In this document: one piece after another, positions 1-42,580 of the stretch
Numbering within the stretch: position 1 is the stretch's first letter
How the letters are laid out: each line of letters begins with the position of its first letter
NCBI GenBank assembly: GCA_045862955.1
Contig: BTVI01000028.1
Coordinates: 1-42,580 of the forward strand
Source: Fimbriimonadales bacterium
GTDB taxonomy: Bacteria > Armatimonadota > Fimbriimonadia > Fimbriimonadales > JABRVX01
Length of the DNA: 42,580 nucleotides
Direction of reading: 5' to 3'
Translations under genes and position numbers: made by a program
Notes under the pieces: model-generated
What the model saw: only the letters and a program-made list of their open reading frames with translations
Databases searched by the model: none
What the model was told of the DNA's origin: nothing

Positions 1-6
1 TGCGGG

Positions 7-860
7 GTCATGCTTCGACAAGCTCAGCATGACGTAGAGGCTCAGCATGGCGGGCTTCCGATACCACCAAGCGGCAGGCGACGTCAAGCTTCGACAAGCT
101 CAGCCAGACGGTTGCGGGCGGCAGGGTCGGGGTCGGTAGCAGGCGCATGCTTCGACAAGCTCAGCGCTCTATGCCCCGGCCCGCGTCCGCCGGCTAACAG
201 CCACCTCCGGCTCGCCTCGAACCTAAGGACCGCGCCGGGGCAGGGTCGGTGGTGACTGCGGGGTCATGCTTCGACAAGCTCAGCATGACGTAGAGGCTCA
301 GCATGACGGTTGCGGGTGGGCAGCAGGTGCTCTATGCCCCGGCCCGCGTCCGCCGACTAGCAGCTACCTATCGCTCGCCTCGAACCTAAGGACCGCGCCG
401 GGGCAGGGTCGGGGGTGGCTGCGGGGTCATGCTTCGACAAGCTCAGCATGACGTAGAGGCTCAGCATGACGGGCTTCCGATACCACCATGCGGCAGGCGA
501 CGTCATGCTTCGACAAGCTCAGCATGACGGTTGCGGGTGGGCAGCAGGTGCTCTATGCCCCGGCCCGCGTCCGCCGACTAGCAGCCACCTACGGCTCGCC
601 ACGAACCTAAGGACCGCGCCGGGGCAGGGTCGGCGGCAGGCGCATGCTTCGACAAGCTCAGCATGACGTAGAGGCTCAGCATGACGGGCTTCCGATACCA
701 CCATGCGGCAGGCGACGGCATGCTTCGACAAGCTCAGCATGACGTAGAGGCTCAGCATGACGGTTGCGGGTGGGCAGCAGGTGCTCTATGCCCCGGCCCG
801 CGTCCGCCGGCTAACAGCCACCGACGGCATGACCCGAACCCGAGGACCGCGCCGGGGCAT
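7..860. repeat. Mosaic REP-like array (left end)
   Basis: About 8 copies of the core GTCATGCTTCGACAAGCTCAGCATGAC (8-bp terminal inverted repeats; some copies degenerate). About 4 copies of a second module ATGCCCCGGCCCGCGTCCGCCG...GGACCGCGCCGGGGCA. Short linkers recur between them. Confidence 0.93.
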
Positions 861-982
861 CCAAGTCGGAACCTCCGCATCGGCGCAGTAACGAACTCCT
901 TCCGCACGCCCGATGGGGGGAATCCAGTACGCGCCTGCCGGCGGCGCGGGACTGGTAGCATCTCCAAACACCGGAAAGGCGC

Positions 983-1753
983 CTACGGCCGCAGGCCGCG
1001 GGCGAAGCCTTCGGCGAAAGCGCCGAGGTCGCCGGAAGGGTCCTGCTCGGCCAGAGCCTGCACGAAAGCGCTCCCGACGATCGCACCATCCGCGAACTCG
1101 TGCACGGCGGCCACATCCGCAGCCGAGCGAACGCCGAAGCCCACCAATGCCGGAAGCTGGGTGACGCCCCGCACCCGGTCCACCAGGTCGCGCGTCTCGG
1201 ACCATGCTGTCTCTCCCGTTCCGGTCACTCCTGTCCGCGAGACACAGTACACGAACCCTGTCGAGATCTCGCATGCAGCGCGGACGCGGGCATCCGTGGA
1301 GGTCGGCGCAACGAGGAACACGGTGTCGAGCTGATGACGCTCCGCCGCCTCACACCACGGGTGGGCCTCCTCGGGCGTCAGGTCGGTCACGATTACGCCG
1401 TCCGCACCGTGCTGCTTCGCCGCTGCGGCGAACTCGAAGTGCCCCAGGCGCAGCACGGGGTTGTAATAGGTCATTAGGATGATAGGCACATCGGTTTTCG
1501 CGCGCGCACTACGTACGGCTTCCAAGACCGCACCGACCCTGACTCCCCTGTCCAGCGCACGCTGGGACGCCGCTTGAATGACAGGCCCATCCGCGATCGG
1601 GTCGCTGAAGGGGATTCCGACCTCTACCGCATCGGCCCCCCCGCGCGCTAGCCCCGCGACCACGTCGGGCAGGCAATCCAGATTCGGATCGCCTGCGGTA
1701 ACGAAGCAGACCAACGACTTGTTGCCGCCAAGTGCGGACCTCAACCGCGACAT
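983..1753 (-). CDS. trpA: Tryptophan synthase alpha subunit
   Basis: Motifs FVTAGDP, EVGIPFSDPIADGPVIQ, LMTYYNP, VSRTGVTG, GFGV, DGAIVGSA. Start placed at ATG 1753 (MSRLR). Confidence 0.96.
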   Translation of the reverse strand: MSRLRSALGGNKSLVCFVTAGDPNLDCLPDVVAGLARGGADAVEVGIPFSDPIADGPVIQAASQRALDRGVRVGAVLEAVRSARAKTDVPIILMTYYNPVLRLGHFEFAAAAKQHGADGVIVTDLTPEEAHPWCEAAERHQLDTVFLVAPTSTDARVRAACEISTGFVYCVSRTGVTGTGETAWSETRDLVDRVRGVTQLPALVGFGVRSAADVAAVHEFADGAIVGSAFVQALAEQDPSGDLGAFAEGFARGLRP

Positions 1754-1807
1754 CGCCGACCAGTGTACCGGAGAGCCCACCGAGCTGCCGAGAATCTAGA
1801 GCGAAGT

Positions 1808-3301
1808 ATGAAGTTGTGGATGTCGAACCGTATCATAGCGACCCTCGGGTGGGCTGCCATTCTCGCCCCATCGCTCGTGCTGCGCGTCTACCCGGCGGTT
1901 CCGCTCGCAGCGGATGAGAAGGTGTTCGCAGTGGTCGCGAGGCAAATCGCGGCAGGCGCCGTCCTGTACCGCGATGTCTTCGACCATAAAGGTCCGGCGC
2001 TGTACTGGGCGTTCAACGTATGGACCGAGCTGTTCGGCGGGTCTTTCGTCGGCGTACGAGTGGGCAGCGTGTTGGCCTCCGTCGCGCTGCAGCTTGCCGT
2101 GTTCCTGGTGGTTCGCCGGCTGACGGAGCGCCAGGGAACGGCGTTGTTCGCCGCGTTCACCATCGGGCTGGCGGCCTGGGTGACTAACCGCATCTTCGGG
2201 GTCGAGCTTTGGATAGCTGCGTCCGCGGCTGTCGGGCTCGCCCTACTGGTTTGCTCGCGTGGCGCCTTAGCGGCGTTCGTTGCCGGTGCCGCAGTCGGCT
2301 TCGGGGTGATGATTCGCCCGACCGCGCTGGTGGATGCACTCGCGGTCGGACTCGTAGCGGCAGGGATTGCACAGGGGCATCGGCCGAAGCGCGTGATCGC
2401 CTATTGCGCAGGGCTGGCTGTATGCTGCGCAGCGTTCTTCTGGCCGATAGTCCGCGCGGGGGCGGGAGCCGACGCTATCTACGCATTGTTCACGTTCAAC
2501 TCGTACTACTCGTCCGTTGTTCCCTTGGATGGCGTACTCGTGGTGACGCTGGGGCGGTGGCTCGCGGTGCAGCTCGTGGTCTGCGCCTTCCTCTGGGTCC
2601 CGACGCTCGGCACGCTGTTGCGGCTTCCAGAGGATGCCGAGCAGCGGCGATGGGTACGGCTGTTGCTTTTTTGGACAGTGCTCGGGATTGCGAGCTCACT
2701 GCTCGGCAGGCGTCCCTTCAACCACTACCTCCTGCAGCCCTACCTTCCGATGAGCATTCTCGCCGGACTGTGGCTTGCGAGCCTACGCGTTCCGCTCCCT
2801 TCGCTGACCCCGAGAGCCGTAGTCGCAGTGTCGTGTGGATGGTTGACGATTTCGAGCGGCCTGGCATGGGTGCACGTGAACAAGATCCGCGCCCCGCAAC
2901 TGGCCTATGCAGAGGCGGAACGACAGGTTGCCGAGAGGGTGGATCGGGTGACCTCCCGAGACGACAGAGTGTACGTATGGGGAAACGCCACCAATATCTA
3001 CTTCTTCTCCGAGCGCGCCCCCGCCACGAGGTATCTCTACTACCCGCCGTTTCGGGGAGCGGAAGTCCCCCCTCCCTTCGAAGCCGCGTATTGGCGAGAC
3101 TGGATAGCGCGATTCGACGATGCGAGACCCGCTGTCGTGGTGGACTGCTCCGGGTCACAGTGGAACGATCTACCGTGGCTCGATCCGGAGCGGAACCACG
3201 CCTTTGCAGAGCGACTCCATAGCCAATACGAGCCCATCGCAACACTTCAGGGCTTCCGAATCTATGCCCTGCGAGACAGGCGCAACGCGGAGCTACGTTG
3301 A
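1808..3301 (+). CDS. Polytopic membrane protein, ArnT/GT39 (GT-C fold) glycosyltransferase-like
   Basis: DE motif after the first TM helix, LYRDVFDHKGP motif, many TM helices, FNHYLLQ, and a C-terminal soluble domain (VYVWG...YF). Confidence 0.75.
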   Translation: MKLWMSNRIIATLGWAAILAPSLVLRVYPAVPLAADEKVFAVVARQIAAGAVLYRDVFDHKGPALYWAFNVWTELFGGSFVGVRVGSVLASVALQLAVFLVVRRLTERQGTALFAAFTIGLAAWVTNRIFGVELWIAASAAVGLALLVCSRGALAAFVAGAAVGFGVMIRPTALVDALAVGLVAAGIAQGHRPKRVIAYCAGLAVCCAAFFWPIVRAGAGADAIYALFTFNSYYSSVVPLDGVLVVTLGRWLAVQLVVCAFLWVPTLGTLLRLPEDAEQRRWVRLLLFWTVLGIASSLLGRRPFNHYLLQPYLPMSILAGLWLASLRVPLPSLTPRAVVAVSCGWLTISSGLAWVHVNKIRAPQLAYAEAERQVAERVDRVTSRDDRVYVWGNATNIYFFSERAPATRYLYYPPFRGAEVPPPFEAAYWRDWIARFDDARPAVVVDCSGSQWNDLPWLDPERNHAFAERLHSQYEPIATLQGFRIYALRDRRNAELR

Positions 3302-3326
3302 TTCGGCCGTTCGCGTAAGCTATACT
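3298..3326 (+). promoter_or_regulatory. Sigma70-type promoter of the efp operon
   Basis: TTGATT-17 bp-TATACT about 50 bp upstream of the efp ATG. Confidence 0.6.
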
Positions 3327-3376
3327 CCTGGCCGAAGGTGCTGCGCGCACCGCGATCGGGAGGCACACGCTTTTCC

Positions 3377-3937
3377 ATGGATACGAGCGATTTCAGGAAC
3401 GGCCTGCACATCTATCTGGACGGACAAATCTTCACCATCATCGAGTTTCAGCACGTCAAGCCTGGCAAGGGAGGCGCCTTCGTCCGCACCAAACTCAAAA
3501 ACCTCCGAACGGGCGGTGTCGTGGACAAGACCTTCCGTGCCGGCGAGCGGGTGGAGCAGGCGTTCCTTTCCAAGAAGCCCATGCAGTACCTGTATCGCTC
3601 CGGCGACGAACTCACCCTCATGGATCTGGACACCTACGAGCAGACCGCATTCCCGGAATCCGTCTTCGGCGACGGCATTCGCTTCCTCAAGGAGGAGATG
3701 CAGGTGCTGGTTCTGGATGTGGACGGCGAAGTGATAGGAGTGGAGCTTCCGAACTCGGTAGAGCTAGAGGTGGTAGAGACGGACCCCAGCTTCCGGGGCG
3801 ATACGGTATCCGGGTCCTCCAAACCCGCCACATTGGAGACGGGCGCAAAGGTCAACGTGCCGTTCCACATCAACGTAGGCGACCTGATTCGCATAGATAC
3901 ACGAAGCGGCGAGTATTTGGAGCGCGTCAAGAAGTAG
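3377..3937 (+). CDS. efp: Elongation factor P
   Basis: HVKPGKGGAFVRTKL loop, RGDTVSG, KPATLETG, VPFHI, DTRSGEY. GGGAGG RBS upstream. Confidence 0.98.
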   Translation: MDTSDFRNGLHIYLDGQIFTIIEFQHVKPGKGGAFVRTKLKNLRTGGVVDKTFRAGERVEQAFLSKKPMQYLYRSGDELTLMDLDTYEQTAFPESVFGDGIRFLKEEMQVLVLDVDGEVIGVELPNSVELEVVETDPSFRGDTVSGSSKPATLETGAKVNVPFHINVGDLIRIDTRSGEYLERVKK

Positions 3938-3967
3938 GACGTCGCACAAAAGAAGGGGGAATCGCCG

Positions 3968-5095
3968 GTGCGCAGACCGATCGACCCGCTGGTTCCGGAT
4001 AATCAGTTCCGTCGTTTCGTGGACGACTGGGCACCCAGAGTGCTGGGGCTCGGGATCGTTCTCACGCTGATTGTGTTCGGATACCTGATCTATGCTTCCA
4101 TCAGCTTCGGCTCTTCCACCGCGGGCAACCTAACGGTCGATGACGTCGCCCGCCTGCAGAACTCGCTGAAGATCGCAGGCACGTGGTCCATCATCGCGCT
4201 GCTCATCCTCAGCCTAGGCATGATCCTGATGTACGCCGAAGAGGGCTCCACCGGCCCGCTTCTCTTGCTGTTCGGGGCCGTGATCTATTGGGGCATTCCG
4301 ATGTTCATCATCATGTCCCAGGGCGGACAAGATCCGGGGAACAAGGAGCTTTTCGATCAGGCGCTCGGCACTATTCGGCAGGGCACGCTCGCGGTGGTAG
4401 TTCCGGGGTTGCTGATGTCGGTGATCACCGTCGCGCTGAATACCGGGCGGCGCGGTACCGTCGGCGTCCGCAAGGACCAGATGCAGTACGGGAAAGAGGT
4501 CAAGGAAGAGCCGGAAGTGGTCAACCGCTTCATGGGCAAGTGTTGGCAGCTTCCGTACTGCCGAAAGTTCATCCGAGTCAAGTGCCCTATCTACTTGAGC
4601 AGACGATGCTGTTGGCGCGAGCGCGTCGGCTGCATGTGCGAAGAGAAGGTGATCAGTCAGGCACTGGAGGGCACGGTCATCATACCGAAAGACCCCGTCG
4701 CTGCGGCGCAATACATCCCCTACAACAAGAAACTCACGCCAGCAGAAAAGGCGGAACGATGCCGGAACTGCGTGATTTACAACGAGCACCAGCGGCACAA
4801 GTACCGTTTATTGGTTCCGCTCGTCCTGCTCGGTACGATTGGACCGGTCGTGTACTGGCACGGGCAGTTCACCGAATGGACCGGGCTGCTGCTGATGCGC
4901 CTGGACAGCATCTTCGGAAGGTTTTCGGTGGCGTCGGTCGGGTTGGTCGAGGCGGAGCCTGGCTCTCAGACCATTTTGGAGGCGTTCCGCACCACCCCTA
5001 TCGCGGTGCAAATCCTGCTGGTGAGCGCGGTGATGCTCGTGCTCGCCTACGCCCTGCGCCTTATCGAGTATGCTTTGTTCAAGTGGAAGATATGA
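3968..5095 (+). CDS. Membrane protein with a Cys-rich soluble domain, function unknown
   Basis: About 4 N-terminal and 2 C-terminal TM helices flank CWQLPYC-x7-CP-x6-CCW-x5-CMC...CRNCVIY. AAGGGGG RBS before the GTG. Confidence 0.8.
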   Translation: MRRPIDPLVPDNQFRRFVDDWAPRVLGLGIVLTLIVFGYLIYASISFGSSTAGNLTVDDVARLQNSLKIAGTWSIIALLILSLGMILMYAEEGSTGPLLLLFGAVIYWGIPMFIIMSQGGQDPGNKELFDQALGTIRQGTLAVVVPGLLMSVITVALNTGRRGTVGVRKDQMQYGKEVKEEPEVVNRFMGKCWQLPYCRKFIRVKCPIYLSRRCCWRERVGCMCEEKVISQALEGTVIIPKDPVAAAQYIPYNKKLTPAEKAERCRNCVIYNEHQRHKYRLLVPLVLLGTIGPVVYWHGQFTEWTGLLLMRLDSIFGRFSVASVGLVEAEPGSQTILEAFRTTPIAVQILLVSAVMLVLAYALRLIEYALFKWKI

Positions 5096-5508
5096 AGCGG
5101 CCCGACATCATGCAGTTGGACGAGTTGCTCGCGGCGATAGTGGCCGCCGACCTCTCGGAGGCGGAGGTCGAGGTCGGCGAAGTTTGCGTCACTGCCGAGA
5201 GGGTCAGAACGGGGCGGGTCGAGGGTATCGAAGTCGGCAAGCCCGAACCGGCCGAAGCCGCTCCCACGTTCCACGAGGTGAGAGCCACGCTCGTGGGCTA
5301 CTATCGGGCCCCGGAGCCTCCGATGACGCCGGGGCAGAGCGTATCGGCCGGCACTCTCTTGGGGAGCATCGTATCGCTCGGTCTTGCCAACGAAGTGCGC
5401 TCCGATACAGATGGAACCGTTGTAAGTGTCGCGGTTGCAGACGGTCAGCCCGTCGAGTACGGACAGATCCTCGTGAGCATCGCACCGAAGGAGGAGTCGG
5501 CAGAATGA
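5092..5508 (+). CDS. Biotin carboxyl carrier protein (AccB)-like protein lacking the biotinylated lysine
   Basis: AccB architecture: N-terminal association segment, Pro/Ala linker, VRATLVGYYRAP, NEVRS..GTVV, GQPVEYGQ. The EAMKM site reads VSLGL. ATG overlaps the upstream TGA (ATGA). Confidence 0.85.
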   Translation: MKRPDIMQLDELLAAIVAADLSEAEVEVGEVCVTAERVRTGRVEGIEVGKPEPAEAAPTFHEVRATLVGYYRAPEPPMTPGQSVSAGTLLGSIVSLGLANEVRSDTDGTVVSVAVADGQPVEYGQILVSIAPKEESAE

Positions 5509-5879
5509 GAGAGCAGGGATTCTCGCTGATCGGTTCCATAATCGTGGTTGCGCTCGTGTTGGTGTTAGCCCTGTTCTTCATCTACGGCAGTCCGCTCTGG
5601 GAGAAGCGAGAGCCACAGCGCGCCGACAAGCGCGACACAAACGTCATCACTGGCTCGAAGGCACGCGCGAACGATGCGGTGTGCATGAACGGACTACGTC
5701 AGGTGCGCTACGCGATTGACATGGAAAAGATGTCGAGCGGCGCGCCGCCGGCCAGTCTCCAGTCCCTATCCGGGGTGCCCAAGGAGATGCTGGTGTGCCC
5801 TATCGGCGGCGAGCCATATCAGTATGACCCTGGCTCCGGGACGGTCCGCTGCCCGCATCCGGGGCACGAACGTTACTAA
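5505..5879 (+). CDS. Small type IV pilin/pseudopilin-like protein
   Basis: MREQG|FSLIGSIIVVALVLVL class III signal-like N-terminus and C-terminal CPIGGEPY...CPHPGH. GAGGAG RBS and ATGA overlap with the previous gene. Confidence 0.75.
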   Translation: MREQGFSLIGSIIVVALVLVLALFFIYGSPLWEKREPQRADKRDTNVITGSKARANDAVCMNGLRQVRYAIDMEKMSSGAPPASLQSLSGVPKEMLVCPIGGEPYQYDPGSGTVRCPHPGHERY

Positions 5880-7156
5880 CGCGCCTGCACGGTCACGATG
5901 TGCGCGTGCTCTTTCAGCAGGTCGGCGACCTTTCGGAATAGAGCTCGGAAGCGCACCTCGTCCATCCCGTCCTGCTTCTGAATCTCCCTCCGTGCCACTT
6001 CGAAGGAGACACGCGCCCGATCGGCAAGGCGTCGAATCTGATAGTCCAAGTCCTCTTGGGTCAGTTCGATCTGTTCCGCCTCTGCGATATCGCGAATGAG
6101 CAGTGCGCGCTTCACCTGCATCTGCGCGTCCGCAGCCACCCGCGCGCGGAGTTCCTCCACCGAGATTCCCTCTGCTGCCGCCAGCGCCTCGAAGCTGCTG
6201 TTGTTGCGAGCTTGCTCCTGCTCGATCTCGGCGATCCGCTCTTGGTACACGCTCTCCCACATGCTATCCGGGATCTCGACCGTGGAGTTCTCGAGGAGTC
6301 GAGTGAACAGCTGCTCGGTCACCTGTTCATCGGCCATGGCTTCCTTGATGGCGCCGATGGTCCCGCGGATCTCGGCACGGAGCGCCTCGATGCTCTCCCG
6401 CTTCATCGCCTTGGCAAACTCGTCGTCTGCTGCCGGCATCTCGACCTTGGAGAGCGACTCCATTCGCACGGTGCAGTCCATCAGCTTTCCCGCCCAGTTC
6501 GCGCCTTCCTCGAAGTCGTTGGGGAAGGTGAGTGAGGCCGACTTCTCCTCTCCTGGCCTCATGCCTACTAATAGCTGGTCGAGCTGGCCAAAGGTCTGCC
6601 CCACGATGACCATGAACCGCTTCGTCTCTTCGTTTTCTAGGGAGGTGATGTCGAGAACCGCGAGGTCTCCCGACTCCGCCGGTCTGTCGAGGGGGATCTG
6701 CTTGGCACGGCGCCTACGCATCTCGGCCAGCTCGCGCTCCACCTCCTCGTCGGTCGGCGTCGGGTCCGGCCGCTGTGCCGAGAGGCCCTTGTACTCACCG
6801 AGCTGCACCTTTGGGGCGAGCCCGACCTTAGCGGTGAAGCGGCAGGCTACGCCCTCCTCGAACACGTCCAGCTGGAGCGATGGGGCCCCGTAGGGCTCGA
6901 GCCCCGCTTCCTCTACGGCTTCTCTGTAGGCCTGCGGAACCAACTGCTCGGCTGCGCGCCGATACAGATCATCCTTAGGGACCATCTGGTCCACGAAGTA
7001 TGCGGGGGCCTTGCCAGGACGAAAGCCTGGCACGCGAAGTTGCTTGGCGATCTGCCTGCGCGCCTGCTGAACGGCTTCCTGCACTCGATCCGCTTCGACC
7101 TCGACGGTCATCTTCACGGTGCAGGGGTTCAATTGTTCCTGTTCCAGTATTCTCAC
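5876..7156 (-). CDS. tig: Trigger factor
   Basis: VPGFRPGKAP ribosome-binding signature, FKBP-like middle domain and helical C-domain. GTG at 7156 with GGAGA RBS. Confidence 0.95.
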   Translation of the reverse strand: MRILEQEQLNPCTVKMTVEVEADRVQEAVQQARRQIAKQLRVPGFRPGKAPAYFVDQMVPKDDLYRRAAEQLVPQAYREAVEEAGLEPYGAPSLQLDVFEEGVACRFTAKVGLAPKVQLGEYKGLSAQRPDPTPTDEEVERELAEMRRRRAKQIPLDRPAESGDLAVLDITSLENEETKRFMVIVGQTFGQLDQLLVGMRPGEEKSASLTFPNDFEEGANWAGKLMDCTVRMESLSKVEMPAADDEFAKAMKRESIEALRAEIRGTIGAIKEAMADEQVTEQLFTRLLENSTVEIPDSMWESVYQERIAEIEQEQARNNSSFEALAAAEGISVEELRARVAADAQMQVKRALLIRDIAEAEQIELTQEDLDYQIRRLADRARVSFEVARREIQKQDGMDEVRFRALFRKVADLLKEHAHIVTVQAR

Positions 7157-7371
7157 GGGCTCTCCTAGCGGAAAGGGCACACACGCCGAAGCCACGCTGC
7201 CGGCGGGTTGGAATGGCGACTCTACCCTACCGGGGGGAGGGCCTGCCATGGAACGGCAGTATGCGGGTATTGCCTATGTACAACCTGCTCGGTCTCCGAT
7301 GATTCGAATTAGGGTCTGTGCGTACCGCGCGCGCTCGAATCGGGCACGTAGCCCGAGCTCGGGGGAGTAGA

Positions 7372-9210
7372 TTGAGCATCACTCGAAAATTCGCTGTGTA
7401 CGGTGCCGTCGTGGCGCTGCTAATCTCCGCCATCTTCTGCGCAGTCTTTCTCCAGATGGCCGCAACCAGCATCGGAGCGCTGCTTTCCCCACTCATCGTG
7501 GTGACGATCCTCAGTTGTGGGATCGGCGCGGTCGTGGGATGGCGGCTCGCCCGGGAGATTTGCGGGCCCATCCGGCAAATGACGCGATGCGTCGAGGCCT
7601 TCACACGGGGTGAGATTGACGACGATGTGCCGACGGCCTCGACGGGTGAGCTGGGGGAGCTGGCAGAGAGTGTGCGGAGCGCGATTGGGTACGCCAAGCG
7701 GATCGCCGGCCAGGCTCGGCACATCGGCGAAGGCGACCTCTCGGGCGAGATGCTGCCCCAGTCGGAGCGCGACGAGATCGGCTCTGCTTTCGCCTCGATC
7801 CTCCGTGGGTTCCGAGAGTACGTAGTGCGGCAGATCGAAGAAGCGAACGATCTCGCGGTGAGCGCGAGTTCGTTGGCCTATGCTGCACGGACGTCGTCCG
7901 AGTCGATTCGCCGAACGGCTGAGGCTGCCGACGAGGTGGCGCAGGCATCGCGCGAGACCGCCAAGGTGACCGAGCAGATCGCGGCGGGTGCACAGAGCCA
8001 GGCTGCGAGCTCGGCCGAGGCGGTGGTACTGGCCGCCAAGTCCGTAGACTCTGCTTGCAGCGTGAGCAAGTCTGCCGAGGAAGTCGCTGAAGTGGCGGAG
8101 GCCACCCGACGCGCAGCCAATGTGGGTACGGATGCCGTCGAGCGCACGGTTGCCGGCATGATGCGTATTCGGGATACGGTTCAGGAAGCGTCCGCGCGGG
8201 TTCGCGAACTGGGGGTACGAGGCGAGCAGATCGGCACCATCACCAGCACGATTGACGACATCGCCTCCCAGACGAACCTGCTGGCGCTGAATGCCGCCAT
8301 CGAGGCCGCTCGGGCCGGCGAGCAGGGCCGCGGGTTCGCGGTGGTGGCGGAAGAGGTTCGCAAGCTGGCGGTGCGAAGCACACAGGCAACCAAAGAGATC
8401 GCGGAACTAGTCGCCGGGGTTCAGGCGAGCGTCAACGAGGTAGTCGCTGCGATGGATGCGGGCAACAGGGAGATCGAAGCCGGAGCCGAGGTCGCCGTAT
8501 CTGCCGGAGAAGCGCTTCAACAGATCCGCTCTGAAGCGGACCGGGTCGCAGAGCGCGCCCGCGCCATCCTGGATGCCGCCGAGAGCATGACGAACAATGT
8601 GAGCGCCTCCTGCCAAGCGCTCGAGCATATGGCCGCTATCGCCGAAGAGAACAGCGCCTCTGCCCAGGAGATGTCCGCTGGAATGCAGCAGGTGAAGGCG
8701 GCGATCGACACCGTAGCGGAGAACATCGCCCGTCAGACGCAGACCACCGCAGAGGTTGCTGAGAACGCCGCGCACATGGACCGTATGGCCACCGAGATGC
8801 GGGAGCAGATGCGACGCTTCCGCCTGGGGTCTGCGACACTGCGGGTGGCCGCAAGCGATCACCAAGCACGCATTCAGCGGCTGCGCGAGATCGTAGCAAG
8901 GTGCACAGAATTCCGCCCGGGGGACTTCAGCGCAGATAAGGGGTGCAGGCTGGACGAATGGCTTCAAGGGGAAGGCGCGGAGCAATTCGGCAAGCACCCG
9001 GCGTTCCAGTCCGTAGCGCGGTCCCACTCGGAGTTGCATGGCCTAGTGCGGGACTGTGTCCACTGTCTCGAGGCAGGTGACCGGGATGGTGCGGCGCGAT
9101 TGATGGTTCGAGTCGAGCAAGTCGCTCAAGAGCTACAGTACGCGTTGGCATCTTTGGGCAGCGGGGTCGAGGGCGCGAAGTCGGAGCAGCACCTGCGAAT
9201 TGCAGCGTAG
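7372..9210 (+). CDS. Methyl-accepting chemotaxis protein with HAMP and C-terminal CZB domain
   Basis: [37 protein letters not shown] signalling hairpin. Two closely spaced TM helices. C-terminal DH...CRLDEWL...HSELH. TTG start after GGGGGAG. Confidence 0.93.
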
Positions 9211-9236
9211 CCCTTCCACGCCTCAGACCCCGGCGC

Positions 9237-10460
9237 TTACTGACGAATCGTAGCGAGAATGGCGTATCCTCGCGTACGGCCATCCGTTGCCGAGCGCACA
9301 GACAGAACGATGGTATCCGAAGCCGGCCCGGTAGAAGGTACTGTCACGAACACTCGCAAAAGCACCTCCTCTCCAACGGCTAGCGTCTTCTTGGGCTGTA
9401 GGATCACAGGCTCACGCCATGCGTGGTCATCGGCCTCGACAAGGAACGTCAGCGGACCTCTCCCTCGGTTCTGGAGGAGCACGTCGTATGTGACAGTACG
9501 ACCTGCTGGCGCCGATTTGGTCTGGGACGTAGGCGTCAGCCTTATCCCGGGGTCGAACTGTGTGACCACCTCGGGATCGCCTGCTGCCTCGGGTCCCCAC
9601 ACGTCACGCCAGAGGGCGGTCTCGTGCTTCAAGTACAGGTTGAAGAATCCAGTGAGCAGACGGCGAGTGATCCGGAGCTGATCGGCCCGAGGCAAGCTGC
9701 CGCTGTCGCAGCCGAAGCTGCTCACATCCTCGAAGCCGCAGTGCCATCCTCCGGTGATCACGGGCAAGAGCCGCGGTGGGCCGCCCGCATCGTACATCCG
9801 CTGTCCGTTCGTCGAGACCGGAACGATGCCGTCCTGGCTGCCGGCGATGAGGCTGACGGGAACGAGGACGTTGGGCATCTGGGCGATTGCGGAGGGGTTC
9901 GTCTCGGCGGCGGCCAGATTGGCCAGTGCCTTGACCCGTGGGTCTGCGGCGGTCGCGAGAATACTGCATCCGCCTCCCATCGAGTGACCGGACATCCCGT
10001 AGGCGTTGGTGTTGACTGCCCGGTAAAGAGCCGACGAGGGATTGGCGTTCTGCAAGGTGAGCCACGTGAGGCAGTCGCGCATGTCGGAGGCGAAGCGTGA
10101 GTGAGACGGGAATAGACCGCCCTCCGACTCGGAGGCTATGACGATGTGGCCCCAAGTGGAGAGGTGCTCTAGCGTGCTTCGGTAGCGGGTGACCGGTTGG
10201 AGGAAACCGTGGCCGAACGAGATTCCCGGACAGGGAGCAGCGGAGGCGTCGAATGGGGTGTTCTCGCCGGGCAGAAGCGCAGGATAGAAGAGGTAAGCGG
10301 AGAAGCTGCCTCCGCCGGTACGAGATACGGTCACGCGCGTCCATCCGGGCTGGTACGGACCTGGCGCGCTGAGGTCGACGTTTGCTAGCGCGGCAAAGGC
10401 GACGCATGCCAGACCGCACATAGCTGCCGCCTTGGGCCCAAGCGAGAAGAGTGAACGCAT
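9237..10460 (-). CDS. Secreted alpha/beta hydrolase (chlorophyllase/cutinase-like) with C-terminal Ig-like domain
   Basis: Signal peptide, HGF oxyanion segment, GHSMGG nucleophile elbow, GSQD acid, GWH histidine, and a beta-rich C-terminal region of about 100 aa. Confidence 0.85.
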   Translation of the reverse strand: MRSLFSLGPKAAAMCGLACVAFAALANVDLSAPGPYQPGWTRVTVSRTGGGSFSAYLFYPALLPGENTPFDASAAPCPGISFGHGFLQPVTRYRSTLEHLSTWGHIVIASESEGGLFPSHSRFASDMRDCLTWLTLQNANPSSALYRAVNTNAYGMSGHSMGGGCSILATAADPRVKALANLAAAETNPSAIAQMPNVLVPVSLIAGSQDGIVPVSTNGQRMYDAGGPPRLLPVITGGWHCGFEDVSSFGCDSGSLPRADQLRITRRLLTGFFNLYLKHETALWRDVWGPEAAGDPEVVTQFDPGIRLTPTSQTKSAPAGRTVTYDVLLQNRGRGPLTFLVEADDHAWREPVILQPKKTLAVGEEVLLRVFVTVPSTGPASDTIVLSVRSATDGRTRGYAILATIRQ

Positions 10461-10602
10461 GCGATTTTCCCCCACTCTCTGGTATTCGACGAGTCGAGTT
10501 CACTCTACCACTGGATTGGAACGCCTGCAAGGCCCTGCCTAAACGATGGTTGGGCCCCGAAAGAATCTGCCGAGATTTCCCCGAGAATCTTAGCCGGCGG
10601 GC

Positions 10603-10632
10603 TTGACTCGTCGAGTCGTGCTTTGCTATACT
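10603..10632 (+). promoter_or_regulatory. rRNA promoter
   Basis: TTGACT-18 bp-TATACT with an extended -10 TG, about 120 bp upstream of the 16S gene. Confidence 0.75.
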
Positions 10633-10661
10633 GCTTCTCGCCTCTGCAAGAGGGGGCTTTC

Positions 10662-10686
10662 GAGTTCGTTGAAAACTAGGTAGGTT
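10662..10686 (+). other. 5' arm of the 16S pre-rRNA processing stem
   Basis: GAGTTCGTTGAAAACTAGGTAGGTT pairs over 25 bp (2 G-U pairs) with 12319-12343. Confidence 0.85.
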
Positions 10687-10749
10687 TGCGCGAGTGTGGT
10701 CCAGGTCCGGCAACGGACCAATCGTCGAAACGTAAGTAACGCTACGTTT

Positions 10750-12273
<1,524 letters not shown>

Positions 12274-12318
12274 CTAAGGGAGTTACTCACGACTCTCGAC
12301 TAACACACCCACTCGAAC

Positions 12319-12343
12319 AACCTGCCTAGTTTTCAGCGAACTC
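12319..12343 (+). other. 3' arm of the 16S pre-rRNA processing stem
   Basis: AACCTGCCTAGTTTTCAGCGAACTC is complementary to 10662-10686. Confidence 0.85.
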
Positions 12344-12358
12344 ATGTTAGTGCTTCTG

Positions 12359-12392
12359 GGAGAGCGCGAGCCCGCTCGCGCTCTTTCCTTTT
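12359..12392 (+). terminator. Intrinsic terminator ending the 16S transcript
   Basis: AGAGCGCGAG-CCCG-CTCGCGCTCT hairpin followed by TTCCTTTT. Confidence 0.85.
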
Positions 12393-12575
12393 GTGTAGAC
12401 CCCATCGTAAGAGCGCCGGCCCAACCTGCCTCCACACTAACACTCCGTGTGCCAGCGATCCCGCATCCCCTATGGCAACGAGTTGCCACGAGTAACCGTC
12501 AGACATCCCCCCCACATCGTCCTCTGCAGATGGGTGAAAGCTCATCAGCACTACTACGCGAGATATGCATAGCGG

Positions 12576-12601
12576 AAAGGCCTCGGCACAACGCCGAGGC
12601 C
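12576..12601 (-). terminator. Probable terminator of the prepilin-domain gene
   Basis: GGCCTCGGC-ACAAC-GCCGAGGCC hairpin with TTT following on the minus strand, about 25 bp past the stop codon. Confidence 0.6.
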
Positions 12602-12624
12602 CGTCCAAAGAGAGAGATGTAGGG

Positions 12625-13440
12625 TTAGTGAACGCCGTAAGTATACCAGTAGCCGAGTCGCTCCGGTTCGCCGCCCGGCCAATTGGACCAGGCCTTGGCG
12701 TGCCCGTCGATGAAAACGACCGAGTGACCCTGTCGGCGGTGGCTGCCATAAAGCTTGTTGCCGGCTTCGGGACCTGCGACAGGCGTAACCATACACAGGC
12801 AGTACGGAGCGCAATACCAGCCGGTCCGCTTCAGGCCGTTCCACGTCACGTTCGGGTCGGGCTCGATGGCGTTCTCGTTCGAGGGGTCTGGGTCGCCGGC
12901 CAGCGGGTCGTCCAAAGCGCCTCGGAAGAAGCAACCCTGATCGTTGTGGCGGTTGGCTTCTTGACCGTTTCGCCGGCCCGTATCGAAGGCGAAGATAGCT
13001 TTCGCTGGCTCCTTCAGCAGATTGGCGGTCTTCATACCCGGTGAGATCACGATGTTGCCGGCGTCATCTCTTAGGGAAAAGCCGGGATAAGACATCGCCC
13101 AGGCACTGGCGATGAAGCCGTACTGGTAGCTGGACGACGGGCACTTGAACACACCGAGGTCGGTCTTGCCCTTCGTCTTGATGTAGGGGTTTATCTTGTT
13201 GGTCCAACCCCAGATCGTCTCGGGTCCGCGGAAGTCATTTAGAACGATGAAGCGTCCGTCATGGGTGCTCAGGTAGAGCTCGTGCCCGAGGCCGATTTGT
13301 TTGGCATTGCTAAGGCACATGGACTGCTTCGCCGCCTCGCGAGCCTGTGCGAACACAGGGAAAAGAATGGCCGCTAGGATTGCGATGATGGCGATTACGA
13401 CCAGGAGCTCGATGAGGGTGAATGCCCTTCTGGGTTTCAT
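12625..13440 (-). CDS. Prepilin-type N-terminal cleavage/methylation protein (DUF1559 / H-X9-DG type)
   Basis: [43 protein letters not shown] and C-terminal H...[17 protein letters not shown]. Confidence 0.93.
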
Positions 13441-13515
13441 GCGAGCGAACCTCCTGCAACTGGAATTATATCGCGGCTTTTGCCAAATCTGAACATTGGG
13501 ACCCGGAGGAAGCAC

Positions 13516-14940
13516 TTGAGTCTGCCCGAGATGTATCCGAATCCGAGCCTGAACAACGGCGAGAACCCCGGGACCGCTCCCCAGTTGGTGGTGCTCGAGA
13601 GCGGTTCCGAGCAGGTATCCTCAGACTATCCAATGAAGGCACCGACCAATCTCACGGTAGCCCGACTCGGTCCTTGTACCGTCGCCTCGCCGCTGAAGGA
13701 GACGAGCTTCGTGCCCGACGGCGCGCAGGTGCTGTATCACACCTGCCCCGATGAACTCGCGAAGGCGACCGCCGATGGGTCCCCACCCCCAGCGTTCGAG
13801 CGTGCCGGACCGCGCGAGAAGATTTATTTCGACCCTAAGAAGCTGCGTTGCGGCATCGTGACCTGTGGGGGACTTTGTCCCGGCCTGAACGACGTGATCC
13901 GTGCCCTGGTCATCGAGCTGTGCGACAACTACGGCACCCTACCGGTGATCGGCTTCCGTTACGGCTACCAAGGTCTCGTCGCCTCCTACGGCCACGACGT
14001 GATGGAGTTGACCCCCAAGACTGTCGGCGGCATCCAGTACCACGGCGGCACGATTCTCGGCTCCTCGCGCGGGCACCAAGACATCGGCGAGATGGTAGAC
14101 ACCCTGGAGCGGATGAACATTCGCGTGCTGTTCACGCTCGGCGGAGACGGCACGCAGCGGGCCGCGGCTCTGATGGCGGAAGAGATCGAGCGCCGCGGCC
14201 TGAAAATCGGCATCGTCGGCCTTCCGAAGACGATTGACAACGACATCATGTACATCTCCCAGTCGTTCGGGTTCATCACCGCGGTGGCCGAGGCGCGACG
14301 TGTCATCGCGGCAGCGCACACGGAGGCGCGCGGCGTGCCGAACGGGATTGGGCTCGTGAAGCTGATGGGCCGCACGTCGGGGTGGATTGCGGCATACGCG
14401 ACGCTGGCTAACAGCGAAGTGGATTTCTGCCTGATTCCCGAGCAGCCGTTCCGGCTGGACGGTGAGGATGGGTTGATGGCTTCGCTGGAGAAGCGACTGC
14501 AGAAGAACAATCACGCGGTGATCGTAGCCGCCGAAGGCGCGGGTCAGGACCTCCAACCGGGCGAGCCCGACCACGATGCATCCGGCAACCTGAAGCTGAA
14601 GGACGTTGGGGCTTTCCTCCGGACAGCCATTACCGAGTACTTCTCGTCGCGCGACATCACCATCAACTTGCGCTACCTCGACCCGAGCTACACCATCCGT
14701 GGGGCGCGGGCCGACCCTACGGACGCGGTGTTCTGCCAGCTCTTGGCGCAGAACGCAGTGCACGCCGCGATGGCCGGGCGTACGAACATGCTGACCGGCT
14801 ACTGGAACGGAGAGTTCACGCACGTGCCGCTGCACCTTGTGGTGGGCGAGCGCAAGCAGGTGGACGTGAAAGGCCAGTTCTGGCAGGCCGTCGTCTCCAC
14901 CACCAGCCAGCCGTTCACAATGGGCTACGACCCGGGGTAG
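13516..14940 (+). CDS. pfkA: ATP-dependent 6-phosphofructokinase (long, group X-like)
   Basis: [49 protein letters not shown] 13516 follows GGAGG. The start could also be ATG 13531 or 13633. Confidence 0.92.
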
Positions 14941-14994
14941 GAGCTAGCCTGCCCTCTGCCGCGGGCTTCCGAAGCACGAAGGTACACTTTCGCC

Positions 14995-16026
14995 ATGCCC
15001 GTGGTGGTCGCGGAGCGCCTGTCCCGAACTTTCATCACCCACAAGAAGGAGCCCGGGACACTGGGCGCCCTTCGCAGCCTCGTCACCCGCAAGAAGGTAG
15101 AGGTGAAGGCTGTGCAGGACGTGAGCTTCGGCATCGAGGAAGGCGAGCTGGTCGGGTTTCTCGGTCCGAACGGCGCGGGCAAGACCACCACGCTGAAAAT
15201 GCTCACCGGCATCTTGTATCCCTCGTCGGGCGAGGCCTCGGTGCTCGGATACCCCCCGTGGAAGCGCGACACCCGGATGCTCCGCCAAATCGCCCTGGTG
15301 ATGGGGCAGAAGATGCAACTATGGTGGGACCTCGCCGTGTACGACTCGCTGCGGCTTTACAAGGAGCTGTACGAGGTATCCGAGGCAGACTTCAAGGTGC
15401 GGCTCGCGGAGTTGGCGGAGGCGTTGCAGGTAACGGACAAGCTGCGCACTCAGGTACGGCGTCTTTCGCTGGGCGAGCGGATGAAGTGCGAGCTGATCGC
15501 CGCCCTGCTCCACCGGCCCAAGGTGGTGTTCTTGGACGAGCCGACCATCGGCCTCGACTTGGTGTCGCAAAAGCGCATTCGCGAGTTCCTGCTCGAGACC
15601 AACCGTCGCGACCACACCACCATTCTCTTAACCAGCCACTACATGCAAGACGTGCAGGCTCTGTGCGACCGCGTGCTCATCATCGATCACGGGCGGCTGC
15701 TCTACGATGACCGCTTGGGCAAGCTTCTGAAGTCCTACGGCAGTCACCGACTGCTCCGGCTGCAGTTCGACAGGCCGGTAGAGGCCGAGGAGCTGGGGCG
15801 GTTCGGGCGTGTGGTGCGGCACACCGAGGACACAGCGGACATCGAGGTACCCCGAGCCGAGACGAGTCAGGCCGCGGCGGGAGTTCTCGCCACTCTACCC
15901 GTCTCGGACATCACAATCGCCGAGCCATCGGTAGAAGACGTGATCGCCGAGATATTCAGTGGTGGAAAGGCCCTTCCGGGCGCCAACCAGCCCGAATCGG
16001 ACACTCCCGGGCCAGAGGAGTCGTAG
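14995..16026 (+). CDS. ABC-2 type transporter ATP-binding protein
   Basis: GPNGAGKTT Walker A, LSLGER signature, VVFLDEPT Walker B, LTSH switch. Confidence 0.93.
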   Translation: MPVVVAERLSRTFITHKKEPGTLGALRSLVTRKKVEVKAVQDVSFGIEEGELVGFLGPNGAGKTTTLKMLTGILYPSSGEASVLGYPPWKRDTRMLRQIALVMGQKMQLWWDLAVYDSLRLYKELYEVSEADFKVRLAELAEALQVTDKLRTQVRRLSLGERMKCELIAALLHRPKVVFLDEPTIGLDLVSQKRIREFLLETNRRDHTTILLTSHYMQDVQALCDRVLIIDHGRLLYDDRLGKLLKSYGSHRLLRLQFDRPVEAEELGRFGRVVRHTEDTADIEVPRAETSQAAAGVLATLPVSDITIAEPSVEDVIAEIFSGGKALPGANQPESDTPGPEES

Positions 16027-16076
16027 GACTCCGAAGTGCGACAGGTGCATATTTATCTTGTGGGGGATTGTCGAAC

Positions 16077-17069
16077 ATGCTGAAAACTCTAGTCACCGCA
16101 GTGTTAGCGAGTGGCGTGATGCGTGTGGGAGCGGTGCCGAACGTTGGCGACCACGCACCGGACTTCGAACTGCCGGACCAGAACGGCACTACGCACTCGC
16201 TCGAGCAGCTCCGCGGTCAGTGGGTGGTATTGGCGTTTTATCCGAAGTCCATGACGCCCGGATGCACCTTGCAGAACCGCTCGCTGTCTCAGCACCTCTC
16301 GGACTTCGAGAGGCTCGGTGTGCGCGTGTTCGGCGTGAGCGTGAACAGCGTGGCGGACCAGAAGCAGTTCTGCGAGAAAGAAGGGCTGAAACACACTTTG
16401 CTCGCAGACCCGGACGGCGCAGTGGCGACTGCATACGGCGTGATGACGAAGGTCGGCGTCGCATCTCGCACCACCTTCGTGATTGCGCCGGACGGCCGAA
16501 TCGCCAAGGTGTTCGAGAAGGTGGACCCAGCGAAGGACGCCGAGCAGGTGCTGGCGTTCATCGAGAAAGCGACCGCACTTCCGGACTTCCAGCTCACAGA
16601 GACATCTGGCAGGGAGTGGCGGCTGTCCGAGGTCAAGGCGGAGAAGGGCATCCTGATCCTCTTCGTGTCTCCGATGTGCCCTGTCAGCCGGGCGTATGAC
16701 GACCGGATGAACGCTATCGCGGAGGAGTTTGCCGGTAAGGGGTTCGTGATCCTAGGCGTCGACTCCAACGCGACCGATCCGGATGCACAGATCAAAGAGA
16801 TGGCTGGTCGAATGAAGTTCCCCATCTTGGTAGACAAGGAGTCCCGGGTGGCGGATATGTTCCGAGCTTCCCGTACGCCCGAGGTGATTCTGCTCGGTCC
16901 GGACCGCAAGCTCCTCTACCGCGGCGCGATCGACGACCAGACGGAGCCTTCCAAGGTGACGAAGCAGCACCTGCGCGAGGCGCTGCTGGCGGTGGCCGAG
17001 GGCAAGCCCGTGCCACAGGCCGAAACGCGCTCCTTCGGCTGCACCATCAAGAGGGCGGAGAAGAAGTAG
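16077..17069 (+). CDS. Exported tandem redoxin: BCP/PrxQ peroxiredoxin fused to a second thioredoxin-fold domain
   Basis: Signal-like N-terminus. Domain 1 APDFELPDQ...FYPKSMTPGC. Domain 2 PDFQL...CPVS...TPEV...YRGAIDD...GCTIK. Confidence 0.88.
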   Translation: MLKTLVTAVLASGVMRVGAVPNVGDHAPDFELPDQNGTTHSLEQLRGQWVVLAFYPKSMTPGCTLQNRSLSQHLSDFERLGVRVFGVSVNSVADQKQFCEKEGLKHTLLADPDGAVATAYGVMTKVGVASRTTFVIAPDGRIAKVFEKVDPAKDAEQVLAFIEKATALPDFQLTETSGREWRLSEVKAEKGILILFVSPMCPVSRAYDDRMNAIAEEFAGKGFVILGVDSNATDPDAQIKEMAGRMKFPILVDKESRVADMFRASRTPEVILLGPDRKLLYRGAIDDQTEPSKVTKQHLREALLAVAEGKPVPQAETRSFGCTIKRAEKK

Positions 17070-17074
17070 GGATG

Positions 17075-17105
17075 GGCCCCACCGCCCCTCGTGGGCGGTG
17101 GGGCC
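17075..17105. terminator. GC-rich hairpin after the redoxin gene
   Basis: GGCCCCACCGCCC-CTCGT-GGGCGGTGGGGCC, a 13-bp perfect stem 5 bp after the stop. No U-tract. Confidence 0.55.
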
Positions 17106-17369
17106 GCTGGCTCACGTTACACCGAAGGACAGCCTCTGGGGTCGGTGAGGATCGGCAGGTGCCCGGGGCGGCAGATCCTGTCATCCTGAGCGAGCGGTAC
17201 GCATACGGTAGGTATTAGGGCGAGCTCCGGCAGGTGGCCGAGGGACCCCTATCTACGTCGCCTCCACGCTCGGCCGTACACGCGGATCGGTGATTGCACG
17301 CTGCGAGGTGGGACGAGCCAACGGTCTCATGGCTCCCGAGGGCTTCAGGGTGGGCCTGCCGCATCCGAC

Positions 17370-17510
17370 GATCACCCACACCGCTTCACGACGTCGGGGG
17401 TCACCCACGCCGCACCGCGCTCTCCACGTTCCCCCACACCACTTCGCAACGTCGGGGATCACCCACACCGCGACGCGCGCTCCACGGATCTCCCACGCTA
17501 CTACGCAATC
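17370..17510. repeat. Degenerate tandem repeat, about 30-bp units alternating A/B
   Basis: Five CCCAC(A/G)C(C/T)-anchored units. Units 1 and 3 share CTTC..ACGTCGGGG, units 2 and 4 share CGCGCT..CCACG. Confidence 0.65.
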
Positions 17511-17529
17511 TCACAGATAGTTCCAGACC

Positions 17530-17651
17530 CGTCATGCTGAGCCTGTCGAAGCATGACCCCGCCCACCACCAACGTGGTCTAGGAATGCGCGAACATGCGG
17601 ACCCCGATGTCATGCTTCGACAGGCTCATGCTTCGACAAGCTCAGCATGAC
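17530..17651. repeat. REP-like core elements in an inverted arrangement
   Basis: GTCATGCTGAGCCTGTCGAAGCATGAC at 17531, then a truncated and a near-full forward copy at about 17609-17651. Confidence 0.9.
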
Positions 17652-17899
17652 AGTTCTGGCTAAGCTGAGCAAGGTAGTAGCTGACAGGTAGCAATGTGAC
17701 CACGGCAGCATACTCCCTGATAAAGTGCTAGGATCCACACCGATTTGCTCCTGGTAGGATCGGTTGGTGGCGTCTTCCATAACACGATGCCAGCGGGCTA
17801 CGAAGTCGTTGCCGGGCGAATAGCTGTCGCCTCCCTTATCATGTCCAGTGACTCCTGCCCGCCGACGTCGCCTAGGGCCGCGACGGTGAGGTATTAGGT

Positions 17900-18505
17900 T
17901 CAGTCGCTCTTCCGGTTGAACTCGTTCATCGCCTTCTCGGGGCCGTCTCGAAGCCACATTCGCACGGCGGCGACGACGCGCTCCAGAACCTCTTTGACCA
18001 CGGGTTGTTCCTCCCGGTGAAAGGGGCTCAGTACGTGCTCCACGGCTTGCCCGGGGTTGGCGGGGTCTATGCCGATGCGGAGGCGGGCGAATTCCTCGGT
18101 GCCGAGCGTTTGGATGATGTGCTCCAGGCCCCTCTGGCCGCCGCCGGAGCCACGAAGCCGTATACGGATCCGGCCCAGCGGCAAGGCCAAGTCGTCCGCA
18201 AGCACTAGCAGCCGATCCGGACCCAGGTCATAGTGCCGGAGCAGAGGCTGGACCGCATTGCCCGAGAGGTTCATATACGTCATCGGGAGGGCGATGACCA
18301 CTGGGGTGTTCTCGATCTCCCCATAGCCATACAAGGCCTTGAACTTGCGCGTGCGAAGCTTGATCTTGTGCCTCTCGGCGAGGAGGGTGGCGGCTCGAAA
18401 TCCGATGTTGTGCCGGGTGTGGCTGTACTGCATCCCGGGATTGCCTAGGCCGACGATGAGCCACTCGGGCCGCTCCGTCGGTCCACTGCGCCTGCCGAAA
18501 AGCAT
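17900..18505 (-). CDS. pth: Peptidyl-tRNA hydrolase
   Basis: LIVGLGNPG..Y..TRHNIGF, PMTYMNLSG, DDLALPLG, RLRIGI. Confidence 0.96.
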   Translation of the reverse strand: MLFGRRSGPTERPEWLIVGLGNPGMQYSHTRHNIGFRAATLLAERHKIKLRTRKFKALYGYGEIENTPVVIALPMTYMNLSGNAVQPLLRHYDLGPDRLLVLADDLALPLGRIRIRLRGSGGGQRGLEHIIQTLGTEEFARLRIGIDPANPGQAVEHVLSPFHREEQPVVKEVLERVVAAVRMWLRDGPEKAMNEFNRKSD

Positions 18506-18656
18506 GCCTGAAGATTACCCGTGCCGGAGCCTCATCCCTTTCGGAACTCGCTCCCTCCCGCGCCGGTATACTTCGTTAGTCGAGTAATCCCGATGGCCTG
18601 CTGCTGCAGCCTTTGCGGCGCGGGCCCAGCGGGCGACACGTTCTAGGAGACCGCCC

Positions 18657-19757
18657 TTGACCGCCGTGAGGATAGCCAACACTCCCCTGCCGCCCCTCGT
18701 CGGCGTGGATTCGCGCGGGCTGCGCGCCATGGCGAAGCAGCTCGGAGAGGCCGAGTACCGCGGCACACAGATCGCGGACTGGGTCTACCGCAAGCGGGTG
18801 CAGAGATTCGAGGAGATGACCAACCTGCCGGCGAGGCTGCGGATAGGACTCGCTGAGAGGTTTCGCATCTCCGCACTGACCCACGTCAGCACGCAGGTGT
18901 CCACCGACGGCGTGACCAAGCTGTTGCTGAACACCTCGCGCGGTGAGGGCATCGAGGCCGTTGCGCTGGAGACCGACGACTGGGTGTCCTCGTGTGTTTC
19001 ATCTCAGGTCGGTTGTCCCATGCGCTGCACATTCTGCGCGACGGGACTAGGGGGCTACACTACCAACCTCACGGCGGGCGAGATCGTGGACCAGATACTG
19101 CACCTGCAGCGCGTGACGGGCAAACGGGTGGACCACGTGGGTGTTATGGGAATGGGTGAGCCACTTCTCAACCTCGACGCGGTACTCGCGGCGCTACGCA
19201 TCGCGCACGAGGAGCTAGGCATCAGCTACCGAAAGATGCACGTCTCGACCGTGGGGATCGTCCCGAAGATCCGAGAACTGGCCGAGGCAGACCTGCCTAT
19301 CAACCTGGCTATCTCCCTCCACAGCCCGACCGACTCGGTCCGAGAGCGCTTGATGCCGGTGAACCGCAAGTGGCCGGTGCACGAGCTGGTACTGGCGGCA
19401 CGCGAGTACGTCCAGAAGACGGGACGAAAGGTGACCTTCGAATACCTGATGATTGCGGGTGAGAACGACACGCTGGAGCAGGCGCGGCGCCTCGCTTCGT
19501 TGGTCAAAGGGTTCCCTTGCTTGGTCAACCTCATCCCCTTCAACTACGTGGACACCGGTCATGGCTACCGACGCCCGGACTCGGGGCAGGTCCATGCTTT
19601 TCGAGCGGAGCTCGAAAAGCATGGTGTGAACGTATCGCAGCGAAAGGAGCGGGGTCACGGCATCGACGCGGCCTGCGGCCAGCTCAGGGGCAGGCACGGA
19701 GGCAAGCCTATTCCGCTCGGTTTGGCGCTTTCAGCAGATCGATCCGAGGCGTCATGA
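18657..19757 (+). CDS. rlmN: 23S rRNA m2A2503 / tRNA methyltransferase (radical SAM)
   Basis: CVSSQVGCPMRCTFCATG, MGMGEP, LAISLH, VNLIPFN, IDAACGQL. TTG start after AGGAG. Confidence 0.95.
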   Translation: MTAVRIANTPLPPLVGVDSRGLRAMAKQLGEAEYRGTQIADWVYRKRVQRFEEMTNLPARLRIGLAERFRISALTHVSTQVSTDGVTKLLLNTSRGEGIEAVALETDDWVSSCVSSQVGCPMRCTFCATGLGGYTTNLTAGEIVDQILHLQRVTGKRVDHVGVMGMGEPLLNLDAVLAALRIAHEELGISYRKMHVSTVGIVPKIRELAEADLPINLAISLHSPTDSVRERLMPVNRKWPVHELVLAAREYVQKTGRKVTFEYLMIAGENDTLEQARRLASLVKGFPCLVNLIPFNYVDTGHGYRRPDSGQVHAFRAELEKHGVNVSQRKERGHGIDAACGQLRGRHGGKPIPLGLALSADRSEAS

Positions 19758-20893
19758 GGATCGGTCTTCTTCTTCTGATCGCTATCGCGCTAGCCGGCTG
19801 TAGTAGTTCTGGCAGGGACGGGCCCGGGCGCGAAGTGAGGCGGCCACCGACAATCGGCGACGACACCGGCAGCTTCGAGAAGGGTGTGGCTGAGAAGTAC
19901 GACAACGAGGGCAGGCCCGTATGGAAGCTGTCCGTGAAGAGCGGCTCGCTGAGCGTCTCGGATGCGGGGGCCAAGGGAAGCTTCGAGGAGTTCCAGGGCG
20001 GGTTCTATCGCAAGGGGGAGCTCGTCGGATGGGTCCAGGCCAACGCGGGAGATGCCGACGCCACTTCCGGCATCGTGTCTTGCAGGGGCGGGGTGCGCTT
20101 CGGAAGCAAGCTGCACCGGACGGAGCTGGTCGCCGAGCGGCTCGAATGGCGGAGCAAGCAGGACCTGCTCATCGCGGCCGGGAACGTTGAGGTTCGTCAA
20201 GGCGATTTCTACCTAGGGAAATGCGACGTGGTGTTCGCCGACACCGCCGTCGGTCAGGTTTGGATGGATGCCAAGGAGGCGCAGATGACGCTCAAGACCG
20301 CGCTCGTGCCGATGCTCGGCGCGGCCGTTGCCGTAATGGGGGCGCAGCAGCAAGTCAGGCAGTACGGCACGGTCACGCTCAGCGACTTCACGTCGTTTCG
20401 GATCGACCTCGCCAATCTGGACGAGATCGCTGCCGTATGCAAGGGCAAACCTGCACGGCTGGTGGCCTCGGAGCAGGGCGTGGACGTGTCCGCCGAGACT
20501 ATCGAGGCGGTGATCAGTAGACAACCAAAAGGCAGCCAGAGCGAGTTCGTGCTCGTCAAAGCCACGGCCTCCGGCCGCCTGCGGTATACGCTTAGGTATG
20601 TCGACACCGCGCTGCGAACCGCACCGAGCGCCAAGCCGACTACGGTGACAGGCACCGCCGAAAAGGCGGTGTACGACCGAACAGCCGGCACGTTGACCCT
20701 CAGCGGGCGCGTGGTGGCGACGATCAGGGACCCAGAGCGGTTCGAGGACCCGGGACTGCAGAACGAGGCCGACGAGTGTGTGGTGACCTTCGATCCGGCT
20801 ACGAACCGCGTACTATCTATGGAGTTGACGAGCCGGTCGGGTACGGGCAAGAGCACGGGCATTCCCAAGGGCGGGGGCGCAAAGCAGCAATGA
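19754..20893 (+). CDS. Lipoprotein with an LptC-like N-half and LptA-like C-half in one reading frame
   Basis: LAGC lipobox and beta-jellyroll-like segments (AERLEW...AAGNVEV; GTAEKAVYD...LTLSGRV). Lies directly upstream of lptB with ATGA overlaps at both ends. Family assignment rests partly on gene context. Confidence 0.72.
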   Translation: MRIGLLLLIAIALAGCSSSGRDGPGREVRRPPTIGDDTGSFEKGVAEKYDNEGRPVWKLSVKSGSLSVSDAGAKGSFEEFQGGFYRKGELVGWVQANAGDADATSGIVSCRGGVRFGSKLHRTELVAERLEWRSKQDLLIAAGNVEVRQGDFYLGKCDVVFADTAVGQVWMDAKEAQMTLKTALVPMLGAAVAVMGAQQQVRQYGTVTLSDFTSFRIDLANLDEIAAVCKGKPARLVASEQGVDVSAETIEAVISRQPKGSQSEFVLVKATASGRLRYTLRYVDTALRTAPSAKPTTVTGTAEKAVYDRTAGTLTLSGRVVATIRDPERFEDPGLQNEADECVVTFDPATNRVLSMELTSRSGTGKSTGIPKGGGAKQQ

Positions 20894-21606
20894 GGATACG
20901 CGCCGAGGGGCTGCGGAAGGCGTATCGCGGACGAGACGTCGTCTGCGGCGTGGATGTGGAGGTTGCCCAAGGCGAGGTGGTGGGTCTGCTCGGTCCGAAC
21001 GGTGCCGGTAAGACCACCACCTTCTACATGATCGTAGGCGCCGTGCGACCGAACGAGGGCCGTGTGTTCATCGACGATCAAAATGTGACGCACTGGCCGA
21101 TGTATCGTCGGGCCCGGCACGGGATGGGTTACTTGCCGCAGGAAGCCTCCGTGTTCCGCAAGCTCTCGGTCTTCGAAAACCTGATGCTGGTCTTGGAGAT
21201 GCGGCCGATGTCGCACCAAGAACGGCTGCGAAAAGCAGAAGAACTGCTCGAAAAGTTGCACATAACTCAGTTGCGGAAGCAGCTCGGTCTGAAGCTCTCG
21301 GGAGGGGAGAGGCGGCGCGTGGAGATTGCGCGCGCCCTGGCGTGTGACCCGAAGTTCATTCTGCTCGACGAGCCATTCACCGGCATCGATCCGAAAACCA
21401 TCGAAGAGCTTCAGGAAATCATCGGCAGGCTGCGTGAGGACGGGATCGGCGTGCTGATCACCGACCACAACGTATCGGCGACCTTCCGCATCACGGATCG
21501 GCTGTACATTTTGGTGGACGGCCACATCATCTTCCACGGCACTCCGGACGAAGCGGGGGCGAACGAGATGGTGCGTAAGCACTATCTAGGCGGGAGCATG
21601 GACTAG
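20890..21606 (+). CDS. lptB: LPS export ABC transporter ATP-binding protein
   Basis: GPNGAGKTTTFYMIVG, MYRRAR.GMGYLPQEASVFRKL, LSGGERRRVEIARAL, LLDEPF.GIDP, LITDHNV. Confidence 0.96.
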   Translation: MRIRAEGLRKAYRGRDVVCGVDVEVAQGEVVGLLGPNGAGKTTTFYMIVGAVRPNEGRVFIDDQNVTHWPMYRRARHGMGYLPQEASVFRKLSVFENLMLVLEMRPMSHQERLRKAEELLEKLHITQLRKQLGLKLSGGERRRVEIARALACDPKFILLDEPFTGIDPKTIEELQEIIGRLREDGIGVLITDHNVSATFRITDRLYILVDGHIIFHGTPDEAGANEMVRKHYLGGSMD

Positions 21607-22739
21607 TGCGCTTGCGCCTTCCCCTCTCCGACGCTCTCATGCTCCGCGAGATCATCGGCCCGTTTCTCTTCGGGGTAGCGATGTTCTCCATGTTGGGGAT
21701 GTCCATCACCTACCTCTTCACCCTGACGGACTATATGGTGAGAGGCGTTGCCCCGTTCATGGTCATCGAGATGAGCTTGATGTTGCTGCCAGGCATGCTG
21801 ACGAAGACGTTGCCCGCTGCGATGCTTCTCGCCTCGTTGCTAGCCACTGGGCGCATGTCGGGCGACAGCGAGGCGACAGCGCTGTTCGCAGTGGGTGCCA
21901 GCCTGTGGCGCGTCATTCGAGCCATCGCATACATGGGCCTCGCCGTAACTATCTTGGCTATTGCGCTGACCGAGTATGTAGTCCCCCCTTGTGCCGTCCG
22001 AGCACACAACCTGAAGTTCGACATACTCCAACAGCTCGAGCGGAACCCTCTGAACTTCGCGGCGTTTCCCATCTATGATGGCAGGCGCATCGAGTACATC
22101 GTCGTATCACGCGACGCCGACTTCGCACGTCGGACCTTCTGGGGCACGAACATCATCCACTACCCGAAGGGGAGTGCCAAGCCGGACATGTACATCTACG
22201 CCACCGAGGCAGTGTACCGTGGGGGCACATCACTGAGCCTAAGCAGGGTAACGATGTTTCGACCGAAGGAGGACGGGCCGGAGCAGCGCTACGTGGAGAT
22301 GCTAGAGGTGCCCCTGTCCGGGCCGTCGCTGAAGCTCGAGTCACTCTTCCGCAACCTGGAGCGTCAAACGATTCGGGATCCGGATGCCACCAACATGAAG
22401 GCTACGCTCGAGAAGATCGCCGATATGAAGCGCGTGGGTGCCGAGGGGCCGGAGGCAATACGTAATCTGGAGATGGGGTTCTACAATAAGATCGCATACC
22501 CGCTCGCGACGCTGATCTTCGCGCTGGTGGGGGCGCCGCTAGGCATACGCCAGTCACGGACGAGCAATGCCGTGGGTTTCGCCATCGCGCTCGTGATTAT
22601 CTTCGGATACTGGCTGCTTTCGAGCTACATGGCGGTGCTGGGTCAGGGCGGCGCTGTCAAGCCGATACTGGCTAGCTTCGGTGCGAACATCGTCGGACTC
22701 GTTCTCGCAGTAGGACTGCTCATTCATCGGAGTAGGTAA
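21606..22739 (+). CDS. LptF/LptG family LPS export permease
   Basis: 3 N-terminal TM helices, GRMSGDSE..ALFAVGAS, a periplasmic domain, then KIAYPLA..IFALVGAPLG and 3 C-terminal TM helices. Follows lptB. Confidence 0.92.
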   Translation: MRLRLPLSDALMLREIIGPFLFGVAMFSMLGMSITYLFTLTDYMVRGVAPFMVIEMSLMLLPGMLTKTLPAAMLLASLLATGRMSGDSEATALFAVGASLWRVIRAIAYMGLAVTILAIALTEYVVPPCAVRAHNLKFDILQQLERNPLNFAAFPIYDGRRIEYIVVSRDADFARRTFWGTNIIHYPKGSAKPDMYIYATEAVYRGGTSLSLSRVTMFRPKEDGPEQRYVEMLEVPLSGPSLKLESLFRNLERQTIRDPDATNMKATLEKIADMKRVGAEGPEAIRNLEMGFYNKIAYPLATLIFALVGAPLGIRQSRTSNAVGFAIALVIIFGYWLLSSYMAVLGQGGAVKPILASFGANIVGLVLAVGLLIHRSR

Positions 22740-22760
22740 CAAGCAGACTGGGGCGCACGG

Positions 22761-24263
22761 ATGTATCAATGGCCTATTTGGTTAGGGATCATGCTGATAT
22801 GCGGTCTCATCGCGTACATGGGGGACGCGCTGGGGCGCAGGATGGGCAAGAAGAGGCTGACCGTTTTCGGCTTGCGGCCGAAGCGGACCGCCGTGCTAGT
22901 TACCACACTAACCGGCTGCTTCATCTTCACCGTCACACTCGGTAGCGTTATCACGCTGAGCAAAGAACACCGCGAATGGGTGCTGCGCGGTGTCGAGACA
23001 GTGCGCGACCTCGAGAGCCGAAAGGCCGAGCTGAAGCAGAAGACGACCGAGCTGCGCCGCCTCACGACGGAGTTGGAGCGGACGACGGAGGAACTGGAGG
23101 ACCTGCGAGCTGCCATCCGAGACGCCAATCGCGCGTTGGAGACCGCTAAGGACTCGCTGCGGGAGGCCGAGGCGGACCGGCGCCGCATCGAGGGGAGCTT
23201 GCGGGCCGCGACACAGCAGCAGGCGGTACTTCGGGCACGCAATGAGACCATCGAGAAGCACCTCGATCTGGCCCAACGGAACCTCGCTGCCACTACGAAG
23301 GACCTCGAGGAGCGGAGCGCTGAGGTTCGTGAGCTCACATCCCAGCGAGAGAAGCTCTCTGCGGATGTCCAAGCACTATCAGACCAACTGACCACCTATC
23401 GCGAGGAGACGGACACGCTCGCCAAGCAGAACGAGGTGCTCGCGCGGGAGAACCTGGCGATGGAGAAAGACAGGGAGCAGCTTCAGCGCACCCGGAACGA
23501 CCTGCAAGTGGAAGTTGCCGACCTGACGTCGCGCATCGGCATGCTGGGCGCGGAACTGACCGCTGCTACGGGCGCCTTCGGACGAACCGCCATCAAGTTC
23601 CGAACCGAGCCGATCCTATTTCCAATCGGCAGGGAGATCGTCCGAGTGCCTGTGACGGGCGGCGGCGACATTGCGGACAACGTGCTCACGATACGGTCAG
23701 TACTCGACCGAGCGCGAGAGGTGGCCAAGCAGGAGGGTGCCTCACCCGGCCCAGACGGCGACTACGTGACGATGCTGGACAGCTTCGCCCTGAGCGACCA
23801 GGGGCACTTCGTTCGCATCCCGGTGGAGAAGGTGACCGAGGCGATGGCCGAGGCGATGGCCAATACGTCCGGTGATATCGTCCTCATCGCCTCGGCTGCA
23901 GTCAACACCGTGGCGGGCGAACCGCTCGTCGTCGGCCTGCAGATCCTGCCGAATCCCGTGGTGTTTCACGCAGGCGAGACGGTAGCCTCGGTCCAACTGG
24001 ACAACCAACGCACCGATGAGGAGTTGATGGGTGAGCTGGTCCGATTCCTGCGAGACGAGCTGGCGACGACTGCTCGGGAGCGTGGCATGGTTCCCGTCGC
24101 CGGACGCGGTGAGACGATTGGCGAAGTGACCTACGGCACGCTGCTCGATCTGATCAAACGCATCCGCAAGGCAGGAAGGCTGGTGAACGTTACGGCGGTG
24201 GCACGCTCGGAGACGAGGGCGGCGGACCGGCTAGATCTGATGTTCGGGGTGACGCGGCTCTGA
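22761..24263 (+). CDS. DUF3084-like membrane-anchored coiled-coil protein
   Basis: GLIAYMGDALGRRMGKKRLTVFGLRPKRTA N-terminus, 2 TM helices, a long heptad coiled coil and a C-terminal globular region. Confidence 0.85.
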   Translation: MYQWPIWLGIMLICGLIAYMGDALGRRMGKKRLTVFGLRPKRTAVLVTTLTGCFIFTVTLGSVITLSKEHREWVLRGVETVRDLESRKAELKQKTTELRRLTTELERTTEELEDLRAAIRDANRALETAKDSLREAEADRRRIEGSLRAATQQQAVLRARNETIEKHLDLAQRNLAATTKDLEERSAEVRELTSQREKLSADVQALSDQLTTYREETDTLAKQNEVLARENLAMEKDREQLQRTRNDLQVEVADLTSRIGMLGAELTAATGAFGRTAIKFRTEPILFPIGREIVRVPVTGGGDIADNVLTIRSVLDRAREVAKQEGASPGPDGDYVTMLDSFALSDQGHFVRIPVEKVTEAMAEAMANTSGDIVLIASAAVNTVAGEPLVVGLQILPNPVVFHAGETVASVQLDNQRTDEELMGELVRFLRDELATTARERGMVPVAGRGETIGEVTYGTLLDLIKRIRKAGRLVNVTAVARSETRAADRLDLMFGVTRL

Positions 24264-24274
24264 AAACGTCCGTC

Positions 24275-24718
24275 GTGCTCGCGGTAGACCCGGGAACCGA
24301 CAAGTGCGGGGTCGCCGTTGTTCGTGCCCAGAACGGCCAAACGGTACAGGTTCTCGGCCGCAAAGTTGTACAAATCGAGCAACTCGCCGACACGGTTGCG
24401 GAGATGGCGGATCAGACGCAGCCCGACGTGATGGTCGTTGGGGGAGGCACTGGCTCGCGGGAGGTCGTTCGAGCGATCGAGGCACGCTTGCCCGAATCGG
24501 GCATCCTCGTCGTGGACGAGAAGCACTCCACCGAGCGCGCTCAAAGGCGGTACTGGGAGTTGACGCCGCGCCGAGGATGGCGGAGGTTCGTCCCGAGGGG
24601 GTTGCTCGTGCCCCCCGAGCCCATCGACGACATCGCGGCGCTCATTCTGGCGGAGGACGTCTTACGGGACGCAGCAGAGGCAGAGTCGCGCGCTCGAGAA
24701 GGCGTAGACAAGGACTGA
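24275..24718 (+). CDS. YqgF/RuvX-like RNase H-fold nuclease
   Basis: LAVDPGTDKCGVAV, VVDEKHSTERA, DDIAALIL. Confidence 0.85.
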   Translation: MLAVDPGTDKCGVAVVRAQNGQTVQVLGRKVVQIEQLADTVAEMADQTQPDVMVVGGGTGSREVVRAIEARLPESGILVVDEKHSTERAQRRYWELTPRRGWRRFVPRGLLVPPEPIDDIAALILAEDVLRDAAEAESRAREGVDKD

Positions 24719-24861
24719 TTCTCTCCGTTATACTACCGGTCGAAACAGCGGGCTGACAGCCCTGCCACCTGGCAATACCACTCTCGGCGCCCGGAGACCC
24801 GGCGAGTGCGGAGGATCGACGGACCGCCACCCGGCGCGCTGAGCGTCCAAGGAGGGACCGG

Positions 24862-26871
24862 ATGAATGCCAGATTCTTCGCTCTGTGCGCGCTCGCGCTC
24901 ACCTTGGCGGGAGTTCCCGCCGATGCACAGCAGTTCCCAGACGTCCCCGAACATCACTGGGCCTATGATGCCATTGCCCGACTCAAAGCGTCGGGCTTGC
25001 TCGTGGGTTACCCCGACGGTACCTACGGAGGCGGACGACCGCTCACGCGATACGAGTTCGCAGCTGCAACTAGCCGCGCCTACCTAGACCTGCGCGATTT
25101 GCTTCGAGCTCGCGAGCGTGGCGTTGCGCGGCTTCAGGAACAGATCGCTCAGTGGAAGCCTCCCGCAGGTGCGAAAGGCGAAGTCACCAAGGCCGAACTA
25201 GGCGAGCTGAAGACCCAACTAGAGGGGCTACGAAAGCAGCTCGGTGATGTCCGTGCCTATCGAGCCGACATCGATGCTCTCAAGAAGTTGACGGAGGAGT
25301 TCGAGCGAGATCTGGCGACGCTAGGTATGGATGTGGAGGAGATGCGGGGACACCTGCGCTCGCTCGAAGACCGCGTAACCGAGCTGGAGCAGCGCAAGGC
25401 CCCGATCACCATCGGTGGCGAGTACCACGTCGTCGGCTTCGGTGGCCACAGCCGGGACGGTCGGATCGGCGTCAGCCAGTCGGGCAACCTAATAGGCTCG
25501 GACGGCTCCGGCAATCCGGTCGGGCTTCCCAAGGACCTTCACCTGATGCACGAGGCCGGGCTGAACCTGTCCGGCGAGTTCGGGCGCGCCCGAGTGGACG
25601 CCGAATTGCTTGCCTCGACGCTCGTGGGCTACGAAGGGGGCGGCTTTGCGACGCTGACTCCCGGGACGCGGCGCGAGGAAGGCGCTACCGACCTGTTCCT
25701 CCACCGGCTCGAGGCTTCATGGCAAGACCGCTGGTTCGGCGCCCCGATGAGCGTGCGTCTCGGTCGTCTCGGCTTCGGAAGCTCCAACTACTTGGCGTTC
25801 AGTCGCATCGACCCCGACCCGTATATAGACATCGAGCGTTGGGACAACGGCAACTGGTATTTCGACGGGGGCCTCCTCACCTTCGGACTCGGTGACGTGG
25901 AGCTTGCCTTCCACGCAGGGCGCTCGGCCAGGCGCGGGAGCGTGCAATCCGACAGCCTGTATCAGATGAGCGTCGGCAGACTGCTCGGAGCTTTCGAGTT
26001 CGGTGAGCGGCCGGGAAACGTGGACGCGAGCGTCCTCTCGGTGGACCGTCACATTGGCGTCGAAGCCACCTACACGTTGCCCAAGCAAAGCCACGTCGCC
26101 GCGCAGTACTTGGTCCTGGACGGTGAGGAGACAGAGTTCGAAACCCTGCAGGGTAGTCCGTTCAATCGGCAGATCGTGATGGGCGCGGACACGGTTCTGA
26201 ACCTTACGGACCGCCTCACCTTCTACGGTGCCCTCGCAGACTCTGACCTGTACTACAACGACCACTCGGTGCAGACGTCGCACAACTACGCTTACGACTT
26301 CTCGCTGGAGTACCACGAAGGGGACAAGTGGTGGCTCGGCTTCGGCTACCGGTTCGTTGCCCCTCTCTTCTCGGCTCCAGGCTCTTGGGACCGTTTGGGC
26401 TACTGGTACAACCCGAACGACGTAAAAGGATTTGGGGGCTGGGCCCACTACAGGCTGGCGAACGGTGCCGGCATCTGGGTGACCGGCCAGTTCCTGACCG
26501 GGACGGAGTTGCTCAGCGACGGCAGCGGTAGCCGCTCCATCGGCCTGATGAACGAGGACGACATCACGGCGCTTGCCGCCTACCTGCAGTGGCCTGTCAA
26601 CCACCGTTGGTCGCTCCTTCTCAGTTGGGAAGGCGTTTTCTGGAAGTTCGCCGAACGGCCGGACCTCGAGTTCGGCGGCGGCGATGTGGACGAGAACTAC
26701 TATACGGCCGAGTTCAGTTACGATATGGGTAAGGACACGCGGTTCAGGCTCGGATACCAGGTCACGAGCTATCGGAATAAGTCCGGCTCATCCTTCCTGA
26801 ACGCGCCTGGCGTGGGCGCGGACAGGGCGGACGGTGGCCTGTTCTACAGCCAGTTCAGCGTGAAATTCTGA
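24862..26871 (+). CDS. SLH-domain outer-membrane beta-barrel protein (OmpM-like), paralogue 1
   Basis: Signal peptide, FPDVPEHHWAY..GYPDGT..TRYEFA SLH domain, coiled coil, beta-rich region, C-terminal ...SVKF. Confidence 0.9.
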   Translation: MNARFFALCALALTLAGVPADAQQFPDVPEHHWAYDAIARLKASGLLVGYPDGTYGGGRPLTRYEFAAATSRAYLDLRDLLRARERGVARLQEQIAQWKPPAGAKGEVTKAELGELKTQLEGLRKQLGDVRAYRADIDALKKLTEEFERDLATLGMDVEEMRGHLRSLEDRVTELEQRKAPITIGGEYHVVGFGGHSRDGRIGVSQSGNLIGSDGSGNPVGLPKDLHLMHEAGLNLSGEFGRARVDAELLASTLVGYEGGGFATLTPGTRREEGATDLFLHRLEASWQDRWFGAPMSVRLGRLGFGSSNYLAFSRIDPDPYIDIERWDNGNWYFDGGLLTFGLGDVELAFHAGRSARRGSVQSDSLYQMSVGRLLGAFEFGERPGNVDASVLSVDRHIGVEATYTLPKQSHVAAQYLVLDGEETEFETLQGSPFNRQIVMGADTVLNLTDRLTFYGALADSDLYYNDHSVQTSHNYAYDFSLEYHEGDKWWLGFGYRFVAPLFSAPGSWDRLGYWYNPNDVKGFGGWAHYRLANGAGIWVTGQFLTGTELLSDGSGSRSIGLMNEDDITALAAYLQWPVNHRWSLLLSWEGVFWKFAERPDLEFGGGDVDENYYTAEFSYDMGKDTRFRLGYQVTSYRNKSGSSFLNAPGVGADRADGGLFYSQFSVKF

Positions 26872-26921
26872 CCCGAACGAGTGTGGGAATCGTCTAAGTT
26901 GACGGCACGACCCTCGTTCGA

Positions 26922-26950
26922 TTGACAGGGTTCACCGAACGAGGTATAGT
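26922..26950 (+). promoter_or_regulatory. Near-consensus sigma70 promoter of SLH-porin paralogue 2
   Basis: TTGACA-17 bp-TATAGT. Confidence 0.8.
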
Positions 26951-26956
26951 CCAGTC

Positions 26957-27131
26957 TGTACCTGTGGAACGAGTCCAACCGACTCGACCGACCATTGACA
27001 TTGATGATCGTTTGTCGGCGGTCCGCTGCCGGAACGGGAGAAGGCGTGAAGGAAACCTTGGAAGGCTTCCGCCGTTCCGTCGAGGCAGGCCGTGACCGGC
27101 CGCGGTACTGAAACCTCAAGGAGGAGAACGG
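26957..27131 (+). promoter_or_regulatory. Long structured 5' leader
   Basis: About 175 nt between promoter and ATG with several complementary segments: GTACC/GGTAC, CGAGTC/GACTCG, CGGAACGG/CCGTTCCG, AAGG/CCTT. Confidence 0.55.
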
Positions 27132-29150
27132 ATGAAGCGAACGCTGAGTTATCTATTCGGCGTGGTGCTGATGGCTGGGCTCTACATCCCGGCTAATGCA
27201 CAGAACTTCCCGGACGTCCCCGAGTACCACTGGGCCTACGAGGCCCTGGAGACCTTGAAGAACGACGGTCTCCTCGTCGGGTACCCGGACGGCATGTTCC
27301 GGGGCGCGCGTCCCATGAGCCGCTACGAGTTCGCTGTGGCCATGAACGCTGCGTACCAGAAGCTCAAGTACATGTTCGACGGCCTCCAGAGCCGCATTGA
27401 CGGCCTGCAGAGGCAGATCGACGCGCTACCCAAAGGAGGCGGAGGAACGCAGGGCGATTTTGCCAGCAAGGCGGACCTCCAGGCGCTCCGCGATCAGCTA
27501 GAAGCGTTCAAGAACGATCTTTCGGGGATGAAGAACTGGAAGAACGACATTGACGCGCTTCGCAAGCTGATGAACTCCTTCGAGCAGGACCTCGCATCGC
27601 TCGGCGTGGACGTCGAGGCGATGAAGAAGGACCTCCGCTCCATCGAGGATCGCGTGGCTGCTCTAGAGGCACGCAAGCCCGCAGTCGACATCCACGGCAC
27701 CGTGGACATCGGCGGTCGTGCAGGCCACAGCCGCGATAGCGAGATCGGCGTGGACTGGAATGGCGCGTGGGTCGGCGCGAATGCCTCGGGCGACCCCGTA
27801 GGCGTGACTCGTGACCTGCACGTGATGCACGAGCTGGGCCTGATCTTCTCCGGCACCTATGGCCGTGACGTGAACATGCTGGCCGAGTTGGTGGTCGGCA
27901 ACCTGCTCCCCTTCGAGGGTGGCAACATGACCACGCAGTTCGCCGGTGCCGGGCGCAAGGAAGAGGGCAACACCGACGTCTGGCTGCACCGCTTCGAGGC
28001 AGCTTGGGCGTCGTCCTGGTTCGGCGCTCCGGTCAACCTTCGACTGGGTCGCATCGGTCACCAGATCAACCCGTATATCCTGAAGCGACAGGATGTCGAC
28101 TACTACTGGGACTCCGACCGCTGGGACAACGGCGACTGGATGATTGATGGCGGCTCCGTCTCCTTCGACTGGTCGAGTTTCAGCCTCGGGTTCTACGGTG
28201 GTAAGGTCAGCAATCGAGGTTCCGCGCTGAACAACGGCGTGTACGATATGTGGGTCGGCAACACGTCGCTGGTCTCTGAGCAGGGCAGCCGTCCAGGCAA
28301 CTACACGACCGGTTTGATGGTCGCGGACACCATCCTCGGTGCCGAAGTCGGCGTCAACCTCGGCCGCTTCGGAACTGCCCGGGCAACCTACAACCTGCTC
28401 GACGGGCCGGACACGCTAAGCCCCGCCAGCGCTGTTCTACCTGCGTTCACGTTCAACCGGCTCCAGCTGTGGGGCGGCGAGTTGGACGTGGAGTTTGCGA
28501 AGAACTTCCGGCTTAATGGTTACTTCGCGAAGTCGGACTACTTCTATAACGACGACTCGCAGTTAGACGAGGACAACTGGCTGTGGGACGCTGCTCTTCG
28601 GTACGCCGGCGACCGCTTCAACGTGTACGCCGGATATCGCGAGATCGGCCCCTGGTACGGTGGTCCCGGCTCGTGGGGACGCATCGGCTATTGGAACAAC
28701 CCGACAGACATCAAGGGCTTCCATGCCGGCGTGGACTTCAAGGTGAACGACGACATCAGCCTGTTCGCGACCGGTGAGTTCTACACCGGGTCCGATCGGG
28801 CCGACTTCGGTGGCACCGTGTTCGGCATCTCCGAGGATGACAAGATCAACCGCATCCAGGCCGGTATCGGGTTCAAGTTCGCAGAGAACTGGCACCTCGG
28901 TCTCGGCTGGGAGGGCGTGTTCTGGGACCTCGATGAGGCCAGGCTAGACCTGGATAACGGCAAGATCGACGAGCACTGGTACACCGCCGATCTCACCTAT
29001 GACCTCGGCGAGAACACGACCTGGCGCTTCGGCTACCAGATCCTCGACTACAAGAACAAGACGGGCGACAGCTTCTTCAACACGCCGGGCAACCCGAACG
29101 TGAATGCCAAGAGCGGCCTGTTCTTCACCCAGTTCTCGATCAAGTTCTAA
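27132..29150 (+). CDS. SLH-domain outer-membrane beta-barrel protein (OmpM-like), paralogue 2
   Basis: Same architecture as paralogue 1, C-terminal ...SIKF. AAGGAGGAG RBS, own promoter and terminator. Confidence 0.92.
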   Translation: MKRTLSYLFGVVLMAGLYIPANAQNFPDVPEYHWAYEALETLKNDGLLVGYPDGMFRGARPMSRYEFAVAMNAAYQKLKYMFDGLQSRIDGLQRQIDALPKGGGGTQGDFASKADLQALRDQLEAFKNDLSGMKNWKNDIDALRKLMNSFEQDLASLGVDVEAMKKDLRSIEDRVAALEARKPAVDIHGTVDIGGRAGHSRDSEIGVDWNGAWVGANASGDPVGVTRDLHVMHELGLIFSGTYGRDVNMLAELVVGNLLPFEGGNMTTQFAGAGRKEEGNTDVWLHRFEAAWASSWFGAPVNLRLGRIGHQINPYILKRQDVDYYWDSDRWDNGDWMIDGGSVSFDWSSFSLGFYGGKVSNRGSALNNGVYDMWVGNTSLVSEQGSRPGNYTTGLMVADTILGAEVGVNLGRFGTARATYNLLDGPDTLSPASAVLPAFTFNRLQLWGGELDVEFAKNFRLNGYFAKSDYFYNDDSQLDEDNWLWDAALRYAGDRFNVYAGYREIGPWYGGPGSWGRIGYWNNPTDIKGFHAGVDFKVNDDISLFATGEFYTGSDRADFGGTVFGISEDDKINRIQAGIGFKFAENWHLGLGWEGVFWDLDEARLDLDNGKIDEHWYTADLTYDLGENTTWRFGYQILDYKNKTGDSFFNTPGNPNVNAKSGLFFTQFSIKF

Positions 29151-29164
29151 GGCATTCGCCTGAG

Positions 29165-29196
29165 ACGGCCCCGGCGTTACGTGCCGGGGCCGTTTT
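29165..29196 (+). terminator. Intrinsic terminator
   Basis: ACGGCCCCGGC-GTTACGT-GCCGGGGCCGT followed by TTT. Confidence 0.85.
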
Positions 29197-29251
29197 CCTG
29201 CCACACTTTCGCAACGCCCGGCGTAGTCTGAGAAGAGGGAGGTACTAGGCA

Positions 29252-29671
29252 ATGAAGAGAATGAGGACTCTCTGTGTTCTCGCGGCAGCGTTTCTGGTGG
29301 CGGCAGTCGCCGTGGCACAGCTCGACACGATTCTGAAGGCGGGCGGCATCGCACTGGCCGTCACGACGTTCGGCAAGGACATAGACAAGGCCATCAACAA
29401 GCTAACAGGACACAACAACACGCCCGCAGCAACCACTAAGGTGGTACCGATCCTAAGCGTAGGCGACGGCGGTTATCTCGGCGCGGCGCAAGTGATGGGA
29501 GCCAAGGCCAAGGTGGACAAGGTACAGGCGCTCGGTCAGATCGAGGGGCGCTTCATGGGTAACGCGGTGCGCCTTCGCGCGCTGATCCCGATCTCGACCA
29601 AGACCCCCGGTAAGAACCTCGACAAGGTTGACGGCGTTGCCGTCTCCGCCATCGTAGACTTCAAGCTGTAA
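29252..29671 (+). CDS. Small exported hypothetical protein
   Basis: Signal peptide ending AVA-Q, GGGAGG RBS, TKVVPILSVG..GAAQV segment. Sits between the SLH-porin genes. Confidence 0.85.
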   Translation: MKRMRTLCVLAAAFLVAAVAVAQLDTILKAGGIALAVTTFGKDIDKAINKLTGHNNTPAATTKVVPILSVGDGGYLGAAQVMGAKAKVDKVQALGQIEGRFMGNAVRLRALIPISTKTPGKNLDKVDGVAVSAIVDFKL

Positions 29672-29678
29672 CTACGGA

Positions 29679-29708
29679 TTGACCTCAGGGCCCGTGTAGT
29701 CGTATACT
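29679..29708 (+). promoter_or_regulatory. Sigma70-type promoter of SLH-porin paralogue 3
   Basis: TTGACC-18 bp-TATACT, overlapped by an inverted repeat (29688-29697 / 29725-29734). Confidence 0.6.
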
Positions 29709-29811
29709 AAAGAGGTACGGACCGACACGGGCCCGGGCCGACAATGGAATTGGGAGTAGGTTCGGTAGCCCGGCACCCTCGCGTGTCGGCTCGTCTCACG
29801 GAGGAGAACCG

Positions 29812-31836
29812 ATGAAGCTGGCGCGGAACGCTCTGCTTGCGATTGCACTCCTTGCCTTCGCGGCCCCCGTCGGGTTTGCGCAGGCCAACTTCCCGGACGT
29901 GCCGGAGAGCCACTGGGCTTACGACGCTCTGGAGACGCTCAAGGGCGCCGGGCTCCTTGTCGGCTATCCAGACGGCACGTTTCGTGGAGCTCGTCCCCTG
30001 AGCCGCTATGAGTTCGCCGTCGCAGTCCACGGAGCGTACAAGCGCTTCATGGCGCTGACCGGCGACCTCTCCTCCAAGATTGACGCAGTCCAGTCCAGGA
30101 TTGACGGTTTCCAGGTCAGCGAAGGGCCCACCGACGCTGCGACTACCCAAGAGCTCGCTGCTCTTCGCGCCGAACTGGAAGCCCTGAAATCGCAGATGGG
30201 CGAGATCACGGCGGACCGAGAGGCTCTGAACGCGCTCAATCGGCTGGCCAAGGAGTTCGAGGCGGAGCTGGCTTCGCTCGGCGTGGACCTCGCCGCCCTC
30301 CGACAAGACCTCAAGTCGTTGGGGGGTCGCCTGGACGCCCTGGAGAATCGCAAGGACAGGGTCCAGATTACCGGCGATTTCAACGTTGCCGCGATCGGCA
30401 AGCACAGCATAGACAATCTGCCCGGAGTGGATTGGACCGGCAACCCGGTGGGTACGCGCTCGGACGGAAGCCCGAGTGGCTTGACCGGCGACTTGAACGT
30501 CATGCAAGAGCTGGGGCTCCAGGTGCGAGGCACGTTCGGTCGCAACGTCCGGCTCGACTCCGACCTAGTGTTCAGCAGCCTGCTGGGATACGAGGGCAAC
30601 AGCTTCAGCGAGTTCTTTCCGGGGACCCGGAAGACTTCATCCGGGACCGACATCTTCGTGAACCGCCTGGCTGCGACTTTCGACGCGAACTGGTTGGGAA
30701 ATCCGCTCACCGTCTCCTTCGGACGCATCGGCAAGAAGGTTTCTCCCTACGTGATGCAGCGGCACGATCCGGACCCGTACCTAGACATTGCTCGCTACGA
30801 CAACGGAGAGTGGGCTATGGACGGCGCCGCCGTCCGGATGGACTTCGAGACGGTCGGGCTGGAGTTGTTCCTCGGCAAGCAGTCCGGGCGCGGCGACACC
30901 TCGGCGGCTTCCGACTACACCATGCGCGTCGGCGACAACCGCACCGTGTTCGATTATGCTGCCCGACCGGCCGGAATCAACCAGGGTCTGATGGTAGTGG
31001 ATACCGAGTTGGGAGCCAACCTCGACGTGAAGTTCGGCCGGTCACGGTTCAACCTAGCGTACATCGCTTTCGACGGCGAGCCGACGGTCGCTGCCCCACG
31101 GCTGGGTAACGCGGGCTTCGAGTTCAATAGGGTCGCGGTATTCGGCGGCGGGCTTCGCATGGGGCTCGCAGACTCGCTGTTCATCAACGCCGACTTCTCC
31201 GCGAGTCAGGCATTCTACAACGGCAGCAGTCGGCTGAACGCAGACAACTTCGCTTACGACGTCGGAGTGCGCTTCGCCTCCGGCGATGACTTCGACTTCG
31301 GAGTCGGTTGGCGCGAAATCCGACCATTCTTCTCCGCTCCGGGCAATTGGGGGCGCATCGGCTTCTGGCACAGTCCGACCGACATCAAGGGCCTGACGCT
31401 GGGTGGTCGGTATCGCTTCAACTCGGCGGTCGGCGTAACCGCACAAGGGGAGTTCTATCAAGGTACCGGAACGGCACGAGACACTTCCGGCAATGTCGTC
31501 GGCCTCGGCACCGATGACCGAATCAACCGGTTGCAGTTCGGCTTGGACTACCGCATGAATCCCCGATGGAAGATCATGCTAGGTTGGGAAGGCGTGTACT
31601 GGGACCTGAAGGACCGCGCGGTAGGCTTCGGCGGGCCGTTCGTGGGTGGCAAACCGACCGAGTACTACTACACGCTCGGACTGGACTATGGAATGGGTGA
31701 TCGAACCAACCTTCGGTTCCTGTATCAGCTCAGCGACTACGACGGCAAGAACGTCGCGGGATTCAACACCCCCGGCAACTCGAGCACCCGAGCGAAGGGC
31801 GGACAAGTTGTGACGCAGCTATCCGTCGAGTTTTAG
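29812..31836 (+). CDS. SLH-domain outer-membrane beta-barrel protein (OmpM-like), paralogue 3
   Basis: Same architecture, C-terminal ...SVEF. GGAGGAG RBS. Confidence 0.92.
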   Translation: MKLARNALLAIALLAFAAPVGFAQANFPDVPESHWAYDALETLKGAGLLVGYPDGTFRGARPLSRYEFAVAVHGAYKRFMALTGDLSSKIDAVQSRIDGFQVSEGPTDAATTQELAALRAELEALKSQMGEITADREALNALNRLAKEFEAELASLGVDLAALRQDLKSLGGRLDALENRKDRVQITGDFNVAAIGKHSIDNLPGVDWTGNPVGTRSDGSPSGLTGDLNVMQELGLQVRGTFGRNVRLDSDLVFSSLLGYEGNSFSEFFPGTRKTSSGTDIFVNRLAATFDANWLGNPLTVSFGRIGKKVSPYVMQRHDPDPYLDIARYDNGEWAMDGAAVRMDFETVGLELFLGKQSGRGDTSAASDYTMRVGDNRTVFDYAARPAGINQGLMVVDTELGANLDVKFGRSRFNLAYIAFDGEPTVAAPRLGNAGFEFNRVAVFGGGLRMGLADSLFINADFSASQAFYNGSSRLNADNFAYDVGVRFASGDDFDFGVGWREIRPFFSAPGNWGRIGFWHSPTDIKGLTLGGRYRFNSAVGVTAQGEFYQGTGTARDTSGNVVGLGTDDRINRLQFGLDYRMNPRWKIMLGWEGVYWDLKDRAVGFGGPFVGGKPTEYYYTLGLDYGMGDRTNLRFLYQLSDYDGKNVAGFNTPGNSSTRAKGGQVVTQLSVEF

Positions 31837-31871
31837 GGCCGATCGACATGCCGCACATCTCGATTTCATCG

Positions 31872-31901
31872 GAGACCCCTCTTGCAGGGGTCTCGAGCTT
31901 T
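31872..31901 (+). terminator. Hairpin/terminator overlapping a putative metK promoter
   Basis: GAGACCCCT-CTTGC-AGGGGTCTC then GAGCTTT. TTGCAG(31882)-17 bp-TATAGT(31905) overlaps it. Confidence 0.55.
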
Positions 31902-31967
31902 CGGTATAGTGGAGTGATCCTTTATCGTCCTCGCGGGCGAGCACTTTAGCTGGGAGTGGACCACATC

Positions 31968-33098
31968 ATGGCGATGCACCTATTCACGTCCGAGTCGGTC
32001 ACCGAGGGCCATCCGGATAAGTTAGCGGACCAGATTAGCGATGCCATCCTCGACGAATGCCTAGCGCAGGATGCCGGCGCGCGATGTGCGATGGAGACAC
32101 TGCTATCGCGGGGGGTGGCCGTGGTTGCTGGAGAGCTAACTACGTCCGCGTACGTCGAGATACCCGACGTAGTACGCCGAACTATCAACGACGTAGGCTA
32201 CACCAGCACCGCCCTCGGATTCGAAGGTGATACCTGCGGCGTGATGGTAGCGATCCAGCAGCAATCGCCGGACATCGCAATGGGCGTGGATACGGGGGGC
32301 GCCGGCGATCAGGGCATGATGATCGGTCTTGCGTGTGATGAGACTCCCGAATTGATGCCCCTGCCTATCAGCATCGCTCATGCACTAACACGACGCTTGG
32401 CCGAGGCGCGTAAGAAGCGAGAGGACGACGAGATGTTCCGGCCTGACGGAAAGTCGCAGGTCACTGTTGCCTACGAGGACGGCCGACCCAAATACATCGA
32501 CACCATTGTGGTGTCCACTCAGCACAAGCCCGTGGAGGACCAGGAGCAGGTGCGTCAGGTGGTACGCAAGCATGTGCTCGAGCCCGTACTACAGAACTAC
32601 CAGAGCTATGTGGATCGGGATATCACCTATCATATCAACCCGACGGGTCAGTTCATCATAGGCGGACCTCAGGCCGACACGGGTGTCACCGGTCGTAAGG
32701 TAGTAGTGGACACATACGGCGGAGCATGTCCAGTGGGTGGTGGTGCTTTCTCTGGAAAGGACCCTACCAAGGTAGACCGCTCCGCCTCCTACATGGCACG
32801 ACACATCGCAAAATGCATCGTCGCAGCCGGGTTAGCACAGAGGGTGGAGTTGCATCTTGCATATGCCATCGGCGTGGTGCAGCCCGTCGCCGTCAACGTG
32901 CTCACGTTCGGCACGGGCAAGGTGTCCGACGAGGTGATTGCGGAGCGGGTCAGGAAAGTGTTCGATTTGTCTCCTCGTGGCATCATCGAATACCTAGGCT
33001 TGCTCTCCGTGAAGTACCTGCCTACGGCAAAGAACGGACACTTCGGGAACCCGGCATTCCCGTGGGAGAGCACCGAGGCCGCTGCCCGCCTCGCATAG
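31968..33098 (+). CDS. metK: S-adenosylmethionine synthetase
   Basis: [48 protein letters not shown]. Confidence 0.98.
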
Positions 33099-33102
33099 CA
33101 GC

Positions 33103-33927
33103 GTGACTTCCTCGGCTCCCCGGCGGCGAAGGGGCTGCATCGGACCCGGACTGATAGGTCTCGGCGTGGTGGCTTTAGGGTTCTTCGCCTTCTACCAGTG
33201 GCAGCCTTGGGAGTACGAGCTGTTTCCGTCGGCGCATCCACAGGCTACGCACTCGGACCCCGATTCGTCGCGCTTGTTCGCCCAGGGGACGCGAGTAGCC
33301 GTCGTCACCGCTCATCCGGACGATGCGGAGTTCTACGTCGGCGGCCTCCTTACCAAGCTGGGGCGAGCCGGCTGCCGGATGACCCTCATCTGCGTGACCG
33401 ACGGCGACAAGGGCTACTACCCGTTCGAGGACGCGGCAGCGAATCGCAGAGTGCGTCGGCGCGAGCAAGCGGATGCAGCCCGTGCGTGGGGCGCGAGCGA
33501 AGTCGTCTACCTAGGCTTTCCGGACGGTCGGCTGAAGGTGACCGACGAGTTGGTGGACGCTATTCGCACCGAGCTGCAGCGGCTCGAACCGGACTACGTC
33601 CTCACCTTCGACGGAAAGCACCCGACGCGATTGCGGCACCGGGACCATCGCCGCACGGGAGTGGCCGTGGAGCGGGCGCTGCGGCAGACGCCGACCGGTT
33701 CGTGGTTGCTTCGCTTCTCGACTGCTAGCCCGAACTTCGCCGTGGACATCGGCGACGTGTGGGACCAGAAGATGCGGCTGGTGGCAATTCACTCGAGCCA
33801 GTTCTATGGCGAGCGACTGAGTCGGATCCGGTCGCTGCTGCGCTCGCGTGCGGAGGCAGACGCACGACTGCTCGGCACGAAAGCGAAACTTGCCGAGGGT
33901 CTTCGGGTCAGCCGGCTTCCACTCTGA
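33103..33927 (+). CDS. PIG-L/LmbE family deacetylase with N-terminal membrane anchor
   Basis: AHPDDAE, VTDGDKG, R.REQ, FPDG, HRDH, HSSQ motifs. Hydrophobic N-terminal helix. Confidence 0.9.
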   Translation: MTSSAPRRRRGCIGPGLIGLGVVALGFFAFYQWQPWEYELFPSAHPQATHSDPDSSRLFAQGTRVAVVTAHPDDAEFYVGGLLTKLGRAGCRMTLICVTDGDKGYYPFEDAAANRRVRRREQADAARAWGASEVVYLGFPDGRLKVTDELVDAIRTELQRLEPDYVLTFDGKHPTRLRHRDHRRTGVAVERALRQTPTGSWLLRFSTASPNFAVDIGDVWDQKMRLVAIHSSQFYGERLSRIRSLLRSRAEADARLLGTKAKLAEGLRVSRLPL

Positions 33928-34084
33928 AGCCGGTAGCGTGCGTGCAACGGGCCAGCGGCGACAGAACGCGTGTTAGTCGTCCTCCGGGCCGCATGGTGGT
34001 TGGCTTCCGCGCGCGTGCGCTCGAGGCCAAGCGACAGGGGCCGAGCCGGTGTTTCCCGCGCCAGTGCTGCTCGCGGCGCAGCGC

Positions 34085-34253
34085 GGCGGACGCGGGCCGG
34101 GGCATGGAGTGCGGGCGGCGAGGTCATGCTTCGACAGGCTCAGCATGACGAAGCTCAGATGGAATCCTGGGGCCGCGGTATTGCCCCGGCGCGGTCCTTG
34201 GACTCGCGGTGTGCGGTCGGTAGGTGTAGTGCAGCGGATGCAGGCCGGGGCAT
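34085..34253. repeat. REP-like mosaic element between convergent genes
   Basis: One core GTCATGCTTCGACAGGCTCAGCATGAC at 34122, flanked by GCCCCGGC...GCCGGGGCAT modules that match those in the terminal arrays. Confidence 0.9.
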
Positions 34254-34376
34254 AGAACAGTTCAGTCTGACAGCGAGCGCGCCGAGCCGAGGCGGGAATC
34301 CGGTACATCGCACGGACCGACGGGCGCTGGGCGGCCGAGCGGCAGCCAAGCTCCGGCAGAGGAAGACCGAGCGGGC

Positions 34377-35351
34377 CTACCGGAAGCTGTCCACGAAGCT
34401 CTGCAGTCGCTCCTGCGTCAGCTTGCCCATTGCCGCAAGGAATATCTCCCCCGCCTGCCGGGTCGCCATCCGGAACTCCCGATGGTGCAACCGGCCCAGC
34501 GCCTCCCTCGGTATTGCGCCCCGCACCTGGAACACGGAGATGGGGTCCATCCCATGGGCGTCGTGGTAGAGGAGGTGCACGCCGGGCTTGCCGCCCAGCT
34601 CCACCGGCTTGGCCCCGGCCAGACGCAGGCCGGCGAGCGCTGGCTCCGGCCGCAGGATGCGGAACGGGACCCGCTTCTGTGCGTCTTCTATGGGCACGAA
34701 TTCGTCTTGCACTACCTTCGCGCCCGGATGCTTGATCACGAAGTCCTCGGGGGAGGGCTTGGCACCGAAGTCCACTTGCGTGTACTCGAACCCTCCGATT
34801 AGACGGTCATGATTCGATGGGTCCAGGATCTGCTGCTTCAGCAGGACACCGGTCGCGTCGTCCACGTAGAGCCGCCACACGTGGGAACCGTCCTTGCGCT
34901 TCAGCAACAGCTCGGTGCACTTGCGCCCCGCCACGCGAGCGGCATCGCCGATCTCTAGGTTCAGCAGGCCCCTCCGGACGCCTTCGAGGACACGCGGCAG
35001 CCGCTCCTGCAGCTTCTCCCGCCGCTTGGCTTCTCCCACGTAGATGGTGTTTTCGCGGGGCACCCAGTGCCACCGGCGCGAACCTCGCTCCACCACCACC
35101 TCGCCGTAGCGCGGGCTTCCCTTCGGGAACTCGACCCGGCTATCTGGGCCTGAGCGCAGCACCAGCTCGATGGTCCGCTCGTTTCGCCCCTCGAGGTTGT
35201 TGATGACCACGCGGGTGCCGGACAGCTTTTGGCTCATCTCCGCCCGAATCATCCGCCGCAGCAACTCCGTGGCCCGCGACTGCTCCTGGGACACGGCCGG
35301 GGCCGCCATGAGTAAAAACACAACGCATGCAAGCAGTGTTCGCGGCATCAT
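34377..35351 (-). CDS. MucB/RseB-like periplasmic sigma-E regulator (LolA-like fold)
   Basis: Signal peptide, ARVAGRKC, RLYVDDATGVLLK, AQKRVPFRILRP, ISVFQ. Lies directly downstream of the anti-sigma gene. Confidence 0.75.
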   Translation of the reverse strand: MMPRTLLACVVFLLMAAPAVSQEQSRATELLRRMIRAEMSQKLSGTRVVINNLEGRNERTIELVLRSGPDSRVEFPKGSPRYGEVVVERGSRRWHWVPRENTIYVGEAKRREKLQERLPRVLEGVRRGLLNLEIGDAARVAGRKCTELLLKRKDGSHVWRLYVDDATGVLLKQQILDPSNHDRLIGGFEYTQVDFGAKPSPEDFVIKHPGAKVVQDEFVPIEDAQKRVPFRILRPEPALAGLRLAGAKPVELGGKPGVHLLYHDAHGMDPISVFQVRGAIPREALGRLHHREFRMATRQAGEIFLAAMGKLTQERLQSFVDSFR

Positions 35352-35354
35352 TCT

Positions 35355-35837
35355 CTACATCCCATCGAGGTCGTAAAGATCGTCGTATTCCGTACCCCCG
35401 CTCGGCGGCTTGGGCCTGGCAGCTACCGGCGAGTCTGCAGGCAGTATGTAGGCCAGTTGGACCTGGGCATGGAGGTCCTTCATGGTGTGCAGCGCGTCCT
35501 GAGCCTGCGCAAGTTCCCGCTGGTGGGCGCCGATTCGGGGCAGCGCGACGAGTGCAGCAATTGCAGCCGCAGCCACTGCTGCTGCCGGCACGAGCCTGGG
35601 CCAGGCGGCCAGAACCCATGGAAGCTTCTTTCGGCTCGCCAAGCGCACCCGCACGCCCTCTGCCAGGCTGTCCGGAGCCCGATGCATAGGCAGTGCAGCG
35701 ACCAGCTCGCGTACCCGGCGAAGCTCCTGGACAGCCTGCCGGCAGCTCTCGCATACGGCCACGTGATCGCCGAAGGAGTCGCATCGGCCGTCAACGTATT
35801 CCATCAATCTCTCGCGGTACTTCTCGCAGCCGTTCAT
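35355..35837 (-). CDS. Zinc-binding anti-sigma factor (zf-HC2/ZAS) with a TM helix
   Basis: CEKYRERLMEYVDG...HVAVCESC (HxxxCxxC) and one TM helix. ATGA-type overlap with the sigma gene. Confidence 0.88.
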   Translation of the reverse strand: MNGCEKYRERLMEYVDGRCDSFGDHVAVCESCRQAVQELRRVRELVAALPMHRAPDSLAEGVRVRLASRKKLPWVLAAWPRLVPAAAVAAAAIAALVALPRIGAHQRELAQAQDALHTMKDLHAQVQLAYILPADSPVAARPKPPSGGTEYDDLYDLDGM

Positions 35838-36475
35838 TTTGCGTCTGAGCCTCTCATATACTCCCGAAGCGCCTCTCGCAACTGCTCCCTCGCAAGGAAA
35901 AGGCGGGACTTCACCGTACCCAAGGGGACACTCACTGCCTGGGCAATCTCCTCGTAGGACAGGTTCTGCGTGTCGTGGAGCAGCAACACTGTCTTCAGCT
36001 TGTCGGAGAGCCTCCCGACGGCACGTTCCACGACGGCGCTCATCTCGTTCTGAAGCACGATCCTCTCGGGGTCGTACCGGTGATCAGGCGGATCCACTGC
36101 TGGGCGCCCATCGCCGTGGGGGTGTGACAGTGACACCGATTGAGGCCTGCGCGACCTGTAGCGGGACCTATCCACGCAGAGATTCGTGGCGATACGGAAT
36201 AGCCAGGTCGTGAAGCCTGCGCGCCCATCGTATCGCTGGATCCCCTGGAACGCCCGGACGAACACTTCCTGCGCAACGTCCTCCGCCTCGCCGTCCTCGG
36301 GGACCATCCGCCGCACATAGCTGTAGATGCGGTCTTTGTACCGGGAGACGATGATGTCGAACGCGGCGAGGTCGTTCGCTTGGCACCGGCGCACCAGATC
36401 GGCATCCAGTGCGGACTCGTCTCGCCCGGCTTCGGTCAAGCACCCTGCTCCTTGCAGTGAAATCGCAGCGTCCAT
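35834..36475 (-). CDS. ECF RNA polymerase sigma factor (RpoE/SigW-like)
   Basis: AEDVAQEVF, FTTWLFRIATN, LSYEEIA..VPLGTVKSRLFLAR. ATG 36475 is preferred because a promoter-like motif lies just upstream. Confidence 0.95.
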   Translation of the reverse strand: MDAAISLQGAGCLTEAGRDESALDADLVRRCQANDLAAFDIIVSRYKDRIYSYVRRMVPEDGEAEDVAQEVFVRAFQGIQRYDGRAGFTTWLFRIATNLCVDRSRYRSRRPQSVSLSHPHGDGRPAVDPPDHRYDPERIVLQNEMSAVVERAVGRLSDKLKTVLLLHDTQNLSYEEIAQAVSVPLGTVKSRLFLAREQLREALREYMRGSDAK

Positions 36476-36493
36476 CGGTTTCTCGACGGTATG

Positions 36494-36519
36494 GACGCCA
36501 CCGAAACGTTGGGGTTCAC
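36494..36519 (-). promoter_or_regulatory. Putative autoregulatory ECF promoter
   Basis: Minus strand reads GTGAAC-16 bp-CGTC, matching the AAC-N16-CGT ECF consensus. Confidence 0.6.
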
Positions 36520-36581
36520 CCTTTCCGTTATTCACGGGCCCTAACCTCGCAAAGGTGCCCGCGCGCGTCGGGCGCTACCAT

Positions 36582-37253
36582 TTACACCCCTGCGTGAATA
36601 CGCTCCTCGACCTCGACGATGCGCCCGTCTTCCAGTCTGACTACTCGGTTCGCGCCCTCCAGCACCGCCGGATCGTGGGTCACGAGCACGATGCTACCCT
36701 GCCCCCTCTGTTCTCGTAGCGTTCGCACCACTGCCAGGCCGGTCGCATGGTCGAGCGAGGCGGTCGGCTCGTCGGCGAAGATGACGTGAGGTCGGTTCAG
36801 AAGGGCGCGCGCGACGCACACCCTCTGCTTCTCGCCGCCGGAGAGCGAGCGTGGGCGGCGATGCATTTTGCTCCCTAGGCCGAGCGCGCCCAAGAGCTCG
36901 GCGGCCCGGTCGGAGGCCGCGGCCCCCCCGTTCGCCACCAGTACGTTCTCCAGCGCCGTCAGATAGCCGAGCAGGTACGGGTACTGGAACAGCATACCGA
37001 ACTCGGTGCGTCTTAGACGGTCCCGCTCCCTTACAGGCATGGAGCGAAAGTCCACGTCGCGATAGGTAACCCGCCCAGAGGTAGGGGTCTTGAGGCCGCT
37101 GAGCAGATACAGCAGGGAACTCTTGCCCGAGCCGCTCGGCCCCAGGATGCCGACGAACTCACCTGGGCCAATCTCCAGCGAGATGTCGCGACAGGCGTGA
37201 ACGGGCCCCGTCGGGTCCTGATACACTAGGCTTGCCCCCTCTGCCCGAATCAA
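36582..37253 (-). CDS. ABC transporter ATP-binding protein (LolD/MacB-type)
   Basis: GPSGSGKSS, LSGGEKQRV, IFADEPTASLD, LVTHD. TTG start overlaps the permease TGA. Confidence 0.93.
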   Translation of the reverse strand: MIRAEGASLVYQDPTGPVHACRDISLEIGPGEFVGILGPSGSGKSSLLYLLSGLKTPTSGRVTYRDVDFRSMPVRERDRLRRTEFGMLFQYPYLLGYLTALENVLVANGGAAASDRAAELLGALGLGSKMHRRPRSLSGGEKQRVCVARALLNRPHVIFADEPTASLDHATGLAVVRTLREQRGQGSIVLVTHDPAVLEGANRVVRLEDGRIVEVEERIHAGV

Positions 37254-38446
37254 ACGAGTCTCCTTTCGACGATGGCCACCGGATCGAATCGCCGGAACCT
37301 CCACCACACGGTCGCCAGGCCGAACAGGGCAACCGCGACCGGAACAGAGAGCGTGTAGCGATAAGTCTCCCAGCCTGCCGGGCTCATCGGATATCCCTTC
37401 GGCTCCATCACCGTGCGCTTGACGATGTCCAGCCCCAGGTGCGCGAAGAGGATGCCCAGTATCCAAGCGCCGATCACTACGAGCACAGTCTCGAGCATGG
37501 TACGTACTAGCAATGACCGTCGCGTGTGACCTATTGCTTGCAGCAGCCCGAACTCCACGATGCGCTGAGTGAAGTGGATGTTGGCGAGGAGGCCCATCAT
37601 CGAAGCGAGGACCGTCACCAGCGCCGCGATTACGATGTTCAGGATCAGATAGAGCGTGGCGAGATCCCGCTCGGCCTCTCGGTTCAGTTCGGCGTAGGAG
37701 AAAACCCTGCCCCGCGTGCCCTCCATCCGCTCGAGCACCCACGAGTCGAGCCTCGGCTGGTTCTTCGCTTCGTCCGCCATCAGGATGAAGGCAGTAGTGT
37801 CCGGGAAGAAGTTGGCCTTGATGAACTCCGTGGAGGAGAAGGCGAACCACTCCGGGCCGTCCAGAATGCCCACCACCTTGGTGGGTTCGGGTGCGTACTC
37901 GTCTCGATTGTCGGGGCGAAGAGCGATTTGTCCCAGCCGGTATCCCTTGTTGTGTGCCACGGCTCGCGAGACCACGATCTCGGGGGCGCCGGGCTTCGGG
38001 AAGCGGCCTTCGGCCAGACGCAGTCTCATTCGCTCGAGTAGCGGCTCGATGTCCTTCTGTTCTAGGCCGTAGATAACGAACGGCCATTGCCCCACGATGG
38101 TCTTCACCCGCATCATGGTGATGCGCACCGTGGAAAGGCGACCCAGGTCCGGAGCGGTTTCCAGAGCCGCCCGGATCTGCCGCGTGTCGTCCCGGTCGGC
38201 GCGGGGCCACACGACGGCGAAGGCCTTGCTGTAACCGTACACGGTTCGGATTGCGTGCGGGATGGAGTTGAGCATGGCCACGATGCCTGCGATGAGCAAG
38301 ACGGACATCACGATGACTGCCCCGAGGGGAACCGTCTGTGCTGGGTTTCGCCAGAGATACAGAACCGGTGAGAGCGGATGCAGGCGAGAGCGCGCCCGGA
38401 CGGGCGCCCGCGATACCGTTGTCGTCGCTTCTGCCGTGGTGTTCAT
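37250..38446 (-). CDS. FtsX/LolE/MacB-type ABC permease
   Basis: One TM helix, a large extracytoplasmic domain, then 3 TM helices. [13 protein letters not shown] and ...DPVAIVE motifs. Confidence 0.88.
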
Positions 38447-38595
38447 CAGTTGCTTCGCTGCCCCAACGTTCTACGCCTCGCCGACCCGGGCGGTCGCCGA
38501 CAATAAGACCTTCGGCATGTGCTACGCCTAAGGTACAGTATGAACTGGAGGGCGTATCCCTCGCCGCAGTGCGACTTCCCGACGAGGAGAGTTTC

Positions 38596-39525
38596 ATGGT
38601 TCATAACGTCATCATCATCGGTTCGGGTCCGGCAGGCTACACGGCCGCGCTGTATACGTCCAGAGCAAACTTGCAGCCCCTGCTGTTTTCGGGTGACGAG
38701 CCGGGCGGGCAGTTGATGATCACCACCGACGTGGAGAACTATCCCGGCTTTCCGAACGGAATAACCGGTCCGGAGATGATGCAGCTCTTCCGACAGCAGG
38801 CGGAGCGCTTCGGCACCACCGTGCGGGACGAGAAGGTGACGGCGCTGGATGTCTCGGAGCGACCCTTTACTGTGCAGGCTGGCGGCGAGACCTATCGGAC
38901 CAAGACGGTCATCCTCGCGACCGGAGCGTCGGCGAAGTGGCTCGGCCTTCCCGCGGAGAAGGCGCTGATGGGGCACGGCGTGTCGGCTTGCGCCACGTGC
39001 GACGGGTTCTTCTTCCGCGATAAGACGGTCGTTGTGGTAGGGGGCGGGGACACGGCGATGGAGGAGGCCGGCTTCCTCACGCGCTTCTGCTCCAAGGTGT
39101 ACGTCGCGCACCGGCGGGATGCGCTGCGGGCTAGCAAGATCATGCAAGACCGCGTGCTCGGCAACCCCAAGGTGGAGATGCTGTGGAACACGGTCATCGA
39201 AGACATCCACGAGCCTGCAGAGAAGCGGGTGACCGCCGTGACGCTGCGCGACACCAAGTCGGGCGAGACGCGGCGGATGCCGGTGGACGGGGTGTTCGTC
39301 GCAATCGGACACGAGCCCAACAGCCAACTGGTGCGAGACGTGCTGGAGACCGACGAACTCGGCTACGTCATCACCGAACCCCGATCTACGCGCACGAAAA
39401 TCCCGGGCCTATTCGCGTGCGGCGACGTGGTGGACCGAACCTATCGCCAGGCCGTGACCGCGGCGGGCTCGGGTTGCATGGCTGCGATTGACGCCGAGCG
39501 CTTCCTGGAGTCCGAGGGAAACTAG
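38596..39525 (+). CDS. trxB: Thioredoxin-disulfide reductase
   Basis: [52 protein letters not shown]. Confidence 0.97.
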
Positions 39526-39569
39526 CCCCCTGCTGGCTGAGGGATATGCCGGGTTCGGCTCGCTGCTCG

Positions 39570-39598
39570 TGGACTACGGGACGGTCTCGCGTTATACT
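39570..39598 (+). promoter_or_regulatory. Putative sigma70-type promoter
   Basis: TGGACT-17 bp-TATACT, 60 bp upstream of ATG 39659. Confidence 0.45.
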
Positions 39599-39658
39599 GA
39601 AGGCGCAGTGCAAGACAGTCCCCCGGGTCTCGCCCGGTGGGCAAAGGGGAGTTGGCGA

Positions 39659-40768
39659 ATGAGAGCGACCACGCTGGTCGGGGTGCTCATGGCAGCCGTG
39701 GCCTGTTCGGCGGCAGTTGACGTTGGCATCTTCGACGACACTCGCGTATGGAGCCCGGTGTACAACGTAGAGACGGGCGCCGCGATGACGGAGCTAAGGG
39801 CAATCTGGGAGGCCAGGGGGGCAGTCTGGCACCAGACGGATGTACTCAGCGAATCTTTCCTCTCCCAAGTCTCTGTCTTCTATACCAGCCAGATACTGCA
39901 GCAGAACCTGACCGCAGCGGAACAGACGGCAATCGTAAACTGGGTGAAGGCGGGCGGGACCCTGGTGGTCACCGCCGATTGTGGGTGACCCGGTAACCAA
40001 GCGGCATACAACAGTATGCTAAGCCAGTTCGGCTTGAACCTAATGGGAACCATCAGTTACGGGTATGGCGATATCCTCGCCCCGCACCGCATCACCCAGG
40101 GCCTGACCACTGTGTTCCTGGGCAAGAACGGCTACCTTACCACCCCGTCGAGTGCACTGCACCTAATAGACGACCCCCAGGGCAACATCGCGGCAGCCGT
40201 GATGGAGCGCACGCCGGAGACCGGCGCCGGTCGCCTGTTCGTCATCGGCGAGAACGACATGTTCACCGATACGTACCTGATGCTCTACCCAGAGGACCGG
40301 CTGCTGGCCGAGAACATCGCGTCGTGGGCACTGACGCAGAACCCCGTGTTGACCGGTGTGGTGAGCCTGCCGGGTTATCTCGGGGACACGGCGGGTATTC
40401 CCTTGACGGTGAGGTTGTACCAGAACGGCAGCCTCGTGGGGACGTACGCAACTGCGTTGACCTCCGGCGGGCACTACTCGGTGCAGGTGGGGAATCCGGG
40501 CACGTTCGACGTGGTGGCGAAGCCTTGGCGGTGGCTGGGGCAGCGTCAGTACGGCGTGCTGATCGCAGGGGACAGCGTGCTCGACTGGGCGATGGTGCGC
40601 AACGGCGACGTGAACGACGACAACGTGGTGGACATCATGGACCTGAACGAGACGCTGCTGCAGTTCGCCCGGACGGGGACTCAGACAGGGGACTTGGACG
40701 GCGATGGTCAGGTCGGGTTACCCGATCTCAACATCGTGCTGATCAACTTCGCGCGGACGGGAGATTAG
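39659..40768 (+). CDS. Secreted protein with a C-terminal dockerin-like repeat pair and one in-frame TGA at 39986-39988 (readthrough/selenocysteine candidate or nonsense allele)
   Basis: Signal peptide after a GGGGAG RBS. The frame continues ...VVTADCG*PGNQAAYNSMLSQFG... with no other stop until TAG 40768. C-terminus has GDVNDDNVVDIMDL and GDLDGDGQVGLPDL. Confidence 0.7.
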
Positions 40769-40928
40769 GCTCGGCTGGTTCGACGCGCCGACGCCAGCGG
40801 GGTCACCGGACCGTCGGGGTGTCGAGACCGATCGCGCATCAACGGGGCGCCCACCCTCTCGGTGATGCTCAGGTCCGGCGGGAGGCCCGCACTGTCGCCG
40901 TCCCGGCGATGTGTGCCATGCCTCGGCC

Positions 40929-42580
40929 CGTCATGCTGAGCTTGTCGAAGCATGCGAACGCAAGCCGCAAGCGTTGCATCGGAGGCCGCCATCACCCGGA
41001 CGGCGAGGGCACGGGTGTCCCGATTCATGCCCCGGCGCGGTCCTTGGGTTCGCTCGGCGCGCCCAGCGGGTGCAGGCCGGCGGACGCGGGCCGGGGCATG
41101 GAATGAAACGCCAACACCTAACACCCTACCCGTCACACCCCTACCCGTCATGCTGACCTACCCGTCATGCTGAGCCTGTCGAAGCATGCGAACGCAAGCC
41201 GCAAGCGTTGCATCGGAGGCCGCCATCACCCGGACGGCGAGGGCACGGGTGCCCCGCCTGTCGGGCTGCCGATACTACCATCCGGCAGGCGAGGGCATGC
41301 TTCGACAGGCTCAGCATGACGAAGCTCAGATGGAATCCCGGGGGCGTGGTCAGGCCCCGGCGCGGTCCTTGGGCTGGCGGTGCGCGTCCGGTAGGTGCAG
41401 CCCGGCGGACGCGGGCCGGGGCATGGAATGCGCGCGGCGAGGTCATGCTTCGACAGGCTCAGCATGACGAAGCTCAGCAGAACGGTCTTGGTTGCGACCG
41501 GTGGACGGCTTCCGATGGCATCGTTCGGGCTCGACACCTCGGAACGCCAACATCTAACACCCCTTTCCCGTCACACCGCCCGACCCGTCATAGGCCTACC
41601 CGCCACACCCATATCCGGCAGACCCCTACCCGCCACACCCCTACCCACCCGACCCCTACCCGTCATGCTGAGCCTGTCGAAGCATGCAACCGCAAGCCGC
41701 AAGCGTTGCATCGGAGGCCGCCATCACCCGGACAGCGAGGGCACGTTGGCACCGACACGGGTGTCCCGATTCATGCCCCGGCGCGGTCCTTGGGATGGTG
41801 GTGCGCGTCCGGTAGGCTCAGCCCGGCGGATGCGGGCCGCGGCATGGAGAACCCGCCACACCCCTACTCGTAATGCTGAGCTTATCGAAGCATGACGTCG
41901 CCACTGCGATTGGGGAGGGAAGGGCACACATGGCTCGGGGCGTCATGCTTCGACAAGCTCAGCATGACGAAGCTCAGATGGAATCCCGGGGGCGTGGTCA
42001 GGCCCCGGCGCGGTCCCTGGGCTCGCGGTGCGCGTCCGGTAGGCTCAGCCCGGCGGACGCGGGCCGCGGCATGGAGTGCGCGCGGCGAGGTCATGCTTCG
42101 ACAAGCTCAGCATGACGGGCTACCGATACTACCATCCGGCAGGCGAGGGCATGCTTCGACAGGCTCAGCATGACGAAGCTCAGATGGAATCCCGGGTCCG
42201 TGGTCAGGCCCCGGCGCGGTCCCTGGGCTGGCGGTGCGCGTCCGGTAGGCTCAGCCCGGCGGACGCGGGCCGCGGCATGGAGAACCCGCCACACCCCTAC
42301 CCACCCGACCCCTACCCGTCATGCTGAGCCTGTCGAAGCATGCGAACGCAAGCCGCAAGCGTTGCATCGGAGGCCGCCATCACCCGGACGGCGAGGGCAC
42401 GGGTGCCCCGCCTCTAGCGCGGCCGCGGACGTTCGGAACGCGCGGCGCGCGCGGCGGGTTGGCTCCGCCCGGGGGACGGGGGCCGCGGCCTGGAGAACCC
42501 GCCACACCCCCCCCCCCCCGCCCCCGCCCCGTCATGCTGAGCCTGTCGAAGCATGCGAACGCAAGCCGCAAGCGTTGCAT
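40929..42580. repeat. Mosaic REP-like array (right end, runs off the window)
   Basis: About 11 core copies in both orientations. Also GCCCCGGCGCGGTCC...GGACGCGGGCCG(G/C)GGCATGG modules, a GCAAGCCGCAAGCGTTGCATCGGAGGCCGCCATCACCCGGAC module and short CCCCTACCC tandem units. Confidence 0.93.

Follow-up and report, generated by a model that had tools for sequence, protein, structure and literature searches.

A Fimbriimonadales gene with an in-frame TGA in a Cys-Gly-TGA motif: a probable selenoprotein on a GIFT/DUF4350-like scaffold

In the 42,580-nt stretch of Fimbriimonadales DNA analyzed here (“the window”), a reading frame of 369 codons is interrupted by a single internal stop codon, TGA, before it reaches its TAG terminator. 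Does this TGA end one gene ahead of a second, or is it read as selenocysteine (Sec), so that both halves belong to one protein? An earlier note, made from the sequence of the window, favored a CxU selenoprotein of a family that it did not recognize. Here, we describe a computational follow-up. We conclude, with a probability of roughly 0.88, that the TGA encodes selenocysteine and that the gene is a real selenoprotein. A census of the homologous codon, the Sec genes of the genome, and independent contigs all support the CxU proposal.

The reading frame and the codon at the TGA column

The features of the locus are collected in Table 1. As the note had observed, the open reading frames ending at 39988 and starting at 40016 share a frame, with the TGA in the context ADCG*PGNQAAYNSM. 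The first part has a GGAG at 39648–39651, 7 nt upstream of its ATG, and an N-terminus that we too judge, by eye, to be a likely signal peptide; the 20 nt preceding ATG 40016 (CCAAGCGGCATACAACAGT) contain no GGAG-like site. The stems GGTCACC/GGTGACC, GGCATAC-AACA-GTATGCT, and AAGCC-AGTTC-GGCTT are present where the note placed them.

Table 1. Features of the locus, in window coordinates
Feature	Position	Strand	Basis
Thioredoxin-reductase-like gene, upstream neighbor, probably incidental	38596..39525	+	Translation
Sigma-70-like promoter match TGGACT-17-TATACT, between trxB and the gene	39570..39598	+	1 found vs 0.2 expected; consensus match only
Shine-Dalgarno-like AAGGGGAG, 7 nt before ATG	39644..39651	+	Sequence
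Predicted selenoprotein gene, 369 codons through one TGA	39659..40768	+	Frame and homologue census
Likely signal peptide, residues 1–18	39659..39712	+	By eye; hydrophobic N-termini across alignment A1; low pLDDT
DUF4350/GIFT-like domain, class I glutamine-amidotransferase-like fold, residues 20–228	39716..40342	+	Profile and structure match
Possible stem: UGA paired with upstream GTCACC	39967..39990	+	Predicted in 3/4 Sec lineages
D107-C108-G109-U110 motif (GAT TGT GGG TGA), loop after strand 101–105	39977..39988	+	Alignment and model
In-frame TGA, inferred Sec codon	39986..39988	+	Column census and independent contigs
Synonymously conserved stretch with hairpins 40003–40020 and 40021–40035 (second loop AGUUC), candidate SECIS	39995..40035	+	Conservation and folding
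X-module and dockerin-like tail	40343..40765	+	Structure match; tail common to 73 ORFs of the genome

A family-wide search recovered five copies of the gene in each of three genomes, i.e., 15 full-length copies: the genome that holds the studied copy (G000, contig C28) and two others (G001 and G002). The codon at the TGA column is TGA in seven copies, TGC (Cys) in six, and Gly in two. All seven TGA copies (G000 C28, C12, and C44; G001 C2, C62, and C55; G002 C2) fall in one alignment column and keep the Cys two residues upstream, and both Gly copies have lost this partner Cys (EDSG, ESAG). Recurrence at a single column in 7 of 15 copies is more than chance would give. A metagenome scan added eight loci, of which the only one covering the motif (L048, 86% identical) also has TGA. 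Neither TGG nor CGA, which the note had named among the codons that would refute Sec if seen in reads, occurs at the column in these 16 sequences; the DNA at the column comes from three genomes and one contig only. An intact sense codon in a close relative would have told against Sec as well, and the same-genus orthologue in G001, 85% identical, keeps the TGA. The two orthologues differ by 36 amino-acid and 85 synonymous changes in the 259 codons downstream of the TGA, and the gene halves on both sides of it are, judging from such comparisons, under purifying selection.

In a tree built with this column masked, Sec copies occupy four places, and a single Sec clade is rejected (AU p 0.006), albeit in a quick tree with long branches. 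The TGA is therefore not one inherited nonsense mutation. The scattered Sec copies may reflect repeated gains or an ancestral Sec with reversions, which such a tree does not distinguish. Paralogues of different types can be neighbors: G002 has a tandem array of Sec, Cys-free, and Cys paralogues (C2:66500-74000, L023), and in G000 a Cys paralogue adjoins a Sec paralogue (C12:47272-50304), an arrangement repeated in G001.

The sequence over 39986–39988 was also compared with contigs (assembled, not raw reads) from four other studies; runs with a small share were left out of the evidence. All of these assemblies read TGA. Two contigs from RNA libraries, X15 (39934–40129) and X16 (39869–40019), cross it with 0 differences, and carry no information on expression level or strand. 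Two DNA contigs, X4 and X13, cross it as well, and among the differences listed for them none is in the TGA. The presence of the codon in independent contigs excludes an assembly error.

The gene upstream, which we take from its motifs to be thioredoxin-reductase-like (trxB), adjoins only this copy and its G001 orthologue; the other paralogues lack it. The association with trxB that the note had pointed out thus looks incidental, and a functional link is not supported. The family has no conserved neighborhood, and its neighboring genes give no functional clue.

Domain architecture and predicted fold

The fold was modeled with AlphaFold2 from 11 sequences, with U replaced by C (mean pLDDT 86.7). 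Residues ~20–229 match the GIFT domain of IFT52 (5fms_A; Foldseek E 3e-10; Z 22.3, rmsd 2.5, 201 aligned) and, with Z of 11–17, other class I GAT-like folds. The model thus places the TGA inside a single folded domain, as the note had suspected from a pattern running across the stop. Against Pfam DUF4350 (PF14258, cut-off 30.4 bits), the protein scores 28.1 bits and two paralogues score 45.4 and 30.8; no NCBIfam model matches it above cut-off. DUF4350 and the IFT52 GIFT domain (PF23355; PDB 5fms) are the best profile and structural matches.

The motif sits in a loop between strand 101–105 and helix 114–124, where IFT52 has E-G-G-E: MLGEGGESRFDTNINFLLEEYG of IFT52 aligns with VTADCGUPGNQAAYNSMLSQFG. 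Neither IFT52 nor the distant bacterial relatives examined, which have the same domain, possess the Cys pair, and the CxC/CxU loop appears, from these alignments, to be an addition of this clade. No conserved His was found in alignment A1. We presume that the nucleophile elbow of a GAT fold would fall near A106 rather than at C108/U110, with no triad His evident.

The earlier note had also called the tail dockerin-like. This stands at the level of fold: in the model, residues 227–369 match type II X-module-dockerin modules (3kcp_A, Z 13.8; 5g5d_B, Z 13.4), such as those of Clostridium thermocellum scaffoldins (PDB 4u3s, 3kcp, 5g5d). It does not stand at the level of sequence profiles, since the tail is below the Pfam and NCBIfam dockerin cut-offs (PF00404, 11.6 bits against 22.9). 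Unlike the C. thermocellum system, the genome (97.6% complete) has no match to Pfam cohesin (PF00963), and no cohesin partner for the tail was found in it. A profile of the tail matches 73 ORFs in the genome; among tail ORFs that follow an in-frame TGA, the junction lies inside a conserved domain only in the three family members. This X-dockerin-like tail without a Pfam cohesin may represent an undescribed sorting or anchoring system. Matches to the tail profile are also numerous in the genomes of family f4.

Selenocysteine machinery and the RNA downstream of the UGA

All four genes that the note had asked about are present in G000: selA (E 1e-155), selB (E 1e-99), selD, which has its own in-frame TGA, and selC, a 94-nt tRNA-Sec directly after selD that is the one strong match to the Rfam tRNA-Sec model. 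G001 also has selA, selB, selD, and tRNA-Sec. In G002 (94% complete), selA, a TGA-containing selD, and tRNA-Sec are present, and selB was not found at E 1e-60, though this genome has a TGA copy. TGA terminates 326 of the 900 ORFs of at least 450 aa in G000, which agrees with the note's caveat, made for the window, that TGA is an ordinary stop and leads us to reject a genome-wide reassignment of UGA to Trp or Gly.

A hexamer-based scan of G000 covered 35,926 TGA junctions, of which 101 passed, including the three family copies and selD. When the junctions were limited to the 222 that carry a Cys-type motif, ranks 1–3 went to the family copies and rank 7 to selD. None of the three molybdopterin-oxidoreductase or 15 AhpC/TSA matches in the genome has an internal stop, and Rdx and selU were not found there. 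The selenoproteins recognized in G000 are thus the three family members and SelD only, by a scan that is blind to short proteins and to C-terminal Sec. Two TGA junctions on contig C22 were rejected as different frames of one frameshifted gene. The same contig (12900-15400) has a secreted protein gene broken by a TGA and frameshifts, the C-terminal end of which we take to be PEP-CTERM-like (VPEP).

The SECIS element is the weak point of the selenoprotein reading. According to PMC13188914, the consensus bacterial SECIS has a G in the first two loop positions, 16–37 nt spacing, and an MFE of −7.5 or below. Two hairpins had been put forward as candidates from the sequence. The first, with the AACA loop, is seen within this orthologue group alone; the other three Sec lineages lack it, and we therefore reject it as a family-wide SECIS. 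The second has its AGUUC loop 37 nt after the UGA and a folding energy of −6.0 kcal/mol for the hairpin alone; it fits the expected loop and spacing better but is not diagnostic. Elsewhere in the family the loops differ: GUUCG at +39 in the long hairpin of the C12 group, GAGUUA at +44 in the G002 copy, and GUGUA at ~+46 in the C44 group, the last appearing in single-sequence folds and absent from the two-sequence consensus. A hairpin that resembles a SECIS just as closely occurs in one Cys copy, and no hairpin common to all Sec copies yet absent from the Cys copies was found. An Rfam search gave nothing above threshold. When the 60 nt downstream of the UGA were compared with synonymous resamples, folding z-scores in the eight Sec copies ranged from −1.1 to +0.8, with no Sec copy more stable than its resamples; the lowest values, −2.0 to −2.8, belonged to the Cys copies C12a/C62a. 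The hairpins alone are therefore not more than chance.

The family hairpins are weaker than that of selD and differ between paralogues, with loops about 37–45 nt out. In selD of G000, by contrast, a GAGGU loop caps a strong 9-bp stem. Across the order, a hairpin with a GAGGU-type loop lies ~31–33 nt out in the 10 TGA copies of selD listed, and it is absent from the one Cys-type selD (G015). At selD loci L037 and L057-L065, two conserved hairpins follow the UGA, at ~+15 and ~+33, the second being the GAGGU loop.

Synonymous conservation appears to be better evidence of a cis element than the hairpins are. In an interval of codons +3 to +15 picked after inspection, synonymous changes number 1/12, 1/11, and 0/13 in the Sec orthologue pairs versus 4/11 and 4/12 in the Cys pairs. 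With the interval fixed at codons +1 to +15, the counts are 3/14, 2/13, and 0/15 for the Sec pairs, 1/15 for selD, and 4/13 and 4/14 for the Cys pairs, against gene-wide synonymous change of 31–41%. Ranked within their own genes, the fixed intervals of the Sec pairs fall in the lowest 10%, 15%, and 1.5% (Fisher-combined p 0.01), that of selD in the lowest 4%, and those of the Cys pairs at 43% and 31%. The signal for the studied copy, the lowest 10% of its gene, is modest. In addition, seven of eight Sec copies use GGG for the Gly that precedes the TGA, as do none of the three Cys copies with Gly there. This allows three of the four Sec lineages to form a predicted stem between the UGA and a GTYACC upstream of it. 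The note's suggestion that the UGA sits within a stem thus extends to most Sec lineages as a prediction. BSepDB (PMC13326102) gives a canonical SECIS for 87.4% of its entries and none for 12.6%, so an atypical SECIS is not disqualifying.

Alternative readings, precedents, and taxonomic range

How else might the TGA be read? It could be recoded as Cys by tRNA-ReC (SelC*), which would make the product an ordinary CxC protein. PMC13582414 reports ReC-like genes in five of five Armatimonadota genomes with UXXU hydrogenases, and the sense-codon paralogues of our family do carry Cys. However, ARAGORN with default settings finds 49 tRNAs in the 97.6% complete genome, and none of them has the ReC features described there; they include one UCA tRNA, the 94-nt gene next to selD, which has a G discriminator, and one 76-nt tRNA-Cys. 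The single strong match of the Rfam tRNA-Sec model likewise argues against recoding as Cys, which we consider very unlikely. A true stop would be marginally harder still to accept. It would leave a 109-aa secreted piece followed by a re-initiated 250-aa piece, or allow regulation by leaky readthrough. This would suit the ordinary use of TGA as a terminator in the genome, the two proteins annotated by public gene callers, and the retention of ATG 40016 in this orthologue group, where GGGTGA resembles a Shine-Dalgarno core. Yet the break would fall inside what the model predicts to be one folded domain, and the second piece lacks both a signal peptide and a Shine-Dalgarno site. Moreover, the first ATG after the TGA is at codon +10, +42, +72, or +91, varying by copy, whereas the interrupting codon is TGA in every case and never lies outside the Cys column.

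The least credible account is that the copies are pseudogenes or carry assembly errors. Frameshifted genes do occur elsewhere in the genome, on the contig C22 described above; however, the same codon recurs in three genomes and one metagenome contig, contigs assembled in four other studies show it too, and both halves of the gene appear to be under purifying selection. On the strength of the column recurrence, the independent contigs, and this selection, we reject a nonsense mutation or an assembly error.

The reading that we consider likely is Sec at the UGA, and translation would then yield one 369-residue protein with Cys-Gly-Sec in its GIFT/DUF4350-like domain. SelB would deliver Sec-tRNA at the UGA, aided by a cis element in the first 50–70 nt downstream. 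The signal peptide would direct export, the dockerin-like tail would hold the protein at the cell surface, and the C108/U110 pair would serve for redox chemistry or soft-metal binding. Among these functions we favor, at about even odds, a selenenyl-sulfide/thiol redox centre; CxU motifs usually serve redox roles, as stated in PMC13188914. Soft-metal binding by the pair in concert with two conserved acidic positions, D/E107 and D200, is a more tentative suggestion, made because of the SAO-system precedent (see below). A part for the pair in nucleophilic hydrolysis is improbable. Lastly, we float as a speculation, against which the balance lies, that the Sec machinery is kept mainly for surface-displayed Cys-x-Sec proteins on a non-catalytic GIFT scaffold with a non-canonical UGA signal (a UGA-pairing stem plus a long hairpin with a G-U loop 37–45 nt away).

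Several known selenoproteins resemble the predicted one. The CxU families in Table 1 of PMC13188914 include the UshA-like NF041198, rhodanese form 3 (NF041203), ferredoxin-thioredoxin reductase (NF041072), and thioredoxin-like Sec.1; all share with it a CxU motif, a UGA aligned with Cys, and selABCD, and all differ in domain. The selenoprotein form of the CTP-synthase C-terminal (glutamine amidotransferase) domain, NF004836, listed there and in PMC12013277, shares the broad class I GAT-like fold and the exchange of Sec and Cys. It is, however, PyrG-like with the motif GxUxG, whereas the studied protein has [DE]-C-x-U, a signal peptide, and a tail, and does not match NF004836. Haft and Gwadz (bioRxiv 10.1101/2022.07.06.499078) describe SaoB, SaoC, and SaoX as exported predicted selenoproteins of the SAO system, proposed heavy-metal binders on which SECIS servers failed. 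Like the studied protein as predicted, these are extracytoplasmic with Cys/Sec motifs, but they have unrelated folds and a conserved ABC-transport operon, and our family lacks a conserved neighborhood.

The 119 families in Table 1 of the 2026 catalogue PMC13188914, which contains those of Haft and Tolstoy 2025, include no DUF4350, GIFT, or dockerin entry, the nearest being the PyrG-like GxUxG family; no NCBIfam model matches above cut-off either. No DUF4350 or dockerin was found in the accessible portion of the PMC13326102 supplement. Literature searches for selenoprotein with DUF4350, selenoprotein with GIFT domain, and Fimbriimonadia with dockerin found none; by their listings, those for selenoprotein with dockerin, selenoprotein with Armatimonad, and selenocysteine with Fimbriimonad gave nothing relevant except PMC13582414. 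The family is probably uncatalogued as a selenoprotein, and the candidates of Deng et al. 2026, BSepDB, or preprint supplements could already list it. What is of a known kind is the recoding mechanism; what is new is the scaffold, together with the location predicted at the surface and the atypical cis signal.

If the selenoprotein reading is true, it adds to the families in that Table 1 one on a GIFT/DUF4350 scaffold and accounts for gene pairs stored publicly as split hypothetical proteins. Each genome has Sec and Cys paralogues side by side, joined in one genome by Cys-free ones; these would form a natural series bearing on the benefit of Sec outside the cytoplasm and on the recurrence of Cys-to-Sec exchange. 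Because the RNA downstream of the UGA is conserved without being uniform, it would offer a way to test the standard model on SECIS elements that do not fit it. A functional site in DUF4350-like domains is indicated as well, as is a dockerin-like tail system of 73 members that has no recognized cohesin.

The taxonomic range is narrow. Matches occur in 3 of 401 genomes of the phylum, two of them weak and partial, and in 5 of 228 genomes of the class, comprising the three close-family genomes and two more distant ones, of which the match in G036, an unpublished genome on which we base no conclusion, lacks the Cys motif. Source labels of close relatives name Fimbriimonadia (Armatimonadota). The motif pattern has four matches in a genome collection, three in one Fimbriimonadia record and one in an actinomycete, and 0 in viral contigs; the ESM Atlas returned only GIFT/DUF4350-type clusters (0.90–0.93). 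Because selB is present in 20 of 41 relatives sampled and the close family in 3 of 228 class genomes, most Sec-using relatives lack the family.

Of 1.84 billion representatives searched with phmmer, 211 matched at E ≤0.001, and the best 150 of these were listed; the fragment counts rest on 53 proteins from phmmer and a cluster look-up, plus further stored fragments. Among the matches listed, at least 15 stored fragments of <200 aa end in [DE]-C-x(x). Fourteen of those 15 protein records end exactly one residue before the Sec column; they include the G000, G001, and G002 copies and three fragments of a single cluster. The remaining fragment, P0170, runs one residue further, to ...TGECGG, and may be a CxxU variant. 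Five short relatives of the Cys-free outer group (P0114, P0118, P0119, P0127, and P0140) end elsewhere and were excluded from the count of Sec-type fragments. The ends of P0159/P0164/P0165, P0131, and P0030, distant members outside the main clade (ECT/DCT or ECN), suggest Sec use beyond the three-genome family. Further CxC proteins were found among public relatives. Some relatives are very large: P0025, P0027-P0029, and similar proteins of 3000–4500 aa have up to 8–10 stretches of a related GIFT-like domain, with no Cys motif in P0025. Lastly, a repeat that includes ‘gtcatgctgagcctgtcgaagcatg’ and has palindromic arms, which we liken to REP elements, is present many times in the window at 33900–34350 and 40790–42580, and similar sequence occurs on other contigs.
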